Sequence record: MN850611.1
From: Escherichia phage nataliec
DNA length: 64,000 bases
Strand: one strand, 5' to 3'
Shown here: positions 1 to 64,000 of the stretch, one piece after another
How the letters are laid out: the number at the start of each line of letters is the position of its first letter
Position numbering within the stretch: position 1 is the first letter of the stretch
Program-made: the position numbers and the translations under genes
The notes under the pieces: model-generated
What the model was told of the DNA's origin: nothing
The model's database searches: none
The model's input: the letters and a program-made list of their open reading frames with translations, nothing else

Positions 1-6313: not shown

Positions 6314-6438
6314 ACAGAGTTATACTTTATAAGAAGCCTTATACAGTATGTCTCTGACGTACATTGTGGTTTCTCCTTGACGGTCTCTGTACCGTCTTTT
6401 TTAAGGGGAAACATGATTAACTATTTGGAGAAAACATA

Positions 6439-6639
6439 ATGAGCGAGACCGTTTATAAAGAACTTTATGAAGCTAATAAGAAGCTAGAATTTATGCAGAA
6501 TACTATCATGGCAATTGCAGACAGATTGTCTGTAGCAACAGGTATTGATATTAAAGAAGCATCTATGGATGCACTTCTTGATGCTGTTGATGCAAAGTTC
6601 GAAGTTAAGAAAGAAGAGACTGCTACAGACTCTGAATAA
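6439..6639 (+). CDS. hypothetical small protein (66 aa)
   Basis: ATG preceded by GGAG; immediately upstream of terminase (small-terminase position, unverified). Confidence 0.45.
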   Translation: MSETVYKELYEANKKLEFMQNTIMAIADRLSVATGIDIKEASMDALLDAVDAKFEVKKEETATDSE

Positions 6640-6660
6640 TTCTATTTGCGGAGGCGCTTA

Positions 6661-8262
6661 ATGGACTTAAATGCTGTTAAGCAGAAGCGAGTGGAAGATG
6701 TTAGGAAAGTCCTAGCTGGAGAGTTGGGGCTTTCTGATGAAGTAAAAGAAATTATTAAATCATTCGGTAAAGACCCCTCTAAATTCCTTCCAACTCAAAT
6801 TCTGACTTTATTAAGATACACACCAGACCAAGTTCGCCTCATCTTTAAATTGATGACTGATAAGAACTATGTAGCCCCTCAACCGGGTTCTCAAGAGGTC
6901 TTTTTAAATACTAATGCTGACTTGGTTCTCTATGGTGGTGCTGCTGGTGCTGGTAAGACTGCTGCATTGTTAATGGACTCTTTAAGATTTATTGAAGACC
7001 CTAACTATAATGCTGTGTATTTCCGTCGAAACACAACACAGTTACAGGGTGGTTTATGGCCTGCTGCAAAGAAACTATTTGGTAAGTTTGGTGGGATTCC
7101 TCACGAGCAGAAAATGACTATCACATTCCCTTCTGGGGCGACTATCAAGTTTACCTACCTAGAACTTGAAAAGCACGCTGAAGGTCATCAGGGTATTGAA
7201 TACTCAGCTATTTACTTTGACGAAGGTACACACTTCTCTGCTTCACAGATTTCATACCTACAAACCCGTCTACGTTCTGGTGCTGAAGGCGATTCATACA
7301 TGAAGATTTCCATGAACCCAGACAGAGACCATTTTATTTATGATTGGGTAGAACCATTCTTAGATGAAGAAGGTTATCCAGACCCTGAAAAGTGTGGTCG
7401 TATTCGTTGGTATGTAATGAACGATGGTGTGATGGTTTCTGATTGGGAGAGAGACAAGATTCTTGAAATGTTCCCTCTTGAGATTCCTCAAACATACACC
7501 TTCATCTCTGGTACGATTGATGATAACCCAATTCTTGACTTCTTAGAACCAAAGTATCGCGGTAAGTTGGAAAACAACACTCCTGTAAACGTTGCAAGAC
7601 TTCGTTTCGGTAACTGGAAGGCTCGTGCAGAAGGTTCAAACTATTGGCAAAGACAATGGTGTGAAATTGTTGATTCACTCCCAGAAGATGTATTCGATGT
7701 CAGAGCATGGGACTTAGCAGCAACTTTACCATCTGAGATTAACCCTAATCCAGACTGGACAGCAGGTGTTAAGATGGGTAAATCTAAAAAAGACGGTTGC
7801 TATTATATCATTGATGTAGTAAGATTTAGAGATAGACCCTCTGGAGTCGAAACACAAATTAATTTGACTGCTGAAAGTGACGGTAAGCGAACTGGTATTT
7901 TTATCCCTCAAGACCCAGGCGCTGCTGGTAAATCCTACGCAACATCCCTTATCAGGAAACTTGCCGAGAAAGGTTATCGAGCAAGAGCTAAACCAACAAA
8001 TAAAGATAAAGTTACCCGATTTGCGGGGTTTTCTGCTGCTTCTGAAGCTGGACTTGTAAAAGTCTTGAGAGGTAGTTGGAACGAAGCTTACTTCCAAGAA
8101 CTTGAAGGCTTTTGTGGTGATGGTAAAACTAAAGATGACCAAGTGGATGCTACCAGTGATGCTTTCAACAGTCTTAACGAAGTTAAATTATTCAAGCCAC
8201 CATCAATGGGTGCTCACACAGACTTAGTGAGAGGAAACCCATATGAGGGGCTTAGACGTTGA
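6661..8262 (+). CDS. terL: terminase large subunit
   Basis: Walker A 'LYGGAAGAGKT'; ~530 aa; directly upstream of portal; ATG at 6661 after GGAGG (track ORF starts at TTG 6646). Confidence 0.8.
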   Translation: MDLNAVKQKRVEDVRKVLAGELGLSDEVKEIIKSFGKDPSKFLPTQILTLLRYTPDQVRLIFKLMTDKNYVAPQPGSQEVFLNTNADLVLYGGAAGAGKTAALLMDSLRFIEDPNYNAVYFRRNTTQLQGGLWPAAKKLFGKFGGIPHEQKMTITFPSGATIKFTYLELEKHAEGHQGIEYSAIYFDEGTHFSASQISYLQTRLRSGAEGDSYMKISMNPDRDHFIYDWVEPFLDEEGYPDPEKCGRIRWYVMNDGVMVSDWERDKILEMFPLEIPQTYTFISGTIDDNPILDFLEPKYRGKLENNTPVNVARLRFGNWKARAEGSNYWQRQWCEIVDSLPEDVFDVRAWDLAATLPSEINPNPDWTAGVKMGKSKKDGCYYIIDVVRFRDRPSGVETQINLTAESDGKRTGIFIPQDPGAAGKSYATSLIRKLAEKGYRARAKPTNKDKVTRFAGFSAASEAGLVKVLRGSWNEAYFQELEGFCGDGKTKDDQVDATSDAFNSLNEVKLFKPPSMGAHTDLVRGNPYEGLRR

Positions 8263-8278
8263 TAGCTAGGTGAGAAGA

Positions 8279-9745
8279 ATGGCAGATATTACAGAAACAC
8301 AAGAAAGCTTACCACCATTTAGAATGGGTGAAGTAGGTTCTTTGGGTCTGAAGGTTAAGAATGGAAGAATCTATGAAGAACCTCGTCAGGCACTAAGGTT
8401 CCCTGAAAGTATTAAAACTTTCCAATTAATGATGCGTGACCCTGCTGTAGCAGCATCTGTAAATATTATTAAGATGTTTGTCAGAAAAGTCAACTGGAGA
8501 TTCGTACCTCCAAAGGGAAAAGAGCAAGACCCTAAAATGCTTGAAAGAGCAGACTTCTTTAATTCTTTAATGGATGACATGGAGCATGATTGGGCAGATT
8601 TTATTAACTCTGTAATGTCATTCTGCACTTATGGGTTCTGTGTTAACGAGAAAGTTTATAAGAAGCGTCAGGGTAAAAAAGGAAAGTACCAGTCAAAATT
8701 TGATGATGGTCTAATTGGATGGGCTAAATTACCAATCAGAAACCAATCAACACTTGATAAGTGGTATTTTGACGAAGACTTTAGAAAAGTTACTGGTGTT
8801 AGACAGAATCTGAGAAATGTTTCACATATTGCTGGAGCAATTAATCTTGGAGAAAGACCACTAACAAGAAAACTTCCACGAGCTAAATTCATGCTGTTTA
8901 AGTATGATGATGAATATGGAAACCCAGAAGGTCGTTCACCATTACTTAATGCCTATGTACCGTGGAAGTATAAAGTTCAGATTGAAGAGTACGAAGCTGT
9001 TGGTGTTTCAAGAGACTTGGTAGGTATGCCAAAGATTGGTTTACCACCAGATTATCTGGATGAAAATGCAGAACCTGAAAAGAAAGCTTTCGTACAATAC
9101 TGCAAAACTGTTGTTAACGATATGATTGCTAATGATAGAGCAGGTTTAATCTGGCCTAGATATATCGACCCAGATACTAAAGAGGATATTTTCGAGTTCT
9201 CATTAGTTTCTAGACAGGGTGCTAAAGCATACGATACAGGTTCTATTATTGACAGATATTCCAAGCAGATTATGATGGCATTTATGTCAGATGTTCTTGC
9301 TATGGGTCAGTCAAAATATGGTTCATTCTCTCTTGCAGATTCTAAGACAAGTTTACTAGCGATGTCAGTAGATATTCTGCTGAAGCAAATTAAGAACGTA
9401 ATTAACCGTGATTTAGTTGCACAGACTTATGCTCTTAATATGTGGGACGATGAAGAACATGTACAAATCACTTACGATGATATCGAAACTCCAGACCTTG
9501 AAGCAATTGGTTCTTATATCCAGAAGACTGTTGCAGTAGGTGCTTTGGAAGTTGACAAAGAGCTATCTAACAAGCTTAGAGAGCATATTGGTCTTCCTCC
9601 TGCTGATGAGTCTCAGCCAGTATCTGAAAAGCTTTCTCCAAATAGTCAAAGCCGTTCAGGAGATGGTTATAAGACCGCTGGAGAAGGTACTGCAAAGACA
9701 CCTTCAGCGAAAGACCCAAGCACAGCAAATAAGGCAAATAAATAA
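8279..9745 (+). CDS. portal protein
   Basis: ~490-aa ORF between terminase and prohead protease; synteny-based. Confidence 0.6.
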   Translation: MADITETQESLPPFRMGEVGSLGLKVKNGRIYEEPRQALRFPESIKTFQLMMRDPAVAASVNIIKMFVRKVNWRFVPPKGKEQDPKMLERADFFNSLMDDMEHDWADFINSVMSFCTYGFCVNEKVYKKRQGKKGKYQSKFDDGLIGWAKLPIRNQSTLDKWYFDEDFRKVTGVRQNLRNVSHIAGAINLGERPLTRKLPRAKFMLFKYDDEYGNPEGRSPLLNAYVPWKYKVQIEEYEAVGVSRDLVGMPKIGLPPDYLDENAEPEKKAFVQYCKTVVNDMIANDRAGLIWPRYIDPDTKEDIFEFSLVSRQGAKAYDTGSIIDRYSKQIMMAFMSDVLAMGQSKYGSFSLADSKTSLLAMSVDILLKQIKNVINRDLVAQTYALNMWDDEEHVQITYDDIETPDLEAIGSYIQKTVAVGALEVDKELSNKLREHIGLPPADESQPVSEKLSPNSQSRSGDGYKTAGEGTAKTPSAKDPSTANKANK

Positions 9746-10245
9746 TGGCTGAAGTTATCTCTATTTCAAATGCTACACGAGTGCATTCGTATAGAGGTGT
9801 TCTTATTATCACTGACAAATTATCTGTAGGGGCTGGCTCAAGGGTCAGCCTTTCAGGTTATGTAAGTGATGGTGGAACCTCTGACGTTTTCACTATTTGT
9901 AGGTTACTTGATGCTCCAATGAGTGGAAAACCGTTTATTTCAGGAAATTGTAGTGAAATTGTTAAAATTCCATTTGACAGTTCATGCCTTTTGGGTGTAA
10001 AGTTATATAACTGCGAGAATAAACGTATCAATGTTAATAGCATTGAAGCCGCTTTCATTACCCTCGACACTGCATTTCAATCTCCAATGACAGTTAATAA
10101 AGAAACAAACAGACTTGAATACATTTTTTCACAAAATGATTACAAAGTACTTGTCAAAGGCAAAGTATATGATATGATTGTAAATGTGGTAGATGAATCT
10201 GGTAACCATTCAACAGTCCTTAAACAAAAAGTAAGGTTTAATTAA
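9745..10245 (+). CDS. hypothetical head-module protein
   Basis: 166-aa ORF, start overlaps portal stop. Confidence 0.45.
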   Translation: MAEVISISNATRVHSYRGVLIITDKLSVGAGSRVSLSGYVSDGGTSDVFTICRLLDAPMSGKPFISGNCSEIVKIPFDSSCLLGVKLYNCENKRINVNSIEAAFITLDTAFQSPMTVNKETNRLEYIFSQNDYKVLVKGKVYDMIVNVVDESGNHSTVLKQKVRFN

Positions 10246-10577
10246 TGGGAACATTAACTATTGATGGTAAGAATAAAATCCTCGCCACGCTAACCCCAAC
10301 GACTATTATTTTACACAATGTAGACCCAACGGCAGACCCTACAGCAAATAAGGTTACTCAGCCAGTGGCTATTTATTTTTCTGAACCGGATAATGGCTTA
10401 ATTGCCTCAGAAGATACAGTTAATATTACTGTTCCAGCTTCTGCAACGGTCTCACACTATAGCTTGTGGGATGCTAACGATAAATGCGTGGCAACTGGTG
10501 CTCTTAGCAAACCTCAATTCTTTGCTGAAGAAGGTATCTATGTTATCTCTTCAGTCTCTGTAGATTTAAACAAATAG
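10245..10577 (+). CDS. hypothetical head-module protein
   Basis: 110-aa ORF, translationally coupled. Confidence 0.45.
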   Translation: MGTLTIDGKNKILATLTPTTIILHNVDPTADPTANKVTQPVAIYFSEPDNGLIASEDTVNITVPASATVSHYSLWDANDKCVATGALSKPQFFAEEGIYVISSVSVDLNK

Positions 10578-10588
10578 GGTGAGTAAAA

Positions 10589-11935
10589 ATGAGTTCGAAT
10601 ATCTTCAGACTTGCTGATAGATTATTCAACCAACCTTTACTAGCCACTGAATCATTAGCTCACTCAGCAGCAACTTATGTGAATAACAGATTGCTGGGTG
10701 ATGTCCAAGCAGCAGTAAACTTTGATAAACCCAAAGGTGAAGCAAGAAGTCTTTTAAAAGTAAAAGATGACATTGCTATTATTCCTATTATGGGTGGTTT
10801 AACCCATCGTATGACATTCATTGATGCAATGTGTACAGGTGGATTAAGCTCTTATGAAGGTTTGCGTAGAGGCTTTGACGAAGCTTTAGCAGATGAGTCA
10901 ATCAAGACTATTGTTCTGCACATCGATTCTGGTGGTGGTGAAGCTTCAGGTTGCTTTGAATTAGCACGTCACATTATGGCTTCAAGAGGCCAAAAGAAAA
11001 TTATTGCTTATGTAGATGAGTTCGCTTGTTCCGCTGCATACGCTCTTGCATCTTCTGCTGAAGAAATTATTGCATCACCAGATGCAGATGTTGGTTCTAT
11101 TGGTGTAATTATGGTTCATCAGGAATTAACTAAGGCATTTGAAAAGAATGGCGTAACAATTAACGTCATCAAAGCTGGTGAGTTTAAAGGTATGGGTTCA
11201 CCATTCCAAGCACTCTCAGAAGAAAGCAAAGAAAGACTTCAAAAGAGAATTAATGATACCTACGCAACCTTTACAGGTTTTGTAGCCGAATCTCGTAATC
11301 TCTCTGAAGAAGCTGTAAAGAATACTGAGGCGAATGTTTATTCTGCTCAGGAAGCTCTTGAACTTGGTTTAATTAATTCAATCATGTCTCAAGATGATTT
11401 CTTAAATTACTTACAAGGTTCTGAAGAGGCTCCTGTAAGTTTAAACGTTAACAATTCAGGTGAAGAAATGACTGAACAAGAAAAGCAAGAACTAGAAGCT
11501 TTGCGTCTTCAGGTTGCTCAAATGAAAGCTAAAGAACAGGAAGCTGCTTTGTCAGATTTGACTAATAAGATTTCTGCTTCTGCTGAAGCTTTTGGATTTG
11601 ATGCAAAAGAAGCTGCAACGACTATTTTAGGTGCTGGTCTTGATAACCCTCTGAGTGTTCTGTTTATGAATGCTATGGAAGGTGCTAACCAGAAACTTAA
11701 TGAAACTATCGCGTCCCATGCTTCTGCAATGGAAGAAAAAGAATCAGAAATTACCAAGCTGAAAGAAACTGCTGGTGCTGTTCTTGAACATTCCAACGCT
11801 ATGGAAGAAATGGGTAATGACGGCGAAGCTGATTTGGTTGAAGAAGAAAAAGAACCAGCTAAGAATGCTTCCGAAGACACCGCTGAACAACGCAAACTGG
11901 CTCTCCAGAATGCTCTAAAATCTCTTATCAAATAA
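10589..11935 (+). CDS. prohead protease (S49/SppA-like) fused to C-terminal coiled-coil scaffold-like domain
   Basis: 'GGGEASGCFELARHI...FACSAAYALASSAEEI' protease core; C-terminal ~200 aa rich in E/K/A heptads. Confidence 0.7.
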   Translation: MSSNIFRLADRLFNQPLLATESLAHSAATYVNNRLLGDVQAAVNFDKPKGEARSLLKVKDDIAIIPIMGGLTHRMTFIDAMCTGGLSSYEGLRRGFDEALADESIKTIVLHIDSGGGEASGCFELARHIMASRGQKKIIAYVDEFACSAAYALASSAEEIIASPDADVGSIGVIMVHQELTKAFEKNGVTINVIKAGEFKGMGSPFQALSEESKERLQKRINDTYATFTGFVAESRNLSEEAVKNTEANVYSAQEALELGLINSIMSQDDFLNYLQGSEEAPVSLNVNNSGEEMTEQEKQELEALRLQVAQMKAKEQEAALSDLTNKISASAEAFGFDAKEAATTILGAGLDNPLSVLFMNAMEGANQKLNETIASHASAMEEKESEITKLKETAGAVLEHSNAMEEMGNDGEADLVEEEKEPAKNASEDTAEQRKLALQNALKSLIK

Positions 11936-11946
11936 GGAACACAATA

Positions 11947-12324
11947 ATGGCATATCAAGGTTTTACTAAGTTAGGTAACAGAGAACCTCTGAATGATATC
12001 ATTCTTTGGGAACAGATTACCCCAACAGGCCACTCTCGTAAAGAGTACACTCCACAGGCATCTACAGAGTATCGTGTAGGTGAAGTTCTGAAAGCAGATG
12101 GTACTAAGGTACAAGCTGGAGAAGAAGCCCAAGCAGACTCTGTATGTATCGTTAATTTCTACGCAGACCTGCAACTGTCTTATCATGGTCAGTTGAAAGT
12201 AGTAGGTATCCACCGTGATGCAGAACTGAAAGACCTGCTAACTCTTGAATCAAGCGTTGATGCTACTGAAGTCAAGAAAGCTCTGGCTGCTAAAGGTATT
12301 GATTTCGTACCAACTGGCCTGTAA
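11947..12324 (+). CDS. hypothetical head protein (decoration-like position)
   Basis: 125-aa ORF between protease and capsid gene. Confidence 0.4.
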   Translation: MAYQGFTKLGNREPLNDIILWEQITPTGHSRKEYTPQASTEYRVGEVLKADGTKVQAGEEAQADSVCIVNFYADLQLSYHGQLKVVGIHRDAELKDLLTLESSVDATEVKKALAAKGIDFVPTGL

Positions 12325-12357
12325 TAACAATAATAAGACATTCTGGAGAATTTTACA

Positions 12358-13461
12358 ATGTTGACTAATTCTGAAAAAAGCAGATTTTTCCTTGCTGACC
12401 TGACTGGTGAAGTCCAGTCTATCCCAAATACTTATGGGTATATTTCCAACTTAGGTCTGTTCCGTTCAGCACCAATCACCCAAACTACTTTCCTTATGGA
12501 CTTGACTGATTGGGATGTTAGCTTGCTTGATGCGGTAGACCGTGATAGCCGTAAAGCAGAGACTAGCGCACCTGAGCGTGTTCGTCAAATCAGCTTCCCA
12601 ATGATGTACTTCAAAGAAGTTGAAAGCATCACTCCTGATGAAATTCAGGGTGTACGTCAGCCAGGCACTGCAAACGAACTGACTACTGAAGCTGTAGTAC
12701 GTGCTAAGAAGCTGATGAAGATTCGTACCAAGTTCGATATTACTCGTGAGTTCCTGTTTATGCAAGCTCTGAAGGGTAAAGTTGTTGATGCTCGTGGTAC
12801 TCTGTATGCTGACCTGTACAAGCAGTTCGACGTTGAGAAGAAAACTGTTTACTTCGACCTTGACAACCCTAATGCTGACATCGACGCTTCTATTGAAGAA
12901 CTGCGTATGCACATGGAAGACGAAGCTAAGACTGGCACTGTAATCAACGGTGAAGAAATTCACGTAGTTGTTGACCGTGTATTCTTCAGCAAACTGGTTA
13001 AGCATCCTAAGATTCGTGACGCTTATCTTGCACAGCAGACTCCGCTGGCTTGGCAACAGATTACTGGTTCTCTGAGAACTGGTGGTACTGACGGCGTTCA
13101 GGCTCACATGAACACCTTCTACTACGGTGGTGTTAAGTTTGTCCAGTACAACGGTAAGTTCAAAGACAAGCGTGGTAAGGTTCATACTCTGGTGAGCATT
13201 GATGGTGCTGGTGCAGAGGTTGGTGTAGGACACGCTTTCCCTAACGTTTCTATGCTTGGTGAAGCAAACAACATCTTCGAAGTGGCTTATGGTCCATGTC
13301 CTAAGATGGGTTACGCAAATACACTTGGTCAGGAACTGTACGTATTCGAATATGAAAAAGACCGTGACGAAGGTATTGACTTCGAAGCTCACTCTTACAT
13401 GCTGCCATACTGTACTCGTCCTCAGTTGCTGGTAGATGTTCGTGCTGACGCTAAAGACTAA
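12358..13461 (+). CDS. major capsid protein (putative)
   Basis: 367-aa ORF after protease/scaffold; strong codon usage; synteny. Confidence 0.6.
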   Translation: MLTNSEKSRFFLADLTGEVQSIPNTYGYISNLGLFRSAPITQTTFLMDLTDWDVSLLDAVDRDSRKAETSAPERVRQISFPMMYFKEVESITPDEIQGVRQPGTANELTTEAVVRAKKLMKIRTKFDITREFLFMQALKGKVVDARGTLYADLYKQFDVEKKTVYFDLDNPNADIDASIEELRMHMEDEAKTGTVINGEEIHVVVDRVFFSKLVKHPKIRDAYLAQQTPLAWQQITGSLRTGGTDGVQAHMNTFYYGGVKFVQYNGKFKDKRGKVHTLVSIDGAGAEVGVGHAFPNVSMLGEANNIFEVAYGPCPKMGYANTLGQELYVFEYEKDRDEGIDFEAHSYMLPYCTRPQLLVDVRADAKD

Positions 13462-13482
13462 TATTCTTAAGGAGGGTTATGA

Positions 13483-13932
13483 ATGTGTTATACAGGCGAC
13501 CCAGCCAATAACCCTCTTGATAGAGTAAGAATCCTCTGCACAGACACCAATAATGATGAAATTCTTATTGAACAGTCTGTGCTAGAGTGGTTCTATCTAG
13601 AATCTGGAAAGGATGAAAAGAAAGCAGCCATCAAAGCTCTTAAATATTTACTCTTTCAAGTAGCCAAGATGGGAGATGAGAAGGTTGGTGGTGTTTATTT
13701 ACGTAACTCTTCCAGATTCAAATCTCTGAAAGCTGTTTATGACGACCTTGTTAAAAGCTCTGTTTCAGGACTACCCTATGCAGGTGGTATTAATCAGTGT
13801 GACATTGATATGCGTCGTCAGAATCCTTGCTCTGTCAAGAAATACACAGAATATGGTGATGCTGCCAGATACGAAGGCAGAGATTACTGCAACCGTGTTA
13901 ATGGCGTATTTATTATCGAGCGAGATGAATAA
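13483..13932 (+). CDS. hypothetical head-tail connector/neck protein
   Basis: RBS GGAGGG; position. Confidence 0.4.
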   Translation: MCYTGDPANNPLDRVRILCTDTNNDEILIEQSVLEWFYLESGKDEKKAAIKALKYLLFQVAKMGDEKVGGVYLRNSSRFKSLKAVYDDLVKSSVSGLPYAGGINQCDIDMRRQNPCSVKKYTEYGDAARYEGRDYCNRVNGVFIIERDE

Positions 13933-14414
13933 TGGTTAAAAGGGTTATTCACCCCGCTAGAGCAAAATTAGTCGGGGCTATGAAGAACTTGCAAACGGCT
14001 AATGCTCAAGTTGGGTATTTTCAAGAACAAGGTCAACATAGCTCTGGTTTTTCTTATCCTGCTTTAATGTATTTACAAGAAGTTATTGGGGTTCCTTCAG
14101 CTTCTGGTAAAGTATATCGTAGGTTGTTTGAAATCACTATGATGCTAAACAGACAGACCTTGTTAGAGCAGACTAAGAAGAATCTATATAAGCAACTTAG
14201 CAGTCTCAACGTAGACCCCTCAGATACCTTAGAAGCATTTGCAAAGAATGCTCAAAAGGCAATTAAAAGAGGTTTTGGTAATTCTGCTATCCTCCCTCCT
14301 AACGCACCTTCCACAGTCAAGAAAAAAGGCTTTAATGCACCTCTTGTTGAGACAGGTGACTTAAGGGATAACCTTGCTTATAAAATTTCTACTAAGAAGG
14401 GTATTAAAAAATGA
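13932..14414 (+). CDS. hypothetical neck/head completion protein
   Basis: track ORF, coupled starts. Confidence 0.4.
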   Translation: MVKRVIHPARAKLVGAMKNLQTANAQVGYFQEQGQHSSGFSYPALMYLQEVIGVPSASGKVYRRLFEITMMLNRQTLLEQTKKNLYKQLSSLNVDPSDTLEAFAKNAQKAIKRGFGNSAILPPNAPSTVKKKGFNAPLVETGDLRDNLAYKISTKKGIKK

Positions 14415-14812
14415 GGCTCTTAAACAGACACAGCTTTGTAGTAAAGCGTAAAGTCTCTGAAGACGGTTATTATAATGACGATGGTGATTGGGTAGCTTCA
14501 CAAGATATTGTAGAGGTTAACTGTAAAGGTAATATCCAGCCATATATCAAAGGCTCTGTAAAGAACGGTACACAGATTGCTTTACCGGAAGGTATTAGAC
14601 TAACCGATACAAGAATCCTGTATACTACATATAAACTTAGAACTTCAGATGATGTAGAGTGGAATGAGTCTGATATTGTTATGATTGATGGTCATGAGTA
14701 TGAAGTATTTATGACTATGGATTGGTCACAGCAATTAGCCCATACATCCCATTATGAATATATCATTATTAGAAGGGATAAAATGAATGCAGTTAGAAAC
14801 AGCAGAACTTGA
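14411..14812 (+). CDS. hypothetical neck protein
   Basis: track ORF. Confidence 0.4.
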   Translation: MRLLNRHSFVVKRKVSEDGYYNDDGDWVASQDIVEVNCKGNIQPYIKGSVKNGTQIALPEGIRLTDTRILYTTYKLRTSDDVEWNESDIVMIDGHEYEVFMTMDWSQQLAHTSHYEYIIIRRDKMNAVRNSRT

Positions 14813-15386
14813 AAAAGGTCTAGTTAGAACCTTAGTGGATGTTATTGGTCACAGATTAGCTCGTGATAAAAATAATAGACCAAACGTAATTAGAGCTTAC
14901 CCTTCTGATAACTCAAATGACAAAGGTTTAAAACCTGACCAGCCATTTATTACCGTATATTGTCAAGATGCTGCAACACCTTATGGTTGGGTTCTTGATA
15001 AGTTTGTTGAAGATGATGTAGTTTGTTACAGAATCGCTTTTCAGATTCCTGTATTGATTACGGTAAATGGTAAAGGTGCTCACAGTATTATGCTTGAGCT
15101 TAAACAAAGATTAGAGATGAGTTCAGTCAGAGATTTAATCCTTGAAGAAACAGGAGCTACAGTATTAGACACTGGAGCAATCCCTAACGATTACACTTAT
15201 CTCAATACAGATTTCGAAAATTCTGCGCCTCTTGTTGTAACTCTTGTAAAAAACTCAGTCCTGAAAGATGAACGTGGAAGTATTATTGAGCGTGTCATTG
15301 TTGATGGTGAGTTGGTTTATGAAGAAGGGCAAGAGCCACCAGAATATACTATCCATCTAGATGTAGACTCCAAAGGGGTAAAATAA
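14787..15386 (+). CDS. hypothetical tail completion protein
   Basis: track ORF. Confidence 0.4.
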   Translation: MQLETAELEKGLVRTLVDVIGHRLARDKNNRPNVIRAYPSDNSNDKGLKPDQPFITVYCQDAATPYGWVLDKFVEDDVVCYRIAFQIPVLITVNGKGAHSIMLELKQRLEMSSVRDLILEETGATVLDTGAIPNDYTYLNTDFENSAPLVVTLVKNSVLKDERGSIIERVIVDGELVYEEGQEPPEYTIHLDVDSKGVK

Positions 15387-16739
15387 ATGTGGAATCCAAT
15401 TGTTAATGTAGATATTACATTGAACACCGCAGGAACTACAAGAGAAGGTTTTGGTTTGCCACTATTCTTAGCTTCAACAGATAACTTTGAAGAAAGAGTG
15501 CGTGGTTATACTTCCTTAACTGAAGTTGCTGAAGATTTCGATGAGAATACTGCTGCATATAAGGCTGCTAAACAACTTTGGAGTCAGACTCCTAAAGTAA
15601 CTCAGCTTTATATTGGTAGACGCGCTATGCAGTACACTGTATCAATTCCTGATGCCGTTACCGAAAGTACAGACTACTCAATTACTGTAGCTGTTGGTGG
15701 TGGAATTTCTCAACCATACCAGTACACAGCACAAGATTCAGACACTGCTGAGGTAGTGTTGCAACAGTTTAAAACACAGATTGAAGCTGACCCAACAATC
15801 AAAGATAAGGTTTCTGTGAATGTAACTGGTAGCAATGGCTCTGCCACAATGATTATTACCAAAGCTGGTGATAATGACTTTGTGAAAGTAACAACCACAG
15901 CACAGACTGTATATATTGCAAGTACAACTGCTGATACAGCAGCAACTGCTCTGGCAGCTATCGAAGCTTACTCTACTGACTGGTATTTCATTGCAGCAGA
16001 AGACAGAACTCAACAGTTTGTCTTAGCAATGGCTTCTGAGATTCAGGCTCGTAAGAAAATCTTCTTTACAGCTAACTCCGATGTAACAGCCCTGCAAGGT
16101 ACAGAATTAGCCAGTGCAAATGATGTTCCAGCACAGCTTGCTAAGAATATGTACACTCGTACAGTTTGCTTGTGGCATCACGCAGCAGCAGAAGATTACC
16201 CAGAGATGGCATACATTGCTTATGGTGCTCCATATGATGCAGGTTCAATTGCTTGGGGTAATGCTCAACTAACTGGTGTAGCAGCTTCTCTACAACCATC
16301 TAATCAGAGACCTCTGACAAGTATTCAGAAGTCTGCTTTAGATGTACGTCACTGTAACTTTATTGACCTTGATGGTGGTGTTCCAGTGGTTCGTAGAGGG
16401 ATTACTTCTGGTGGGGAATGGATTGATATCGTCCGTGGTGTTGACTGGTTGGAATCAGACCTGAAAACTTCTCTGAGAGACTTGCTAATTAACCAGAAGG
16501 GTGGTAAGATTACTTATGATGATACTGGTATTACCCGTATTCGTCAAGTCATTGAAACCTCTCTGCAAAGAGCAGTCAACAGAAACTTCCTGTCATCTTA
16601 CACAGTTAATGTTCCTAAAGCCTCTCAAGTTGCTTTAGCAGACAAGAAAGCTCGTATCCTGAAAGATGTTACCTTCGCAGGTATCTTAGCAGGGGCTATC
16701 TTGGATGTTGACTTGAAAGGTACAGTGGCTTACGAATAA
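15387..16739 (+). CDS. tail sheath protein (putative)
   Basis: 450-aa ORF followed by 148-aa tube-like ORF, two small chaperone ORFs and tape measure: myovirus sheath-tube-chaperone-TMP order. Confidence 0.45.
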   Translation: MWNPIVNVDITLNTAGTTREGFGLPLFLASTDNFEERVRGYTSLTEVAEDFDENTAAYKAAKQLWSQTPKVTQLYIGRRAMQYTVSIPDAVTESTDYSITVAVGGGISQPYQYTAQDSDTAEVVLQQFKTQIEADPTIKDKVSVNVTGSNGSATMIITKAGDNDFVKVTTTAQTVYIASTTADTAATALAAIEAYSTDWYFIAAEDRTQQFVLAMASEIQARKKIFFTANSDVTALQGTELASANDVPAQLAKNMYTRTVCLWHHAAAEDYPEMAYIAYGAPYDAGSIAWGNAQLTGVAASLQPSNQRPLTSIQKSALDVRHCNFIDLDGGVPVVRRGITSGGEWIDIVRGVDWLESDLKTSLRDLLINQKGGKITYDDTGITRIRQVIETSLQRAVNRNFLSSYTVNVPKASQVALADKKARILKDVTFAGILAGAILDVDLKGTVAYE

Positions 16740-16754
16740 TAGAGGTAAATTGGA

Positions 16755-17201
16755 ATGGCTATGTATCAGCAATATTCCCCTAAAGACGTTGTATGTAGCT
16801 GGAACGGCATTGCTATTGAAGGCTTTGCTCCAGACTCATTCTTGCGTCTACAGAGAACATCACCACTTGTGACACCAGTTGTTGGTGCAGGTGGTCAAGT
16901 GGCTCTGACAAGAAATGCAGACAAGACAGGTACTATTGAGATTGAGTTAATGCAGACTTCTCTCTCTAACCAGATGCTTTCTGCAATTCAAGCTAAACAA
17001 GACAATATGGAACTTGAAGAAGATATCTCTTCTAACTTCGTAATCTACGACCCATCAGGCTCTGTTCTGGCAACTGGTATTAACGCTTGGTTGCAGGAGT
17101 TACCACAGATTGAACTTGGTCGTGACCAGAACTCTAAAACTTGGATTTTTGGTTGTGAGAAGTTAGACTACACTTCTACAATTCCAGCGTCAAGTGTTTA
17201 A
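16755..17201 (+). CDS. tail tube protein (putative)
   Basis: synteny; followed by strong terminator. Confidence 0.45.
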   Translation: MAMYQQYSPKDVVCSWNGIAIEGFAPDSFLRLQRTSPLVTPVVGAGGQVALTRNADKTGTIEIELMQTSLSNQMLSAIQAKQDNMELEEDISSNFVIYDPSGSVLATGINAWLQELPQIELGRDQNSKTWIFGCEKLDYTSTIPASSV

Positions 17202-17212
17202 TAAATCCTATA

Positions 17213-17246
17213 AGGGGGAGACTTTAAAAGGTCTTCCCCTTTTTTG
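17213..17246 (+). terminator. Rho-independent terminator
   Basis: gggggagac / gtcttcccc stem then TTTTTTG. Confidence 0.6.
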
Positions 17247-17274
17247 TTTCTTTTAAAAGTATTAAGGAATCACA

Positions 17275-17673
17275 ATGAAAACAGAATCTAGAGTAATTAA
17301 TGGTAAGAAAGTAAATATCGTTCTGCTTGGGGCAAGAGATGGTATTAAGATGTCTATGAAGTTGGGTAAAATTGTTGTTCCAACCTTTGCACAGATGCTA
17401 TCAAGTCTGACTGACAAGGGTAAGAAGGAAGCTCCAATGGTTCCATTTAAAGAGCTTGTTGAAGCTTGTTTTGACAGAATTGAAGAAATTAACCTTGAAG
17501 AGATGGCTACCTTATTATTTCAAGGGGCAACTGTTGATGACTTCCCACTTAATATTGATACGTACTTCCAAGCAAACTACGGTGAGTTTATTGATTACTT
17601 AGCATTTGCGCTGGAGGCAAACTTCGGAAGTTTTTTCGAAGCAAGCATTTTCAAAAGCCTAACTTCTCAGTAA
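17275..17673 (+). CDS. tail assembly chaperone (putative)
   Basis: small acidic ORF immediately upstream of tape measure. Confidence 0.45.
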   Translation: MKTESRVINGKKVNIVLLGARDGIKMSMKLGKIVVPTFAQMLSSLTDKGKKEAPMVPFKELVEACFDRIEEINLEEMATLLFQGATVDDFPLNIDTYFQANYGEFIDYLAFALEANFGSFFEASIFKSLTSQ

Positions 17674-17675
17674 AC

Positions 17676-17914
17676 ATGGGTAACACTCTACAGACACCAC
17701 TAACTGATGCTGCTGTAGAGGCAACCTATGAAGAGGCAGACGAGATGAAATTTGTGCTTGCTATTTATGGTATGGAAGGGTGTAAAGAAACACTTGACCA
17801 ACTCTTTGCTATGACATTCTCTGATTTATTATCATTGAGACAATTTCTTGAAATTCAGAGGTCGTATAAAGAGGAAATTGCTTACAACGAACTTAGAAGA
17901 GCAGGAAAAATGTA

Positions 17915-17915
<1 letters not shown>
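17676..17915 (+). CDS. tail assembly chaperone (putative, second)
   Basis: 79-aa ORF upstream of tape measure. Confidence 0.4.
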
Positions 17916-25931
<8,016 letters not shown>

Positions 25932-25933
25932 TA

Positions 25934-27082
25934 ATGGCAGTAGGTGAAATTCAAATTAGTGCCTTGCCTCAAGCAGCCTTACCAATTGACCTTAGTGATA
26001 TCTTCCATCTTAAACAGGGTATCGAGGATAAGAGATGTACTCTTGAGCAATTACTTGCTCCACACTCAAGCCTAAGAAATAACCCTCATGGTGTTACTAA
26101 GACACAAATTGGTCTAGACAATGTTATTAATGCTCTTCAGTTAGTTGCTGCAAATAACTTATCAGATATTGTTAATGTAGCTGAGGCAAGAGCAAATCTA
26201 CAGATTATGTCTTCAGAAGAGGTTAATAGCCTTATTCAACAGCATATTAATGACAAGAGCAACCCACACAATACAACTAAGGCACAGGTTGGTTTAAGTA
26301 ATGTCCAGAACTGGACAACATCTAACCTTTATAATGAAGATGCAGATAAGTATGCTACAGCAAGAGCAGTAAATAACTTGTACAAGGCTGTTCAGGCTTC
26401 TTATCCAGTAGGTACTATCCATCTCTCTATGAATCCTGCAAACCCCTCTACATATTTAATTTGTGGAGGCACTTGGGAGTTAGTCTCAAAAGGGAGAGCA
26501 CTTGTAGGTTATGATAGTGATTCTAGGCCAGTTGGTTCAACGTTTGGTTCACAGACTACTGCACTGACGGCTAATAACATCCCTGCACATACCCACTCAG
26601 TGTATGTCACTGGTGGTGGTCACACTCATGGTGCAACTGCCTCTATCAGTGCTTTTGATTATGGCACTAAAGGGACTACAACGTTTGACTACGGAACCAA
26701 GACCGTATCTACTTACGACTATGGCAACAGAACAACAAGTGCCGCTGGCTTAACACAAACAACATTCATTAACCGTGGCTATGCTGATGGTGGCTGGAGA
26801 GGTTTATCGGTTGAGGGGGCAAGCTATGACCCAAGAGCTACGTTGACAACAGCTAACAACCACACTCACTCTGTAGCAATTGGTGCGCATAATCATACGG
26901 TTGGTATTGGTGCTCACAGCCATTCTGTTGCAATTGGTTCCCACAGCCACTCAGCAACAGTAACAGTAACCGGAGCAGGTGAGCATTCGCACTCTGGCAC
27001 AACTGGTCCAACTGGTTCTGGTCAAGCATTTAGCGTTGAACAGCCATCCTTCGTATTGTATGTATGGCAGAGAACAGCTTAA
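25934..27082 (+). CDS. tail fibre protein with His-rich (HxH) C-terminal tip domain
   Basis: repeated HTHS/HSHS/HNHT motifs and 'FDYGTK' repeats; C-terminal '...AFSV.Q..F.LY.W.RTA'. Confidence 0.65.
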   Translation: MAVGEIQISALPQAALPIDLSDIFHLKQGIEDKRCTLEQLLAPHSSLRNNPHGVTKTQIGLDNVINALQLVAANNLSDIVNVAEARANLQIMSSEEVNSLIQQHINDKSNPHNTTKAQVGLSNVQNWTTSNLYNEDADKYATARAVNNLYKAVQASYPVGTIHLSMNPANPSTYLICGGTWELVSKGRALVGYDSDSRPVGSTFGSQTTALTANNIPAHTHSVYVTGGGHTHGATASISAFDYGTKGTTTFDYGTKTVSTYDYGNRTTSAAGLTQTTFINRGYADGGWRGLSVEGASYDPRATLTTANNHTHSVAIGAHNHTVGIGAHSHSVAIGSHSHSATVTVTGAGEHSHSGTTGPTGSGQAFSVEQPSFVLYVWQRTA

Positions 27083-27091
27083 TTTCTTTAC

Positions 27092-27112
27092 AGGGGCTGT
27101 ATAGCCCCTTTT
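27092..27112 (+). terminator. Rho-independent terminator
   Basis: ggggct-gtat-agcccc + TTTT. Confidence 0.55.
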
Positions 27113-27128
27113 AAGAGGAAAATTTATA

Positions 27129-29468
27129 ATGGCAGATTACAAGTTGAGTGAATTAAACTCAATTGATACAATTCGTTCAGACGACCTCCTTCATGTCAGG
27201 GTTAAAAAGAGACCTGAAATGCTGGGTGATGAAGACCGTCGAATGACCTATCAAGACTTCTTAGCATCTTTTAAACTAGAAAGATTTGTCCAGATTGCTG
27301 GTAGCACTATGACGGGTGACTTAGGAATTGTCAAGTTACTTTATGGTGGTAAGGCAGTATTTGACCCTACAGGTTCTTCTGAGATTACTATGGGGGATGT
27401 TTTAAAGGCTTTTAAAATCAATGCAAATGGTCTTAAACTAACTATTGCAGATGCTTCAAGGTCTGCAACTGTTTATCATACTCTTAATAAGCCAAGTCCT
27501 AATGAACTTGGGATGAGAACTAATGAAGAGAATGATGCAAGATATGCAAGACTGGCTGTAAATAACACCTTTAGAGCCACTCAAAATATTCTATCTGATA
27601 ATGAAACTATTATTGTTAAGAATGTTACACAAGGGATGCCGCTGTATATTCGCGGTCAAGATGCAGATGGCTCTAACAGGTGGTATCTAGGCAATGATAA
27701 CAAAGGTACAGACAATCTTGTTTTAAAAAATGTTAAATCTGGTGCATATGTAGCTATTTTGGATAGCTTAATCACTGTGAACAAATCTATCCAGATTACT
27801 GGTCAAGTTCAGCCTTCTGACTTCTCTAACTTAGATGCTAGATACTTTACTCAGACAGCAGCTAATCAGAGATTTGCGCAGCTAGTTGGTAATAACACCT
27901 TCAGAGGTATTAATAATTTTGTAGGTGAGTTCAATATTACCAGAGATAATGCTGTGCTAGTTATTAAAAATGCCTCTGATGCAACTGGACTATACCTGCT
28001 TGGTCAGAAAGCTGATGGGACAAACAAGTTCTACTTAGGGACTGATAACTCTGATTCTGTAGTCAACCTACATAACTACACCACGAGTACAACTATCTCT
28101 TTGTCAAATGTGATTACCACTACTAAGACTGTGAAAATCACTGGTCAAGTTCAACCTTCAGATTGGGCTAACATTGACTCTAGATATATTCCGGCAGCAA
28201 CATTAAGTACGATTGCAAGAACTAATGGAAGTAACACGTTCACTGCAAAGCAGGTTATTAACACTAATGGTGAAGCTCTCGTGTTACAAGGAAAATCAAC
28301 CTCCGCACTTTACATTAGGGGTAAGGATTATGATGGAACGAATAGGTGGTATGTTGGCAATGACGACGGCAGTGACACTGTTAGTTTGTATAACTATAAA
28401 ACTGGTAAAAGCCTAAGCATTGGTTCCGAAGTATCAATTAATGCAAACTTAGTAATTAGTGGTCAAGTACAACCTAGCAACTTCACAAACTTTGATGCAA
28501 GGTATTACGGTAAAGCCGAAGCCGATTCAAAGTATTTCTGGTCAGCATTCAGAGCTTCGAAGACCGAGGCTGCTGGTGGTGTGGCTTGGGACCAACCCTC
28601 AGGAATCTATCTTGAGACAAAATCTAGCGGGCAAAACCGTTTAGTCTTGCACATGGCCTCTAATGCGAAAGCCCTAACACCATCTGCACAATTAAGATTT
28701 GAATCGAAAAATGGTGGGATGTGGTACAGGTCAGCCAGAGACACACTTGGCTTTGAGGTTGAATGGTCTAAGGTTTACACTGAAGCTCAGAAACCTACCC
28801 CTTCAGAGATTGGTGCATACACTAAAGCTGAAACTGACCAGAAGATTGCAGAAGCAGTAAGTGACTCTACAGACCTTAACAAAATCTACCCAGTAGGCAT
28901 TGTAACGTGGTTTAACAGTAATGTTGACCCTAATACAGCACTGCCTGGCCTAACTTGGACGTATCTGAATAATGGTGTTGGTAGGACTATTAGAATTGCA
29001 GCAGCAAATGGTTCAGATGTTGCTACAACTGGTGGTTCAGATTCTGTAACGTTATCTGTTGGTAACTTACCTTCACACACGCACAGTTTTTCTGCGACTA
29101 CCTCATCGTTTGACTACGGAACAAAAAACACTAACACGACTGGTGCTCACGCTCACTCTGTAAGTGGCTCTACTTCATCTGCTGGTAACCACAACCATTC
29201 CATTTCGTGGATTGGTCAGAACTCTACACACTACTCTGGTGGTGGTGGTGGTAGTATTGGTGTAGGACCGGGTTACACCAATGCTAACGGTGCTCACACC
29301 CACTCTGTAAGTGGTACTGCCGCTTCTGCTGGTAACCATGCTCACAGTGTTGGTATTGGTGCTCACAGCCATACAGTTAGTGGCAACACTGGTGGTACAG
29401 GTTCTGGTTCAGCATTTAGTGTTACTAACCAGTTCTACAAGTTAATGGCTTGGGTGAGAACTGCTTAA
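27129..29468 (+). CDS. long tail fibre protein with three internal ~110-aa repeats and C-terminal HxH tip domain paralogous to previous gene
   Basis: repeated '...NTFR...ITGQVQPSD(F/W).N.D.RY' modules; C-terminus 'HTHS...AHSH...SAFSV.NQFYKLMAWVRTA'. Confidence 0.7.
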   Translation: MADYKLSELNSIDTIRSDDLLHVRVKKRPEMLGDEDRRMTYQDFLASFKLERFVQIAGSTMTGDLGIVKLLYGGKAVFDPTGSSEITMGDVLKAFKINANGLKLTIADASRSATVYHTLNKPSPNELGMRTNEENDARYARLAVNNTFRATQNILSDNETIIVKNVTQGMPLYIRGQDADGSNRWYLGNDNKGTDNLVLKNVKSGAYVAILDSLITVNKSIQITGQVQPSDFSNLDARYFTQTAANQRFAQLVGNNTFRGINNFVGEFNITRDNAVLVIKNASDATGLYLLGQKADGTNKFYLGTDNSDSVVNLHNYTTSTTISLSNVITTTKTVKITGQVQPSDWANIDSRYIPAATLSTIARTNGSNTFTAKQVINTNGEALVLQGKSTSALYIRGKDYDGTNRWYVGNDDGSDTVSLYNYKTGKSLSIGSEVSINANLVISGQVQPSNFTNFDARYYGKAEADSKYFWSAFRASKTEAAGGVAWDQPSGIYLETKSSGQNRLVLHMASNAKALTPSAQLRFESKNGGMWYRSARDTLGFEVEWSKVYTEAQKPTPSEIGAYTKAETDQKIAEAVSDSTDLNKIYPVGIVTWFNSNVDPNTALPGLTWTYLNNGVGRTIRIAAANGSDVATTGGSDSVTLSVGNLPSHTHSFSATTSSFDYGTKNTNTTGAHAHSVSGSTSSAGNHNHSISWIGQNSTHYSGGGGGSIGVGPGYTNANGAHTHSVSGTAASAGNHAHSVGIGAHSHTVSGNTGGTGSGSAFSVTNQFYKLMAWVRTA

Positions 29469-29475
29469 TCCCTTG

Positions 29476-29504
29476 TTGACTGATTGTTAAGATGGTGTTA
29501 ATAT
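29476..29504 (+). promoter_or_regulatory. sigma70-like promoter TTGACT-17-TAATAT overlapping 9-bp inverted repeat
   Basis: -35 29476-29481, -10 29499-29504; inverted repeat aagatggtg / caccatctt. Confidence 0.45.
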
Positions 29505-29547
29505 TCTTTATGGGTATTCTCACCATCTTGGCTGATGAGGTGATTAA

Positions 29548-29742
29548 ATGCCTACAATCCTAGCAATTCTTCTAAAAAATCTAGGTAGCTTCTTCTGGAA
29601 ACTCATTTTATCCCTTCTAAGTGAATACATGATTGAGAAAGTGTTCTTTAGGCTTGCAAGATACCTTGCGAGTAAGACAGACACACCTATTGATGATGAG
29701 TTCGTAGATAACTTAGAAAAAGCTTTTAAGGGGGAGAAATAA
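29548..29742 (+). CDS. hypothetical small membrane protein
   Basis: 64-aa ORF, hydrophobic N-terminus. Confidence 0.4.
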   Translation: MPTILAILLKNLGSFFWKLILSLLSEYMIEKVFFRLARYLASKTDTPIDDEFVDNLEKAFKGEK

Positions 29743-30114
29743 ATGAAGTGGCTAGAGGAAGCTTTTAAAAATAATATTGGTGCAATTGTAGTTGGTATTT
29801 TTAGTGTTATTGGGATGTATACCACCATGCAAGTTTCGGATGGTAAACAAGAAGTGTCTATCACAACAAAGTTGCAACAGCTAGATAATTATTCCAAAAG
29901 CAATTATTCAGCTATTCGTGATTTACAATCTGATATGAGGCTGCTTCAGCTAGGGATGGAGAACCAGAAAGTCCAGTTAGAGAATGTTAAGGGAGAGAAC
30001 GCAAAACTTACTAAGACTCTTGATAAATTCTCTGATAGTGTTAACAATCTGGCTCAATCAGTATCAGCCCTCCAAGCTATTACTGAAAAGAACACAAAGA
30101 ATACTGAAAAATAA
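29743..30114 (+). CDS. hypothetical membrane-anchored coiled-coil protein
   Basis: N-terminal TM helix (IGAIVVGIFSVIGMY) then coiled coil. Confidence 0.45.
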   Translation: MKWLEEAFKNNIGAIVVGIFSVIGMYTTMQVSDGKQEVSITTKLQQLDNYSKSNYSAIRDLQSDMRLLQLGMENQKVQLENVKGENAKLTKTLDKFSDSVNNLAQSVSALQAITEKNTKNTEK

Positions 30115-30120
30115 AATTTT

Positions 30121-30150
30121 AAGGCTCCTTTTTACGGGAGCCTTTTTTGT
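30121..30150. terminator. bidirectional Rho-independent terminator between convergent genes
   Basis: ggctcc-tttttacg-ggagcc flanked by T runs on both strands. Confidence 0.6.
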
Positions 30151-30152
30151 TT

Positions 30153-31052
30153 CTACTTACCTACTGACAAAGGTGCTTCAATCTTTCCTGCATGTTGGTA
30201 GTTACTAATTCCACCGATAAAGTCACTTGCAGTAAGATGTTTCAGGTCACTTAAAGTATTAAGTTGTAGACCAATCTCAAAAGTTGGTGCATGGAACTCT
30301 TCATTGTTCATCAGTTCATAAACCTGCTTCATATGATTCTGATAAATCTGAGTATCTCCAAAGACACCTATCAAGTACCGTGGAGTGTATCCAGTCATCT
30401 TACAAAGAACTTCCAGAATAAAACCATAAGATGCAATATTAAACGGAAGTCCTAAAAAGGTGTCTACTGAACGCTGATACCACTGTAAGTCAACTTCACC
30501 CTCGTTAGTAATATAAATCTGAAACAGAACATGGCAAGGTGCTAGAGCCATTGAGTTTGCTGCAATATCTGCTGCATTCCAAGCATTCACAAGCATGTAA
30601 CGGTCTGTGATATCACCCTTCATCTTCGTTACTAAGGTCTCTAGCTGGTCTACAACACAACCGTTATGACCTTCAAAGTTTCTCCACTGAACCCCGTAGA
30701 TTCTCCCGCCTGCATCTTCTAACCAGTCTTGTTCAGAAGAATAGTTAGAACTTAACCAGCGTTTAAAATCATCTGACCAGATAGTCCAGCGTTCTCCATC
30801 ATTTTCACCCCAAGTACGGTAACGGAGTTCACCAAGCTTATTCTCACCATTCAGGAACCATAAAGCTTCCCCAATAACTTGCCGTGTAAACACCTGTTTA
30901 GATGTTAAGAGTGGGAAACCAGTACGCATGTCAAAACGAAACTTCGGTGGAGCAAATGCAGAGATAACATCTCCAGTTCGTGTAGTACGCAGTTCACCAA
31001 CTGATAAAACATGGTTCAGGATATTTTTGTAGCTTGTATCTGCTTGTGACAT
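30153..31052 (-). CDS. thyA: thymidylate synthase
   Basis: active-site motif 'MALAPCHVLFQ'; ~300 aa. Confidence 0.85.
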   Translation of the reverse strand: MSQADTSYKNILNHVLSVGELRTTRTGDVISAFAPPKFRFDMRTGFPLLTSKQVFTRQVIGEALWFLNGENKLGELRYRTWGENDGERWTIWSDDFKRWLSSNYSSEQDWLEDAGGRIYGVQWRNFEGHNGCVVDQLETLVTKMKGDITDRYMLVNAWNAADIAANSMALAPCHVLFQIYITNEGEVDLQWYQRSVDTFLGLPFNIASYGFILEVLCKMTGYTPRYLIGVFGDTQIYQNHMKQVYELMNNEEFHAPTFEIGLQLNTLSDLKHLTASDFIGGISNYQHAGKIEAPLSVGK

Positions 31053-31053
31053 A

Positions 31054-31599
31054 TTAAAAGTGCCCTTTTACTTGTGGAACATAAATTTCAAAGGTTGCTT
31101 TACCATCCTCTGATGGTTTTGACTGTACCTTTGTAAATACACGGTTATCATACAGCTTCTCAAAGAAGTTTTCAAAAGGTAAATGCACAGTGGCCTCTTC
31201 AGTAACTTTATGGAAAACTGTATGGAAAACTACACCAGCATACGGCAAAGCATTGACAAGAACACCTGCACCACCAATTACAAAGACATCTTCATCAATA
31301 GAGCTATCAAGATACTTCAAAAATGCTCCAAATGACTCTTTACTGGCTTTAGCATACATTACATCATCTTTGCCAAAGTCTATGCCTAAGTATGGTACAG
31401 AATTTGTTAAGACAAGGTTTGCACGTTCTGGTAAAGGTTTACTACCCAGAGTCTTAAAAGTCTCATTACCCATGACTACTAAGTTATTTTTAGTGAGTCT
31501 CTTAAACTCTTGCATGTCCTGTTTATGTCGAGGCCACGGCATACCAGTCGGTGTACCAAATTCACCGTTTTCACCACTTGCAAATATTAGTTTAATCAT
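31054..31599 (-). CDS. dihydrofolate reductase
   Basis: 'MIKLIFASGENGEFG...MPWP' and 'VFVIGGAGVL' DHFR motifs; adjacent to thyA. Confidence 0.8.
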   Translation of the reverse strand: MIKLIFASGENGEFGTPTGMPWPRHKQDMQEFKRLTKNNLVVMGNETFKTLGSKPLPERANLVLTNSVPYLGIDFGKDDVMYAKASKESFGAFLKYLDSSIDEDVFVIGGAGVLVNALPYAGVVFHTVFHKVTEEATVHLPFENFFEKLYDNRVFTKVQSKPSEDGKATFEIYVPQVKGHF

Positions 31600-31856
31600 T
31601 TTGTAAACCCTTTCTTAATGAACCAGTTGATGACACTCTTCACAAATTTACTACGATGGTAGATAAAATGTGGAGAGGGTTGGTATGAACCATAAGCCCA
31701 GAAAGCGATAATTTCATTACACCCTGTGCATCGGGTACTTTCTTCAGCAATATGACCGTTGACTATTTCATTTACCTCACCTTGTAAGTCTGTACACCCA
31801 CAATGTGGACAACGGATAGGTGTTCCATCAGACTCATAGCAGTGTTCAATTTTCAT
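31596..31856 (-). CDS. small zinc-ribbon protein
   Basis: CPHCGC...CTGCN Cys4 pattern. Confidence 0.45.
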   Translation of the reverse strand: MKIEHCYESDGTPIRCPHCGCTDLQGEVNEIVNGHIAEESTRCTGCNEIIAFWAYGSYQPSPHFIYHRSKFVKSVINWFIKKGFTK

Positions 31857-32372
31857 CTATTTAACCTCAAAAACTGGCTCAAGAACCAATATAAAGTCTA
31901 CACAGTCATCTTCTTCATCCAGAACACCATCAAAGTTCTTAGGAACGAAGTCGAAGAGGCTCATAACAAAACAGTCAGAAGTGACCCTGATAGTTCCTCC
32001 CATGTTCTCTACAGTTAACACTGTACGACTTTCTTTTACCTCCCTCAGAAGATTACCCACAAAGTCATCCAAGAAGTACTTCATTAGTGACTTAAAACCT
32101 TTAGGGTAATCTGTACCAGAGTATGTTTCAATCTGGGGAACAAGCTTAACATTTATACTAGTCTTTGTTAAGAATGTATTAGAGAACATACTATCAGGTA
32201 ACTTACAAACAGTCTTTCCAGTACCTTCATGTTCAATCTCAACAAAACCAGCTTCATCGCCACATGTAACTATTTTAAAAGATGCTTCATTCTCATACTG
32301 TGAAGCCATAAACTTTTTAAGCATCACTTTAAGGAAGTCTGCATGAGCATCTTGTAAGAAGATATCAATCAT
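31857..32372 (-). CDS. hypothetical protein
   Basis: track ORF in co-directional tight array. Confidence 0.45.
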   Translation of the reverse strand: MIDIFLQDAHADFLKVMLKKFMASQYENEASFKIVTCGDEAGFVEIEHEGTGKTVCKLPDSMFSNTFLTKTSINVKLVPQIETYSGTDYPKGFKSLMKYFLDDFVGNLLREVKESRTVLTVENMGGTIRVTSDCFVMSLFDFVPKNFDGVLDEEDDCVDFILVLEPVFEVK

Positions 32373-32385
32373 AGTTAATCACCTA

Positions 32386-32745
32386 TTATGGGAACAAGCA
32401 CTTAATGTCATCGTTTTTGAAAACAAAACTTGTGTAGTTATGACCATCAACATCCAGCCAAACAGCCTGAACATCTACACCATCAAGATTCTGGTAAAGT
32501 TCTTTGATGAAGTGGTCTTTCACAATCTGACTGCTAGTTGTTTCCAGCTTAATGTTCGAGATTGCTGAACCTACAGCCATATAGCCCATGACACGTTTCT
32601 TCTCAGTATGCTTAATCTTACCATCTTTGTAAGCCATAATGAGATTGGAAAGAATCTTTACACCATAATACTTTTCAAGGTGAGTAGGTACACCATAAAA
32701 GCCTAATGCGAAGTTTTCAGAGTGGATAATGTTTTCACGTTTCAT
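32386..32745 (-). CDS. hypothetical protein
   Basis: track ORF. Confidence 0.45.
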   Translation of the reverse strand: MKRENIIHSENFALGFYGVPTHLEKYYGVKILSNLIMAYKDGKIKHTEKKRVMGYMAVGSAISNIKLETTSSQIVKDHFIKELYQNLDGVDVQAVWLDVDGHNYTSFVFKNDDIKCLFP

Positions 32746-32746
32746 A

Positions 32747-33076
32747 TTAGTCTGCCAACCTTAAATTGAAATTAACACCAAATTTTTCACATACTTCCAA
32801 CATATACTCAAGGGAAACATTACCAGTGAGGTGGATTATGTTGGATACACGAGCCTGAGAGATACCACAAATTTTAGCAACTTGCTCTTGAGAAAGACCT
32901 CTTGATTTAATCTCTCTCTTAAAACGATGTGCAACGAAGTCTCTCATTTCGTCTACATCCATTGGACAAACATAACTCTCCATTTCAGCCTCTCTATCAG
33001 CCTCCCAATCATCTTGTGGAGCATAAGGGTCAAAAGCCTCATTCATCTTTCTTCTTCCGTTTGCGTGAAGTGTCAA
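32747..33076 (-). CDS. HTH (XRE/Cro-like) DNA-binding protein
   Basis: helix-turn-helix 'LSQEQVAKICGISQARVSNIIH'. Confidence 0.6.
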   Translation of the reverse strand: MTLHANGRRKMNEAFDPYAPQDDWEADREAEMESYVCPMDVDEMRDFVAHRFKREIKSRGLSQEQVAKICGISQARVSNIIHLTGNVSLEYMLEVCEKFGVNFNLRLAD

Positions 33077-33251
33077 TCAATGAATCTATGTTTGTAGCCC
33101 TAACCTTTTCACGTTCATCGTTAAGATAATCATCAAGAGCCTTTTCAATCTGTGAATCATCTTGGCAGATAACTGTAAAGACTGTAAAGCCATCTGTATC
33201 ATCAATTATCTTACCATAACCGCTTCTGGGATGTAACTTTTTAAGAGCCAT
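33039..33251 (-). CDS. hypothetical small protein
   Basis: track ORF, overlaps upstream gene start. Confidence 0.35.
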   Translation of the reverse strand: MALKKLHPRSGYGKIIDDTDGFTVFTVICQDDSQIEKALDDYLNDEREKVRATNIDSLIDTSRKRKKKDE

Positions 33252-33252
33252 A

Positions 33253-33636
33253 TCAAATACCTGTGCAGCTTCTGTTTTCTAAGAAATACTCAACACCGTA
33301 CATAGCTTTTTGCATCAAATCTTCTTTAAACTGGATACGATGGTTGAGCATAGCTTGTACATCAATATCGTCACGGTGTTTCTCTTTAATGTTTGCAGAT
33401 TGCAGGAAATACTCTGCAAGAACACGATATTGATAGTCAGTTACCTTATCAGTCATCTCTGTCAAAGACTCTTCAGAGATTGGTTTAAGTAACTCACCAT
33501 TAGCTAGAGCGACACCTTTTACAATCTGGCAAGTGTCTTCTGGAACACCTGATAAGTCCACATTTGGGAGTTCTGTTGCATTGACTGGTAAATTCATTGC
33601 CATAACCATTGCAGCAGCTAATAAAATCTTTTTCAT
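33253..33636 (-). CDS. secreted/periplasmic protein with signal peptide
   Basis: N-terminus 'MKKILLAAAMVMAMNLPVNA' signal-peptide-like. Confidence 0.5.
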   Translation of the reverse strand: MKKILLAAAMVMAMNLPVNATELPNVDLSGVPEDTCQIVKGVALANGELLKPISEESLTEMTDKVTDYQYRVLAEYFLQSANIKEKHRDDIDVQAMLNHRIQFKEDLMQKAMYGVEYFLENRSCTGI

Positions 33637-33720
33637 AATGACCTCAAAGTTATATTAAATTTTGTATTACATTGAGTATAAAAATAAGCTATAACACCTG
33701 ACTTGTCAACAGATTTTATA

Positions 33721-34125
33721 GCTTATTTGGCAGATTTTTTATAAGGCTACTGCCATCCTTCCATACCAAACCCTACCGAACAGAACCATGCTTTGCCATA
33801 CTGGACAACACCTGACCAGACATCACTTAAAAACCCTTTTCAAAGACTCTTAAGTGATGTAATCGAATTTTAATGTAGCTCCGATTAACTACCCATACCT
33901 TGCATTACTTCACCAAACCATACATTACCAGACCATGCCACACCTGTCCAAACTCAACCTCATTAAAAGACCCTCTTTAAAGACCTTTTAATAAGGTAAG
34001 TCTCATTTTTATGTAGTTGAGACTAACTACCCATACCAGACCCTACCTTACCAAACCAGACCTCACCCTACCCCACCATACCGTATACTACCTCATTAAA
34101 AGACCCTGTTTAAAGACCTTTTAAA
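33721..34125. repeat. three tandem ~130-bp intergenic repeat units (CA-rich on plus strand) each ending in a palindromic motif
   Basis: recurring 'tttttat..gtagct..actacccatacc...[CA-rich]...cat(c/t)a(c/a)ttaaaa(g/a)accc' units; palindrome catcacttaa(33820-33829)/ttaagtgatg(33849-33858). Confidence 0.6.
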
Positions 34126-34146
34126 AAGGAGCCTCCGAAGAGGCTA
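34121..34146 (-). terminator. Rho-independent terminator (minus strand)
   Basis: gcctc-cgaa-gaggc hairpin followed on minus strand by CCTTTTTAA. Confidence 0.5.
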
Positions 34147-34156
34147 CCCAGTCAAC

Positions 34157-34597
34157 TTAGAAAGGTTTTCTGCGTTGCTTGTTAATGTTAGCTTTCATAG
34201 CAGCTAAATGGTTTTGCTGTTCAATCAGTCGTGAACGTTCTTGATGGCTAAGTGCCATAGTGTTCACATTCTCAATCGCTTGAGTGGCTTGCTTTAAAGC
34301 ACGACCAATCTTACCAGACATTTTGCGTTTTGCAATAGTTGCTTGATGCTTAGGTTCGACAACACGATAACCAACACCCATTGAAGCAACCAGATAAATC
34401 TTCTCTTCTTTAAGAAGCTTCTCAATAAACTTCTCAAGTCGGTTTAGACGTGTAAGTGCATAAGCCTTCATTTCATCTTCGTACTTAACAATGTCACCTT
34501 GATAGGTTGGCTTCACAATACCTAAGAAGGTATCCATCTCAGAATGTGATACAGTGTCACCGTAACTAAACTTTGCTGCTAATGCTTTTGTATTCAT
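34157..34597 (-). CDS. hypothetical protein
   Basis: track ORF. Confidence 0.45.
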   Translation of the reverse strand: MNTKALAAKFSYGDTVSHSEMDTFLGIVKPTYQGDIVKYEDEMKAYALTRLNRLEKFIEKLLKEEKIYLVASMGVGYRVVEPKHQATIAKRKMSGKIGRALKQATQAIENVNTMALSHQERSRLIEQQNHLAAMKANINKQRRKPF

Positions 34598-34599
34598 AA

Positions 34600-35205
<606 letters not shown>

Positions 35206-35269
35206 TTAGTTGATTGTTAAGTTGTTTGTAAAGAACCCTCAACAGAAGACTCTTTAGAAACTTGGTAGA

Positions 35270-35440
35270 TTTTTAACGTGGCTACTACCATCCACCCATA
35301 CCTCACCTAACAACACCTAACAACACAAAACTACACCCCACACCACCGCACCACACCAAACATCACTTAAAAACCCTCTTAGAAGACCCTTAAGTGATGC
35401 TGGTGAGTACCCGTTGGTTTATGCTGCTCAGTATACTCAC
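35270..35440. repeat. fourth copy of the CA-rich intergenic repeat unit with the same terminal palindrome, plus 8-bp inverted repeat ggtgagta/tactcacc
   Basis: catcacttaa 35360-35369 / ttaagtgatg 35388-35397; ggtgagta 35401-35408 / tactcacc 35433-35440. Confidence 0.55.
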
Positions 35441-35464
35441 CAAATTTTCTATGTCAACAACTTT

Positions 35465-36568
35465 TTATTCGTAGTCTCGAATAACTAACCCAACAGGGAA
35501 CTGTAAAGACCCCTTACGAGTCATCTTCTGGAACTGAACCGTTAAAGGCTTCCCGATAAACTCTTCAGGATGCTCAGCAAGATACTGTTTCTTCTCATGA
35601 GTAGTCTTCCATGAGACATCTACAAAGACATTAGGGAGAGTCTCTACAACGAACTTTCCATGACCACGTTTATCGGTCTTGACACCAGTCACTTTAAACT
35701 CTTCAGTGTGCATCTTCTTATGCTTAATCAAGAAGTATGAACGGTGACCACACTCGTAGAAAGATTCTTCAGAGATTGAGCGGTACATTGCACCTTCAAA
35801 CTTAGCTTCAACCCACTTATCATGAGCTTCATCAAACTCTTCCCAAGAATTTACACGACGAGATTTAACAGGAACAACTTTACAACCGTCTCTAAAGTCA
35901 TTCAATGGTGAAGTCTCAATAATATCTCTACGCTCAGGCCACGTCTTAGTGCTGTCACAGATATCGTACCAGTAAAACTTGAGTAAATGTCGGTCAGGAT
36001 TGTCTTCATTTTTAATCATGGAGACAATATCTTCTAAGTCCTGCCCATGAGCATAGATTTCACCATCAAACTCATCAACATCTTTGTGGAGCCTCAACAT
36101 TGCCATAATGTCAGGTATTAGTTCAGTAGGGATTTTATAAACAGTATTCTCACGAGAGTATGCTGTAAATACACTACTGATGCTCAAGTGTCTTGAAATT
36201 CTACAACGTACACCATCCAGTTTCGGTTGAGCATCAGCAGGGAACTTCAGGTACTTTGCATGGCTAACCTTTGCAGCATCATGAGCAAGCTGTACACCAA
36301 CTTTCTCAGTATTCTGTGCAGACTCTTTTGTGTAAGCATAACCTTTACGGTCAACTTGCTTTTTATACTTAGCAGCAACTTCAAAGAGAGCTTGCTGTTC
36401 AGCATTACGCTCATTCTTTTTACCGATGTTTTTAGCTTCTGCTGTATACTCTTCAAACATCATCTTGCCATTTTCTTTACCGTAGGTTGTAATAACTTTG
36501 TCACCTACAGCAACACATGACCAGACGTTAAAAGAGCCGTCTTTATTTTGTTTGTACAGAATTGTCAT
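35465..36568 (-). CDS. ATP-dependent DNA ligase
   Basis: adenylation motif I 'KLDGVRC', 'FDGEIY', 'EGAMYRS', 'KHKK'; ~90-aa N-terminal extension. Confidence 0.7.
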   Translation of the reverse strand: MTILYKQNKDGSFNVWSCVAVGDKVITTYGKENGKMMFEEYTAEAKNIGKKNERNAEQQALFEVAAKYKKQVDRKGYAYTKESAQNTEKVGVQLAHDAAKVSHAKYLKFPADAQPKLDGVRCRISRHLSISSVFTAYSRENTVYKIPTELIPDIMAMLRLHKDVDEFDGEIYAHGQDLEDIVSMIKNEDNPDRHLLKFYWYDICDSTKTWPERRDIIETSPLNDFRDGCKVVPVKSRRVNSWEEFDEAHDKWVEAKFEGAMYRSISEESFYECGHRSYFLIKHKKMHTEEFKVTGVKTDKRGHGKFVVETLPNVFVDVSWKTTHEKKQYLAEHPEEFIGKPLTVQFQKMTRKGSLQFPVGLVIRDYE

Positions 36569-36870
36569 TTTCTCTTACCACCAATCTCTACGTCGATAAC
36601 TTGAACATCGCCAGCAACATCAAACTTATGTATGATGCTTTCCACAGTATAAGTCCAACCATCAATGCGAACCATCTCACCTTCTCGTGGAACTATTGGA
36701 TTACGTTGAGCTACAGTTGTAGTGGAGTGAACAACATCATAACGATAGATATAGTTTACTAGGACTTCCATCGTGAAAACCTCACTCAATAACCGTAGTA
36801 TGTGATTGTCCATTTTTGCCATAGCTGTAAGATGTTGTTGTTTGAGAGTTTGGACATCTGACAACAACAA
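36565..36870 (-). CDS. hypothetical protein (start uncertain; may begin at internal Met near 36771)
   Basis: track ORF overlaps 3' end of lipoprotein gene by ~88 nt. Confidence 0.35.
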   Translation of the reverse strand: MLLSDVQTLKQQHLTAMAKMDNHILRLLSEVFTMEVLVNYIYRYDVVHSTTTVAQRNPIVPREGEMVRIDGWTYTVESIIHKFDVAGDVQVIDVEIGGKRK

Positions 36871-37042
36871 TATCTCTGCTTATAGCATCACCATGTAACT
36901 TGTATACTCTGCAATCTTGCATCTCTGGTGGGAGGCTATAAGAAGCATTTTTATCTTCATAAGAAGGGTTGCAGCCAGATAGAAAAATAACACCAAGCGC
37001 AATCACCACTTTCCACATAACACTACTCCTATTACTGTTCAC
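36782..37042 (-). CDS. putative lipoprotein
   Basis: signal peptide plus lipobox 'VIFLSGC'. Confidence 0.55.
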   Translation of the reverse strand: MNSNRSSVMWKVVIALGVIFLSGCNPSYEDKNASYSLPPEMQDCRVYKLHGDAISRDIVVVRCPNSQTTTSYSYGKNGQSHTTVIE

Positions 37043-37274
37043 GATGTTCTACTTCTCTGTACGTTCGTCGATAGTATATAATAAGCTGTGCTAACTCGTT
37101 GCTTTTAACATCTGAACGTAGCAGTTGCCAATCAAAACCTTTACCGACTCTTCCATATAAACTAAACAGTTTTACTTTGCGTTTCATTTTGGTATACCAA
37201 TACTCAGAAGTCAATATTAATACGTTCGCCCTTAAGGACTCCAGTACGGTCTCTTGCAATCTTGCCGTCAACAA
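37032..37274 (-). CDS. hypothetical small protein
   Basis: track ORF; overlaps neighbour, start uncertain. Confidence 0.3.
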   Translation of the reverse strand: MLTARLQETVLESLRANVLILTSEYWYTKMKRKVKLFSLYGRVGKGFDWQLLRSDVKSNELAQLIIYYRRTYREVEHREQ

Positions 37275-37431
37275 TAAGGATATGTGCAGCCCTTAAAGAG
37301 TCACTATTAAAAGCTTTTACGAACTTACTAGGCATCACTACAATGGGCATCTCCTGAATCAACTCTGGAGTATAGCAATTGTCGTGAAGTTGCTGAATAA
37401 CGTCTGCAAGTGTCATTTTTGATGTCTCCAA
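37204..37431 (-). CDS. hypothetical small protein
   Basis: track ORF. Confidence 0.3.
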   Translation of the reverse strand: METSKMTLADVIQQLHDNCYTPELIQEMPIVVMPSKFVKAFNSDSLRAAHILIVDGKIARDRTGVLKGERINIDF

Positions 37432-37622
37432 TACTCAATGTCAATAAGTTCTTGTGCAATGCTTTTCAGATTACCTTTCAAGAAAACCTTCTCAGAACCT
37501 GAAAGAGATGAATTGTCAATTAACCTGTTCATTCTCTCAAACAACTTCTGCTTACGGTTCTTGATAGTTTCCTTTGAAGCACCTTTCATCATCGCTGCAT
37601 GGGTTCTTCCACGGTGACTCAT
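37413..37622 (-). CDS. hypothetical small basic protein
   Basis: track ORF. Confidence 0.35.
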   Translation of the reverse strand: MSHRGRTHAAMMKGASKETIKNRKQKLFERMNRLIDNSSLSGSEKVFLKGNLKSIAQELIDIEYWRHQK

Positions 37623-37673
37623 AAGCCCTCCTATACAAGATACAGTATAAGGTACTCTTCCCTGAGCACCTTG

Positions 37674-38177
37674 TCAACTTAGTTTTGCAAACTCTCCGTG
37701 GAGTTTTACAGCAGCTTCACAGTAAGCTTTATGGGCTTCTTCAGGGGTGTCAAATAAGCCAAGTGATGTCCTTTTACCTCTACATGTTATAGCAGCCCTC
37801 CATTTATTACAGTCTTTAAAGTAATGCACACCCTTGTAACCTGATTTGTTAGCTGTCTGCTTCACCCTGTTTTGGGCGTTTCCATACTTATCAGTCTCCC
37901 TAAGATTAGAGATATGATTATTACTCCTGTTACCATCAATGTGGTCTATCATCTTAGTGGGCCTGTAACCATGTTCGAACCACCAAACGAGGTGATGAAC
38001 TTTTATTACGACACCTTTGAATTTAAGTACTTTGTAACCATAAGCATCACTTCCTCCGGCAACCTGTCCAGCTTTAGCTTGTCTATTCCTGTCATACTTG
38101 TTGTAGAAGACCCCTTTGTCGGGGTCGTAAATAAAATTATCCTTGTAATCTTGAAGTGTTAGTGTACGGCGTACCAT
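37674..38177 (-). CDS. HNH homing endonuclease with AP2-like DNA-binding domain
   Basis: 'HHLVWWFEHGYRPTKMIDHIDGNRSNNHISNLR' HNH_3-type motif; C-terminal 'YKGVHYFKDCNKWRAAI...LGLFDTPEEA' AP2-like. Confidence 0.7.
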   Translation of the reverse strand: MVRRTLTLQDYKDNFIYDPDKGVFYNKYDRNRQAKAGQVAGGSDAYGYKVLKFKGVVIKVHHLVWWFEHGYRPTKMIDHIDGNRSNNHISNLRETDKYGNAQNRVKQTANKSGYKGVHYFKDCNKWRAAITCRGKRTSLGLFDTPEEAHKAYCEAAVKLHGEFAKLS

Positions 38178-40888
38178 GTCTTACCTACCTTACCAGTGCC
38201 TGTAACAAGTGTCTTACTCTTTAATCCAAGATTTTTTGATGCTTGACCATACATTCTATCAATAATCTCCTTAACATCAGGTACATCTTTTGTTGGAACC
38301 TCTAAAGAGACCTCATCGTGGTAACTACAGACCCACCTAGCACCAATAGCTGGTTTCCTACCATTTAGGACTGTAAGCTTGCGCTCTGTTAACTCTCTGT
38401 TAGCCAAGTTAATACCCTCATTCTGCACCTGAGCCTCACTGCCCATAAGTGTGTAATTCAATAACTTATGTGGAGATTTACACCATAACCACGCTCCAGC
38501 AACTTTGATGTACCCACCTTTCGCAATTGCAGAAGTTTTTCCAAAAACCTCTTCAAGTGCTTTCTTAGTTGCTTTGAAGTCTTCCTCTAGTCTATCAAGC
38601 AGCTTTTTAATCTTAGGGAGACGCACAAAGTAAGTTTGTTTAGTCAATGCACCTTCTTCCGTAGATGATGCCTTGATAGTTTTTGCAAACTTCTCGTCTC
38701 CGGCTCCAAATAATAGGGCGTAGATACCATTCTTAGCCTTCTTACGGCCTTTTGTAATCTCGTGAAGAAGTTCCTCATCCTGTGTCTCCCTACAACGAAC
38801 AATATCTTCTTCCTTGTTCAGACCAAAGTAAATGCTGTTCAGTGTATGTGCATCAGTACCTGTGTAGACTTCATAGAGGTCATTCTCAGCATCATAACGC
38901 AGATACTTGTCAGTTTCTGGGTTAAGATACTTGTCAAGATGCTTGCAGTAGTATCTACCATCATCTTGCTTAGTGAACTCAACTGACTCTTTACCCTCAG
39001 TTACCGCTTTAGTGAAGTCTTCATCACCCATAAAGTTACAAAGAAGAACTAGCTGGGCTGAGTTTTGGTCTACGGAGATGATATCTGTACCATCTTCACA
39101 AGTCCACACCTCCCTCATAGGTGCTCCATAGACAGCAGCACCAGACGGTACGTTTACAATACCATACTGAGTCATACGTCCAGTTGAAGTACCAAATACC
39201 ATTGCACCAGCACTAAGGCGACCATCTGGACGAATCTGGTTCAACCAACCTTTTTCATCATCCTTTGAGTTCTCAATAGTTCTGCGTCTGTGCATCAAAG
39301 TGTAGTATTTCGCAATCTTCTGTCCAAGCTCACCTTCAATCGTATCATAAGATGATTCAGTAAGTTTTGGTGAAGTACGGATTAAGCAAGGCTCAAGCAA
39401 ATCTGTGTACTTCTTCACAGACCAGTTATGTTCAATGTACTGTACACCTTCATGTTCAACATAACTCAAACCACACCGCTCAACCATTTCCTGCCACTTA
39501 GGATGCTTTGTAATCATCTTTTTATTGTCTTTGAAACGACAAACTTTGACAGGGCGACCATCTGAGTCTTTCTTGTAGTTCCAGTCATCTGGAATCCAAC
39601 CAACTGACTTCAAGTAGTCTTTAACAACTGCTACCTGAGTCATACGAGAAACTTCAAACTCAATTGGTGTATATGGTGCATCAATCAAACCTGTGTAGCG
39701 ACTTGACTCAAGTTCAAAGTGGTTAACAACGTGGCTGTTATAGTACTTCACAGTTTTGACTGTTTTTACTGGCTTCCAGTCTTTGCACTTCTTACCAATC
39801 TTTGCATTCAACTCATTGCAAATTGCACGAGCATCCTTCATTGCTACAAAACCTTCCTTGTATTCTTCACCAGTTACAGAGTTGGTTGGTGTATAGCAAT
39901 TCCGCTTTTCAATGTTAAAAATCTTTGTAGTTGGCTTACCAAATGGCTTGATTTCGTATGTCTGCATCTCACCGTTACGCACCTGTTGACGATACTTTGT
40001 CTTAGGATACTTGGTAATTCTCTTCAGTCCATCTGCATGACCGAATGTTTCAACATACTCATTCCAAGCTTTTGCAAACTCTTCTCCAGTGACTTTACCT
40101 TTGGTCTTAATAGTTGGAGGAAGGTGTGGTTCAACCTCTGAAGCAAGCTCATTAGTCAACTTGTCAAGTTCCTTTACATGGAACTCCATAAGCTCTTTAT
40201 CAGCTTTCCAACCATTGATAGCTTGTTGACTCATCCAGAAAGATGTTTCTTTAGCTCGCATGTAAGTCTCATAAGTGTCTATACCACACTTCTTAAGCTT
40301 GAGATACTCGTTATCAAGTGCCCGTTTAGTTTTGGCGTTAATACGGATATCTTCTACAACACGAGTGAAGATTTCTGCATTCCACACACCCCAATGTTCA
40401 ATCTCTGGTTTACGGACACCAACACGAGCACCCCATGCAGCCAAACCATGAGCACCTTTATAACCCTTTGGAGTTGGTCTATCCATCCACTGAACACGAG
40501 ACTGGATAAGAGAATCCTGAAAGAAATTACTCCACGGCTTACACTTTGGATTATCAAAGTTCCATAAATCAGGTGCAATGTGATTGAAAACCCACCAGTC
40601 ATAACCGAGACCGTTATGGATGCAAAGACGTTTTGCCTTTAGCGCAAACTCAATACCTTCACGTAAGCCACCCTTAATGTACTTAGTGTACTTGTGACCG
40701 AGGATAGGTTCATCTGTAAAGACCCATACAGGTGGCTCTTCATCGTCAGATTTATAGTCTGCGAAAGCCATTACGTGCACTTTAGTGAACTCAAGGAGTA
40801 AACCATCAGTTTCTGTATCACCAACCAAATGTAAGTTTTTAAAATCTACGTTTTCCATTTTTACTCCCTCTAAAATCATTAACCTCAT
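38159..40888 (-). CDS. DNA polymerase, family A, with N-terminal 3'-5' exonuclease-like domain
   Basis: 909 aa; motif B-like 'KKAKNGIYALLFGAG', motif C 'SYHDEVSLEV'. Confidence 0.8.
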   Translation of the reverse strand: MRLMILEGVKMENVDFKNLHLVGDTETDGLLLEFTKVHVMAFADYKSDDEEPPVWVFTDEPILGHKYTKYIKGGLREGIEFALKAKRLCIHNGLGYDWWVFNHIAPDLWNFDNPKCKPWSNFFQDSLIQSRVQWMDRPTPKGYKGAHGLAAWGARVGVRKPEIEHWGVWNAEIFTRVVEDIRINAKTKRALDNEYLKLKKCGIDTYETYMRAKETSFWMSQQAINGWKADKELMEFHVKELDKLTNELASEVEPHLPPTIKTKGKVTGEEFAKAWNEYVETFGHADGLKRITKYPKTKYRQQVRNGEMQTYEIKPFGKPTTKIFNIEKRNCYTPTNSVTGEEYKEGFVAMKDARAICNELNAKIGKKCKDWKPVKTVKTVKYYNSHVVNHFELESSRYTGLIDAPYTPIEFEVSRMTQVAVVKDYLKSVGWIPDDWNYKKDSDGRPVKVCRFKDNKKMITKHPKWQEMVERCGLSYVEHEGVQYIEHNWSVKKYTDLLEPCLIRTSPKLTESSYDTIEGELGQKIAKYYTLMHRRRTIENSKDDEKGWLNQIRPDGRLSAGAMVFGTSTGRMTQYGIVNVPSGAAVYGAPMREVWTCEDGTDIISVDQNSAQLVLLCNFMGDEDFTKAVTEGKESVEFTKQDDGRYYCKHLDKYLNPETDKYLRYDAENDLYEVYTGTDAHTLNSIYFGLNKEEDIVRCRETQDEELLHEITKGRKKAKNGIYALLFGAGDEKFAKTIKASSTEEGALTKQTYFVRLPKIKKLLDRLEEDFKATKKALEEVFGKTSAIAKGGYIKVAGAWLWCKSPHKLLNYTLMGSEAQVQNEGINLANRELTERKLTVLNGRKPAIGARWVCSYHDEVSLEVPTKDVPDVKEIIDRMYGQASKNLGLKSKTLVTGTGKVGKTWYAVH

Positions 40889-41115
40889 ACATTACTGCAA
40901 AAAATTATAAAAAGCAAGTTGACAATGCACTTGACAAGGTGTTAATCTTTGCGAAGTGGGTTTTTACTTAAAAGGTTACTTAACAGTTTAACTATACAGA
41001 TACTTTAAAACTCTTAAAAGATTATTTAATAGCTTTTAAAAAGCTTTAAAGTATAACGTATAGAATACGTTAAGATAAAAGATTAAAACTTAATAGTTAC
41101 TTAAAAGAGGCTTAC
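40889..41115. promoter_or_regulatory. divergent AT-rich control region between DNA polymerase (-) and plus-strand block; TTGACA boxes and repeated 'tacttaaaag' motifs
   Basis: TTGACA at 40919 and 40931; direct repeats of (t)tacttaa(a)ag at about 40967, 40978, 41095. Confidence 0.4.
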
Positions 41116-41538
41116 ATGCAGAAAATGTTTGTTCACCCAGACATAGCTGACTTTGTTAGAGCTTTGCAGAAGTTGGAAGAACTTGACATTGCTGCTCAAC
41201 GGGAATATGCTCACCATCACAGGAGAATGGTTGATATACAACATGAAATAGAGTTATCTGAAAACTATGAAGATGACTTAAAATGCTCTGTATTTGAGCA
41301 TATGAAAGATGTTGCTACAGCGAGACGTAAAGCTAAAGACACAGTTGCTTTACTAGATTCTCTTAAAAAGAGGTTGCAAAGTGGTACAGACCTGTGTAAT
41401 CTAGCGTCACTGATTAACGATGTTGAAACTTCTTGGGATAGGCACTATTATCCACGTTCTGAAAAGACACTTGACTTTTCTTCATCCGAAAACTTAAAAT
41501 GTTCTAGAAAGAAACTTAACCAACTGAGAGAGAAATAA
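41116..41538 (+). CDS. hypothetical protein
   Basis: track ORF. Confidence 0.45.
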   Translation: MQKMFVHPDIADFVRALQKLEELDIAAQREYAHHHRRMVDIQHEIELSENYEDDLKCSVFEHMKDVATARRKAKDTVALLDSLKKRLQSGTDLCNLASLINDVETSWDRHYYPRSEKTLDFSSSENLKCSRKKLNQLREK

Positions 41539-41539
41539 T

Positions 41540-42340
41540 ATGAATATCGATGTAGAAAAGATGCTTGAAGAAAAAGGTATTGACGAAGCATTTTTAATCA
41601 ATGCCGTAGAAAGTATGGCTATGATTCTTCGTGGGAACAACTACACAGAACAGTTTATGCCTTCAAGCTATAACTTGCCTGAAGACAAGTCTGATAACGG
41701 TGCTTTTGCAGAACAGGTTAACATGATGTTGACAGACACTACACTTGCTCTGGCATCTATTGCGGTTGGTGTTGATGCACTTGCTGAGTTCATTTTTTAT
41801 GAAATGCAAAAGAATGACTATATCAGGATGTCAGACGAAGATAAGGAACTGTTGCTGACTAAGGACACTGATTTCATTATTGATACGCTTATCTCATCAA
41901 CAAGTGCTGTTATGGCTGCTCTTGAGAAGCGTATGGAAGAGAAACTTTCACGGTATGAAAAGCTTGATTGGGGCGTAGAAGAATTAAGCCCACGAATCAA
42001 GGAGATTATCCAGCAAACTAAAGAGTCTTTGGAAGAAGCTGTTGAAAATGACTCTGTAGCTGATATAGAACCACTTCAGGTGAAAGTTGCACTGATGATT
42101 CCAGCTATCTCTACGATGATGAATATCGTTGCACTAATCCAACTTTCACAGATGATGGGTATGAGTATTGAGTTCATTGAGGAGATGACTGGCGGTGTCA
42201 GTATGCAAGCAATCAATGATGTTTTGGTGAATATTGGTGCTTCAATCATTGAAGAGAAACTACGCATTAACTTCGGTGATGATTTTGTGAAGCAAATCTC
42301 AGCTATGGCTGAAAAAGAGTCTGCTGAGCAACTGCACTAA
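41540..42340 (+). CDS. hypothetical protein
   Basis: track ORF followed by terminator. Confidence 0.45.
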   Translation: MNIDVEKMLEEKGIDEAFLINAVESMAMILRGNNYTEQFMPSSYNLPEDKSDNGAFAEQVNMMLTDTTLALASIAVGVDALAEFIFYEMQKNDYIRMSDEDKELLLTKDTDFIIDTLISSTSAVMAALEKRMEEKLSRYEKLDWGVEELSPRIKEIIQQTKESLEEAVENDSVADIEPLQVKVALMIPAISTMMNIVALIQLSQMMGMSIEFIEEMTGGVSMQAINDVLVNIGASIIEEKLRINFGDDFVKQISAMAEKESAEQLH

Positions 42341-42357
42341 GTCTTTATAAGTCTTAC

Positions 42358-42383
42358 AAGCCTCCTTAGTTGGGGGCTTTTTA
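42358..42383 (+). terminator. Rho-independent terminator
   Basis: aagcctcc / gggggctt stem + TTTTT. Confidence 0.5.
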
Positions 42384-42401
42384 GTAATTAATGGGGATAA
42401 A

Positions 42402-43145
42402 ATGAGTAATATTATCGCATTTACTGGAAAGGCACGTTCTGGAAAAGACACCTCATGCTCTATTGTGAAGAACATCTTAGAGGATGAGTACGGCTACAAT
42501 GTTGCAGTAATGGCCTATGCAGACAACCTTAAGCTATCTGCATCAAGGATATTTGACCTAACTTGGAATGACCTGTATGGTGAAACTAAAGAGACTCCAC
42601 AGGTTTTTGACTTATCATATCCTGAACTAATGGTCAAAGTTACTGAAGCTATGGAGTTCACCTTCAAAGGCGAACGTTACCATATGGATTTTAAGCTTAT
42701 GTCAGAGTTAACCGGACGATTAATCATGGAGCTTAAGAAGGTTGCTAAACCGACTCTATTAACACGTCTGGGATTTAGCAAAAAGTATAGATTTTCATCA
42801 AGGCAAATTCAACAGATTTGGGGCACTGAAGTTATCCGTAAAGTTATGGGTGACAAGTTCTGGTCTAAAGACCTCGAAAAACGAATGGTAAATTTCTTTG
42901 ATGTTTGCTCACTTAGAAATCAAGAAGGTGTTGTTTTAATCAGTGATTTAAGATTTGACTCTGAAGCTGAGTGGCTGAGTAGATTTGCACACCAAACTAT
43001 TGAAGTAAAAAGAGACAATGTGGACAAAGTTTCATCACATGTTTCAGAAAATGGCATTTCTACAAAATATGAGCGTGACATTATTCATAATAATGGTACT
43101 CTTGAAGACCTTGAGAGCAAACTAAGAGCTATCCTGAAGATTTAA
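42402..43145 (+). CDS. deoxynucleoside monophosphate kinase (putative)
   Basis: N-terminal P-loop 'IIAFTGKARSGKDT' resembling phage dNMP kinases. Confidence 0.6.
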   Translation: MSNIIAFTGKARSGKDTSCSIVKNILEDEYGYNVAVMAYADNLKLSASRIFDLTWNDLYGETKETPQVFDLSYPELMVKVTEAMEFTFKGERYHMDFKLMSELTGRLIMELKKVAKPTLLTRLGFSKKYRFSSRQIQQIWGTEVIRKVMGDKFWSKDLEKRMVNFFDVCSLRNQEGVVLISDLRFDSEAEWLSRFAHQTIEVKRDNVDKVSSHVSENGISTKYERDIIHNNGTLEDLESKLRAILKI

Positions 43146-43153
43146 AAGAGAGA

Positions 43154-43354
43154 ATGAAGATGAGAGTAAAAGACAATTTTAAAGTTATTGACCACCGTTT
43201 AGTGGAACTCTCATCTCTTTCCAATGAGGTAATGATTGAACGTCTTAAGAGAGTTGAATCACGAAGGAAAGAGATTGCAGATGAAATTCATGAACTGGAC
43301 AAGATTGAAAATGGATTGAAGGCAGAACTACAACGAAGAGGTGCTAATGTCTAA
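43154..43354 (+). CDS. hypothetical small coiled-coil protein
   Basis: track ORF. Confidence 0.4.
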   Translation: MKMRVKDNFKVIDHRLVELSSLSNEVMIERLKRVESRRKEIADEIHELDKIENGLKAELQRRGANV

Positions 43355-45332
43355 AGGTCGTAAATTGAAAGAGGCTGGTCAGTTTGTTGGTCATTGTGCA
43401 TGTCCACGTTGTGGTTCATCAGATGCTGGTTCAATCTATCATCATGACGATGATTCTTATTCGATGACTTGCTTTAGTTGTAACAAAGGTTTCCCAGAGT
43501 GGGATTTTGATAAAGGACAAATCGTGAGCACTTATTCTACTGGTTCAGACAATAAAAACCGTACTTTCCGTGGGATGGATTTAGACGATGTAAAAGACAA
43601 CCTTGAAGCAATGGACTTAAAGGACAGGAAGATTCCTGCAAAAGTTCTTGAGCGTTTGGGTATCAAGGTTGACATTGATAGTGACGGTGAAATTGATGCG
43701 CATTTCTACCCAACTTACAAACGCAATGAAGATGGCAAGCTAGAGCATGTTGGCTACCGTGTTCGTCACCGTTACCCAGAAGACCATCCAAAAGAGCACC
43801 TACGCGGTAAGTTAAAAGACTTTTCTGGTGGTGTTGGAGATATTAAAGGTGAACTGGCAATGTTCGGTTCATGGATTGCTCCAGAAGGTGGTAACCGCCT
43901 ATTCATCTGGGAAGGTGAGATGGAATGTGCGACAGCAATCTATATGACTTCTCTTGCGATTAAGGACAAGTCTCGTCGTAAGAATTACTGTCACGTATCT
44001 GTTCCATCAGGTGCAAACATCAAGTCTATCAAAGATAACTATCAGTACATTACATCATTTGATGAAATTTACTTGTGCTTTGATAACGATGAAGCAGGTG
44101 CTAAAGCCACTAAAGAGGCTGCTGGTATCCTACCTATTGAGAAGGTTCGTTTATTCCAGTATCCAGAAGGTGTAAAAGACCTTAATGAATGGTGGACAAA
44201 GTTCTATAAAGAGAAAGATACAGTTCTGGAAGGATTTAAGCAGCGTATCTACAATGCACCTCGTTACTGTCCTGCTGGTATCAAGAACTTCGCAGATGGT
44301 TTTGAGGCAATGAAGAATCGTGGTCAGATTCCATTGATTCCTTTCCCAGAATCTTTCGGAGATTTGAACAGGCTGACTTATGGCGGTTACGGTTTAGGTG
44401 AGATTACAACTCTGGCAGCACCATCTTCAGTGGGTAAATCAGCATACACTCGTGAAATGATTTATACTGCTTGGAAAGATACCGATTACAATATTGGTGT
44501 AATTCCTGTAGAGGATACCTATGAAGAGTTGATGGAGATGCTCTGTGCAATCCACCTTAGCAAGCAGATTTCTGAGATTCCTTATGACGAACGTGATTGG
44601 GATGAATTGAAGGAAGCACACGCAGAACTATCTAAAGGTCGTCGTATCCACATCGTTGACCATCAAGGGGCAATTGACCAAGATAACTTGCTGGAATTTG
44701 TTGACTATCTTGTTAACAGTTTAGACTGTAAGATTATTATTCTTGACCCTATTACGTTGGCTCTGTCACGTTCAGATACGGATGAAGAGGAAGTTTTGTC
44801 TGAGCTATTGCGTCGTTGCAAACGCTACCAGTATGCACAGGTGAACGTCTGTCACGTTCGTAAGAGTGCAGGTGGTCAGAAGGCTAACTCTGAAGGTGGA
44901 GATATCTCTGAAGAGGATATTAAAGGCTCTGGTGCGTATTTCCAGATTTCTATGAACAACATTCTGTTAATGCGTAACAAGGTTGACCCAGACCCTGTTA
45001 AGAAAAACTTGACAAAAATCAAGTTAACTAAATGTCGTCGTCACGGTAAGTCAACTGGTATTGCTGGACACACTTGGTACAATCCAGATACAGGACGCCT
45101 CATTAAAGCATCTGGTTGTGGAGTTGACATTGATGGTGCAGCAGAAAATATTCGCCAACAGTTTGGTATTGGTGAAGCTGAAGACCATTACGATGACTCT
45201 TTGCCACATTATGAGGATGAAGTGTTTGACCGTGAGACTGGTGAAGTCTATACTGAAGAGCAGCGTCAAAGCTCAACGATTCCACCTGTATTAAGTGAGG
45301 ATGCAGATGACTGCCCATTCGAAACTGAGTGA
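43341..45332 (+). CDS. DNA primase-helicase (T7 gp4-like bifunctional)
   Basis: N-terminal Cys4 zinc ribbon (CPRCGSSD...CFSCN), central primase-like region, C-terminal DnaB-type Walker A 'APSSVGKSAYT'. Confidence 0.75.
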   Translation: MLMSKGRKLKEAGQFVGHCACPRCGSSDAGSIYHHDDDSYSMTCFSCNKGFPEWDFDKGQIVSTYSTGSDNKNRTFRGMDLDDVKDNLEAMDLKDRKIPAKVLERLGIKVDIDSDGEIDAHFYPTYKRNEDGKLEHVGYRVRHRYPEDHPKEHLRGKLKDFSGGVGDIKGELAMFGSWIAPEGGNRLFIWEGEMECATAIYMTSLAIKDKSRRKNYCHVSVPSGANIKSIKDNYQYITSFDEIYLCFDNDEAGAKATKEAAGILPIEKVRLFQYPEGVKDLNEWWTKFYKEKDTVLEGFKQRIYNAPRYCPAGIKNFADGFEAMKNRGQIPLIPFPESFGDLNRLTYGGYGLGEITTLAAPSSVGKSAYTREMIYTAWKDTDYNIGVIPVEDTYEELMEMLCAIHLSKQISEIPYDERDWDELKEAHAELSKGRRIHIVDHQGAIDQDNLLEFVDYLVNSLDCKIIILDPITLALSRSDTDEEEVLSELLRRCKRYQYAQVNVCHVRKSAGGQKANSEGGDISEEDIKGSGAYFQISMNNILLMRNKVDPDPVKKNLTKIKLTKCRRHGKSTGIAGHTWYNPDTGRLIKASGCGVDIDGAAENIRQQFGIGEAEDHYDDSLPHYEDEVFDRETGEVYTEEQRQSSTIPPVLSEDADDCPFETE

Positions 45333-45402
45333 TAGTTATAAAAGAGAGAGGTTCATACCCTTCTTTGAAGAAAAAAGTTTAAATAAATTTCAGGAAGAGT
45401 GT

Positions 45403-45431
45403 TTGACAAAGGTTGATAGGTTCTATAGAAT
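45403..45431 (+). promoter_or_regulatory. sigma70-like promoter TTGACA-17-TAGAAT
   Basis: exact -35 and near-consensus -10, 17-nt spacer. Confidence 0.5.
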
Positions 45432-45584
45432 GCTCTACATGAAATGTGATGGTGGTGTCGAAGTAGAGAAAAAGTCCTATCACAATACTGTCACAGTCAT
45501 CATCACTATGCCTGAACATAATATTGGTTGGCTGTTTGTAATAAAAGAAAATGTGTTTGAATATCAAGTATATCGGAGAATATC

Positions 45585-45734
45585 ATGAAACACTCTAAAG
45601 CATTTGAAAAAGTTTTTGGGGATTCTTTAAAAGCCACTGCTGGAAAACCAGCAAAATACTATGAAGAGAAGCGTGTAAGAACTGGAAAAACTGCACGTAA
45701 AGCAACTTCTAAAGATAAGCACAACTTCCAGTAA
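45585..45734 (+). CDS. small lysine-rich basic protein (49 aa)
   Basis: ATG with GGAGA RBS; not in ORF track (below 60 aa); between two promoters. Confidence 0.35.
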   Translation: MKHSKAFEKVFGDSLKATAGKPAKYYEEKRVRTGKTARKATSKDKHNFQ

Positions 45735-45741
45735 TTAATGT

Positions 45742-45770
45742 TTGACAATAGAGTATCAACAAATTAGAAT
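45742..45770 (+). promoter_or_regulatory. sigma70-like promoter TTGACA-17-TAGAAT
   Basis: same architecture as 45403-45431; upstream of SSB-like gene. Confidence 0.5.
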
Positions 45771-45806
45771 TGGTACTCTTCATAAATTGAGATAGAGGTT
45801 TAAATA

Positions 45807-46664
45807 ATGTCTAAAGTTGTTAAAATGAAAGCTCCGGTAGAGAAGTACAACGGTACTGAACGTCAAACTCTGCGTTACCTTCTGAAAGATGTCTGGTTTT
45901 ATTACCTGAACACTTCACCACGTCCGGGAAAAGGTAAGTCCATTGATAAGAAATTCCCAGGCAAAGACTGTAACTACAGCGTTTCAATTCTGGCAGAAGA
46001 TGGTAACAAGCTGTTTAAAGAGTTTACTAAGTCTAAGAAAAACCCAGAAGGTTGGGATAAAGTTACTACTGAAGCAGTTGATGCAGATGACTTCGAAGAG
46101 AAGTTTGGTTGCAAACCACCATTTGAAGCAGATACTTACTACATCTTGAAAGTAAGTCGTGCAGCAGCTTATAAAGATGGTGCTGTGTGGACAGCTAAAC
46201 AGTCATTCCCTGTAATGCTGATTGAAGAAGTAAATGGTAAGCGTGTAGCTGTTAAACAGCCGATGAAGAAAATCAAAGCTCAAGCATCTGACAAACATGA
46301 AGATGATAAGAACTATGATGTAATTCATCCAGATATTGCAGTTGGTAACGGTTCTTTTGGTAGTGTGATTCTCTCTACTCACTTCTACACTTTTGAGAAT
46401 AACGTTCTGACAAAACCTATTCAGGAACAGTTTATCATTGATACTCTTGTACCTTACACTGGTGGTAACGGTGCTAACGGTGAACCTGAACTGGATGAAG
46501 ATGAACTGGCTATGCTTGGTCTTGATGGCGTTGAAGATAACGGTGAAATCACTGAAGAAGATGCAACAGACCACAAACCTTCGAATGACTCTGATGATGG
46601 TGATGACGAAGACTTGCCGGACCCAGATGACGAAGAAGATGAAGACTTCGATACAGAAGACTAA
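45807..46664 (+). CDS. single-stranded DNA-binding protein (putative), acidic C-terminal tail
   Basis: C-terminal ~45 aa dominated by D/E (…DDGDDEDLPDPDDEEDEDFDTED); located in replication block. Confidence 0.5.
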   Translation: MSKVVKMKAPVEKYNGTERQTLRYLLKDVWFYYLNTSPRPGKGKSIDKKFPGKDCNYSVSILAEDGNKLFKEFTKSKKNPEGWDKVTTEAVDADDFEEKFGCKPPFEADTYYILKVSRAAAYKDGAVWTAKQSFPVMLIEEVNGKRVAVKQPMKKIKAQASDKHEDDKNYDVIHPDIAVGNGSFGSVILSTHFYTFENNVLTKPIQEQFIIDTLVPYTGGNGANGEPELDEDELAMLGLDGVEDNGEITEEDATDHKPSNDSDDGDDEDLPDPDDEEDEDFDTED

Positions 46665-46682
46665 TCTCTAAAAGTTACTTTA

Positions 46683-46710
46683 AAGCCCTGTACTTAGTAT
46701 GGGGCTTTTT
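46683..46710 (+). terminator. Rho-independent terminator
   Basis: agccc...gggct hairpin + TTTTT. Confidence 0.45.
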
Positions 46711-46726
46711 CATATGGAGAGCCATA

Positions 46727-47767
46727 ATGGAGAAGTACACATTAACAAAGCTTCCCGATTCAGTTACACATGTCTTTATTGACTCTGACAGCATTGCCTA
46801 TAAAGGTGCTTGTGTAGTTGAGAAAGCAAAATATAAATACGTCAATAAACTCACAGCAGAAGAATCTGAGCCATTTGATAATGCGAAAGATGCTGCAAGA
46901 TGGTTAGCAGACCAGAGAATCCTTGTGGAAGAGCTTGGCCTGACATTTGATGAAGATGAATGGGAAAGACAGACTTGGAAAGAAGCTAAGAGTGAAAAAG
47001 AAGCTATCATGGCTACTCAACAGGTGCTTCAGGAATGGCTTAAGGTTGTTGGTAAAGAAAGAACTTGGGTAGGTTATTTAACAGAGAAAGGTGTGCATAA
47101 ACATAAAGATATTAAAGGTCTTGAGCACCAATATCAAGGTAACCGTAAAGATGCTGTCACACCAACACACTTAGTTGCTTGTCGTGAGTATCTTCTGTCA
47201 AGACCAGAGTTCAAACTCTTAAAGGGGGGCTTCGAAGCCGATTCAATCGTAATTGCTAAAGCTGAAAAGATGGGTAAGAAAGCTGCTCTTATGAGTATTG
47301 ACAAAGACCTTCGACAAGCTGAAGGAACTTATTGTATTGATATGACTTATGAAAAGTCACCACTAATTTTTATTGCTGACAATAATGTTGGTGATATCTG
47401 GGATTGTCCTATCAAATCAAAACCAAAAGCTGCAAAAACAGTTGGTGTAGGTTTTAAATTCTTGTGTTATCAGGCTGTTGCTGGAGATAATGCAGACAAC
47501 TACTTTGGCCTTAAAGGTGCTGGTAAAGTAGCTGTGATGAATGCTTTAGAGGGTAAAGAGACCTACAAAGAGTGTCTTGACGCTATCTATGAACTCTATG
47601 CTAAAAAAGACTCTTATACCTATGTGTCATGGGATGGACAGACTGTTACAAAGACACCGTTAGAGTTAATGGAACAGCATTTCTGGGTGGCATATCAAGA
47701 GAGAAATCCAAAAGATAATTTCTCTTTTAAGAAATATAATTGGGAGCCGTGTATGAATGAAGATTAA
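46727..47767 (+). CDS. 5'-3' exonuclease / flap endonuclease (FEN-like)
   Basis: 'FIDSDS', 'GFEADSIVIA', 'SIDKDL', H3TH-like 'GLKGAGKVAVMNAL'. Confidence 0.6.
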   Translation: MEKYTLTKLPDSVTHVFIDSDSIAYKGACVVEKAKYKYVNKLTAEESEPFDNAKDAARWLADQRILVEELGLTFDEDEWERQTWKEAKSEKEAIMATQQVLQEWLKVVGKERTWVGYLTEKGVHKHKDIKGLEHQYQGNRKDAVTPTHLVACREYLLSRPEFKLLKGGFEADSIVIAKAEKMGKKAALMSIDKDLRQAEGTYCIDMTYEKSPLIFIADNNVGDIWDCPIKSKPKAAKTVGVGFKFLCYQAVAGDNADNYFGLKGAGKVAVMNALEGKETYKECLDAIYELYAKKDSYTYVSWDGQTVTKTPLELMEQHFWVAYQERNPKDNFSFKKYNWEPCMNED

Positions 47768-48254
47768 AGGATTTGGTAATTGCCCCACCTACGGTCATTG
47801 GGTATCTTTATGTGGGGAAGTTGACCCCACTAAACATTTTGGCTTTGTCTATTTAGTACACTGTAAGAAGACTGGACAATATTATATCGGAAAGAAACAG
47901 CTTAACAGTGTGACCAAAAGAAAAGTTGCTGGGAAGACTCGGAAGAAGGTAGTCACTAAGGAGAGTGATTGGATGACTTACGAAACATCTTCTGAGTATA
48001 TTAAAAAAGATATTGAGAGTTTTGGAAAAGAGTCTTTTGACTTTTACATTATCCAAACCTACTACACAAAAGGTGGTCTAGTTTATGGTGAAGCAAACCT
48101 TCAACATAAGTTCGATGTAATGACAAAAAGGATTGACTCGAAGCTCAGACTCTTCTACAATGCCAATATTGCAGCAATTAAGTTTATTACTAAAGAAACT
48201 TATGAAGATGCTGAAAAAAGAATCCATAAGGTAATGAAAGCAAATTGTGCTTGA
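47757..48254 (+). CDS. GIY-YIG homing endonuclease
   Basis: 'GFVYLVHCKKTGQYYIGKK' GIY-YIG motif. Confidence 0.65.
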   Translation: MKIKGFGNCPTYGHWVSLCGEVDPTKHFGFVYLVHCKKTGQYYIGKKQLNSVTKRKVAGKTRKKVVTKESDWMTYETSSEYIKKDIESFGKESFDFYIIQTYYTKGGLVYGEANLQHKFDVMTKRIDSKLRLFYNANIAAIKFITKETYEDAEKRIHKVMKANCA

Positions 48255-48260
48255 TAACTA

Positions 48261-48524
48261 TTGAGAGAGAATAAAATGTTTAACAAAAGTAAAGCTGTGA
48301 GTCATGTAGCAAAAGTTGACAGCAAGATTGAAGAACTTGAGCGCATCCTTGCAAATGCTAGAGAGTCAATACTCAAAGAAGTTGAAGCTGTTGAATCTCA
48401 AATGCAGCACCTAATGCTTAAACGTCAAGAGCTACGTGAGCATCTAGAATATATTGAAACACGAGAGCTAAAGGTTAACAAATATTTTAAGGAGTCCGAA
48501 TGTTTAACTCAAGAGAATCAGTAA
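48261..48524 (+). CDS. hypothetical coiled-coil protein
   Basis: track ORF. Confidence 0.4.
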   Translation: MRENKMFNKSKAVSHVAKVDSKIEELERILANARESILKEVEAVESQMQHLMLKRQELREHLEYIETRELKVNKYFKESECLTQENQ

Positions 48525-49255
48525 AAAACTGGAACCTTCGTTGTGGAAACACTCAAAAGCAACCTTACAGTAATGAGTATTGGGAATCTTTAAAATCTCA
48601 ATCTCTGTGTATGCTTGAAGAAGCAAAAGAGCTTGTAAAAGCAATTGAAGAGAAAGACCCCATTGAGACACTGGATGCTCAGGCGGATTTGCAATATGTT
48701 CTTGACGGATTGATTTATCTGTCACAACATGACCATAACGGTGCTATGAAAGCTGTTTGCCATAATAATGACCTGAAGTACACAGATGACTATGAAGAAG
48801 CTTTAAAACGTCTTGCAGACATTGAAAAGCGTACTGGTCAAGAGTGTATTATCAGAATGTCAGTAGTTGATGGTAAAGAGTGGTATGCGATTGTTCGTGC
48901 AGCCGATGGGAAGATTATGAAGCAATCAAATCTCCCTAAAGTACAGCTTGGTGAATACATTGTAGAGCTTGAAAGCCAAGAACTTTTTGTGGTAGTATCT
49001 GAGACATGCGTTATCTGCAAAGGTATTGTAGGTAGCTTAAAGGATTTGGGTGTAGATGGTTTTGTAGAAGTTAATCCAATTACCTCTAAAGCAGATAAAG
49101 ACTTCTGTAAAGAGAACGGACTATGGATTGCAGATATTGTCTACTATGATGGTGAGCAGTTCCATGTAACCTCATACCCGAAACTGAATTATGATGCTAA
49201 TAACCTGAAGTGCTGGTTAAAAGGGGTTGGTTATAATGGATTCACAGAACATTAA
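48500..49255 (+). CDS. hypothetical protein
   Basis: track ORF. Confidence 0.45.
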   Translation: MFNSRESVKNWNLRCGNTQKQPYSNEYWESLKSQSLCMLEEAKELVKAIEEKDPIETLDAQADLQYVLDGLIYLSQHDHNGAMKAVCHNNDLKYTDDYEEALKRLADIEKRTGQECIIRMSVVDGKEWYAIVRAADGKIMKQSNLPKVQLGEYIVELESQELFVVVSETCVICKGIVGSLKDLGVDGFVEVNPITSKADKDFCKENGLWIADIVYYDGEQFHVTSYPKLNYDANNLKCWLKGVGYNGFTEH

Positions 49256-49559
49256 TAAAGAGGGTGTGGCTCAGAAGAGCCACTTCTCAAACTACAATAT
49301 TTCTATGACGGTGTTTATGAATGACCCGTTACTAGAAAAATATGGTGAGACTCCAGATACACTTCTGGACAATGAACAAGTTTTAAAAGCAGTCCTGTAC
49401 AAATATGGGATTGATATTGAGAAAGAGTATTCCTTTGAAATCTGCCAACACAGGAATACTTTCGGTAAAGTTGTGATGGCTCCGCTCTTTATGGGTGTAG
49501 AAAGGACTGACTATGGTTGGTTGTATCTAAAAAGAAACTTGGAGAAATACCGTGTCTAA
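49227..49559 (+). CDS. hypothetical protein
   Basis: track ORF. Confidence 0.4.
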   Translation: MVIMDSQNINKEGVAQKSHFSNYNISMTVFMNDPLLEKYGETPDTLLDNEQVLKAVLYKYGIDIEKEYSFEICQHRNTFGKVVMAPLFMGVERTDYGWLYLKRNLEKYRV

Positions 49560-49890
49560 AGCAAAAAAGCTATCTTATGATGACATTATCTCAAGTGTTA
49601 AGCTAGGTGTTGACAGCATCGGACAAGACGTTAAGCACGGAGACACAGTTATGTACTGTGATGACCGAAGAGGTAGAAGTGCAATCTTGTTTGGAAGAGT
49701 TGTTTGCAAGATGCGAGGTAATTACGTTGTTGCAGACATGGATGTGAACGTTACACAAAAACTTGAAACAATTATGGATGATAATACATCATCATGGTTC
49801 TCCCTGAATTGTATGCACACTTCTTCAGTCACAAAGGTAAGTGATAAGTTTTACGATATGTGGCAGAATGAGCAAATTTTCAAGATTTAA
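49552..49890 (+). CDS. hypothetical protein
   Basis: track ORF followed by terminator. Confidence 0.4.
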   Translation: MSKAKKLSYDDIISSVKLGVDSIGQDVKHGDTVMYCDDRRGRSAILFGRVVCKMRGNYVVADMDVNVTQKLETIMDDNTSSWFSLNCMHTSSVTKVSDKFYDMWQNEQIFKI

Positions 49891-49894
49891 ACTA

Positions 49895-49918
49895 GGGAGC
49901 CTCTTCGGAGGCTCTTTT
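49895..49918 (+). terminator. Rho-independent terminator
   Basis: gagcctc-ttcg-gaggctc + TTTT. Confidence 0.6.
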
Positions 49919-49936
49919 CATCTGTAGGATTCAAAA

Positions 49937-52171
49937 ATGATTAAGACAATTAAAAAATCAAATGGTACAGTAGTAAGCTTTGACCCAGAAAGACTGAATA
50001 AGTGGGCATCATGGGCAGATAAACGTGGAATTATCTGGTCAGAAGTCACTATGGAAGCCATGAAACGTGTCTATGAGGGTTGCACCACAAAAGAGATGCA
50101 CCAAGCCATGATTGATGTTTGTGTTGATAAACAAACTCAAGAATACTCAGATATGGCTGGACGGCTACTTTTGGGTATTATCTACAAAGAAGCCTTTGGA
50201 GGCTTTACTAAGGTTCCTACGCTGGTTACCTTCGTTAAAAATATGGAGAGAGCAGGACTTTGGGAGAAGATGGATTATTCACAGGAAGAGCTTGAATACC
50301 TGCAAGGTTACATCGTACATTCAAAAGATATCTCTTACGGTTATGCAGTCTTGAAACAGTTCAGAGACAAGTATGGTATCCGTGATATTAAAACGGGAAG
50401 ACTTTTTGAGTCACCACAATTTATGTTTATGGGTATGGCTATGAAAGCCTTTGAGAAGCAACCAAAGCACCGTAGACTGCAAGATGTTATCAAGCTGTAC
50501 ACTTACCTATCTGACCTGAAGATTAACGCTCCTACACCTTATTTAAACGGTTTAAGAGCAACTAAATCAGGTTATGCGTCATGCTGTTTGATTAAGGCAA
50601 ATGATACTGCTGAGTCTCTCGGTATTGCTGCAAAGGTTGCTTATGATATGACCACAAAGCAAGCTGGTATTGGTATGCTGATGGAGACACGTACTATTGG
50701 TGATGGTATCCGTCAAAATACGATTGAGCACATGGGTAAACTGCCTTATTACAAGCTTGTACGTTCATCTGTAGAGGCAAACAAACAGAAGAGTCGTGGT
50801 GGTTCAGCTAATAACTTCTACACTGCTCTAGACCCGCAGATTGAAGATTTACTGCGTTTGAAGCACCCTACAACGGTTCCTTCTAAACGTATTAATGAGA
50901 TGGACTACTCATTCGGCACAAACGATTATTTCTGGCAGTGTGTTCAGTATGATACAGATTGGTTGTTATTCTCTTACAAAGATGCACCAAAACTCTATGA
51001 CATGTTCTACACAGCATCTGCTGATGAGTTTGCTATGGCAGTTGGCCATGCAGTACATTCAGGAGTTAAGCACAGACGAGTAAAGGCTCGTGAAATTGCT
51101 AAGCTGTTTATTCAACAGCGTTATGCTACAGGTCGTGTGTATCCATTCTTCACAAATAATGCGAACACACATACACCATTTAAAGAACCATTGAAGATGT
51201 CAAATCTTTGTATGGAAATTGTATTGCCAGTGTATGGTTTTGAGAAAGAGACAGACCTTTACAGAGACGATGCTGTGAAAGAGGATGGTGAGGTGGCTCT
51301 TTGCTTCCTAGCTAGTTTGGTTGCAGGGAGAATTTCAGAAGATGAATACGCTGACGTTGCTTATTATGCTCTTGCAATGGTTGACTCCGTTATTGACCTT
51401 ATGGATTATCCGTATCCGTCGATGCGTAACCATGTTCAGAAGCGTCGTTCTGTTGGGATTGGCCTTACAAATGTGGCTCATTACCTTGCGAAGAACTACG
51501 TGAACTACTCTTCACGAGCAGGTAAGACGAAGCTTCATGAACTTGCAGAGATGCACTCTTACTATCTGCATGAAGCCTCTCTGAGACTTGCTAAAGAGCG
51601 TGGCGTTCCAGAGTACATGAAGTTCACTAAGTATCCTGAAGGCTGGGTTCCTCCAAAGACAGCTAACAAGAAGATTGATGAAAAGCATGATGCAAAACTA
51701 CGATATGATTGGGATGACTTAGCACAACGTATCAAAGAAAATGGTGGAATCCGAAACTCTGTATTAGAAGCTTACATGCCTAATGAGAGTTCTTCACTAG
51801 CAACTAATACGACAAATGGCTTGTACCCAATTCGTGACTTTATTTTAACTAAAAAGTCTGCAACTGGTAACGTACTGTTTATTGTTCCAGATTATGAAGA
51901 ACTGAAGTATGTCTATGAAATTGCTTGGGATATTGACACCTTTGATATGATTGATTGTTATGCAATTGTTCAAAAGTTCACTGGTCAAGCTATCTCTTCA
52001 GACTTCTATGTTGACTATGCAAAGTCTAAGAAGGTATCATTGGCTCAAGCTTTGAAGTACATGATTTATGCCAACTCGGTAGGTATGAAAACCATGTACT
52101 ACCTTAACAGTCGCATTGGTGTAGGTAAATCTGCACTGCAAGATGCTTATTGCGAGGGCTGTGGTGTTTAG
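49937..52171 (+). CDS. nrdA: ribonucleotide reductase class Ia large subunit
   Basis: N-terminal ATP-cone, 'SNLCMEI' active-site motif, C-terminal Cys pair 'YCEGCGV'. Confidence 0.85.
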   Translation: MIKTIKKSNGTVVSFDPERLNKWASWADKRGIIWSEVTMEAMKRVYEGCTTKEMHQAMIDVCVDKQTQEYSDMAGRLLLGIIYKEAFGGFTKVPTLVTFVKNMERAGLWEKMDYSQEELEYLQGYIVHSKDISYGYAVLKQFRDKYGIRDIKTGRLFESPQFMFMGMAMKAFEKQPKHRRLQDVIKLYTYLSDLKINAPTPYLNGLRATKSGYASCCLIKANDTAESLGIAAKVAYDMTTKQAGIGMLMETRTIGDGIRQNTIEHMGKLPYYKLVRSSVEANKQKSRGGSANNFYTALDPQIEDLLRLKHPTTVPSKRINEMDYSFGTNDYFWQCVQYDTDWLLFSYKDAPKLYDMFYTASADEFAMAVGHAVHSGVKHRRVKAREIAKLFIQQRYATGRVYPFFTNNANTHTPFKEPLKMSNLCMEIVLPVYGFEKETDLYRDDAVKEDGEVALCFLASLVAGRISEDEYADVAYYALAMVDSVIDLMDYPYPSMRNHVQKRRSVGIGLTNVAHYLAKNYVNYSSRAGKTKLHELAEMHSYYLHEASLRLAKERGVPEYMKFTKYPEGWVPPKTANKKIDEKHDAKLRYDWDDLAQRIKENGGIRNSVLEAYMPNESSSLATNTTNGLYPIRDFILTKKSATGNVLFIVPDYEELKYVYEIAWDIDTFDMIDCYAIVQKFTGQAISSDFYVDYAKSKKVSLAQALKYMIYANSVGMKTMYYLNSRIGVGKSALQDAYCEGCGV

Positions 52172-52226
52172 TTTTAATAACTATGAGGGTCGTAAAAGAC
52201 CCTCTAAAAATAACTTTGGAGAGACC

Positions 52227-52484
52227 ATGAAAGATTTAATAGAAAAACATGAGCGACCAATATACTTGCTCTACAAACCCCGCAAAACATTGTACTATGT
52301 GAGCAGCACAGGTATCATGATAAAGCAGAATGATGACTTATGGGTCACTGGAGCCTCTTACATCTCTACAGCAGATGGTAAAATCTACGCAAGACCTTAT
52401 GAGATGTTTAACAAAGAGAATTGGGAAGTTTTAGACAGAAAACAAGCCTTAGAAATGATAAAGAAAGGAGAAATCACGCTATGA
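52227..52484 (+). CDS. hypothetical protein between nrdA and nrdB
   Basis: track ORF 52143-52484 trimmed to ATG after GGAGAG. Confidence 0.35.
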   Translation: MKDLIEKHERPIYLLYKPRKTLYYVSSTGIMIKQNDDLWVTGASYISTADGKIYARPYEMFNKENWEVLDRKQALEMIKKGEITL

Positions 52485-53554
52485 TTAACCAGCACCCAAT
52501 CTTTTTAGGTGGTGAGAGAAAAACTTTTGACTCACTTAATAAACACTACCCAAAAATCTTCGAACTTTATAAACAACAAAAAGCACAAGACTGGTCAGAA
52601 GATGAGTTCCCTTTTGAACAATCACGTCTTGATTTTGAGAGTGTCCCAGCATCAATGTCAGGTGTAATGCTTGAGATTCTTAAGTGGCAGTGGGAAGCAG
52701 ACACTCAAGTTGCTAAGAGCTTGGCATTTGCCTTTGCACCCTTTATCTCTGATGACATCTATGCAACTGCAATTATGAAGCAGTCTGAGATTGAAAACCT
52801 ACACGCTCTCACTTACTCAGAGATTGTAAGACAATGTATTAAAAACCCTGAAACAATCTTAGATGAGATTAACCAGAATGTTGCTGTACAAGACCGATTA
52901 AAAACTGTGAATCGTGTTCTTGAAGAATTACTGGATGAAGGTATAAACTATCGTCTGAGTTATGTGCGTGACTCACTTCTGGACAAAGACCCTTTACACT
53001 TCCATAAAGTGATTCTAAAAGGTCTATTTGCAGTGACTGCACTTGAAGGTATTTCTTTTATGGCATCTTTTGCATGTACTTTTGCACTTGATGCTCAAGA
53101 TAAATTTCAAGGTATTGCTCAAGCTGTCCAGAAAATTATGCTTGACGAAATCCTTCACACTAAAATTGATATTGAAGTTTTAAAAGAAACTTTAAGAGAT
53201 GATGAGTGGCAAAAAGCTTTCCAACAAATTCTTCCAGAGATTAAAGTAATCTTAGATGAAGTAGTTGAAAGTGAAGAGAAATGGTCGTATTATATCTTCT
53301 CCGAAGGACGTGCTGTAGTTGGGTTAAATACAAAGCTTCTTCATGAGTGGGTTTACTATAATGCTGCCCCACTGTATGATATGTTTGGCATTCCCAGAGA
53401 TTTTGTAGCTCCTAAAGAACCACCTTTGAAGTATATGATTAAGAAGATGGAAATTGATAAAGAGCAGAATGCTAATCAGGAGCAACAGAACGGTGCGTAT
53501 TTATTGAATACTGTTGTAGATGATTTGAATAGTGGATTTTTAGAGGTTCCTTAA
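52481..53554 (+). CDS. nrdB: ribonucleotide reductase class Ia small subunit
   Basis: di-iron ligand motifs 'EIENLHALTYSE' and 'DEILH'; start MINQHP overlapping upstream stop (ATGA). Confidence 0.8.
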   Translation: MINQHPIFLGGERKTFDSLNKHYPKIFELYKQQKAQDWSEDEFPFEQSRLDFESVPASMSGVMLEILKWQWEADTQVAKSLAFAFAPFISDDIYATAIMKQSEIENLHALTYSEIVRQCIKNPETILDEINQNVAVQDRLKTVNRVLEELLDEGINYRLSYVRDSLLDKDPLHFHKVILKGLFAVTALEGISFMASFACTFALDAQDKFQGIAQAVQKIMLDEILHTKIDIEVLKETLRDDEWQKAFQQILPEIKVILDEVVESEEKWSYYIFSEGRAVVGLNTKLLHEWVYYNAAPLYDMFGIPRDFVAPKEPPLKYMIKKMEIDKEQNANQEQQNGAYLLNTVVDDLNSGFLEVP

Positions 53555-53796
53555 TGACTTATGTAATTTACTCCAAAACTGGATGCCCTCAGTGTGAGAC
53601 TGCAAAGAATTTTGCGAAAGCTCGTGGTATTGACCATGTTGTGAGAATGTTAGGGCAGGATTATGAACTGCCAGACCTGATGGATATTGCACAGATGCCA
53701 GTTCGTCAGATGCCATTCATCATGAAAACTGACGGTCAAAACCTAAAACCTGTTGGAACGCTACAGAATTTTATGGCAGAGGTGAATAATGCTTAA
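53554..53796 (+). CDS. glutaredoxin/NrdH-like redoxin
   Basis: 'CPQC' active site; 80 aa; adjacent to RNR genes. Confidence 0.75.
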   Translation: MTYVIYSKTGCPQCETAKNFAKARGIDHVVRMLGQDYELPDLMDIAQMPVRQMPFIMKTDGQNLKPVGTLQNFMAEVNNA

Positions 53797-53995
53797 ACGC
53801 CTTTGGGAAGGTTTGGTTGTTGATGCACCAGCTATTGTGATTGGTATGCTTGTTGTTAACCTATTTACTGATTTTGAACAAGGTTCATTGTTTGGAGCCA
53901 TGTTACTATGGGTTATCTTTGAAATATTAGAGATACAGCTAGGCATCACTGAAAAACTAAGAAAACTCGTTTCAAAGTTTTCTAAAAAGATTTAA
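53789..53995 (+). CDS. hypothetical small membrane protein
   Basis: hydrophobic 68-aa ORF. Confidence 0.4.
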   Translation: MLKRLWEGLVVDAPAIVIGMLVVNLFTDFEQGSLFGAMLLWVIFEILEIQLGITEKLRKLVSKFSKKI

Positions 53996-54002
53996 AATGA
54001 AA

Positions 54003-54025
54003 GGGTCTCTTCGGAGACCTTTTTA
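54003..54025 (+). terminator. Rho-independent terminator
   Basis: ggtctc-ttcg-gagacc + TTTTT. Confidence 0.6.
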
Positions 54026-54043
54026 GCATGTAAAGGGGCAATA

Positions 54044-55240
54044 ATGAACAAAGTACAGATTATTAAAAAGAATGGCTCACTTGAAGAACCTGATATCAAA
54101 AAAGTTTTAGCAGCAGTAACTAAGTCAGCTAACAGGGTTGGATATAAAGAACTCCCACCAGATGTTACCCAAGCTCTTGAGTCAGCATTTATGAGGATTC
54201 TGGTAAAGTCCACTAAGCAGAATAATTTACTCATCTCAGTCAATGATATTCACAGCATTGTTGAGGGTGCTTTGGCAGAAGTCAATCACGAGATTTATGA
54301 GTCTTACTCAACATATAGAAATTACCGGAAAGAGGTTGCTCAAAATTGGGATGAGCTTTACCAAAAGACTAGAGACACGCTCTTCTTAGGTGACCGTGAA
54401 AATGCTAACTTTGACAGCAGTTTAATTTCTACGAAAGGTTCAATTATCCGTGGTTACCTGACTAAAGAAATCTTTAAACAGTATCATCTAACACCAGAGG
54501 AACTTGAAGCCATTGAGAAAGGCTTTATCTATATCCATGATTTAAGAGACCTGATTTTTGGTGGTATTAACTGTTGCCTGTTTGACATTGGTAAAGTACT
54601 AAAAGGTGGCTTTGAAATGTCCGGCATTGAGTACTGTGAACCTAAATCTGTACTGTCAGCGTTGCAGGTTATTGGTGACGTAGTACTTTCAGCAACTGCA
54701 CAGCAATTTGGTGGTTTTACTTTAGCAGAGATTGATAAGGTACTTGTACCGTATGCTAAGAAGTCTCTACGCTATCATGCTGAGAAAGCAGCATCTTATG
54801 GTATTCCTAAAGAACATTACCACAATTATGTCATGGAGCAGCTACAGATTGAACTGACTCAAGGTTTCCAGTCACTTGAAATGAAACTAAACACTGTACC
54901 TTGTAGCCGTGGGGATTTTGCATTCACAACTTTGACATTCGGGTTACTTGACTCAGATATGTCCAATGAAGATAACCGACTGCAATATATGATTGCAAGT
55001 ACCCTCCTAGATGTTCGTATGAATGGTCAAGGTAAGAGCAAGAAACCTGTTGTATTCCCTAAACTGGTTTATATTTATGACCAGAAGAGACATGATGAAA
55101 ATATCTGTCAAAGTCACCTGTACAGTAAAGCTATTGAGTGTTGCTCTAAAGCAATGTATCCAGACTTCTTAAGTGTATCTGGTCATGGTGCTGTAGCAGA
55201 GGCTTTTGAGCGTTCTGGTAAGGTTATTTCACCGATGGGT
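54044..55240 (+). CDS. nrdD: anaerobic ribonucleotide reductase (class III) large subunit, exon 1
   Basis: N-terminal ATP-cone; reading frame continues into exon 2 at 55983 if intron 55241-55982 is removed. Confidence 0.7.
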
Positions 55241-55982
55241 TAACAAGCTCTATAGCTCATCTAAAACGTGCCTAAACAGGGAAACTCTACAGATGTAGAC
55301 AATCCTGTGCTAAATGATGTACGATGTAAGAAACTATACAACATAGGAGTCTTACATGCCAAACTATCACGTCACTGAAGATGGAAAAGTCTTTAGGGAA
55401 AATGGTGTAGAGCTTACGCAGTGGAAATCCAACACTGGGTATATGAAAGTGAGGTTTTACGGTAAGAAGAATCGTGACATGTATGTCCACAGGTTAGTTG
55501 CTGAGAAATATGTACCTAACCCGAACAATCTTCCAATTGTAAAACATAAGGACGATAACAAACTAAATAACCACGTATCTAACTTAGAATGGGGTACTCA
55601 TTCTGAGAATGCTAAAGAAGGTTATGAGAATGGATGTTACAAGTTCCACAAGCGTTCATATGCCGTGAAAGCCACACACAAAGTGACAAAGGAAGTTATT
55701 GTTACTAAGTCAATACGAGAGTTATCCAATATACTTGGATACAATCGCAAGACCATCTCTTCAATATTGAAGGGTGTAAAAGAGCATAATAACTTCGAAT
55801 ATGAGTTTGAATACATCTAAATGCCGAACGACTAACCGTGATGAATGTAGCGGTGTAGGGTCAAGCGACTCGAAATGGTACGCTACTTAGAAATAAGTAG
55901 AAGATATAGTCTGGACTTACTGGCGACAGTAAGCAGCTTGAATAAAGCGGGGTAAGCTTAGCGAACTTACCTGAACAATAAG
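55241..55982 (+). mobile_element. group I intron in nrdD carrying an HNH endonuclease ORF
   Basis: conserved P7-type element 'agatatagtc' at 55902-55911; 3' end '...tgaacaataag'; 5' exon ends in T; splicing restores frame; HNH ORF inside. Confidence 0.6.
55356..55820 (+). CDS. HNH homing endonuclease (intron-encoded)
   Basis: 'VHRLVAEKYVPNP...HKDDNKLNNHVSNLEWGTHSEN' HNH_3-type motif. Confidence 0.7.
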   Translation: MPNYHVTEDGKVFRENGVELTQWKSNTGYMKVRFYGKKNRDMYVHRLVAEKYVPNPNNLPIVKHKDDNKLNNHVSNLEWGTHSENAKEGYENGCYKFHKRSYAVKATHKVTKEVIVTKSIRELSNILGYNRKTISSILKGVKEHNNFEYEFEYI

Positions 55983-56930
55983 TGTAGAGCATTTTTATCA
56001 CCATACCATAACGAATATGGTGAAGAGTTTTATGTAGGTCGTGCTAATATTGGTGCTGTATCTTTGAACTTACCAATGATTTACCAGTATTCTAAAGAGA
56101 ATGGTTTAGATTTCTGGAAAGAGCTTGATAAGTACCTAGAAATGATTCGCAGCTTCCACAAGAAACGTTACGAAATGATTGCTAATATGCCAGCAAGTTC
56201 TAACCCTCTTGCATTTACACAAGGTGGTCTGTATAAAGGAACTAAGAAGCCTACTGACAGGGTTGGTTGGGATATTGTGAAGTCATTCACAGCTTCTTTT
56301 GGGGTTACTGCGCTTGATGAACTATCTGTTCTTGCTGAAGGTAAACGACTTCATGAAGTTGGAAGCTATAGTTTTGCATACGATGTTCTGGCGTACATCA
56401 ACATGAAAACTGAAGAGTTTAAAAATGAAGATGGTTTCTTATATGCAGTCTATGGCACTCCAGCAGAATCACTTTGTGGAACTCAGCTAAAACAGTTCAG
56501 AGATATGTTTGGCGTTATCAAAGGTGTTTCTGATAAAGAATACTTTACAAATAGTTTCCATATGAATGTTGCAGCAGACATTACACCATTTGAGAAGCAG
56601 AACTTAGAAGAACCCTTCTTCCATATCTGTAGAGGCGGCAGAATCCAGTATGTAAGGGTAGCTAACCCAGAAAACTTACCAGCACTTAAAAGTTGTATTA
56701 CAAGAGGGATGTTGAAAGGTTTCTATCAGGGACTTAACTTTGACTTAGCAATCTGTGAACATTGTGGTAACAGACCAAAGGCTGATGTTGAAGAATGTGA
56801 GGTTTGTCATTCACACGATATCTCTGTGATTAACAGGGTGTGCGGATATTTGGGATGGACTAAGATTAAAGGTGAATCCCGAATGAATGATGCAAAAATC
56901 GCTGAGATTCGTGACAGAATTTCTATGTAA
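55983..56930 (+). CDS. nrdD: anaerobic ribonucleotide reductase large subunit, exon 2
   Basis: glycyl-radical motif 'RVCGYLG', Zn ribbon 'CEHCGN...CEVCH'; in-frame sequence open from 55962 upstream of track start (TTG 56064). Confidence 0.7.
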   Translation, partial: CRAFLSPYHNEYGEEFYVGRANIGAVSLNLPMIYQYSKENGLDFWKELDKYLEMIRSFHKKRYEMIANMPASSNPLAFTQGGLYKGTKKPTDRVGWDIVKSFTASFGVTALDELSVLAEGKRLHEVGSYSFAYDVLAYINMKTEEFKNEDGFLYAVYGTPAESLCGTQLKQFRDMFGVIKGVSDKEYFTNSFHMNVAADITPFEKQNLEEPFFHICRGGRIQYVRVANPENLPALKSCITRGMLKGFYQGLNFDLAICEHCGNRPKADVEECEVCHSHDISVINRVCGYLGWTKIKGESRMNDAKIAEIRDRISM

Positions 56931-56991
56931 AACTTGACAAGGTGATGTGGGTCTTGATAGGCTTACATCACCTTTTTATTTGGAGTTACAT

Positions 56992-57328
56992 TATGGACTT
57001 GTGGCTTTATGTAGCAGCTTGTGGGATTGTATGTCTGATAATCTTATTTATTCTTGGAATAATGCGATTTAGAGACATAATACAGTCAGATTTTTTGCCT
57101 GAGTTTGCCATGATAGTTGGGGTTATTGCCCTTTGTGTCTTGGCAGTGTTCTATTCATACAAAACTGTGATATGGATGGAGGCAAACAATTGTGTAAAAA
57201 CTCATCAGCATCGTGAGGTTACTCATTTTGTGAGTGTACTTAGTGGTAGCACCACTATACTTGTCCCACAAACTTCTGTAGAGTATCTTTACACATGTGA
57301 TAATGGTAAAACTATATGGTGGAATTAA
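56992..57328 (+). CDS. hypothetical membrane protein
   Basis: track ORF 56942-57328 trimmed to ATG after GGAG; two hydrophobic helices. Confidence 0.4.
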
Positions 57329-57531
57329 CAATGACAACAATCTTAAAGGTATTGACACCCATACTACACATAGTAATCTTCTTCTTTGGTGTTAGTGTTA
57401 TGGTATGGGGTTTTTCAGACCCACAATGGAATTTCTCATATCATGGTAAGATGGATTTATGGTCATGCTTCAAACCATTTTTAGGGTTAGCTATAGCATT
57501 CAGTGCATTACCAACTAAGGTGAAATTATGA
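57316..57531 (+). CDS. hypothetical small membrane protein
   Basis: hydrophobic 71-aa ORF. Confidence 0.4.
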   Translation: MVELTMTTILKVLTPILHIVIFFFGVSVMVWGFSDPQWNFSYHGKMDLWSCFKPFLGLAIAFSALPTKVKL

Positions 57532-57923
57532 TTAAGTTAAACCAAAAACAGTTAGAGTGGATTAAAGATTACGCCTCAGAGTGTGGCTCTTGCGAAAAGA
57601 ATCACGTAAGATACTCAACATTCCACACGGTCTTCACATTGTACATCAGCGACAACGTTCTAAGTGATTCTGTAGAAGATGGTGTAGCATTACCTAATGA
57701 ATTACTTGATAAACTGGCTGTAGTCTCTGGAACTTGGTCTGAAGAGGATGGTCATGAGCTATCTGACGATGTTATCTTCTACACCCTTGAAAACATCATG
57801 AATCCAGAGTACATTATGCTAATGACTTGCGCACAAGATTGTGTACCATTACAAAACTTCATTAAAGAGCACTGTGAAGAATTTATTACTAAACAGGTTC
57901 CTTGTCAGGTGGTGTTTGAATGA
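57528..57923 (+). CDS. hypothetical protein
   Basis: track ORF. Confidence 0.4.
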   Translation: MIKLNQKQLEWIKDYASECGSCEKNHVRYSTFHTVFTLYISDNVLSDSVEDGVALPNELLDKLAVVSGTWSEEDGHELSDDVIFYTLENIMNPEYIMLMTCAQDCVPLQNFIKEHCEEFITKQVPCQVVFE

Positions 57924-58219
57924 GTAAAACAATTCGAAGAAAAGGTTTAAAGAACGTTCATGGGCTTTATGAGTGGAGAAATGAGGTACGTAACAGAGAA
58001 AACGCTTCAGATGTCTACTTCCATTCTGATATGATGTCCAGAAAAGGTGGCTCTTATGACTTTACAAGCCAACCTTGTAGAGAGATTAAGAAGGCTACTA
58101 AACGTCTTACAAGAACACAAATAAGGCAGCTTTCTAAGACATCTTTCTTAGATGAATACTTTGACATTGACAGCAAGTCTCCAAAGAAAGCTGCTCAGAG
58201 CACTTATATGTATTGGTGA
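57920..58219 (+). CDS. hypothetical protein
   Basis: track ORF. Confidence 0.4.
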   Translation: MSKTIRRKGLKNVHGLYEWRNEVRNRENASDVYFHSDMMSRKGGSYDFTSQPCREIKKATKRLTRTQIRQLSKTSFLDEYFDIDSKSPKKAAQSTYMYW

Positions 58220-58228
58220 GGTAACTAG

Positions 58229-58714
58229 ATGAATTACATGGAGATTAGACCATTTGACACAGCTAATGGTGAAGGGGTTCGTGTAAGCCTCTTCGTAGCT
58301 GGCTGTAAACATCACTGTGAAGGCTGCTTTAACAGGGAGTCTTGGAAGTTTAATGCTGGTAAAGTATTTACTTATGCAAACCTCTACGGCATCATTAAGT
58401 TAATGGATGATGAGGCCATCAGTGGGTTGTCAATACTTGGTGGGGAGCCTCTGGATGATAGAAACATTCAAGAGGTCACCAACATATGCAAACGTATTAA
58501 AACTGTTTATCCAGAAAAGTCTATATGGCTTTGGACAGGTTTTCAACTGCACGAAAAAATCCACTTAGATGTGATGAAATATGTTGACGTGGTGATTGAT
58601 GGTAAGTATGATTCGTCTAAACCAACAGTTAAACCATATCGTGGTTCTGATAACCAAAACCTCTGGAGAAAAGAGTATGGATGGCAAGGCGATTGTCAAT
58701 GGCGAGCAGAATGA
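58229..58714 (+). CDS. nrdG: anaerobic RNR activating enzyme (radical SAM)
   Basis: 'CKHHCEGCFN' CxxxCxxC cluster motif; ~160 aa. Confidence 0.8.
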   Translation: MNYMEIRPFDTANGEGVRVSLFVAGCKHHCEGCFNRESWKFNAGKVFTYANLYGIIKLMDDEAISGLSILGGEPLDDRNIQEVTNICKRIKTVYPEKSIWLWTGFQLHEKIHLDVMKYVDVVIDGKYDSSKPTVKPYRGSDNQNLWRKEYGWQGDCQWRAE

Positions 58715-58952
58715 TTATTCTGGCAAGTGGACTTATGACATCAACAAGTTAGATGCCTGGATTATTTATACAAGAGAAAAATTTGGTGCACATTCATTAT
58801 GTGCTCTTGCAACGATTGTAAAGAATGTCACCTTTGCCATACACGAGTCAGATAAATTTGGAGACTTCTACAGGATTCAAAACATCAGAGAAGGTGTAAC
58901 TCCAATCGGTATCACTGAAGAAGAACTCCATAAGTTCTGTATTAAACTTTAA
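58596..58952 (+). CDS. hypothetical protein (likely starts at internal Met near 58676)
   Basis: track ORF overlapping nrdG 3' end. Confidence 0.35.
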   Translation: MMVSMIRLNQQLNHIVVLITKTSGEKSMDGKAIVNGEQNDYSGKWTYDINKLDAWIIYTREKFGAHSLCALATIVKNVTFAIHESDKFGDFYRIQNIREGVTPIGITEEELHKFCIKL

Positions 58953-58967
58953 TGAGAGAGACTAAAA

Positions 58968-59234
58968 ATGGGAATTTTAGGTAATATGAAGGCTGGCTTC
59001 TTGAAGGCACTGGCAAAAGCAGCAGCAATCATTTCTATGACTGGAAAGCAGGTCGGTGTAGATGCTTCAGCGGTTGCACAGGTTCTTACAAGCCAAATTG
59101 AACAGCAGCCTTACATCTACGTAGGACGTGGTAAAGGTGGTAAGAAACAAGCTCACCACCAGTCTGGTGCAGCAGCTATTAAACGAGCAGCTAAGAAAGC
59201 TCGTAACCGTAAACGTAATAAGAAGGTTAAATAA
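58968..59234 (+). CDS. hypothetical basic protein (K/R-rich C-terminus)
   Basis: track ORF. Confidence 0.4.
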   Translation: MGILGNMKAGFLKALAKAAAIISMTGKQVGVDASAVAQVLTSQIEQQPYIYVGRGKGGKKQAHHQSGAAAIKRAAKKARNRKRNKKVK

Positions 59235-59236
59235 TC

Positions 59237-59557
59237 ATGAGCAAAGTATATAACACTCGCAAATTACAGATTTTCGTACTGTGCCAGTTTATGGCTAAAG
59301 AATATAACTTCTACTATTGCGGCACAGGTTTTATTAGCGATGATGATGGTTCATACCTACCATTTAAAGAAGCTGTGAAGCTCTTTAATGAAGAGAAAAA
59401 CTCTAAGAAAGATATTGAAAAGGTCAAGCTAACCTATAGCAAGAAAGATAAGAAGATTATCTGCCTAGATAACTTTGTAAAAGTTACTGGAGAAGCAAAA
59501 GAGTTTATGGATGAGAGTGAGATTTCATTCACAAGCATCTTGAAAGTAGCTCAGTAA
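59237..59557 (+). CDS. hypothetical protein
   Basis: track ORF followed by terminator. Confidence 0.4.
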   Translation: MSKVYNTRKLQIFVLCQFMAKEYNFYYCGTGFISDDDGSYLPFKEAVKLFNEEKNSKKDIEKVKLTYSKKDKKIICLDNFVKVTGEAKEFMDESEISFTSILKVAQ

Positions 59558-59569
59558 ACAGATACTATA

Positions 59570-59595
59570 AGGGAACCTTTACAGTTCCCTTTTTA
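59570..59595 (+). terminator. Rho-independent terminator
   Basis: gggaac...gttccc + TTTTT. Confidence 0.55.
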
Positions 59596-59608
59596 TTTTG
59601 GAGATGAT

Positions 59609-60124
59609 ATGTATCTGTCAAACCTAAAACGTTCTGCTGCAATGTCAGTGTTAAGACTTAGCTTTGAGGAACGTCAAGAGTTCATTGACTCCCACCAATA
59701 CGACCCCTCAAACTCCAATCACATGATTCTCTGGAATCGTGAAAGTACTCGTGAAAGAGTACTATTCCGTTATTACCCACACTACACTATAGATAACCTG
59801 TATGAATGTTTTGTTGTGAAGAACACCATTGCAGTGCTCAATAAGCTTTGTAGATACACAGGTAGTCAATCCTTCACATTAGGCCACCACAAACCTGTTA
59901 CAAAGGGTGGTGAGCATCACTGTGCAAACTGGTTTATCCAGACTAAACTTGATAACCAGAAGCAGGGAGATAACCTTCTAAGCACACCTAAGATGACCTA
60001 TGAAGAGCAAGAGAAATATATCAAAAATAATATGCCAGATGTGCTTGACAACAACTATACAGATTTGGCAATATCTCTCCTGTTGAAGTTCGAGACAGTT
60101 TATAGGGCAACTTACAATGGCTAA
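59609..60124 (+). CDS. HNH-like nuclease (putative)
   Basis: 'LGHHKPVTKGGEHHCANWFIQTKLDNQKQGD' resembles HNH core (HH..GG..N). Confidence 0.4.
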   Translation: MYLSNLKRSAAMSVLRLSFEERQEFIDSHQYDPSNSNHMILWNRESTRERVLFRYYPHYTIDNLYECFVVKNTIAVLNKLCRYTGSQSFTLGHHKPVTKGGEHHCANWFIQTKLDNQKQGDNLLSTPKMTYEEQEKYIKNNMPDVLDNNYTDLAISLLLKFETVYRATYNG

Positions 60125-60395
60125 AGAGAAGTGGGAGATTTTACCATTAGTCAGTGAAGGCGGTAATGGTTGTGAAATGTACATGATACGTGGGCATGTT
60201 CCAGAACCAATTGCACTTGAGATGGTAAACAACTTTACAGATGGCTCTTACAAAGACTTAGGGGAGCCAAATATAAAGCAGCAATGGGTAAAGCCTGTAC
60301 CAGACAGCACAGGTAGCTGTAGTGTACTTTATCACGTTGTAGACCCTGCAAAATGCAAATCTGCAATGGCAGTAACAAACGTAACTTTTGATTGA
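60117..60395 (+). CDS. hypothetical protein
   Basis: track ORF. Confidence 0.4.
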   Translation: MAKEKWEILPLVSEGGNGCEMYMIRGHVPEPIALEMVNNFTDGSYKDLGEPNIKQQWVKPVPDSTGSCSVLYHVVDPAKCKSAMAVTNVTFD

Positions 60396-61288
60396 GAGAG
60401 AAAACTATGAAAACTGTTATTGAAGCCGTTGTCACCGCTCAAGAGAAATTCTTCCACACAGAAAAATTTAATATCATTCAATTCCCATCTGGAGAAATTG
60501 GTGGAAACTTCTCTGAAGATTTTGTTAAGTTTACTGAGCGTAATGCTGGTAAGATTGATAATGTTATAATTACTGTACAGGGATATGACAAAGATACACT
60601 GTTTGCATTAGCTTTGGCTAAGGATGCCGTTGACAGTCTTGTTCCCCAGAAATCAGCGATGAAAACCGTTGTTTTCGGGTTCTTACCAAATGCTCGATAT
60701 GACCGCCACATGTTCAAAGGTGATGCAGCAGCACTGAAAGTCTTTGCCAACCTAGTTAATGCAATGGGTTTTGATGCAGTATGTGCTCTTGACCCTCACA
60801 GTAATGTTGCAGAAAACTTATTTAAGTGCTTTCAAAGCATGAAGCAAAAAGATGTGGCAGTACACTTTGCAAGTGACCCACGCATTGATTTCTTGGTAGC
60901 CCCAGATGCAGGTGCAGCTAAGAAGACTGAAGATACCGCTAAAGAGGTGGATAAACCGTATATCACAATGTCTAAGGTGCGCAATCTTAAGACTGGAGAA
61001 ATCACTGGTATGCGAATCCTTGACGATGTTGATTTGACCGATAAAACTGTCATGATTCTTGATGATATCTGTGATGGTGGTCGAACCTTCGTAGAGGCAG
61101 CTAAACACCTACGTGAAGCAGGTGCAAAACGTGTGGAACTCTATGTAACTCATGGTATTTTCTCTAAAGGTGTTGAAAACTTACTTGACAACGGTATTGA
61201 CCATATCTACACTACAAACACTTTAGGTGAAGCTAAAGACCGTGGCTTAACACATTACGCCCAAGTTACTGTAGCAACCATTGATTGA
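60392..61288 (+). CDS. ribose-phosphate pyrophosphokinase-like enzyme (Prs-like; possibly ADP-ribose pyrophosphokinase of an NAD-reconstitution pathway)
   Basis: type I PRTase PRPP-binding motif 'VMILDDICDGGRTF'; ~300 aa; adjacent to Nampt-like gene. Confidence 0.65.
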   Translation: MREKTMKTVIEAVVTAQEKFFHTEKFNIIQFPSGEIGGNFSEDFVKFTERNAGKIDNVIITVQGYDKDTLFALALAKDAVDSLVPQKSAMKTVVFGFLPNARYDRHMFKGDAAALKVFANLVNAMGFDAVCALDPHSNVAENLFKCFQSMKQKDVAVHFASDPRIDFLVAPDAGAAKKTEDTAKEVDKPYITMSKVRNLKTGEITGMRILDDVDLTDKTVMILDDICDGGRTFVEAAKHLREAGAKRVELYVTHGIFSKGVENLLDNGIDHIYTTNTLGEAKDRGLTHYAQVTVATID

Positions 61289-61296
61289 AACTTTAT

Positions 61297-61318
61297 AGGG
61301 GCTTGAAAGCCCCATTTT
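61297..61318 (+). terminator. terminator-like hairpin between Prs-like and Nampt-like genes
   Basis: ggggct-tgaa-agcccc + ATTTTG (weak T run). Confidence 0.4.
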
Positions 61319-61333
61319 GAGAGAGATTAAAAG

Positions 61334-63115
61334 ATGACTAAATCGCTTTACGCAGTACCAGCAGGTTTAAACGCAGATGCTTACAAATCTGGTCATGTTT
61401 ACCAGTACCCTAGTGCAACAGAATACTTGATGTTCAACCTGACACCACGTAGTGACAAATGGTTTAACAGCCCCTTAGCAATTGATGGTGTAGTAGCTTT
61501 TGGTATTCAACGTTTCGTTAAAGATTACCTGATAGACCACTGGAACGCCACTTTCTTTGAACGTGATAAAAAAGAAGCAGTTGACGAAATCTTAGAAGTC
61601 ATGAATGGTGTTCTGGGTAAAGATGCTATCGGTCGAGAGCATTGGGAAGCACTTCACGATTTAGGCTATCTACCAGTTGAAGTATACGCTGTAGAAGAAG
61701 GTACAGTTGTTCCTATGCGTGTTCCAATGATTGTCTTCCAGAACACTGTTTCAGGTTTCCATTGGGTAGCAGGTTATCTGGAAGATGCTTTCTCTGCTGA
61801 GATTTGGAAGACTTGCACCATTGCAACTATTGCATTGCACTACAAACGTATCTGTAAGAAGTGGACTGACCTTACTTGCGACAATGAATTACATTTACCT
61901 TATCAGTGCCATGACTTTGCTATGCGTGGTATGTCCGGCTTTACCGATGACGCATTTAATGCTGTAGGTCACTTAACCAGCTTTAAAGGAACTGATAGCT
62001 TCCCTGCTGTATACACGGCTAAACGCATCTATGGACAGTCTTACCCAATTTCTGATATTGGTAGTTCTGTACCAGCCACTGAACACTCTGTAATGTGTGC
62101 AAACATTGCTTGGGAAGGTGGTAATGAATTGATTGAAGAGGAAAGACGCTTTAAAGGTGAGTTGCAAACCTTCCGTCGTTTCTTAACAGAAACTTACCCA
62201 ACTGGTATTGCAAGTATTGTTTCAGATACTTATAACTTCTGGAGAACTGTGTCAGAAATCTTACCAGCACTTCGTAAAGAAATTATGGAACGTGATGGTA
62301 AGCTGGTAATTCGCCCTGACTCTGGAGACCCTGTACATATTGTCACAGGCTATAAAGCAATCCACTTAGAGTGTGCTAAGAAGGCTTATTACGAACACTT
62401 AAGCAAGCTTGAAGCCAGCGACACAATGTTGAATGCTGTTCTGAACATGAAGCTTGAAAACATCAATTATGGTATTGCTGGATGGCTACTGTCAGAAGGC
62501 TACGAAATGGTTGTTGACAGAGAAGACTTTGAAGTTGCTGATACAGTGCTGTTGAAAAACGCTTATATGGTTGGTTCTGCAAACGTTGTAACACGTCCTG
62601 TAGCTGAGATTGATGGAGCTATTAAGACACTGTACAACATCTTTGGGGGAACTATTAACTCTAAAGGGTTTAAGGTACTGGATGAGCATATCGGACTTAT
62701 CTATGGTGACTCTATCACGCTGGAACGTGCAAACGAAATCCTGAAGCGTCTGTATGAAATGGGTTTTGCAAGCTCTAACGTAGTGTTTGGCGTAGGTTCT
62801 TACACTTACCAGTACATGACTCGTGACACCTTTGCATTTGCTGTCAAAGCAACTCTTGCAAGCATTGGTGGTAAAGAGATTATGCTTGCAAAAGACCCTA
62901 AAACAGATAGTGGTGTTAAGAAATCTGCCTTTGGTGGTGTAGCACCTATGTGGGATGGTGACAAGCTGAAAGCTATAGATGGCTATGGATTCCAGAGTTT
63001 TGCAGATGTACTTGACCACCCAGCTTGTGCCTTACGTTTAGTCTTTAGTGACTCTGAGCAGTTCGGTTACACAACTCTTGGGGATATTCGAAATAATATT
63101 GACAAGCAGCTTTAA
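61334..63115 (+). CDS. nicotinamide phosphoribosyltransferase-like enzyme (NadV/Nampt family; possibly Namat-type)
   Basis: N-terminal 'DAYKSGH' motif, ~590 aa typical of Nampt family. Confidence 0.7.
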   Translation: MTKSLYAVPAGLNADAYKSGHVYQYPSATEYLMFNLTPRSDKWFNSPLAIDGVVAFGIQRFVKDYLIDHWNATFFERDKKEAVDEILEVMNGVLGKDAIGREHWEALHDLGYLPVEVYAVEEGTVVPMRVPMIVFQNTVSGFHWVAGYLEDAFSAEIWKTCTIATIALHYKRICKKWTDLTCDNELHLPYQCHDFAMRGMSGFTDDAFNAVGHLTSFKGTDSFPAVYTAKRIYGQSYPISDIGSSVPATEHSVMCANIAWEGGNELIEEERRFKGELQTFRRFLTETYPTGIASIVSDTYNFWRTVSEILPALRKEIMERDGKLVIRPDSGDPVHIVTGYKAIHLECAKKAYYEHLSKLEASDTMLNAVLNMKLENINYGIAGWLLSEGYEMVVDREDFEVADTVLLKNAYMVGSANVVTRPVAEIDGAIKTLYNIFGGTINSKGFKVLDEHIGLIYGDSITLERANEILKRLYEMGFASSNVVFGVGSYTYQYMTRDTFAFAVKATLASIGGKEIMLAKDPKTDSGVKKSAFGGVAPMWDGDKLKAIDGYGFQSFADVLDHPACALRLVFSDSEQFGYTTLGDIRNNIDKQL

Positions 63116-63128
63116 AAGTATATGATAA

Positions 63129-63151
63129 GAGGCTCCTACGGGAGCCTTTTT
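63129..63151 (+). terminator. Rho-independent terminator
   Basis: ggctcc-tacg-ggagcc + TTTTT. Confidence 0.6.
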
Positions 63152-63168
63152 AATTTCTGGAGAAAACT

Positions 63169-63504
63169 ATGAAAATCAAAGAGATGAACATCAACATTGT
63201 CTTAGAAGAACGTTGGGAGAACATCAAGAAGCCTGAAGATGGTCATAAGTTCCTTAACAAAATCTTGGTAGCAGCTAAAGAAGAACTGACTGGAAAGGTT
63301 GCAGCAGCAATCACAATAAAGGTTTGTGTAAAAGGTCTTCCACAACATCACCAGTTTGCACTTGACGAGTTTAAAGAAAGCTTCTACAATCCAAACAAAC
63401 AGATGCTTGAAAGTAACTTTGCAGTATCTACAAGTATCGTTCATGACAGAAGCTTTATCCTTTACAAAAATATGAGAGGTGAGTCATGCAAGCATATTGG
63501 ATAG
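63169..63504 (+). CDS. hypothetical protein
   Basis: track ORF. Confidence 0.4.
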   Translation: MKIKEMNINIVLEERWENIKKPEDGHKFLNKILVAAKEELTGKVAAAITIKVCVKGLPQHHQFALDEFKESFYNPNKQMLESNFAVSTSIVHDRSFILYKNMRGESCKHIG

Positions 63505-63662
63505 AAATTTTACTGTCACTTGGTAGTGTAGCAGTATTTGTTTACCTCCTTTGTAAGTACTTTGCAGAGCACAAAAAATGTGACTACTGTAATGGAGAGG
63601 GGTACATAAGGGCAGGATGTTGCCCTATGTGTGGTGGTTCTGGTAAAATGTTTAATAAGTAA
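63486..63662 (+). CDS. small membrane-anchored zinc-finger protein (58 aa)
   Basis: N-terminal hydrophobic helix then 'CDYCNGEG...CPMCGGSG' double CxxC; not in ORF track (below 60 aa). Confidence 0.35.
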   Translation: MQAYWIEILLSLGSVAVFVYLLCKYFAEHKKCDYCNGEGYIRAGCCPMCGGSGKMFNK

Positions 63663-63690
63663 TTTAACAGTAAACTGAGAGGAAAGTATT

Positions 63691-64000
63691 ATGCGCATGG
63701 TAAACGACCACGCAGAAGTGATTAAGAGTTCAACTTCTTTAGAGACGTCTCAAGCACAGATTACAATGACACCTGAAATGTTCAGCCTTTTGAGTTCTGG
63801 TGTATATACCTTTAAAGAAAGGGCAGTGATTCGTGAACTGTCATGTAACGCAGTAGATGCTCAGAAAGAAGCTGGAAAAGAGAATATCCCGTTCCATGTG
63901 CATTTACCTACTCGTTTTGAGCCTTACTTTGAAGTCCGTGATTTTGGAACTGGATTGACTCATGATAAAGTTATGAGTTTGTCGGGGCTTCTACGAAGAA
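63691..64000 (+). CDS. rIIA-like protein, N-terminal part (3'-truncated by window)
   Basis: GHKL/Bergerat-type motif 'ELSCNAVDA' near N-terminus; ORF runs off window end. Confidence 0.4.
   Translation, partial: MRMVNDHAEVIKSSTSLETSQAQITMTPEMFSLLSSGVYTFKERAVIRELSCNAVDAQKEAGKENIPFHVHLPTRFEPYFEVRDFGTGLTHDKVMSLSGLLRR

Follow-up and report, generated by a model that had tools for sequence, protein, structure and literature searches.

In the 64,000-nucleotide stretch of Escherichia phage nataliec (MN850611.1) analysed here (the window), two plus-strand open reading frames (ORFs) lie at 25934-27082 (382 aa) and 27129-29468 (779 aa), where the original prediction had placed a pair of tail-fibre genes. 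Both are indeed tail fibres. The shorter product (short tail fibre, STF) matches the tail fiber family phrog_2097 (E=1.5e-128) and is 98.7% identical to gp26 of Bas63 (Escherichia phage JohannRWettstein), the longer product (long tail fibre, LTF) matches phrog_4277 from end to end (E=0, 1-779 of 780) and shows 100% identity with the nataliec tail fibre, and the two carry tail-fibre annotation in every relative. In a megablast comparison with phage records, 235 matched the window, nearly all of them Felixounavirus, with humlepung as the closest (96.9%). The window contains the order wedge 2, wedge 1, LTF platform, STF, LTF, small ORF, holin-like ORF and convergent thyA, and a comparison of annotations with the window ORFs gave the same gene order in Bas63, humlepung, Seyj1-1 and Sf18. 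The features of the locus, with the evidence in brackets, are:

23300-24769, plus strand: baseplate wedge 2 (Baseplate_J, PF04865, E=5e-16; wedge PHROGs phrog_6 and phrog_4017)
24772-25629, plus strand: baseplate wedge 1 (wedge PHROGs phrog_6 and phrog_4017)
25629-25931, plus strand: "LTF platform" of 100 aa, homologue of Bas63 gp25 (phrog_4141, E=2.6e-62)
25934-27082, plus strand: STF, 382 aa, homologue of Bas63 gp26 and Sf14 gp52 (ORF and homology)
25934-26383, plus strand: STF residues 1-150, putative N-terminal baseplate-binding and shaft part (motifs, conservation)
26384-26578, plus strand: STF collar, residues ~151-215, gp10_C/gp37-collar type (PF21939, PDB matches)
26579-27079, plus strand: STF needle enclosing the head, with seven HxH motifs (HxH positions, 2XGF alignment)
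26720-26857, plus strand: STF variable head, residues 263-308 (between needle strands)
27129-29468, plus strand: LTF, 779 aa, homologue of Bas63 gp27 and Sf14 gp53 (ORF and homology)
27129-27557, plus strand: LTF residues 1-143, putative N-terminal baseplate-binding domain and first shaft domain (near invariant)
27558-28544, plus strand: LTF tandem shaft repeats R1-R3 (self-alignment, DNA repeats, PF20744)
28545-28868, plus strand: LTF fifth shaft domain, residues 473-580, Mu/P2/P1 gpS type (PF12604, 8JU3)
28869-29465, plus strand: putative LTF receptor-binding tip with six HxH motifs (2XGF, PF03335, PF21939), made up of collar (581-648), needle up strand (649-692) and needle down strand (721-779)
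29205-29288, plus strand: LTF head, residues 693-720 (between needle strands)

The 100-aa platform protein agrees in position and length with bas63_0025. In Bas63, gp25 is the platform where the long fibre attaches; this platform binds wedge 1, and wedge 2 is bound by the STF (PMC12609058). No fibre chaperone was found 3' of the LTF gene, where the ORFs of 64 and 123 aa have no PHROG matches other than families of unknown function. A scan for promoters and terminators gave no excess over shuffled sequences; the sole convincing hairpin lies at 30121-30144, 3' of the 123-aa ORF. A literature search for the nataliec fibres found no paper, and a PDB sequence search with both fibres returned only 2XGF, 8JU3 and gp10, with no deposited structure of either fibre.

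The first 150 residues of the STF contain the motif NPH..TK.Q.GL.NV twice (50, 110) as well as EDKRCT at 31-36, and are 82-99% identical among the 10 relatives aligned. By analogy to the fibres described in the Bas63 and Sf14 papers, this part probably binds the baseplate and contributes to the shaft. Residues 154-259 match PF21939 (Gp10_C, E=9.6e-18, 65.9 bits versus a cut-off of 27), and the collar also matches gp10 (2FKK/5HX2) and 2XGF. The alignment to 2XGF covers residues 146-352 (E=5.2e-14) with the His boxes in register. In the STF needle (up strand 216-262, down strand 309-382), two of the seven HxH motifs (219, 230, 310, 319, 328, 337, 351) are located on the outgoing and five on the returning strand. 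The six of the LTF (650, 674, 688, 723, 737, 746) are divided three and three, and residues 638-758 match 2XGF with aligned His boxes (E=1.1e-17). The LTF tip also matches PF03335 and reaches 21.3 bits with PF21939, below the cut-off of 27. Multiple HxH motifs had been predicted for both proteins, as had the common ending ...AFSV...W.RTA, and both features are present in each. "FDYGTK repeats" had been attributed to both C-termini as well; such repeats do occur in the STF, with three similar motifs at 241, 251 and 261, whereas the LTF has a single one at 661. An AF2 monomer model of LTF 560-779, based on an alignment of 58 sequences, reached a mean pLDDT of 44.8, too low for use in a fold search, for a tip that is trimeric in the Bas63 models.

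The LTF begins with a nearly invariant region (residues 1-143, median pairwise identity 0.96 among 120 homologues) that carries an EDRRMT motif at 35-40. It is followed by three tandem repeats, R1 (about 144-253), R2 (about 254-366) and R3 (367-472), of ~105-113 aa each, every one of which consists of a variable beta-rich body and a conserved ITGQVQPSD..RY linker. The repeats had been correctly recognised in the original prediction, and its boundaries (145-250, 250-365, 365-480) were right within a few residues. BLASTP of the LTF against itself returned the identity match only, and segment-wise Smith-Waterman alignment with shuffles was used instead; pairwise scores were 179-224 versus a shuffle mean of ~31 (z=24-34). 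The repeats are also visible in the DNA, with a spacing of 318-348 nt, and PF20744 (gp37_trimer) matches three stretches (E=1.2e-54, 182.8 bits versus a cut-off of 21.7). The linker motif [QK]P[ST][PDN] occurs five times (121, 228, 342, 448, 555). A hidden Markov model (HMM) of R1-R3 detected no extra copy in the first (~55-143) or fifth (473-580) domain of the LTF and none in the STF; the reading of five domains therefore rests on the linker motif and on the published structure. The data fit a shaft of five domains, of which the middle three alone are recognisable as sequence repeats. Within the fifth, residues 481-581 match PF12604 (gp37_C, E=3.2e-14) and residues 483-573 match the Mu fibre S/S' (PDB 8JU3, E=1.1e-17); with tblastn, this domain was found in Peduovirus, P7 and Mu at 40-47% identity. 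In an AF2 monomer model of the repeat region, pLDDT was ~90 in each body. A Foldseek search of the PDB with this monomer model of a trimeric domain returned the T7 gp17 pyramid (4A0U, E=1.8e-3, rmsd 1.5 A, 66 columns) and T4 gp34 (5NXH, E=0.054), and nothing at E<=0.001. Both proteins are also named as shaft relatives in the Sf14 and Bas63 papers (PMC11821841, PMC12609058).

The diversity of the LTF was analysed in the 120 homologues closest to the window, out of 1036 at E<=1e-30, so that all cassette counts come from a biased sample. The HMM of the repeats matched exactly three times in 120/120 proteins. Thus, there is no ongoing expansion, and the proposal that repeat expansion underlies host-range variation found no support; the repeat number is without variation in the Bas63 paper, too (PMC12609058). 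What varies is which cassette occupies each position, not the copy number. Among the 120 homologues, median pairwise identity is 0.33-0.44 for the shaft bodies (R1-R3 and fifth domain), which fall into 11-12 types each, and the head falls into 13 types; the collar is invariant, with the N-terminus and collar at 0.96-0.99. The 120 proteins display 73 five-cassette combinations, the R1-R2-R3 combination of the window occurs once, and four-gamete quartets were found in every pair of repeat positions (13, 34, 20). Protein identities per segment between relatives are bimodal. On the DNA level, identity to single relatives switches between 93-100% and 32-57% at cassette borders, within one or two 60-nt windows, and in the LTF tip the breakpoints are located at the His boxes, near 29114 and 29354. 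Heads of different relatives either match almost completely or share about 20-30% identity, in line with the modular tips that had been predicted. The STF head is 100% identical among E. coli K-12 isolates and only 20-22% identical in pEP20, Seyj1-1, 3HA14, Sf18 and XTG1. Hence, from the sequence comparison, the shaft bodies and the head of the tip act as separate cassettes, with 11-13 types each, and their reassortment takes place at the His boxes and at the conserved linkers.

The two C-termini are related, as had been claimed. In BLASTP, STF 157-382 aligns to LTF 587-779 with 30% identity (E=2e-13), and Smith-Waterman alignment against 300 shuffles gave z=19.1 over the region of collar and needle; with the final 120 aa, z was 10.9. 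The needle composition is biased (for both tips, the 2XGF match carries an HMMER bias of 25-28 bits), and two Gly/Ser/Thr/His-rich tails might resemble each other by low-complexity chance, without common ancestry. However, the shuffles preserve composition and still leave z=11-19, the alignment also takes in AFSV...RTA at the C-terminus and the collar (YPVG...), which is not repetitive, curated Pfam models score above their cut-offs, and the His boxes are in register with T4 gp37. Chance similarity has next to no probability; the shuffle controls refute it, as does the match in the collar. The tips had also been called paralogous. A recent duplication in the lineage, or gene conversion that keeps the tips alike, with paralogues diverged for two receptors, would fit the adjacent genes, the domain order common to both tips and the DNA stretches of 43-49 nt with 79-80% identity that both genes share in the His-box and C-terminal parts. 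However, these stretches are limited to motifs conserved across the whole tip family, and the tips score 55 bits with each other (29% identity) versus 62 bits (STF) and 76 bits (LTF) with T4 gp37. Neither tip is thus closer to its neighbour than to T4 gp37, a tip from another phage family, and the two do not stem from a recent duplication. Moreover, the two-fibre arrangement also exists in Mooglevirus (Sf18, 3HA14), and any duplication would thus be older than the subfamily. On the bit scores we reject recent duplication or gene conversion, which we consider improbable; paralogy in the sense of a within-genome duplication is not supported. The homology to the iron-binding 2XGF instead supports the conclusion that STF and LTF both carry a His-rich tip of the T4 gp37 type, which would be receptor-binding, as had been proposed.

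For the shaft, it might be speculated that the variable bodies are binding surfaces themselves, for example for lateral contact with O-antigen or other glycans, and that they are under diversifying selection, with cassettes altering the host range directly. The bodies are as variable as the head, next to the conserved N-terminus and collar, the R1 and R3 positions share cassette types with up to 80% identity, and the lack of shaft conservation was "unexpected" to the Bas63 authors (PMC12609058). On the other hand, humlepung, bumzen and tootiki, all isolated on E. coli K-12 MG1655, differ in their shaft cassettes and have near-identical heads, which argues that the shaft type is dispensable for host choice there, and recombination alone predicts mosaicism at conserved linkers. 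We regard a direct effect on host range as unlikely. A little less likely again is that the LTF shaft is a five-locus combinatorial array, in which body types (11-13 at each position) reassort freely and even change places between R1 and R3, with a putative selected function, such as glycan binding or escape from host factors, and not a passive spacer. If true, this would explain the head-like variability of the cassettes beside a conserved sheath.

On the sequence homology, the motifs counted, the repeats and the mosaicism shown in this analysis, the gene pair very probably encodes the two lateral tail fibres of a Felixounavirus, one short and one long, with gp37-type tips, a five-domain LTF shaft and cassette diversity. 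That the fibres are trimeric, how they are placed and that they retract on the sheath is taken from the cryo-EM studies of Bas63 and Sf14, in which homotrimeric fibres sit on the baseplate and are folded back along the sheath (PMC12609058, PMC11821841). By homology with these phages, each nataliec fibre would be a homotrimer, with six of each per virion, and the N-termini would attach to the baseplate, the STF to wedge 2 and the LTF to the gp25-like platform. The C-terminal tip would comprise a collar followed by a needle of six strands and then a head, each chain running out along the needle, through the small head and back. Judging from motif conservation, each HxH contributed by three chains may coordinate one axial Fe, with seven sites in the STF and six in the LTF. 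The head lies between the inner His boxes and is the likely receptor contact. Bas63 is wholly dependent on an intact LPS core, and we infer that the LPS core is the likely receptor here as well. The outer core was proposed as receptor for Sf14 and shown for VpaE1 (PMC11821841); in the BASEL paper, the receptor of Felix O1 is described as still elusive. The LTF shaft would consist of five beta-rich trimeric domains, three of them tandem repeats, with short conserved linkers in between. Homologous recombination at linkers and His boxes would exchange bodies and heads as cassettes and create diversity without changes in repeat number; any functional effect of the shaft cassettes is inferred.

Felix O1-type phages are applied in Salmonella typing, food biocontrol and therapy cocktails, and their host range is set by STF and LTF. 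The fibre architecture is already known from the cryo-EM studies published in 2025, so that the original observation is correct but ordinary and the practical value of the present analysis is limited to three points. It provides a precise domain map of both fibres for the nataliec isolate, it corrects the view on the repeats, whose number is fixed and whose cassette identity varies, and it points to linkers and His boxes as natural crossover points that could serve as splice sites in fibre engineering. The contribution beyond published work, the cassette behaviour of shaft bodies and head, is small.

The closest known system is Bas63, for which cryo-EM revealed the architecture of both fibres, with gp26 as the 430-A fibre, five beta-helix shaft domains in the long fibre and seven HxH motifs in the short and six in the long fibre (Sci Adv 2025; PMC12609058). 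The fibre models are AlphaFold trimer predictions flexibly fitted to low-resolution density, with a 2XGF-like tip fold (PMC12609058). Bas63 and nataliec agree in genus, gene order, STF length (382 aa), HxH counts and the position of the three repeats. In contrast, the LTF of Bas63 has 784 aa and is 72% identical to that of the window (R1-R3 bodies 33-51%, fifth-domain body 57%), and the head-proximal box is HHxH in Bas63 and NHNH (687-690) in the window. The same architecture was described for the Shigella phage Sf14, a Mooglevirus, and both studies found a gp37-like collar-needle-head tip with HxH on both fibres (Commun Biol 2025; PMC11821841, PMC12609058). Like the window, Sf14 has two fibres (391 and 792 aa) whose domains are arranged in the same order, shaft domains resembling the T7 gp17 pyramid and the Mu fibre, a T4 gp37-like tip and the EDKRCT/EDRRMT motif pair near the N-termini; no chaperone homologues were reported (PMC11821841). 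Identities between Mooglevirus and the window, measured on Sf18 and 3HA14 and not on Sf14, are ~52% (LTF) and ~68% (STF), and the Sf18 and 3HA14 tips have four HxH in the LTF and nine in the STF.

The T4 gp37 tip (2XGF; Bartual et al., 2010) shares with the window the order of collar, needle and head, GxHxH in register, the FDYGTK motif and a C-terminal ...RxA. It has 7 HxH in total, and its head sequence is unrelated to the window heads. The T4 tip is mounted on a fibre of four proteins (gp34-37) and requires the chaperones gp38 and gp57A; unlike this, each window fibre is built entirely from one polypeptide. Mu, P2 and P1 gpS have one domain in common with the window, the fifth shaft domain of the LTF, but Mu and P2 fibres have a different tip and a separate chaperone (U or G). 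In T-even phages, recombination reportedly occurs at "His boxes", GxHxH motifs flanking variable adhesin segments, a model ascribed to Tetart, Desplats and Krisch (J Mol Biol, 1998). The identity breakpoints at the His boxes of the window tip resemble this model; unlike in T-even phages, however, the cassettes of the window extend to four shaft domains and are bounded by the ITGQVQPSD..RY linkers.

The short tail fibre (STF) and the long tail fibre (LTF) are encoded by neighbouring genes, which are followed by two small ORFs and a hairpin.

25934-27082, + strand: STF ORF, 382 aa
27129-29468, + strand: LTF ORF, 779 aa
within 29548-30144: small ORF 3' of LTF, 64 aa, phrog_402, function unknown
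within 29548-30144: small ORF 3' of LTF, 123 aa, phrog_4038, annotated as 'holin' in relatives
30121-30144: two-way terminator-like hairpin, after the two small ORFs and before convergent thyA and DHFR

The 'tail fibers protein' of Escherichia phage nataliec has the same sequence as the 779-aa protein (100% identity), which makes the window either that phage or an isolate identical to it. By megablast the region matched 235 phage records, nearly all Felixounavirus, with Escherichia phage humlepung as the best (96.9%); a few matches carry the names Campylobacter phage or Staphylococcus phage. In Escherichia phage JohannRWettstein (Bas63), gp26 is 98.7% identical to the 382-aa protein and gp27 72% identical to the 779-aa protein, and the gene order is that of the window: wedge 2, wedge 1, a 100-aa platform protein, STF, LTF, two small ORFs and convergent thyA and DHFR. 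Fibre followed by holin is an order reminiscent of g37-g38-t in T4. Neither a gp38-like nor a Tfa-like chaperone was found among the two small ORFs (29548-30144), and chaperone homologues were not found for Shigella phage Sf14 (PMC11821841).

Elsewhere in the window, a 207-aa protein (22258-22881) homologous to gp21 of the Bas63 puncture apparatus carries HTHH at residues 188-191, in agreement with the HxH iron site reported for gp21 (H188, H190), and is a third HxH protein of the same tail module. The + strand bears 24 clustered tRNA genes at 869-6213, as is typical for phages like Felix O1. GC skew is negative between about 30 and 40 kb and returns to positive values beyond about 42 kb (30000-42000 region); the first of these switches falls at thyA, where the genes change to the minus strand.

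The two proteins share their C-terminal tip. STF 157-382 aligns to LTF 587-779 with 30% identity (BLASTP, E=2e-13), and against 300 composition-preserving shuffles the Smith-Waterman score reached z=10.9 over the last 120 residues and z=19.1 over the entire collar and needle. HxH motifs number seven in STF and six in LTF, and both proteins end in AFSV...W.RTA. FDYGTK repeats had been claimed for both; this stands for STF, with three [FY]DYG motifs, but not for LTF, which has a single FDYGTK. Both tips match the T4 gp37 tip 2XGF in sequence, LTF at E=1.1e-17 and STF at E=5.2e-14, and their His boxes align in register with it; the STF collar additionally matches T4 gp10 and Pfam PF21939. The AF2 monomer model of the LTF tip has a mean pLDDT of only 44.8, as is expected for an intertwined trimer. 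In the N-terminal half of STF (25934-26383), the motif NPH..TK.Q.GL.NV occurs twice, at residues 50-68 and 110-128, 60 residues apart.

The LTF shaft contains three tandem units, R1 to R3, at residues 144-250, 254-365 and 367-472 (pairwise z=24-34), which correspond to three Pfam PF20744 matches and also repeat at the DNA level, with a spacing of 318-348 nt. The linker motif [QK]P[ST][PDN] is present at 121, 228, 342, 448 and 555, a pattern that fits five shaft domains; sequence comparison picks up only the middle three of these as repeats. Residues 483-573 have matches in 8JU3, the Mu fibre, and in Pfam PF12604. In an AF2 monomer model of the repeat region, every repeat body has a pLDDT of about 90. 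The best PDB matches of this model were weak, T7 gp17 (E=1.8e-3) and T4 gp34 (E=0.054), relatives that are also named in the Bas63 and Sf14 papers.

As an observation, the original prediction is confirmed; its interpretation is supported in part. Paralogy of the tips through a recent duplication within this genome is not supported, as each tip scores higher against T4 gp37 (62 and 76 bits) than the two score mutually (55 bits). Nothing indicates that the repeats are still expanding: exactly three repeat matches are present in 120/120 closest LTF homologues.

The window was compared with ten relatives and then with the 120 closest homologues. The LTF N-terminus (1-140) and collar (581-660) are almost invariant (median pairwise identity 0.96-0.99), whereas the R1, R2 and R3 bodies, the fifth domain and the head, the segment between the inner His boxes, are highly variable (0.29-0.44), with 11-13 types each at a 75% identity cut-off. 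DNA identity to individual relatives switches between 93-100% and 32-57% at linkers and His boxes, within one or two 60-nt windows. The R1 of the window is that of CL1 (100%) and bumzen (94%), and its R3 and fifth domain are those of humlepung and pEP20 (95-100%). The window's combination of three repeats is seen once in the set of 120 proteins, which includes 73 five-cassette combinations, and four-gamete quartets are present for every pair of repeat positions. Three cassette types were found at both R1 and R3, with identities of up to 80%, which hints at exchange between positions. In 12 of the 120 homologues a larger head replaces the two inner His boxes, leaving four HxH, and the fifth domain is longer in one homologue, that of phage momo. 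STF variation is confined to the head (263-308) and adjoining needle. Phages isolated on the same K-12 strain have their heads in common and different shaft cassettes, which suggests that on this strain the choice of host does not depend on the shaft type.

Two database entries deserve mention. An 82%-identical LTF homologue lies on an 88.4-kb NCBI contig labelled Methanobrevibacter gottschalkii, which most probably reflects contamination of an archaeal assembly by a Felixounavirus genome. In phage XTG1 (KT184316) a 10-nt 'cos site' is annotated inside the LTF gene (3137-3146 in the retrieved sequence), which looks like an annotation oddity.

The fibres would be trimers anchored on the baseplate, probably kept against the sheath until their release allows them to probe the cell surface, a model put forward for Bas63. 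By analogy with T4, Fe ions on the HxH boxes may stiffen the needle, and the head at its far end would contact the receptor. This is most likely the LPS core, since Bas63 is totally dependent on an intact core and the outer core was proposed or shown as receptor for relatives (PMC11821841).

The LTF cassette pattern matches tail-fibre mosaicism, a principle known for long, and agrees with the T-even 'His box' model. By cryo-EM, Bas63 gp26 is a 430-A short fibre and gp27 a 630-A long fibre; the tip of each resembles T4 gp37 and consists of a collar, an HxH needle and a head, the number of HxH being seven in gp26 and six in gp27 (PMC12609058). Within the genus, conservation is poor in the tips and, unexpectedly, also in the shaft repeats, the repeat number being unchanged (PMC12609058). 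The same fibre pair was described for Sf14, whose long fibre is related to the T7 gp17 pyramid domain, the Mu fibre and the T4 gp37 tip (PMC11821841). As these two papers describe the architecture, the essentials of the finding are already known; the cassette typing extends the remark on shaft variability in the Bas63 paper, and is an increment rather than a new kind of system.

Follow-up and report, generated by a model that had tools for sequence, protein, structure and literature searches.

Gene context and extent of the divergent spacer

The window, by which we mean the whole 64-kb stretch of DNA analysed here, is a segment of a Felixounavirus genome. A 1.4-kb query around the intergenic spacer studied below matched 259 phage records, with 99.3% identity to Escherichia phage finno, while a 1-kb query of the locus was 98.7% identical to Felix O1 (NC_005282). 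The spacer corresponds to the Felix O1 intergenic gap between ORF96, a family A DNA polymerase on the minus strand, and ORF97 on the plus strand. The genes and translation signals on its two sides are as follows.

38159-40858, minus strand: family A DNA polymerase gene (Felix O1 ORF96; Pfam DNA_pol_A), probable start ATG 40858
40866-40871, minus strand: polymerase Shine-Dalgarno sequence AGGGAG, read in the sequence and invariant in alignments
41105-41110, plus strand: ORF97 Shine-Dalgarno sequence AAGAGG, read in the sequence, with AGAGG invariant
41116-41538, plus strand: ORF97, 140 aa, function unassigned (phrog_4039), first gene of the rightward operon

The longest polymerase open reading frame begins at 40888, 30 nt upstream of ATG 40858, and many GenBank records place the start at 40879, 21 nt upstream of the same codon. 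Relatives carry frame-breaking indels within 40859-40888, and a 2700-nt polymerase gene is annotated among them, several records carrying the shorter gene. Given these indels, the shorter annotated genes and the AGGGAG site, the sequence makes ATG 40858, rather than 40888, the most likely start, and the spacer therefore spans 40859-41115 (257 bp). The initial annotation had described a 227-bp divergent spacer adjoining the polymerase gene; the divergent, AT-rich gap stands, but with the start at 40858 its length does not. The plus-strand block that it placed on the other side is likewise present, but is a replication module rather than a generic block, comprising ORF97, ORF98, a dNMP kinase, a T7 gp4-like primase/helicase and an exonuclease. 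ORF97 is confined to the Ounavirinae, with nine homologues only. The order of leftward polymerase and rightward ORF97 is kept across the subfamily, and the divergent layout with a spacer of 236-300 bp is kept in Suspvirus, Mooglevirus, Kolesnikvirus and Pectobacterium phage Arno162.

Several features of the neighboring genes were noted in passing. An HNH homing-endonuclease gene (37674-38177, minus strand) lies directly downstream of the polymerase gene and overlaps it by 19 nt, and Kolesnikvirus has a further HNH gene, located between the polymerase gene and the spacer. Many records, as well as PHROGs, name ORF98 (41540-42340, plus strand) a minor tail protein, yet it lies within the replication module; it is an acidic, probably helical protein with no Pfam or PDB match, and the tail-protein name is probably a propagated annotation.

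We assessed constraint on the spacer by aligning 8 sequences that represent three genera and in which the flanking genes retain 55-86% identity. The distant relatives were obtained from GenBank matches, as an IMG/VR search with the polymerase N-terminus gave mostly near-identical relatives. Between 40911 and 41110, 74% of the columns are invariant, compared with 32% of third codon positions in the polymerase gene and 19% in ORF97/98; the 50 bp adjoining the polymerase start are poorly conserved. The sites that do vary are the nucleotides between two TTGACA boxes, position 3 of a -10 element and the n of its TGn, and, within an array of short repeats, the 2-3 nt between copies and the sixth position of the repeat. 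Collectively, these findings indicate that the spacer is a strongly constrained control region of the replication-gene module, with probable divergent early promoters and a long control leader.

Predicted divergent promoters

Three promoter-like sites are relevant to the two transcription directions.

40919-40948, plus strand: promoter P97, with -35 TTGACA at 40919-40924, TG at 40940-40941 and -10 TAATCT at 40943-40948; predicted start at about 40955
40889-40917, minus strand: candidate polymerase promoter P_pol, with -35 TTGCTT at 40917-40912, a 17-nt spacer and -10 TAATGT at 40894-40889
40991-41019, minus strand: alternative weak leftward promoter-like site inside the leader, TTTTAA/TTTAAG, 16-17 nt, then TATAGT at 40996-40991

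The two TTGACA boxes reported in the initial annotation are found at 40919-40924 and 40931-40936, 12 bp apart, and both are invariant in the 8 sequences; nowhere else in the window do two TTGACA boxes lie 5-7 nt apart. P97 consists of TTGACA, an 18-nt spacer and TGtTAATCT, and thus has the -35, the -10, the spacing and the TGn of a sigma-70 extended -10 promoter. In relatives the downstream part reads TGg-TAGTCT, with the change confined to tolerant positions. When scored with a simple sigma-70 weight matrix, P97 reached 11.4, which places it among the roughly 40 best placements on both strands of the window; its -10 matches the consensus at 3 of 6 positions and it leans on the TG and the perfect -35. 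Promoters of the (G)TTGACA(A) type are common to other large intergenic gaps of the window, and a single-box equivalent of P97 is present in Kolesnikvirus and Arno162. The second TTGACA was rejected as a separate promoter, since none of the three modules of this kind described below has a -10 element 16-18 nt away from it.

P97 resembles the sigma-70 extended -10 promoter T7 A1 and the early promoters of T5 in its perfect TTGACA, 17-18-nt spacing, TGn and TAnnnT key positions, and, like the early promoters of virulent phages, it has an A-rich upstream flank and is located upstream of early/middle replication genes. Unlike the T7 A1 and T5 early promoters, it contains a second TTGACA within its spacer and is followed by a long conserved leader bearing a repeat array, and its start is only predicted.

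In the leftward direction P_pol scores weakly (5.4), with a predicted start at about 40882 and a 5' UTR of about 24 nt. Its conservation footprint is that of a promoter-like element in which the -35 is invariant, the -10 reads TAnnGT in 8 of 8 sequences, and the intervening sequence varies at constant length. On this footprint, TTGCTT-17-TAATGT would serve as the polymerase promoter. The leftward TATAGT site scores 5.3-6.0 and is a predicted promoter in the ASO1A annotation; CTATACAG, which it overlaps, is invariant but also belongs to the repeat array, and its meaning as a promoter element is therefore ambiguous. A further -10-like element, TAGAAT at 41061-41066, lacks a -35. Both TATAGT and TAGAAT are possible secondary promoters.

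TAGAAT also forms part of AGCTTTA-12-TAGAAT (41042-41066), which recalls a T4-like MotA-dependent middle promoter and was rejected as a lone look-alike. In that class a TGCTTtA box, centred at -30 and 11-13 nt from TAnnnT, recurs at many promoters and is accompanied by MotA/AsiA genes. Within the window the pattern has just one further intergenic match, at 55948 on the minus strand, antisense to its flanking genes, and MotA/AsiA-type factors are not reported in Felix O1 (PMC3185647).

Whichard et al. (2010) took divergent early promoters to lie between genes 96 and 97, without reporting any recognisable one (PMC3185647), although the identical sequence in Felix O1 does carry the TTGACA double box. 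ORF96 transcripts were detected within 5 min in the same study (PMC3185647), and two GenBank records annotate predicted promoters in this spacer. In the literature searched we found no transcription start maps, RNA-seq or origin mapping for Felix O1-like phages. The earlier idea of early promoters in the spacer gains support from the conserved P97 sequence, from comparison, from a three-member module family and from the P_pol footprint.

The highest promoter scores of the window belong to two other sites, near-consensus TTGACA-17-TAGAAT promoters at 45403-45431 and 45742-45770 (plus strand), which lie on either side of a 49-codon ORF that closely follows the primase/helicase gene.

Repeat array, AT-rich leader and dyad

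The segment between P97 and ORF97 contains the following elements.

40955-41115, plus strand: AT-rich segment predicted to be transcribed as the ORF97 operon leader, running from the predicted P97 start to ORF97
40965-41051, plus strand: main array of 8-bp repeats found by motif scan, copies conserved across genera with the sixth position free; first half CTTAAAAG at 40967, CTTAACAG at 40979, CTATACAG at 40992 and near-copy CTTTAAAA at 41003; second half CTTAAAAG at 41013, TTTAATAG at 41025, TTAAAAAG at 41036 and CTTTAAAG at 41044
41089-41107, plus strand: two further copies, CTTAATAG at 41089 and CTTAAAAG at 41100, the last overlapping the ORF97 ribosome-binding site
41000-41054, no strand assigned: imperfect palindrome with 27-nt arms, 78% complementary, centred at 41027; main stem of the minimum-free-energy leader fold
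41054-41072, no strand assigned: dyad TAACGTAT-AGA-ATACGTTA, identified by covariation and overlapping the -10-like TAGAAT

That the spacer holds three or more copies of a short repeat, as first noted, is borne out by exact copies of TACTTAAAAG at 40965 and 41098 and by TACTTAACAG at 40977; the spacer accounts for 2 of the 3 exact copies of TACTTAAAAG in the 64-kb window and for 4 of 18 matches at ≤1 mismatch. The repeat core, CTTAAnAG, occurs five times between 40960 and 41115, always on the plus strand, where a Markov-1 model of the same stretch predicts 0.10 copies, and none of 5000 simulations reached five. With the broader motif [CT]T[ATG][AT]AnAG there are nine plus-strand copies (40967, 40979, 40992, 41013, 41025, 41036, 41044, 41089 and 41100), separated by 12, 13, 21, 12, 11, 8, 45 and 11 bp. 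Other copies of CTTAAnAG in the window are isolated and lie mostly within genes, three being in other non-coding stretches, and we therefore rejected it as a window-wide promoter or ribosome-site motif. In Kolesnikvirus and Arno162 a single TTGACA promoter is followed by 4-8 sense copies that begin at +8 to +12 and are spaced 11-14 bp apart (P ≤ 0.0075), while little else aligns there.

The leader is also extreme in composition. The spacer is indeed AT-rich (74%), and 40960-41115 reaches 78%, the highest value among the intergenic gaps of at least 100 bp in the window. By nearest-neighbor calculation, duplex stability in the window is lowest within 40959-41108, whether taken over 60, 100 or 150 bp, and over 100 and 150 bp no part of the complete 86-kb Felix O1 genome is less stable (z 4.6-4.9), making this segment a candidate DNA unwinding element. 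We considered whether the locus might be no more than an AT-rich, perhaps curved spacer whose repeats are low-complexity by-products. AT-rich spacers easily yield TTAAAA-type words, and the A-tracts show no clean phasing at a single helical period, their Fourier power being spread over 9.5-11.5 bp. Nevertheless, a motif count about 50-fold above the composition-matched model, the excess of invariant columns over the 19-32% seen at neutral positions and the retention of the array in distant relatives despite diverged flanks make this scarcely credible.

The leader contains no ATG and no conserved small ORF, its sole GTG frame not being conserved. The 41000-41054 palindrome is almost invariant, and its covariation therefore cannot be assessed. 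The 7-bp core of the dyad, in contrast to most other predicted pairs, which never vary, shows two compensatory pair changes (AU/UA 8:7; CG/UA 12:3) and zero broken pairs, a covariation score reached by 0 of 500 shuffles. The TAnnnT within it is kept in Mooglevirus, Rouille and Arno162. As a perfect palindrome at the DNA level, the dyad may be either an operator or an RNA hairpin; a repeated operator was rejected, as the 41054-41072 dyad is unique in the genome.

This bears on whether the leader acts as RNA, with CUUAAnAG and one or more hairpins binding a translational or stability regulator or folding to control the ORF97 operon. All repeat copies are in the sense orientation, the array begins just past the predicted start in all genera, and the last copy lies over the ribosome-binding site; the compensatory changes are those expected of a hairpin, and the leader RNA folds slightly better than shuffled sequences (z -2.0). 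However, an operator explains the covarying dyad equally well, Rfam covariance models gave no match at E ≤ 1 across 40700-41300, and copies of the motif in the terminal repeat of the genome sit where no promoter is evident. We regard control at the RNA level as improbable.

Two observations from the leftward operon are recorded here. A 99-aa Cro/C1-type HTH_3 protein (Felix O1 ORF85; 32747-33046, minus strand) is encoded in the polymerase operon and is the only recognisable DNA-binding regulator among 17 neighboring proteins scanned with Pfam; that it regulates the dyad is only an inference. Separately, four copies of a composite non-coding element lie at 33637-34156 and 35188-35464 on the minus strand. 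Each copy has a hairpin-like CATCACTTAAG...CTTAAGTGATG or TTAAAAGGTCTTTAAA.AGGGTCTTTTAA unit, whose stems need G-U pairs when read on the minus strand, and after it a GGT-rich tract of 60-80 nt and a hairpin resembling TAGTTAGTCTCAACTACAT; this may be an RNA-level element.

We consider it probable that the spacer is a conserved control region with back-to-back sigma-70 promoters, a repeat-bearing leader and a dyad. Host RNA polymerase would fire rightward from the strong P97 into ORF97 and the dNMP kinase, primase/helicase and exonuclease genes, and leftward from the weak P_pol into the polymerase gene. The remaining ~160 bp would be the transcribed leader of the rightward operon, with 9-11 same-sense CTTAAnAG copies about one helical turn apart beginning some 12 nt past the predicted start. 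A sequence-specific factor, probably encoded by the phage, would bind these repeats and control the promoter or the transcript, and the dyad over TAGAAT would probably be a second control point, either as the operator of a dimeric regulator (e.g. the HTH_3 protein) or as an RNA hairpin. The elements themselves, their departure from chance, their conservation and the recurrence of the module in the genome are observed; where transcription starts, what binds and in which direction it regulates are inferred. ORF97 itself has no match in Pfam or PDB and yielded no DNA-binding fold; its AlphaFold model (pLDDT 72.5) is a helical hairpin for which Foldseek gave nothing below E 0.1. Further features count against the control-region reading: near-invariant stretches of about 50 bp exceed the usual need of a simple operator array, and a pure transcription-control model leaves unexplained why the motif fills the terminal repeat.

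Module family, genome ends and the origin question

Closer inspection of the complete Felix O1 genome places the spacer within a small family. The double TTGACA followed by a ACTTAAAAGG leader occurs three times, at 11269, 21515 and 63532 (equivalent to window 40919), that is, before ORF22, in the other divergent spacer between ORF40 and ORF41 (21515 is the published P41) and in the ORF96/97 spacer. Each module has an A-rich flank, GTTGACAA-n4-CTTGACA and then the ACTTAAAAGG leader, and the first gene lies 150-197 nt beyond the first TTGACA. Across the genome, 52 of 133 motif copies are non-coding, compared with 18.7 expected, and arrays of the motif are found at only a few loci. Its densest concentration is outside the window, in a 1.6-kb gene-free region between the convergent ORF23 and ORF24 (NC_005282, 12306-13927), which holds dozens of CTGTTAAG, CTTGTTAG and CTTAAAAG copies spaced about 11 bp apart. 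Four GenBank records begin at one shared point inside the equivalent of this region, which in phage Ro111lw is the site of an exact 613-bp direct terminal repeat; the region therefore holds the physical genome ends. A motif family common to the leader, its two sister promoters and the terminal repeat would imply a sequence-specific factor.

Given that the motif is present at the termini and in three promoter leaders, the repeat is not an origin-specific iteron. This weighs on the possibility of a classical iteron origin, in which repeats bound by a dedicated phage initiator melt adjacent AT-rich DNA as in lambda ori and iteron plasmids. As in those systems, direct repeats lie beside an AT-rich region, and the copies are same-oriented and helically spaced in the most meltable DNA, next to replication genes. 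The spacer differs from them, however, in repeat length and period, its core being 8 bp with a period of 11-13 bp as opposed to iterons of 17-22 bp, and in the dispersal of the motif, whose non-coding copies are spread over many sites. There is also no Rep/O/DnaA-like protein among the neighbors, and searches of ORF97 and ORF98 against Pfam, PDB and fold databases gave no initiator match. We consider an origin of this kind very unlikely.

The initial annotation had proposed the cumulative GC skew minimum as a check on an origin. The minimum does fall at the spacer, but it has no discriminating power, as all four Felix O1 extrema coincide with gene-strand switches. The G excess of coding strands stems from codon positions 1-2, and we set GC skew aside as an uninformative origin test whose extrema follow gene orientation. 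At four-fold degenerate sites the plus-strand skew is +0.11 to the left of the spacer and +0.03 to the right, without origin-type polarity, a switch in compositional polarity being in any case a weak origin criterion for phages.

More serious, though on balance doubtful, is a transcription-activated origin of the T7 or T4 oriF/oriG type, which would be compatible with promoter function and additional to it. Transcription from P97 would open the leader, and the RNA, as an R-loop or primer, would pass to a T7-like replisome. The layout agrees with that of a promoter plus unwinding element, in that a strong conserved promoter is immediately followed by the least stable duplex of the Felix O1 genome, and genes for a T7-like replisome (family A polymerase, gp4-like primase-helicase) flank the site.

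At the T4 origins oriF (uvsY) and oriG (34) a promoter for host RNA polymerase precedes the most A+T-rich, easily unwound DNA, and active T4 origins sit at points of transcriptional divergence in or near replication genes (PMC3016281). The oriF/oriG promoters, however, are MotA-dependent middle promoters whereas P97 is an ordinary TTGACA promoter, and the T4 unwinding element accepts any sequence (PMC3016281), whereas the Felix O1-type leader is almost invariant and repeat-structured, its origin role being that of a candidate only.

T7 offers further parallels. Both phages have a family A polymerase, a gp4-like primase-helicase and a gp6-like exonuclease. Like the spacer, the T7 primary origin (phi1.1A/phi1.1B) has promoter elements in tandem and then an AT-rich part (5930-6005), with four CTTAAG/CTTTAAG copies; both contain short repeats of the CTTAAG/CTTAAAG type, and both phages have arrays of a related short motif in and beside their terminal repeats (CCTAAAG in T7). 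We know of no established function for the T7 short repeats. When the leader was compared with T7 1-6500, its best match was the phiOL-A1 interval, which is a reciprocal best hit: 41001-41072 is collinear with T7 414-492 (~80 bp), between phiOL and the -10 element of A1, two T7 promoters, with a score of 45 against 25.1 +/- 3.4 for dinucleotide shuffles (maximum 42 in 300). This similarity is only modestly significant, and may reflect convergence of AT-rich promoter or UP-element sequences. Every T7 origin requires a promoter (PMC8373140). Those promoters are read by T7 RNA polymerase, whereas Felix O1-like phages lack an RNA polymerase gene (PMC3185647). The presence of two more module copies in the genome also means that the features of the spacer are not unique to this locus. 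On sequence, the spacer is plausibly the best origin candidate.

A broader proposal would join these observations. The CTTAAnAG/CTTAACAG family would mark the 613-bp terminal repeat and three paralogous early-promoter leaders, and a single phage protein binding it could couple genome-end handling, early-transcription shut-off and the start of replication, with the spacer as the primary transcription-activated origin, related in layout and perhaps in descent to T7 phiOL/A1 and phi1.1. We regard this as speculative and, taken as a whole, quite improbable.

Felix O1-like phages are widely used in the typing of Salmonella and E. coli, in biocontrol and in therapy, and the Felix O1 genome paper stated their temporal regulation to be unknown. 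This analysis assigns coordinates to the predicted promoters of the replication module, to a repeat array found subfamily-wide and to the best sequence-based origin candidate. The subfamily-wide array, with its link to the genome termini, implies a DNA- or RNA-binding regulator, and the elements would be of use in engineering, where safe insertion sites and expression timing matter, and in the search for phage regulators.

Follow-up and report, generated by a model that had tools for sequence, protein, structure and literature searches.

A predicted gp2.5-type single-stranded DNA-binding protein and a conserved 49-aa basic protein in the replication region of Escherichia phage nataliec

We analysed a replication gene region in a 64,000-nucleotide stretch of Escherichia phage nataliec (MN850611.1), referred to here as the window, in which a small lysine-rich open reading frame precedes a 285-aa gene whose product ends in an acidic tail. 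The window shares 99.4% identity with Escherichia phage JohannRWettstein (Bas63) and belongs to Felixounavirus, and the gene order in annotated relatives is the same as that of the window. The genes and features that lie at the locus are as follows.

43341..45332, + strand: T7 gp4-type primase/helicase (phrog_239, E 4e-184; Pfam Toprim_2 and DnaB_C)
45226..45254, + strand: predicted promoter-like site TTGACC-17-TATACT, within the 3' end of the helicase gene
45301..45588, + strand: 95-aa gene (phrog_4982, E 4e-46; Bas63 gene 53, Felix O1 gene 102)
45403..45431, + strand: P1, sigma-70-type promoter-like site TTGACA-17-TAGAAT, a sequence match inside the 95-aa gene
45575..45579, + strand: ribosome-binding site (RBS) GGAGA of the 49-aa gene, 5 nt upstream of its ATG
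45585..45734, + strand: gene for a 49-aa lysine-rich protein (phrog_4424, E 4.5e-35, residues 1-49)
45742..45770, + strand: P2, sigma-70-type predicted promoter TTGACA-17-TAGAAT, intergenic, upstream of the SSB gene
45794..45798, + strand: RBS AGAGG of the SSB gene
45807..46481, + strand: predicted gp2.5-type SSB, OB-fold core, residues 1-225, pI 8.8 (AF2, Foldseek and profile chain)
46482..46664, + strand: acidic C-terminal part of the predicted SSB
46682..46710, + strand: predicted intrinsic terminator at the end of the SSB unit (fold energy -19.6 kcal/mol, z = -3.0)
46727..47767, + strand: T7 gp6-type 5'-3' exonuclease (phrog_107, E 5.7e-64)

The primase/helicase corresponds to bas63_0052 of Bas63, whose annotated start lies at window position 43347, and relatives' records call the counterpart of the last gene an exodeoxyribonuclease. 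A family-A polymerase gene is also located inside the window, on the minus strand at 38159-40888, and its product has 909 aa. Fitness data come from PhageMaP, a published Bas63 knockout screen, of which two laboratory-host sheets and two of the twelve existing defence sheets were covered; in this portion of the screen, the primase/helicase is essential.

The 285-aa reading frame spans 45807-46664, and the core of its product carries a conserved IGNGS motif. No member of its family, a PHROG without function, directly matches phrog_112, Pfam Enc34_ssDNA-bd or NCBIfam, and a phmmer search with the protein against the PDB returned nothing. In a Foldseek search of the PDB with an AF2 model (pLDDT 68; 163 residues at 70-90), the top nine matches were all gp2.5-class SSBs (E 2e-4 to 2e-2); the matches comprised the DUF2815 protein 4klk (E 2e-4), the Enc34 SSB (5odj, 5odl and 5odk), T7 gp2.5 (1je5) and 4jg2, with target-normalised TM-scores against the solved structures of only 0.35-0.55. 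Matches in BFVD included proteins named "DNA helix destabilizing protein" and "ssDNA-binding" as well as DUF2815 proteins. Because the AF2 model is only moderately confident, the OB-fold call is of medium confidence. At the profile level, hhalign aligned an Ounavirinae-only profile (A1) over residues 22-223 with a bridge profile (A5) built from 21 shorter relatives of the 285-aa protein (probability 99.9, E 5.8e-34); the bridge profile alone matches T7 gp2.5 (1je5, E 3.2e-8), and 18 of its 21 members match phrog_112. A direct hhalign comparison between the Ounavirinae profile and the T7 gp2.5 sequence, the latter agreeing with the 1je5 segments over residues 94-195, was weak (probability 27%, 25 columns) and is not relied on. 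Since this direct comparison is weak, the SSB assignment rests on intermediates and a medium-confidence model. The profile chain and the modelled fold suggest that the 285-aa protein is a divergent gp2.5-type SSB and a distant relative of T7 gp2.5, which agrees with the original prediction that it is SSB-like.

The screen adds a phenotype to this assignment. PhageMaP fitness of gene 55, the Bas63 counterpart of the 285-aa gene, ranged from -0.5 to -2.4, a level comparable with that of the DNA polymerase and primase/helicase genes, and was negative in every sheet covered. Within these sheets the gene is essential for Bas63 growth and presumably acts in replication; its product being a gp2.5-type SSB would account for this essentiality. 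The protein could instead be an essential replication protein that is not the replicative SSB, either a subunit associated with the primase/helicase or a pure single-strand annealing recombinase acting with the exonuclease. The manual label of the gene in the part of PhageMaP covered, "DNA helicase/primase" (marked with an asterisk), and the JLBYU28 annotation, "putative DNA primase/helicase", point toward the former, while the exonuclease gene directly 3' of it and the strand annealing also reported for gp2.5-family proteins (PMC2896510) would suit the latter. However, no motif or domain of a helicase, primase or NTPase came up in Pfam and NCBIfam searches with the protein, every fold and profile match is to an SSB of the gp2.5 class, and an acidic tail is characteristic of SSBs. 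In recA+ laboratory hosts, one would expect a protein that is purely a recombinase to be less essential than the polymerase. We therefore give this alternative little weight and retain the gp2.5-type SSB as the working identity.

The acidic tail of about 45 residues, which had been noted from the sequence, is borne out by its composition: 25 of the last 45 residues and 32 of the last 60 are D or E, with a single K/R, and the 60-residue tail has a net charge of -31. F281, five residues from the end, is invariant in 12 aligned homologues, and the homologue of Hafnia phage SarahDanielle has a Trp at this motif position (...DDEWETN). The primase/helicase also has an acidic C-terminus, with final residues ...DADDCPFETE, and among all ORFs of at least 50 aa in the window, a C-terminal F-x-T-[DE] occurs in the helicase and the SSB only. 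The two endings co-vary, being GFQTE in both proteins of Wc4-1, and IPFRTE in the helicase with VPFKTE in the SSB of phiEa21-4 and of a phi63_307-like contig; the Hafnia phage helicase lacks an F-x-T-E ending. As far as sequence comparison can tell, this co-varying helicase/SSB motif is a new observation, and it provides a cheap, testable prediction on how the replisome holds together. There is a precedent for tail docking in T7 (PMC12339929, PMC10359462), in which the gp4 and gp2.5 tails share one set of basic patches on the polymerase (PMC12339929). Because the helicase and the SSB share the same co-varying tail end, they probably dock at the same polymerase site. By analogy with T7, the SSB tail would dock on the family-A DNA polymerase, with the core coating ssDNA at the fork.

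Upstream of the SSB gene, the 49-aa reading frame and its GGAGA RBS were confirmed at 45585-45734, and the peptide is basic and lysine-rich as originally predicted (11 K and 3 R, net charge +9, pI 10.2, ~5.6 kDa). Its description as unannotated was true only of the ORF track then at hand, as the frame is Felix O1 gene 103 and Bas63 gene 54 (bas63_0054), and is already a CDS in Bas63, wV8, ASO1A, Moogle, SUSP2, Wc4-1 and other records. The protein is not novel: it belongs to the known family phrog_4424, which has no assigned function, and its membership is full-length, at 44-50 aa, between the 95-aa gene and the SSB gene. Its ATG overlaps the stop codon of the 95-aa gene (ATGA, 45585-45588), and the CGGAGA...ATGA junction is kept in Felixounavirus, Suspvirus and Mooglevirus. 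Conservation in relatives, which had been proposed as a check, proved extensive: tblastn detected the gene in 262 phage records (Felixounavirus, Suspvirus, Mooglevirus and Pectobacterium phages), mostly labelled "hypothetical protein", and dN/dS between genera is 0.08-0.13, with synonymous sites saturated. The homologues fall into 30 database clusters, and single-sequence and profile database searches with the protein returned solely 44-50-aa Ounavirinae-type homologues.

These patterns bear on whether the frame is coding at all. It is short, the 2003 Felix O1 record AF320576 has no CDS there, and the RT-PCR in the Felix O1 genome paper left out genes 102 and 103, all of which would be compatible with a fortuitous open frame or with a spacer that is non-coding. 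However, substitutions between genera affect about 20 of 30 synonymous sites versus 12-15 of about 105 non-synonymous sites, which effectively refutes a chance frame; frame, start, RBS and length are preserved throughout the 262 records and 30 clusters; and neither an Rfam family nor a conserved hairpin that could explain the conservation was found. The probability of a non-coding origin is accordingly negligible, and the substitution pattern indicates a genuine protein-coding gene under strong purifying selection. An RNA element was also considered as the source of this conservation and rejected: an Rfam scan of 45000-47000 gave nothing near threshold, and the lone hairpin at 45637-45654 is not kept in SUSP2 or Moogle.

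In the PhageMaP sheets covered, both host and defence, gene 54 is non-essential, with fitness mostly between +0.4 and +1.3. Both this gene and the 95-aa gene are missing from phiEa21-4, Hafnia phage SarahDanielle and the phi63_307-like contig, and Kolesnikvirus and Hafnia relatives are without the 49-aa gene. As laboratory growth does not require it and sister genera do without it, the 49-aa protein appears to be accessory rather than core, and its gene illustrates how a small phage protein can be strongly conserved and yet dispensable. The AF2 model (pLDDT 68) consists of two short helices and a basic tail, and Foldseek returned zero matches for it. Among Pfam, NCBIfam and PHROGs, the protein matches function-less phrog_4424 alone, with no homology to a nucleoid-associated or DNA-mimic-binding protein, the roles that had been suggested for it; the best match of its profile in the PDB, eL39, is non-significant (E 0.25). 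From its charge and gene neighbourhood, our tentative best guess, to which we give well below even odds, is that the protein would bind a polyanion during replication or recombination, be it nucleic acid or the acidic SSB and helicase tails, and modulate them in this way. A still more speculative idea is that it serves as an adaptor for the F-x-T-E tails, tuning polymerase docking or shielding SSB-coated ssDNA from SSB-sensing host defences; a separate and equally long shot is that the motif defines a three-way docking code, like that of T7, in the replisome of a myovirus.

The regulatory sites around the cassette differ in their support. The promoter-like site at 45226..45254 is 'P102', TTGACC(N17)TATACT, in the Felix O1 genome paper (PMC3185647). 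The 64-kb window has exactly two occurrences of the arrangement TTGACA-17-TAGAAT, both on the + strand, whereas a shuffle control predicted 0.02 matches and gave at least two in 0 of 100 shuffles. P1 and P2 have the hexamers, the spacing and a flanking TGTT in common, with 4/17 identical spacer positions and 16/29 overall. As only 4 of 17 spacer bases are common, the sites are two good consensus matches rather than copies of each other. The original prediction of twin, near-identical promoters stands for the coordinates, hexamers and 17-bp spacing, but not for the equivalence of the two sites, as P1 lies within a coding gene and is restricted to the genus, while P2 is intergenic and subfamily-wide. 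P2 takes the form TTGACA-17-TA(G/A/A)(A/G/C)AT in 12/12 genomes compared; phiEa21-4 and the phi63_307-like contig have the variant TTGCAA-17-TAAGAT, and the Hafnia phage has a TTGACT-17-TAAGT-type sequence. P2 thus combines sigma-70 sequence features with conservation, whereas P1 has the sequence features only. A literature search for Felixounavirus transcriptomics returned no relevant paper.

P2 would be the dedicated promoter of the SSB gene, and P1 at most a genus-specific internal promoter that supplies additional transcripts of the 49-aa and SSB genes. P1 may also be no working promoter but a by-product of coding, in which the ECLTK codons give rise to TTGACA and the 49-aa gene is expressed by read-through and translational coupling. 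Consistent with this, the ORF that contains P1 is conserved, as are the residues specified by the -35 hexamer; the site declines to 9/12 in Suspvirus and Mooglevirus (TTGACT-17-TAAAGT in SUSP2, Sf19 and KMM2; the Moogle counterpart was read by eye in a five-sequence alignment, the scan having given another best site there) and was not found in PC79-13 or Wc4-1, where the 49-aa gene persists; and the ASO1A record annotates P2 as a promoter and omits P1. On the other hand, P1 is an 11/12 match with 17-bp spacing, against an expectation of 0.02 per window, and is invariant in 6/6 Felixounavirus genomes in spite of the many substitutions that the gene around it tolerates. We would put the chance that P1 is such a by-product at somewhat below even.

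Downstream of the SSB gene, the predicted terminator has a 12-bp stem, AAAGCCCUGUAC-UUA-GUAUGGGGCUUU (46682-46708), and the first three U's of a five-U run form the end of its 3' arm. It is kept in all relatives examined, subfamily-wide, and the records of wV8, ASO1A and Moogle annotate it. P2, the RBS, the 285-aa gene and the intrinsic terminator would together form a self-contained, high-expression SSB unit.

The 95-aa ORF is intact in 12 phages and fast-evolving, with dN/dS of 0.6-0.7 between genera, and its product has no match in Pfam, NCBIfam or the PDB (the last searched by profile). Positive fitness in the covered part of PhageMaP indicates that the gene is dispensable. The original prediction did not mention this gene, which houses P1. 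Through the ATGA overlap, the 95-aa and 49-aa genes would be translationally coupled.

Overall, the region holds the core of an ordinary replication module in the style of T7, to which a useful re-annotation is added. We consider its most probable organization to be a helicase, a two-gene accessory cassette, a gp2.5-class SSB unit with its own promoter, and an exonuclease, with the 49-aa protein as an accessory factor. The proposed order would run from the gp4-like primase/helicase through the 95-aa and 49-aa cassette and the SSB unit to the gp6-like exonuclease, with the 285-aa protein serving as the phage's own ssDNA-binding and annealing protein of the T7 gp2.5 class. Alternatively, the two small genes could be a host-takeover or anti-defence cassette that lies in the replication operon for early expression only, with the 49-aa protein targeting a host factor. 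Host inhibition is a common role of small phage proteins made early in infection, neither gene is required in the laboratory hosts covered by the screen data, the pair is present or missing as a unit between genera, and the rapid change of the 95-aa protein is often seen in arms-race proteins. However, the portion of the PhageMaP defence-panel text covered names neither gene 53 nor gene 54 as a counter or trigger, searching the PhageMaP main text for gp53-gp55, g53-g55 and 'gene 53-55' found no mention, and the two defence sheets covered give the same positive fitness for both genes. Moreover, the dN/dS of about 0.1 of the 49-aa protein is unlike that of a typical arms-race protein, and neither cassette protein matches a functional family in PHROGs, Pfam or NCBIfam. 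A host-directed cassette is possible but doubtful, and we favor the accessory role within the replication module.

The re-annotation extends well beyond this phage. About 300 sequenced Ounavirinae genomes have the 285-aa gene, including Felix O1 and the BASEL model phage Bas63; among 60 records listed, it is called "hypothetical protein", except in unannotated ones and one that labels it primase/helicase. Felix O1 is a Salmonella diagnostic phage, and its genome paper names no SSB (0 text matches; PMC3185647). A gp2.5-type SSB would complete the replisome, alongside the family-A polymerase, the gp4-like helicase-primase and the gp6-like exonuclease. Phage SSBs are reported as activators of bacterial defence systems, for example in a preprint (bioRxiv 10.64898/2026.02.22.705581); by analogy, the 285-aa protein may merit consideration as such an activator.

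Compared with known systems, the 49-aa protein is a member of phrog_4424 with no difference from it, and Felix O1 gp103 has the same size, position and pI (49 aa, pI 10.2). In the fold search, the 285-aa protein resembles T7 gp2.5 (1je5), phrog_112, the Enc34 ORF6 SSB and PF10991 DUF2815 in its OB-fold core, and its profile-level relation to the T7 gp2.5 family includes the IGNGS/IGGGSK strand. Like T7 gp2.5, it is essential for phage growth and ends in a long, acidic tail in which an aromatic residue is conserved; the genes beside its own encode a primase/helicase of the gp4 type and an exonuclease of the gp6 type, and the phage has a family-A polymerase. In contrast, it is longer (285 versus 232 aa) with a longer tail, has some 28 residues inserted (at approximately 146-173) compared with the shorter relatives, and, unlike the gp2.5 family, has no direct match to curated family models; its phage is a myovirus that uses the host RNA polymerase, unlike T7. 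Its Phe is followed by x-T-E(D), whereas that of T7 gp2.5 is the C-terminal residue. As with the T7 gp4 and gp2.5 tails on gp5/thioredoxin, the helicase and SSB ends are acidic and have a common aromatic motif, F-x-T-[DE] here versus a terminal D-x-D-F in T7. In T4, gene 32 encodes an abundant SSB and has its own promoters and terminator. The T4 gene 32 protein differs from the 285-aa protein in fold family, but the two units are alike in that an SSB gene with a dedicated promoter lies behind upstream promoters and is closed by its own terminator, these elements being predicted in the present phage.

The region around the 49-aa ORF is an ordinary T7-style replication module whose gene set is read directly from the sequence, and the twin promoter-like sites, the small ORF with its GGAGA and the acidic-tailed 285-aa ORF all lie where the original prediction had placed them. 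The module and its polymerase comprise the following features.

38159-40888, minus strand, family-A DNA polymerase gene
43341-45332, plus strand, primase/helicase gene of T7 gp4 type; motif-bearing end at 45303-45332
45226-45254, third promoter-like site, TTGACC-17-TATACT, inside the helicase gene near its 3' end
45301-45588, plus strand, 95-aa gene (phrog_4982)
45403-45431, plus strand, promoter-like site P1
45585-45734, plus strand, 49-codon ORF with GGAGA five bases upstream of its ATG
45742-45770, plus strand, promoter-like site P2
45807-46664, plus strand, 285-aa ORF with an acidic C-terminal tail; motif-bearing end at 46635-46664
46682-46710, intrinsic terminator directly 3' of the 285-aa gene (12-bp stem, -19.6 kcal/mol, z = -3.0)
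46727-47767, plus strand, exonuclease gene of T7 gp6 type

Over 1.45 kb around the 49-aa ORF, the sequence shares 99.4% identity with Escherichia phage JohannRWettstein (Bas63) and 96-98% with many further Felixounavirus genomes; 255 phage records match. The local order is constant in annotated relatives: dNMP kinase, a small gene, primase/helicase, ~93 aa, ~46-49 aa, ~285 aa and exodeoxyribonuclease. Two records named "Campylobacter phage A132/A126" (MG065664.1 and MG065668.1; host C. jejuni) and one Staphylococcus-named record are also ~96% identical to this region; these are probably mislabelled or contaminant sequences.

Profile and model evidence identifies the 285-aa protein as a predicted gp2.5-type SSB (a protein that binds single-stranded DNA), in agreement with the original prediction. 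Its last 60 residues contain 32 D/E and a single basic residue (net charge -31), and residues 1-225 are mildly basic. Direct searches returned only phrog_3877 ("unknown function"), with nothing matched in Pfam, NCBIfam or the PDB sequences, and direct comparison of the Ounavirinae profile with T7 gp2.5 was poor. The gp2.5-superfamily relationship is established through shorter relatives. An exhaustive search of 1.8 billion representatives with a profile built from 12 Ounavirinae homologues recovered 64 proteins, mostly of 200-240 aa, and a profile of 21 of the shorter proteins aligned with the Ounavirinae profile over residues 22-223 (hhalign probability 99.9, E 5.8e-34). The shorter-protein profile alone matched the T7 gp2.5 crystal-structure sequence (E 3.2e-8), the IGNGS strand aligning with T7 IGGGSK, and 18 of its 21 members matched phrog_112, a family of gp2.5-like proteins. 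Independently, the nine best PDB neighbours of the AlphaFold model (pLDDT 68) found by Foldseek are all gp2.5-class SSBs, including DUF2815 4klk, Enc34 SSB, T7 gp2.5 and 4jg2, at modest TM-scores, and those BFVD neighbours that carry a name are proteins that bind ssDNA or destabilize helices. Compared with the gp2.5-like proteins of 200-240 aa, the Ounavirinae protein has a ~28-residue insertion (VAVKQPMKKIKAQASDKHEDDKNYDV...) in the OB core (window 46242-46325, residues ~146-173), where model confidence is low. In two lab-host and two defence-panel sheets of PhageMaP, a knockout screen of Bas63, the counterpart gene 55 scores as essential, like the polymerase and primase/helicase (bioRxiv 10.1101/2024.10.10.617714).

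Among the 60 of 301 tblastn records listed, this gene is a "hypothetical protein", apart from unannotated records and one "putative DNA primase/helicase" (OK272472.1, phage JLBYU28); the PhageMaP supplement labels gene 55 "DNA helicase/primase*" (bioRxiv 10.1101/2024.10.10.617714). Since the 285-aa protein shows no detectable domain of a helicase or primase, these labels were probably carried over from the neighbouring gene. In these records and PhageMaP, the SSB assignment thus appears absent from public annotation, and our analysis allows a widespread essential gene, recorded as "hypothetical", to be re-annotated by function.

The 49-aa ORF is a genuine gene, though one that was known before and is not essential. 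Found by tblastn in 262 phage records (Felixounavirus, Suspvirus, Mooglevirus and Pectobacterium phages), it had been thought unannotated; most of these records already carry it as a "hypothetical protein", and the Felix O1 genome paper lists it as gene 103 (49 aa, pI 10.2, no homologue; PMC3185647 supplement). Its product matches phrog_4424 over its full length (E 4.5e-35). Between genera, synonymous changes affect ~20 of ~30 sites and non-synonymous changes only 12-15 of ~105; the resulting dN/dS of 0.08-0.13, similar to that of the 285-aa gene (0.07-0.16), bears out the proposal that the ORF deserved to be called a gene. The conserved core reads SKAF-x-VFG-x-S-x-x-AT-x-GK...KR(V/I)RTGKTAR, followed by 5-10 variable residues. 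In profile searches of 5.8 billion proteins, all homologues were 44-50 aa long, except P0092, a truncated natural variant of 30 aa. Another variant, P0084 (50 aa, NCBI source, 85,780-bp contig), has a frameshifted C-terminus, ...RTGKLHVKQLLKISTTSSN; both fit a dispensable tail, or a dispensable gene as a whole. The AlphaFold model (pLDDT 68) places helices at residues 5-18 and 23-32 and a short one at 37-40, with the basic end predicted to be disordered, and gave no Foldseek match. The sole match in the PDB profile search was that of RVRTGKTARKAAKK to eL39, non-significant at E 0.25. The matching stretch (window 45670-45711, residues 30-43, RVRTGKTARKA) is the most conserved part, its counterpart in this rRNA-binding ribosomal protein being RLRTGNTIRYNAKR; the resemblance is probably compositional.

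The ATG of this gene overlaps the TGA of the 95-aa gene in an ATGA junction, and the two are translationally coupled. The 95-aa gene evolves far faster (dN/dS 0.6-0.7 between genera, against ~0.1), and its product had no match in the libraries searched. In the same four PhageMaP sheets (two lab-host and two defence-panel), the Bas63 counterparts of both genes, 53 and 54, show positive fitness and are non-essential, the only exception being one negative replicate for gene 54 (bioRxiv 10.1101/2024.10.10.617714). Neither gene occurs in a phi63_307-like contig (locus L012, 1985-4864), Hafnia phage SarahDanielle (L015, 1-2352) or Erwinia phage phiEa21-4 (L016, 1-2310), where the helicase gene is followed by a 102-116 bp gap with a promoter-like site and then directly by the 285-aa homologue. 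The two genes thus behave as a single insertable accessory cassette within a conserved helicase-SSB-exonuclease core. Speculatively, the +9 peptide might bind polyanions here, either nucleic acid or acidic tails, which we regard as rather doubtful; a host-directed accessory function is equally plausible for this experimentally dispensable gene.

The 64-kb window contains exactly two matches to TTGACA-17-TAGAAT, P1 and P2, against 0.02 predicted by shuffles. The sites had been described as near-identical promoters, which holds for hexamers and spacing; only 4 of 17 spacer bases agree, and P1 lies inside the 95-aa gene, which the original prediction had not mentioned, its -35 hexamer overlapping conserved codons. 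They are two strong consensus matches and no duplication. All six Felixounavirus genomes retain P1 intact; it is weakened to TTGACT-17-TAAAGT in SUSP2, Sf19 and KMM2 and was not found in PC79-13 or Wc4-1. In Moogle, the weakened form was read by eye from the alignment, and the site scan gave a different best site. Intergenic P2 is kept in 12/12 genomes compared (TTGACA-17-TAGAAT, TAAGAT or TAACAT), with recognisable variants in phiEa21-4, the phi63_307-like contig and the Hafnia phage. The terminator is likewise conserved in relatives. Of the three promoter-like sites, the Felix O1 paper (PMC3185647) lists just that at 45226, as "P102"; stacked one behind another, all three point towards this single terminator. 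A cassette of predicted P2, RBS, gene and terminator would suit a protein needed in stoichiometric amounts.

An F-x-T-[DE] ending is found in just two of all six-frame ORFs of at least 50 aa in the window, those of the primase/helicase and the SSB. These endings co-vary across lineages: CPFETE (helicase) and DFDTED (SSB) in the Felix O1 type, GFQTE in both proteins of Wc4-1, and IPFRTE and VPFKTE in phiEa21-4 and the phi63_307-like contig. The Hafnia phage departs from this pattern in its helicase, which lacks the ending. This co-variation provides a testable prediction. By analogy with T7, the SSB core would coat and anneal ssDNA, its tail would dock on the polymerase, and the protein may cooperate with the adjacent exonuclease in recombination. 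In T7, gp4 and gp2.5 both carry an acidic tail ending in Phe, and the two tails share their basic patches on the polymerase (PMC12339929, PMC10359462). The phage described here likewise combines an acidic SSB tail, a motif common to helicase and SSB, and an encoded family-A polymerase, which suggests that the two tails may follow the same docking logic as in T7.

Follow-up and report, generated by a model that had tools for sequence, protein, structure and literature searches.

The nrdD gene of Escherichia phage nataliec, a Felixounavirus, is interrupted by a 742-nt insert that is most probably, at roughly 0.9 as judged from sequence, a group I intron, mobile and self-splicing, of the T4 IA2 type, with an I-HmuI-like HNH homing endonuclease encoded in its P6a loop. 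The window analyzed is a stretch of 64,000 nt of this phage (MN850611.1), in which the gene, the insert and the gene for the NrdD-activating enzyme are arranged as follows.

54044-55240, + strand: nrdD exon 1, 399 codons (open reading frame list, Pfam, collinearity with LMP33 NrdD)
55241-55982, + strand: predicted group I intron, IA2-like, 742 nt (partial RF00028 matches, ORF-less allele, covariation)
55356-55820, + strand: HNH open reading frame (ORF), 154 amino acids, I-HmuI-like, in the P6a loop
55983-56930, + strand: nrdD exon 2, 315 codons plus stop (Pfam NRDD and Gly_radical)
58229-58714, + strand: nrdG, encoding the NrdD-activating enzyme, intact (Pfam Fer4_12 at 147 bits, Radical_SAM)

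The first nrdD ORF runs from 54044 to 55243 and ends with the TAA at 55241-55243, as originally described. Exon 1 encodes the ATP-cone and the N-terminal half of a class III ribonucleotide reductase (RNR), ending ...ISPMG. Exon 2 starts at Cys400 of the PMGCR motif and holds the Cys-rich CEHCG...CEVCH and, close to the C terminus of NrdD, the glycyl-radical motif RVCGYLG. The Cys of PMGCR, which we take to be the thiyl-radical residue of NrdD, lies in a motif that in the joined protein aligns with SPMGCR of T4. The separate halves matched positions 1-250 (exon 1) and 264-560 (exon 2) of the Pfam NRDD profile, and the joined protein gave one match over positions 1-560 of 562 (381.5 bits). Removal of 55241-55982 (742 nt) leaves a single reading frame, as the original prediction held, and gives a NrdD of 714 amino acids. 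The alignment to an intron-less NrdD that had been proposed as a check was gapless over all 714 amino acids, with 98% identity to the uninterrupted protein of LMP33; as a sequence match to an intact relative, this is far above chance. The predicted ligated exons read ...CCGATGGGT followed by TGTAGAGCA, joining GGU to UGU, and the peptide spanning the junction in the predicted spliced protein is ..VISPMGCRAFLSPYH... The site of this junction was placed correctly in the original prediction, but the residues quoted for it were one off, since the protein continues from ...ISPMG with CRAFLSPYHNEYG..., not with CRAFF. A contiguous NRDD domain, the Cys loop, the glycyl-radical motif and an NrdG partner, the marks of a class III RNR, were all found.

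Phage RNR genes often bear inteins at active-site residues, and an intein or another protein-level intervening sequence with an HNH domain was considered as an alternative. The insert is not an intein, because its length of 742 nt is 3n+1 and because it contains 26 in-frame stops, with an in-frame TAA at its very start. In addition, the HNH ORF lies in a frame different from that of nrdD and is equipped with a start codon and a ribosome-binding site of its own.

Alternatively, the gene could be split without splicing by a free-standing homing endonuclease cassette, with the two halves being translated separately and assembling into an active enzyme. This corresponds to the annotation in most GenBank records (two nrdD coding sequences [CDSs] and an endonuclease) and has a precedent in Aeromonas phage Aeh1, whose nrdA is split by mobE and is reported to yield separately translated halves that form an active enzyme. 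In the window, however, the frame of exon 2 opens at 55962, and its first start codon is a TTG at 56064, 27 codons past Cys400 and without a ribosome-binding site, so that a separate C-terminal protein would lack residues 400 to 426, including Cys400. Exon 1 stops just before Cys400, so that neither half would have this residue, and a two-polypeptide enzyme was judged unlikely for this reason. The ORF is also flanked by a conserved, covarying group I core whose P1 and P10 fit these exons, and ORF-less alleles retain 290 to 316 nt of this core, an observation not accounted for by an endonuclease cassette alone. Separate translation of the halves is regarded as extremely improbable.

The reading of the insert as a group I intron is supported by the splice-site rules, by covariation and by the Rfam score of an ORF-less allele. 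The insert opens with UAA, the in-frame stop, and closes with ...TGAACAATAAG, the final G being at 55982; both this 3' end and the T (55240) as the exon base preceding the insert are as originally proposed. If the boundaries were slid by the ambiguous T, the intron would terminate in T. A U-G pair in P1, the terminal G and P10 are all satisfied only at the boundaries originally predicted. The following pairings with the exons were found.

55235-55260, + strand: P1, exon AUGGGU (55235-55240) with guide GCUCAU (55255-55260), 6 bp
55248-55254, + strand: P10 5' strand CUCUAUA, pairing with UGUAGAG of exon 2 (55983-55989), 7/7 pairs

The U at the splice site (55240) forms its P1 pair with G 55255, and over the 8 introns 87.5% of the cells of this helix were paired. 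GCUCAU also serves as the guide in the introns of T4 nrdD, KAW3E185, navn and F100. For P10, the guide in Vibrio phage F100 is AUUGGCA, and it pairs with that phage's own exon sequence UGCCGAU, indicating that P10 follows the 3' exon of each intron.

The core was drawn on the window sequence, and covariation was counted over 8 introns. It consists of the following elements.

55267-55310, + strand: 5' half of the core, with the 5' strand of P3 at 55267-55272
55276-55281/55303-55308, + strand: P4, in the 5' half
55286-55290/55295-55299, + strand: P5, in the 5' half
55309-55310/55823-55824, + strand: P6, 5' strand and P6'
55316-55321, + strand: P6a 5' strand GAUGUA, pairing with UACAUC at 55812-55817, within the last codons of the ORF
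55823-55982, + strand: 3' half of the core, from P6' through the terminal G 55982
55830-55834/55907-55911, + strand: P7, invariant
55835-55838/55851-55854, + strand: P7.1, 97% paired, compensatory changes
55858-55862/55867-55871, + strand: P7.2, 100% paired, compensatory changes
55877-55882, + strand: P3', in the 3' half
55883-55889/55894-55900, + strand: P8, 100% paired, compensatory changes
55916-55922/55927-55933, + strand: P9, 98% paired, compensatory changes
55936-55939/55945-55948, + strand: P9.1, 72% paired, compensatory changes
55951-55956/55966-55971, + strand: P9.2, 92% paired, compensatory changes

P3 and P4 were both 100% paired, and the pairs that show compensatory changes number 5 of 6 in P3 and 2 of 6 in P4. 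The P3/P7 pseudoknot is present, and the P7-type AGATATAGTC lies at 55902-55911, as had been noticed earlier. Across the 8 homologous introns, 91.8% of the cells were paired, compared with 35 to 41% when the partners were slid by 1 to 3 columns, a comparison somewhat favorable to the structure because it was drawn on the window sequence. Changes on both sides were seen at 43 of 76 pairs, and the covariation values were reached in none of 500 shuffles. By covariation, the insert has the P3-P9 core and the pseudoknot by which a group I intron is recognized. No P2 helix was apparent in the insert, and the 5' helices of the Rfam model were unmatched. P7.1 and P7.2 are the defining helices of subgroup IA. 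On the basis of these helices and its homology to T4 introns, the insert is assigned to subgroup IA2.

The original prediction had named the lack of a group I covariance match as evidence against an intron. At the gathering score of RF00028 (Intron_gpI), which is 50 bits, a search of the whole window gave 24 tRNAs and no Intron_gpI match. In a permissive scan, the window copy scored 33.1 bits (E = 1.8e-6 locally and 1.2e-4 for the whole window), with P8, J8/7, P7' and P9 aligned at high posterior probability, and a second partial match covered P4-P6 (55276-55359). The score stays under the cut-off because the 465-nt ORF interrupts the P6a loop. The natural ORF-less allele of a relative, phage EC6, which has 2 mismatches in 316 nt relative to the window intron, passes with 53.6 bits (E = 1.1e-12). 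The missing match at the gathering score is therefore read as a false negative, caused by the ORF in P6a. The permissive scan detected no second group I intron in the whole window. A scan of a genome collection with a 24-nt core motif gave 4 matches, none of them above the Rfam cut-off, because all have ORFs or variant peripheries.

The low score of the window copy could also mean that the intron is dead or crippled and that nrdD is a pseudogene, tolerated because the aerobic NrdAB suffices; the class Ia RNR genes indeed sit just upstream of nrdD. Against this, both exons are open, and the joined CDS is intact in all 6 intron-bearing alleles and under strong purifying selection (pN/pS of 0.063 at a pS of about 0.25). 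The nrdG gene, whose place in phage pinkbiff is annotated as 'organic radical activating enzyme', is intact as well, indicating that the NrdD pathway has been kept. Substitutions among 6 Felixounavirus introns affect 12 positions outside the ORF; 10 are unpaired, 2 change to G-U and none breaks a core pair, and both variable positions in P9.2 keep pairing. In P7, J8/7 and the other elements of the catalytic core, the intron either is identical to those of T4 td and nrdD or differs by compensated changes. Loss of splicing is thus considered highly improbable.

The closest known counterpart in the same host gene is the T4 nrdD (sunY) intron, whose core is 77 to 82% identical over P1-P9. It shares the guide GCUCAU, has P7.1 and P7.2, and is alike in the type of its P9.2 and 3' tail. 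The two introns differ in position: the T4 intron follows nt 538 (between ..AYE and Y..), whereas the window intron follows PMG, at nt 867 in T4 numbering. A shared site is ruled out by these positions; the window site is about 119 codons downstream, between PMG and CR of the catalytic-cysteine motif. They also differ in their ORFs, as I-TevII of T4 nrdD is a GIY-YIG enzyme encoded in P9.1, downstream of the core, whereas the window ORF is of the HNH type and lies in P6a. The introns of T4 nrdD and KAW3E185 have a short P6a hairpin, free of an ORF, at that place.

The T4 td intron likewise has an IA2-type core, with 71 to 82% identity (71% over the entire 3' half, including P9.1 and P9.2), an ORF in the P6a loop and a UAA directly after ..GGGU. 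It differs in its host gene (thymidylate synthase), its guide, the presence of P2 and its GIY-YIG enzyme, I-TevI. The likeness to the td and nrdD introns that had been put forward in the original prediction thus holds, with core identities of 71 to 82%, and GIY-YIG enzymes are indeed encoded in both. HNH enzymes also occur among introns of the T4 type, an example being I-TevIII, encoded in the nrdB intron. The T4 td and nrdD introns self-splice, according to a review.

Introns at the same site, with ..MG before Cys-Arg, occur in Vequintavirus navn, Vibrio phage F100 and a phage-like contig of gut Firmicutes (JBGVLZ010000048). Their cores are homologous to that of the window intron, and each has a homologous HNH ORF in the P6a loop, these ORFs being 40 to 53% identical. 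The ORFs of navn and F100 end with ..EMPND and that of the gut contig with ..RMSND, the stop codon falling within the P7 strand; in the window ORF the stop comes 5 codons earlier. In the gut contig, the exon ends with GGC and the guide is GCCCAU, so that the splice site has a C-G pair. No descriptions of these three same-site introns were found in the literature searched.

The sharing of the guide GCUCAU, together with the fact that T4 nrdD has exactly two ATGRGT hexamers, one at the insertion site of each intron group, raises the speculative and rather doubtful possibility that the cysteine-site introns of Felixounavirus, Vequintavirus and Vibrio phages derive from a T4 sunY-type nrdD intron. 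Such an intron could have transferred to another position within the gene in a guide-directed manner, for example by reverse splicing, after which the GIY-YIG gene in P9.1 would have been swapped for an I-HmuI-like HNH gene in P6a. Should this hold, it would be an example from nature, documented in sequence, of an intron transposed from one site to another under the direction of its guide, with a subsequent exchange of its endonuclease gene.

The ORF at 55356-55820, reported earlier as an HNH ORF, matched Pfam HNH_3 with 41.2 bits (cut-off 24.8), and its C terminus, a putative NUMOD1-like helix-turn-helix, matched NUMOD1 with 17.6 bits, under the cut-off of 22.8. Residues 3-153 of the 154 match 12-170 of I-HmuI (PDB 1U3E) over the full length (E = 5.6e-9). 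The product of the ORF is a putative I-HmuI-like HNH homing endonuclease. I-HmuI itself is an HNH nicking enzyme whose gene likewise lies within a phage group I intron, that of the DNA polymerase gene of Bacillus phage SPO1. The two proteins are similar in size (174 amino acids versus 154 here), in the HNH motif, whose His, Asn and Asn align with H75, N87 and N96 of I-HmuI, and in a C-terminal helix-turn-helix region, which in the intron ORF is putative. They differ in target gene and host, and their identity is only about 30%. They differ further at Asp74 of I-HmuI, which we take to be a metal ligand; the same alignment places a Lys of the intron ORF there, so that catalytic competence of the intron enzyme is only putative. 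The ORF is intact in all four ORF-bearing copies compared.

A hairpin was predicted upstream of and into the ORF.

55324-55357, + strand: predicted hairpin (RNA fold of 55313-55375, -12.4 kcal/mol, z = -2.2)

It spans the first 2 bases of the AGGAG ribosome-binding site (55345-55349) and the first 2 of the start codon, and it is just marginally better than shuffled sequence (z = -2.2). It weakly suggests that translation of the ORF may be controlled by this hairpin.

The distribution of the insert is that of a mobile element. About 60 phage records have the intron with its ORF, about 33 have an ORF-less intron and about 150 are intron-less, the last showing a clean junction at the insertion site. 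Felixounavirus shows the empty site, the intron with its ORF and two independent ORF-deleted alleles. The insert is 94 to 100% identical in other Felixounavirus records, such as pinkbiff, Tribble, Alf5, UAB_Phi87 and JohannRWettstein, from which the window copy does not differ in substance; it is a further copy. A tract of exon 2 appears to travel with the intron.

55994-56036, + strand: exon tract travelling with the intron (spliced CDS 1209-1251), a co-conversion or cleavage-site tract

When nrdD was compared between 6 Felixounavirus alleles with the intron and 5 without it, all 6 fixed differences fell 12 to 54 nt downstream of the insertion site, and the divergence between the groups was 18.9% in CDS 1201-1260, compared with 2 to 11% elsewhere. 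In sequence terms, this clustering is the signature of co-conversion. Presence or absence at one exact site and a pattern of exon co-conversion, the marks of a homing intron, were both found.

According to the proposed mechanism, one pre-mRNA would be transcribed from nrdD. The intron would fold to the P3-P9 core, a structure based on covariation, and P1 and P10 would form with the exons. Guanosine-initiated transesterification would then excise 55241-55982 and restore the active-site loop PMG-CR and the 714-amino-acid NrdD. Translation of the intron ORF would start from a ribosome-binding site of its own, part of which the hairpin may mask. During mixed infection, the endonuclease would cut or nick intron-less nrdD near the site, and repair from the intron-bearing genome would copy the intron together with about 55 nt of the downstream exon; this homing step is proposed because of the presence/absence polymorphism and the co-conversion tract. 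Once no longer needed, the endonuclease gene would decay, as the two independent internal ORF deletions in relatives suggest. In the literature searched, no experimental splicing or endonuclease activity of the nrdD insert has been reported.

The insert is real and ordinary, and it is already known, leaving the current understanding unchanged. The record of the BASEL phage JohannRWettstein joins the nrdD CDS across the insert, and the BASEL collection paper counts one intron for this phage. UAB_Phi87 was published with a 'split nrdD interrupted by a homing endonuclease', two Salmonella phage papers mention just a split gene or inserted homing endonucleases, and no intron is reported in the paper on the Felix O1 genome. 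The papers on rV5 and CB7 deal with other genes; among the papers examined, only that on BASEL counts a Felixounavirus intron. Most public records and NCBI names give nrdD as two fragments and a homing endonuclease, where one joined CDS should be given, and default Rfam thresholds miss the intron whenever the ORF is present.

The nataliec insert is a further case of a mobile intron adjoining the codon of a catalytic residue in an RNR gene. Its recognition sequence is conserved across unrelated phages, and this conservation allows the element to pass among Felix O1-like and rV5-like phages and those of Vibrio and gut Firmicutes. Within Felixounavirus, alleles at all stages of the endonuclease life cycle exist side by side, so that crosses could conveniently be made in this genus.

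The window comes from a Felix O1-like myophage of the genus Felixounavirus. Its nrdD region is shared, at 94-100% identity, by dozens of records of Felixounaviruses from Escherichia and Salmonella, and an Rfam scan located 24 tRNAs at 869-6210 on the plus strand, an array typical of the Felix O1-like group. The tRNA at 3195-3282 also matched tRNA-Sec weakly (39 bits against a 47-bit cut-off). The original prediction described nrdD as split around an HNH reading frame and restorable in frame. Its coordinates were all correct against the sequence and the ORF list, and Pfam placed the two parts of the NRDD profile on either side of the HNH_3 ORF.

Features of the nrdD region
54044-55243, plus strand: first piece of nrdD, an ORF ending in TAA; Pfam ATP-cone and NRDD profile positions 1-250
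55356-55820, plus strand: ORF within the insert; Pfam HNH_3, 41.2 bits against a cut-off of 24.8
up to 56930, plus strand: last piece of nrdD, an open frame; Pfam NRDD positions 264-560 and Gly_radical
58229-58714, plus strand: nrdG (activase), intact

Removal of 55241-55982 (742 nt) rejoined the frame and gave a 714-aa NrdD with one Pfam NRDD match covering profile positions 1-560 of 562 (381.5 bits). This spliced protein was 98% identical, with zero gaps, to the intron-less NrdD of Felixounavirus LMP33. The sole error in the prediction was one residue of the junction peptide, quoted as CRAFFSPY, which reads CRAFLSPY. The insert cannot be an intein, since its length is 3n+1, it opens with an in-frame UAA and it contains 26 in-frame stops. 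Expression of the two pieces as separate polypeptides of a split enzyme has a precedent in Aeh1 NrdA but is unlikely here. Exon 1 terminates just short of Cys400 in the PMGCR motif, and the first start codon in the exon 2 frame (TTG, 56064) lies 27 codons past it, so that neither product would contain Cys400.

Only the boundaries 55241-55982 obeyed the group I rules. The 5' exon ends in U (55240), paired with G55255 in P1 (AUGGGU/GCUCAU), and the last intron base is G (55982). P10 is formed by CUCUAUA (55248-55254), immediately 5' of the P1 strand, which pairs 7/7 with UGUAGAG at the start of exon 2. At the curated Rfam threshold, no match to Intron_gpI was found anywhere in the window. A permissive scan of 55150-56100 with RF00028 gave a match of 33.1 bits (E 1.8e-6) covering the 3' half and a second fragment on P4-P6 (55276-55359). 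The window copy falls below the cut-off because a 465-nt ORF interrupts the intron. The allele of phage EC6 served as a natural control. In its copy of the insert, a clean in-frame deletion has removed 426 nt from inside the ORF, and the remaining 316 nt differ from the window at 2 positions; this allele scored 53.6 bits against the 50-bit cut-off (E 1.1e-12). The Rfam support expected for a group I intron was obtained for the ORF-less EC6 allele and not, at threshold, for the window copy.

By BLAST, the non-coding parts of the insert were homologous to introns at other phage loci. Identity was 77-82% to the core of the T4 nrdD (sunY) intron and 71-82% to the T4 td intron, in agreement with the predicted likeness to these two introns. 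Further homologues were the nrdD intron of Mosigvirus KAW3E185, introns of Vequintavirus navn and Vibrio phage F100, and introns in an Aeromonas phage terminase gene and in phiKZ-like phages. The structure was annotated on the window sequence (P1, P10 and P3-P9.2, with P7 as a pseudoknot), and eight homologous introns were aligned with their ORFs taken out. Standard pairs occupied 91.8% of cells, compared with 35-41% when the 3' partners were slid by 1-3 columns; both sides had changed at 43 of 76 pairs, and none of 500 shuffles reached the observed values. Pairing was 100% in P3 (5/6 pairs compensated), P4, P7.2 and P8, 98% in P9 and 97% in P7.1, and P7 was invariant. P10 tracked each intron's own exon (CUCUAUA/UGUAGAG in the window, AUUGGCA/UGCCGAU in F100). 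The intron is assigned to the T4 IA2 group on the basis of P7.1 and P7.2 together with its homology to td and sunY. It belongs to one family with the introns of T4 td and nrdD and would work as they do, but its insertion site is not that of T4 nrdD.

Purifying selection acts on both exons and on the core pairs, which contradicts the reading of the insert as a dead intron in a gene that the phage can do without. All six intron-bearing nrdD alleles were intact, with a pN/pS of 0.063 at a pS of about 0.25, and these genes are not decaying. Among the six Felixounavirus copies, 10 of the 12 variable non-ORF positions were unpaired, 2 converted a P9.2 pair to G-U and none broke a pair.

The 154-aa product of the intron ORF aligned end to end with I-HmuI (PDB 1U3E; E 5.6e-9), an HNH nicking enzyme from the DNA polymerase intron of SPO1. 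Three motif residues of I-HmuI (His, Asn and Asn) were conserved, whereas its Asp74 was aligned with Lys. A NUMOD1 match was under its Pfam cut-off. This enzyme family is very common in phages (987 records at E < 1e-10). The ORF lies in the P6a loop, like I-TevI in the T4 td intron and unlike the GIY-YIG ORF of the T4 nrdD intron, which is located beyond P9. Its final codons double as the P6a 3' strand; the homologous ORFs of navn and F100 are five codons longer and stop inside the P7 strand. A hairpin at 55324-55357 takes in the first two bases both of the ribosome-binding site (AGGAG) and of the start codon (z = -2.2 against shuffled sequences, marginal), and it is suggested that it might mask translation of the ORF.

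With the spliced junction as query, and counting duplicate RefSeq and GenBank entries, about 242 phage records contained this part of nrdD. About 93 carried at least the intron core and about 60 the full 742-nt insert, so that about 33 were ORF-less; the remainder were uninterrupted. The ORF was lost at least two times, by the EC6 deletion and, in RPN213, by another one of about 445-450 nt. Six intron-bearing and five intron-less Felixounaviruses were compared in their spliced CDS. All six positions without an allele common to both groups were at CDS 1209-1251, 12-54 nt downstream of the insertion site. Divergence between the groups was 18.9% in CDS 1201-1260 versus 2-11% elsewhere; the intron-bearing alleles differed among themselves by 0.9% in CDS 1141-1200 and 3.1% in CDS 1201-1260. 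This downstream exon tract would be what homing with co-conversion, or else cleavage-site immunity, is expected to leave behind.

In T4 the nrdD intron follows spliced-gene nt 538 (AYE/Y), its boundaries confirmed by an intact 605-codon CDS, whereas the window site corresponds to T4 nrdD nt 867 (PMG/CR). The same codon is occupied by a homologous intron with a homologous HNH ORF in navn and F100. It is also occupied in a phage-like contig, JBGVLZ010000048 (L023:1300-3400, minus strand), binned in a gut Eubacteriales/Firmicutes MAG. In this contig the last exon bases are GGC and the guide reads GCCCAU, so that the splice-site pair would be C-G, not the near-universal U-G. It follows that the element passes between unrelated phages at this conserved active-site sequence.

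The nrdD genes of navn and F100, each annotated as 3-4 separate fragments, are doubly interrupted, the second insert being the cysteine-site intron. The first insert is situated further upstream; that of navn follows NTLTSVNG and shows a group I-like core, and that of F100 contains a 309-aa HNH ORF.

Inserts in the nrdD genes of navn and F100
Navn: L009:684-991 and 1247-1996
Vibrio phage F100: L005:725-1883 and 2391-3205

The exact 24-nt P7/P7.1 motif of the intron family was present in three bacterial contigs, probably prophages (L021, L022 and L024, from Clostridia MAGs and Anaerovibrio slackiae NZ_VUNR01000013). Their introns interrupt another gene, after QFQLG in two and QFQMG in one; two of the three contain GIY-YIG-like ORFs, and none reached the Rfam cut-off.

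Introns at the cysteine site (window, navn, F100) and at the T4 site (T4, KAW3E185) have the guide GCUCAU in common. T4 nrdD has exactly two ATGRGT hexamers, at nt 533-538 and 862-867, which are the two insertion sites; in Felix, the sequence at the position equivalent to the T4 site is no match for the guide. A sunY-like intron might have moved to the second guide-compatible nrdD site and then gained a different endonuclease gene, but the probability of this is low, and the shared guide is equally expected from selection for splicing competence after any ectopic insertion. The nrdD of KAW3E185, a T4-like Mosigvirus (L006:1954-4805), is wholly unannotated in GenBank. Its intron, of the sunY type and located at the T4 site, shows 98% identity to the Felixounavirus intron in the P7.1 region, and the 256-aa ORF within it is annotated merely as a hypothetical protein.

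Felix O1 itself was reported without introns, and for UAB_Phi87 and related phages the literature describes an nrdD gene split by a homing endonuclease. In the BASEL collection, nrdD of Felixounavirus JohannRWettstein is annotated as a joined CDS, with one intron listed for the phage. For another Felixounavirus, SPJ41, "two introns" were included among the non-coding RNAs (PMC9951933). In the window, even permissive thresholds revealed a single RF00028 signal; some members of the genus may carry a second intron elsewhere. No splicing reports for the nrdD insert were found in the literature searched; the element is already known in sequence and annotation. The nrdD sequences in two UNVERIFIED records are near-identical to those of a coliphage Vequintavirus (MG065684, Campylobacter phage A138) and of a Felixounavirus (MG065668, Campylobacter phage A126, which has the ORF-less intron). 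Both records look mislabelled or contaminated.

The observation of an interrupted nrdD was confirmed and its group I interpretation supported. From anatomy, covariation and population patterns, it is inferred with high confidence that the insert would act as a self-splicing, homing group I intron. In practice, this provides a corrected nrdD annotation and a natural allele series useful for homing experiments.

Follow-up and report, generated by a model that had tools for sequence, protein, structure and literature searches.

[quoted passage not shown] The window, by which is meant the whole stretch of 64,000 nucleotides that was analyzed, comes from a Felixounavirus (Felix O1-like coliphage) and has 99.2% DNA identity to Escherichia phage humlepung; collinearity with the humlepung record is imperfect. 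A sequence-only reading had placed the two ORFs at 60392-61288 and 61334-63115, coordinates that were borne out (+ strand), and had left the choice between Prs with NadV and Adps with Namat undecided.

The choice is settled largely by orthology. NARP1 was discovered by Osterman et al. in 2024 in genes 79-80 of phage Bas63 (JohannRWettstein; bioRxiv 10.1101/2024.02.11.579819), and the first protein of the window is identical to Bas63 gp79 at 291 of 293 positions (99.3%) and the second to gp80 at 583 of 593 (98.3%). Most of the nucleotide differences from Bas63 are synonymous, the 23 in adps producing 2 amino acid changes and the 61 in namat producing 10, and none of these 12 substitutions falls at a mapped functional residue. 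Because of this near-identity the pair is taken to be Adps and Namat rather than canonical Prs and Nampt, so that the first of the two earlier alternatives falls and the second stands. Deletion of genes 79-80 sensitizes Bas63 to SIR2-HerA, with plating of the Δ79-80 phage about 20-fold lower on SIR2-HerA cells; NAD+ depletion is milder with the wild-type phage, and protection is partial (bioRxiv 10.1101/2024.02.11.579819). The earlier expectation that the pair counters NAD+-depleting defence is thus supported through these near-identical genes. For the window sequence itself we infer function wholly from orthology and conserved determinants, and we put the probability that the pair is a Felixounavirus NARP1 operon and the ortholog of genes 79-80 of Bas63 at roughly 93%. 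The observation holds, but it is not new.

The organization of the locus is that of an operon in which both ORFs are intact. Although the mechanically called ORF of adps begins at TTG 60392 (298 amino acids, 60392-61288, + strand), the true start is most likely the ATG at 60407, 15 nucleotides downstream, which is preferred because the Bas63 and humlepung genes are annotated from it; the gene thus spans 60407-61288 (+ strand) and encodes 293 residues, in place of the TTG start assumed earlier. The namat gene (61334-63115, + strand) encodes 593 residues and follows on the same strand after a gap of 45 nucleotides, an adjacency of the kind expected of a NARP1 operon, given that 97% of Adps-clade genes have a Namat gene nearby. 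The Shine-Dalgarno-like motif GAGAGAGA lies upstream of both the adps and the namat ATG at equal spacing. Between the genes is a GC-rich hairpin, GGGGCUUGAAAGCCCC, followed by AUUUUG (61298-61313, + strand); the 48 nucleotides of the intergenic stretch that were folded gave −12.6 kcal/mol (z = −2.9), and the hairpin is identical in Bas63, but its flanks differ. The end of the operon is marked by an intrinsic-terminator-like hairpin with a 10-bp stem and T-run (63127-63150, + strand; −16.6 kcal/mol, z = −3.5), which is conserved in Bas63. Two small ORFs precede adps (59609-60395, + strand), encoding 171 residues (phrog_3500) and 92 residues (phrog_4726), and the resulting four-gene block has a terminator-like site on either side, at 59569-59591 and at 63127-63150, and encloses a weaker match of 5 pairs at 60304-60320; the upstream ORFs may be co-transcribed with adps and namat, as judged from this arrangement. 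A Pfam search with the two products returned no informative match. The 92-residue ORF is confined to Ounavirinae, whereas the 171-residue ORF is shared with Erwinia phages and with coliphages of about 150 kb; the upstream ORFs were considered as extra NARP1 components and set aside, the 171-residue ORF being found in other phage groups with no obvious linkage to NARP1.

Family membership was correctly recognized in the sequence-only reading as Prs-like and Nampt-like, with profile matches far above chance. The Adps ORF matches the ribose-phosphate diphosphokinase subfamily TIGR01251 at 138.8 bits (cut-off 113, E = 1.7e-40) and phrog_619 (E = 2e-99), and Namat matches NF006629 at 468 bits (cut-off 405, E = 2.4e-140) and phrog_448 (E = 1.5e-201). 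Such matches to the Prs and Nampt/NAPRTase families would also suit a canonical salvage module, in which a true Prs supplies PRPP to a true Nampt/NadV and the resulting NMN is converted to NAD+ by host NadR/PncC routes, and all of the annotated Felixounavirus records found here, like the NCBIfam and PHROG names, still describe the pair in those terms, as ribose-phosphate pyrophosphokinase and nicotinamide/nicotinate phosphoribosyltransferase. [quoted passage not shown] Comparison with the NCBIfam profile models had an outcome that differs for the two proteins. Among the NCBIfam Prs models, the broad TIGR01251 is the only one passed by Adps; it falls below the specific cut-offs of the others, which are equivalog models or subfamily models other than TIGR01251 (NF002095, 113.8 versus 296 bits; NF002320, 101 versus 297; NF002844, 81 versus 438). 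NF006629 cannot tell a Namat from a Nampt. Rescue by the Bas63 proteins, which are nearly identical to those of the window, is independent of host pncC and nadR, and the new metabolite is ADPR-pyrophosphate (ADPR-PP, m/z 720.010), seen only with wild-type Bas63 and SIR2-HerA (bioRxiv 10.1101/2024.02.11.579819). SPbetaL1 Adps yielded no product in the ribose-5-phosphate assay (bioRxiv 10.1101/2024.02.11.579819). The canonical salvage reading is largely refuted for Bas63, and for the window we regard it as exceedingly improbable.

Pairwise BLAST is too weak to discriminate Adps from Prs on its own, the window protein scoring 120 bits with ICP1 Adps (37% identity) and 95 bits with SPbetaL1 Adps (32% identity), both validated, versus 66 bits with E. 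coli Prs; the argument is therefore borne by the Bas63 orthology and by structural determinants. One of these is the predicted catalytic lysine, Lys190 (codon 60974-60976, + strand), located by alignment on a β-hairpin (MSKVRNLKTGEI) and corresponding to Lys185 of ICP1 Adps and Lys162 of SPbetaL1 Adps. The K185A mutation abolishes the activity of the ICP1 enzyme (PMC13586617), and it was Lys162 that Osterman et al. mutated in the SPbetaL1 enzyme (bioRxiv 10.1101/2024.02.11.579819). The hairpin motif KxR[ND]xxTG[ED]I is common to the window, ICP1, SPbetaL1, and FADO Adps, whereas E. coli Prs has DKRRPRANVS. In addition, the window protein lacks the C-terminal α11-α12 module of Prs, with 28 residues after Asp265 versus 48 in E. 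coli Prs; 23 residues follow the equivalent of this conserved Asp in ICP1 and 34 in SPbetaL1 and FADO. Loss of α11-α12 has been termed a defining signature of the Adps family (PMC13586617).

The PRPP-binding loop MILDDICDGGRTF reported earlier is present (residue 221 in the TTG frame, 216 counted from the ATG), but the role typical of Prs that was attached to it did not hold, as in Adps this loop binds the phosphates of the ATP donor (PMC13586617). The PP-loop region of the window protein, aligned with ICP1 Adps, comprises residues 219-228, DDICDGGRTF (61061-61090, + strand). It begins with the DDICDG of ICP1 residues Asp212-Gly217 and retains, as Phe228, the lid residue Phe221 of ICP1, where the PP loop (Cys215-Ser220), described as remodelled and as conserved among homologs of Adps, holds the β-γ pyrophosphate of ATP (PMC13586617); CDGGRT corresponds to ICP1 CDGAAS, with Gly-Arg for Ala-Ala in mid-loop and Thr for Ser at the end. 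The Thr of the Prs DTGGT loop is missing from the PP loop in all four Adps compared (window, ICP1, SPbetaL1, and FADO). Any sequence rule for this loop is loose, given the Gly-Arg/Ala-Ala mid-positions, the replacement of ICP1 Phe223, an adenine-contact residue, by Glu230, and the SSFGGT of Bacillus-phage Adps. Six conserved-position residues of ICP1, Arg87, His121, Asp161, Asp212, Asp213, and Asp216, are all retained (Arg97, His131, Asp167, Asp219, Asp220, and Asp223), but these acceptor-groove residues are also found in Prs and therefore mark the scaffold rather than specificity. In ICP1 Adps the adenine of ADPR is held by Phe18 of the neighbouring protomer, Arg87, and Phe92 (PMC13586617); the first two are kept in the window as Phe26 and Arg97, whereas Phe92 is replaced by Met102, and SPbetaL1 and FADO have a gap at this position.

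The case for the second enzyme is also structural. The earlier report of a DAYKSGH motif was confirmed, at residue 15. In the PDB the window protein matches SPbetaL1 Namat best by sequence (9W5W/9W5X, 431 bits), ahead of H. ducreyi NadV (352), Xcc Nampt (180), and human Nampt (143), and the best fold match of its AF2 model (pLDDT 93.8) is 9W5X (E = 1.9e-54, TM 0.95 on target), so that by both sequence and fold the nearest solved structure is a Namat and not a Nampt. Sixteen of 20 SPbetaL1 ligand contacts are identical in the window protein, among them Asp15, Tyr17, Phe195, Arg198, Asp221, Ala248, Arg327, Asp329, Gly458, Gly488, Ser489, and Arg497; those that differ are Phe392 to Tyr490, Arg40 to Lys42 (with Trp43), Ser190 to Ala196, and Ala362 to Ser460. 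His251 is invariant in 51 homologs. The selectivity-clamp loop (SCL) was placed by alignment at residues 38-50, PRSDKWFNSPLAI (61445-61483, + strand), where Lys42, followed by Trp43, aligns with Arg40 of SPbetaL1. The SCL has been defined by Arg at position 3, or by Lys or Tyr and then a stacking residue, and where Lys occupies the position the next residue stacks on the adenine, "e.g. Bas63 Namat" (PMC12774641); Lys42-Trp43 matches that arrangement, and Trp43 is predicted to stack. The selectivity-clamp helix (SCH), recognized by its published signature, is GSYTYQYMTRD at residues 488-498 (62795-62827, + strand), with aromatics Tyr490 and Tyr494 and with Met at phi3, usually Asn or Val. True Nampts lack this aromatic adenine clamp, the helix reading GAQTYQRNTRD in H. 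ducreyi NadV (Gln and Arg) and GGALLQKVDRD in Xcc Nampt (Ala and Lys).

Taken with the published work, these features suggest the following mechanism. [quoted passage not shown] The latter reaction would use the conserved Nampt catalytic core (Asp15, Tyr17, Phe195, Arg198, Asp221, His251, Arg327, and Asp329), with a clamp of Lys42/Trp43, Tyr490, Tyr494, Thr496, and Asp498 that would favour ADPR-PP over PRPP, and the restored NAD+ would permit phage replication in hosts with NAD-depleting defences. Bas63 Adps "did not purify well," and biochemistry was therefore done on the SPbetaL1 enzyme (bioRxiv 10.1101/2024.02.11.579819). Formation of ADPR-PP from ADPR and ATP in vitro is established for SPbetaL1, ICP1, and DyoEdafos, the evidence for Bas63 being detection of ADPR-PP in vivo, and kinetic preference for ADPR-PP over PRPP has been demonstrated for SPbetaL1 Namat only. 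In published work the Bas63, FADO, and SPbetaL1 operons counter NAD+-depleting defence in vivo, the defences concerned being SIR2-HerA, DSR1/2, type I Thoeris, and SEFIR.

The same chemistry might be real and yet have its main value in general NAD+ homeostasis, through ADPR recycling or residual Nampt activity with host PRPP. The pair is present in essentially all Felixounavirus records regardless of host defences (coverage of the region is 80% or more in 230 of the 258 matching records), related Adps/Namat pairs in Klebsiella occupy core chromosomal contexts adjoining an NrtR-type regulator, and housekeeping roles in bacteria have been proposed by Osterman et al. (bioRxiv 10.1101/2024.02.11.579819). 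However, no ADPR-PP was detected in Bas63-infected cells that lacked SIR2-HerA, and there would therefore be little substrate flux where no NADase acts. Nor does the phage DNA ligase create a demand for NAD: an NAD-dependent ligase was considered as a source of such demand and rejected, as the ORF at 35465-36568 (− strand) matches the ATP-dependent domain PF01068. A primarily homeostatic role is accordingly considered very improbable, and the anti-defence NARP1 assignment is retained.

The window Namat has two insertions, of about 85 and about 15 residues, that are missing from the crystallized SPbetaL1 enzyme. The larger, a lineage-specific domain at residues ~340-428 (62351-62617, + strand), is confidently predicted to be an autonomous α/β domain; it gave no Pfam match and no fold match, was found by sequence search only in Ounavirinae, and is not covered in the Adps/Namat literature cited here. 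It lies in the loop between the Arg327/Asp329 strand and the Gly458-Asp459-Ser460 strand, a hot spot across Namat homologs with inserts of 18-101 residues that could have arisen by repeated elaboration in separate lineages. The domain might conceivably add a function that the SPbetaL1 enzyme is without, though we consider this unlikely; possible roles are docking of Namat on the Adps hexamer, with channelling of the hydrolysis-prone ADPR-PP, or gating or regulation of the adenine-side entrance to the active site. It marks a gap between two enzyme types, the Bas63 type validated in vivo and the SPbetaL1 type that was crystallized.

Beyond this domain there is little new biology, as NARP1 was found in a Felixounavirus and structures for both enzyme types have since appeared. 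Such pairs can nevertheless be re-annotated as anti-defence genes by a few sequence rules, namely the aromatic residues of the SCH and the hairpin motif and shortened C terminus of Adps. Felixounaviruses find wide use in therapy and biocontrol directed at E. coli and Salmonella, and carriage of NARP1 predicts resistance to NAD-depleting defences of the SIR2, TIR, and SEFIR types.

Other phage NAD+ systems were compared with the pair. NARP2 (KVP40 NadV and NatV) has a like purpose but proceeds via NMN with an NMN adenylyltransferase, NatV being a bifunctional NMN adenylyltransferase/Nudix enzyme; here the partner is Prs-like, and no NMNAT/Nudix match was found in the flanking ORFs and none is annotated at 7258-73000 of the humlepung record, the part equivalent to the window. 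NARP3 (the PnuC-like and NadR-like proteins of Bas30, PMC13464706), also of like purpose, imports nicotinamide riboside, and PnuC-like and NadR-like domains were not found in the pair, beside it, or among the annotated genes of humlepung. RyDEP, a glycosidase with an RyR domain that interrupts certain NARP1 loci, was likewise absent. Canonical Prs (E. coli b1207) and Nampt/NadV (human, Xanthomonas, and H. ducreyi 9KE8) share superfamilies, folds, and core catalytic residues with the window proteins, but Prs is distinguished by its DTGGT loop, a flexible loop reading DKRRPRAN, and C-terminal filament/regulatory helices, and the canonical substrates are ribose-5-phosphate and PRPP in place of ADPR and ADPR-PP. 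The Adps of the Vibrio phage ICP1, for which crystal and cryo-EM structures are available (PMC13586617), resembles that of the window in the β-hairpin lysine, DDICDG, the conserved acceptor groove, and the absence of α11-α12; it differs in Phe92, Phe223, and Ala218-Ala219 (Met102, Glu230, and Gly225-Arg226 in the window), and the N-terminal ~60 residues align poorly. SPbetaL1 NARP1 has the same two-gene architecture, Namat catalytic core, and fold, and its SCH, GSFTYQYNTRD, shares the signature of the window helix. Its Namat (crystal structures 9W5W/9W5X, PMC12774641) is, however, shorter, at 491 residues, is 46.5% identical over aligned positions, and uses Arg40 directly in the SCL, where the window has Lys42 and then Trp43. 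Bas63 has a 345-bp ORF after namat, bas63_0081, that the window and humlepung lack, but is like the window in genus, gene order, the 45-nucleotide spacer, the intergenic hairpin, the terminator, the Namat insertion domain, and synteny from NrdD/NrdG to rIIA.

The two adjacent genes that the sequence-only reading had likened to Prs and Nampt, and taken for either NAD+ salvage or NAD+ reconstitution directed against NAD+-depleting defense, are present as ORFs on the + strand at 60392-61288 (298 amino acids from a TTG codon) and 61334-63115 (593 amino acids), each with the motif cited for it. The analysis backs this reading and narrows it: orthology with phage Bas63 (Escherichia phage JohannRWettstein) and the determinants in both proteins identify the pair as Adps, a PRPS-like ADP-ribose pyrophosphokinase, and Namat, a Nampt-like nicotinamide ADP-ribose transferase. 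The most likely start of adps is the ATG at 60407 (293 amino acids), which is the start annotated in the closest genomes and is preceded by a Shine-Dalgarno-like motif, GAGAGAGA, that is the same upstream of namat. Profile searches place the first ORF in the ribose-phosphate diphosphokinase superfamily (PF00156 and PF14572; TIGR01251 at 138.8 bits, where 113 is required; phrog_619, E 2e-99), although its scores are far below the thresholds of all NCBIfam Prs models that have specific cut-offs, and the second in the Nampt/NAPRTase family (PF04095 and PF18127; NF006629, 468 bits; phrog_448, E 1.5e-201).

The products of adps and namat are identical to Bas63 gp79 and gp80 at 291 of 293 and 583 of 593 positions, respectively; the nucleotide differences from genes 79 and 80 (23 and 61) are mostly synonymous, producing 2 and 10 amino acid changes, and all 12 of these substitutions lie outside the residues to which a function has been mapped. 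Genes 79-80 of Bas63 are the operon with which NAD+ reconstitution pathway 1 (NARP1) was discovered (Osterman et al., bioRxiv 10.1101/2024.02.11.579819). In that study, Bas63 lacking both genes plated about 20-fold worse on SIR2-HerA cells, infection by the wild-type phage was accompanied by a milder loss of NAD+, and ADPR-pyrophosphate (ADPR-PP) was seen only when wild-type Bas63 and the defense system were both present. The host genes pncC and nadR were dispensable for rescue, which excludes NMN as the product in Bas63. The assays in vitro were conducted with the SPbetaL1 homologs, because Bas63 Adps purified poorly; SPbetaL1 Adps was active on ADP-ribose (ADPR) and ATP and gave no product in the assay with ribose-5-phosphate, and SPbetaL1 Namat formed NAD+ from ADPR-PP and nicotinamide. 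Type I Thoeris, DSR1, DSR2, and SEFIR are also overcome by NARP1, type II Thoeris being unaffected. A housekeeping role in NAD+ metabolism, apart from defense, is disfavored by the finding that ADPR-PP is undetectable when the NADase is absent (Bas63, Osterman et al.) and also by the DNA ligase of the phage (35465-36568, - strand; PF01068 and an OB domain), which is ATP-dependent, not NAD-dependent, so that the phage's own ligase provides no reason for a special NAD+ demand.

A September 2026 study that solved the structure of Adps from the Vibrio phage ICP1 shows that ADPR occupies the conserved PRPS acceptor groove, that the PP loop and a β-hairpin are remodeled for holding ATP, with K185 being essential, and that the C-terminal α11-α12 module and the PRPS allosteric sites are missing (PMC13586617). 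In an alignment of the window Adps with those of ICP1, SPbetaL1, and FADO and with Escherichia coli Prs, the window protein retains F26, R97, H131, D167, K190, D219, D220, I221, C222, D223, G224, and F228, and K190 aligns with ICP1 K185 and SPbetaL1 K162. The hairpin motif KxR[ND]xxTG[ED]I is common to all four Adps but not found in E. coli Prs, the Thr of the Prs DTGGT motif is missing in all four, and the C terminus of the window protein is short. It should be noted that ICP1 residues F92, F223, and A218-A219 are not conserved, being replaced by M102, E230, and G225-R226. Pairwise scores discriminate modestly (ICP1 Adps, 120 bits; SPbetaL1 Adps, 95; E. coli Prs, 66), and the identification as Adps therefore depends mainly on orthology with Bas63 gp79, on the neighboring namat gene, and on the structural features just listed.

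The structures of SPbetaL1 Namat (PDB 9W5W and 9W5X; 2026 study, PMC12774641) combine a Nampt-like catalytic core with an adenine "selectivity clamp." Sixteen of the 20 ligand-contact residues of SPbetaL1 are identical in the window Namat; the exceptions are F392 to Y490, R40 to K42, S190 to A196, and A362 to S460. K42 is followed by W43, which is the arrangement described for Bas63 Namat in the same structural study (PMC12774641). The selectivity-clamp helix carries GSYTYQYMTRD at residues 488-498, whereas the corresponding segments of two true Nampts, Haemophilus ducreyi NadV (9KE8; GAQTYQRNTRD) and Xanthomonas Nampt (GGALLQKVDRD), lack its aromatic residues. The full helix signature is present in 45 of 51 aligned homologs, including chromosomal copies of about 496 residues in Enterobacteriaceae, and the other 6 have Met at position 7. 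By sequence, the best PDB match is SPbetaL1 Namat (431 bits, versus 352 for H. ducreyi NadV, 180 for the Xanthomonas enzyme, and 143 for the human enzyme), and an AlphaFold2 model built with the 51 homologs (pLDDT 93.8, pTM 0.91) has 9W5X as its top fold match (E 1.9e-54; TM 0.95 on the target). Canonical salvage, in which a Prs supplies a Nampt, is contradicted by the genetics and metabolomics of Bas63 as well as by these determinants of Adps and Namat; the residual activity of SPbetaL1 Namat with PRPP in vitro (PMC12774641) leaves room for a minor side role only. The partner genes that define NARP2 (Nampt with NMNAT/Nudix) and NARP3 (PnuC with a NadR-like protein) are of other kinds and do not occur here, nor does a RyR-domain glycosidase like the one inserted into the NARP1 loci of some mycobacteriophages.

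Two insertions set the window Namat apart from the crystallized SPbetaL1 protein, one of about 15 residues (WEGGNELIEEERRFK; about 258-272, nucleotides 62105-62149) after the catalytic His motif ATEHS, and one of about 85 residues (about 340-428, nucleotides 62351-62617), in place of which SPbetaL1 has a 12-residue linker. The loops at these sites range from 8 to 46 and from 18 to 101 residues, respectively, across the 51 homologs, a variation that marks both as insertion hot spots. Searches of Pfam, PDB, and BFVD with the large insertion gave no match; by sequence it is found only in 253 Ounavirinae-type records, and among homologs of 590-610 residues it is kept down to about 25% identity, with a recurrent GYE(M/L)(V/I)V motif. 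A compact, autonomous α/β domain is confidently predicted for it, whether modeled within the whole protein or by itself (pLDDT 90.6, pTM 0.78). Since the chain leaves the core after the strand with R327/D329 and re-enters before the strand with G458-S460, the topology suggests that this domain lies on the catalytic face. The domain is not discussed in the NARP1 literature examined. Bas63 has the same domain in an operon that works in vivo, and the domain is therefore compatible with function.

The 45-nucleotide spacer between adps and namat contains a GC-rich hairpin, GGGGCUUGAAAGCCCC, followed by AUUUUG (61298-61313; -12.6 kcal/mol and z -2.9 for the 48-nucleotide stretch around it). The hairpin is identical in Bas63, with different flanking bases, and might set the ratio of Adps to Namat, acting either as a partial terminator or through RNA stability. 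A strong terminator-like hairpin (63127-63150; -16.6 kcal/mol, z -3.5) follows namat; the preceding strong site of this kind is at 59569-59591, and a weaker five-pair match is at 60304-60320. Two small ORFs at 59609-60395, encoding 171 residues (phrog_3500, with a weak HNH-like match) and 92 residues (phrog_4726, confined to Ounavirinae), lie between the site at 59569-59591 and adps and therefore may be co-transcribed with it; profile searches found no informative domain in either, and they have no clear link to NARP1 outside this phage group. The best σ70-like match of the region (63099-63126; TTGACA, 16 nucleotides, TATGAT; 11/12) overlaps the final codons of namat directly before the terminator hairpin, an odd order of promoter and then terminator. 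Bas63 has an additional 345-bp ORF, bas63_0081, between the namat terminator and the next gene (6117-6519 of comparison locus L001), which is lacking in the window (about 63116-63168) and in Escherichia phage humlepung; its absence accounts for the length difference of about 350 bp where Bas63 matches in two pieces.

Humlepung shares 99.2% identity with the region, and many other Felixounavirus genomes share 94-98%; 258 phage records match it, 230 of them with coverage of at least 80%. The surrounding gene map is of the Felix O1 type: NrdD/NrdG lie upstream and rIIA downstream, and the map also includes a tRNA array and structural genes. Records for Staphylococcus phage SA1 (GU169904) and Campylobacter phage A126 also contain the Felixounavirus region 60000-63600 at 95-98% identity, and these look like contaminated or misassigned records rather than products of cross-phylum transfer. 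In every annotated matching record, the pair is named "ribose-phosphate pyrophosphokinase" and "nicotinamide (or nicotinate) phosphoribosyltransferase." Prs and Nampt names for 60407-63115 also persist in NCBIfam NF006629 ("nicotinate phosphoribosyltransferase") and PHROGs 619 and 448. NF006629 is an equivalog model, and because a Namat passes its cut-off, automated pipelines will go on mislabeling NARP1 genes.

A Klebsiella michiganensis chromosome (L008:3211-6491) has, in a core-genome context, a 289-residue Prs-like gene and a 496-residue gene with the Namat signature GSFTYQYNTRD, divergent from an NrtR-type regulator (Nudix and WHD_NrtR); the chromosomal pairing beside NrtR extends to Cronobacter. 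The Klebsiella Prs-like protein is nearer to the window Adps (47% identity, 160 bits) than is any validated phage Adps. ADPR is sensed by NrtR regulators, and the classical "NrtR-prs-nadV" locus may therefore be a bacterial NARP1 that is induced by its own substrate. Housekeeping NARP1 in bacteria was hinted at by Osterman et al., and a literature search found no paper explicitly tying NrtR to NARP1. The remaining interest of the phage locus lies in the lasting database misannotation and in the unexplained, Ounavirinae-specific insertion domain of Namat; the pair itself is supported as NARP1, is essentially the published Bas63 operon, and is in that sense already known.
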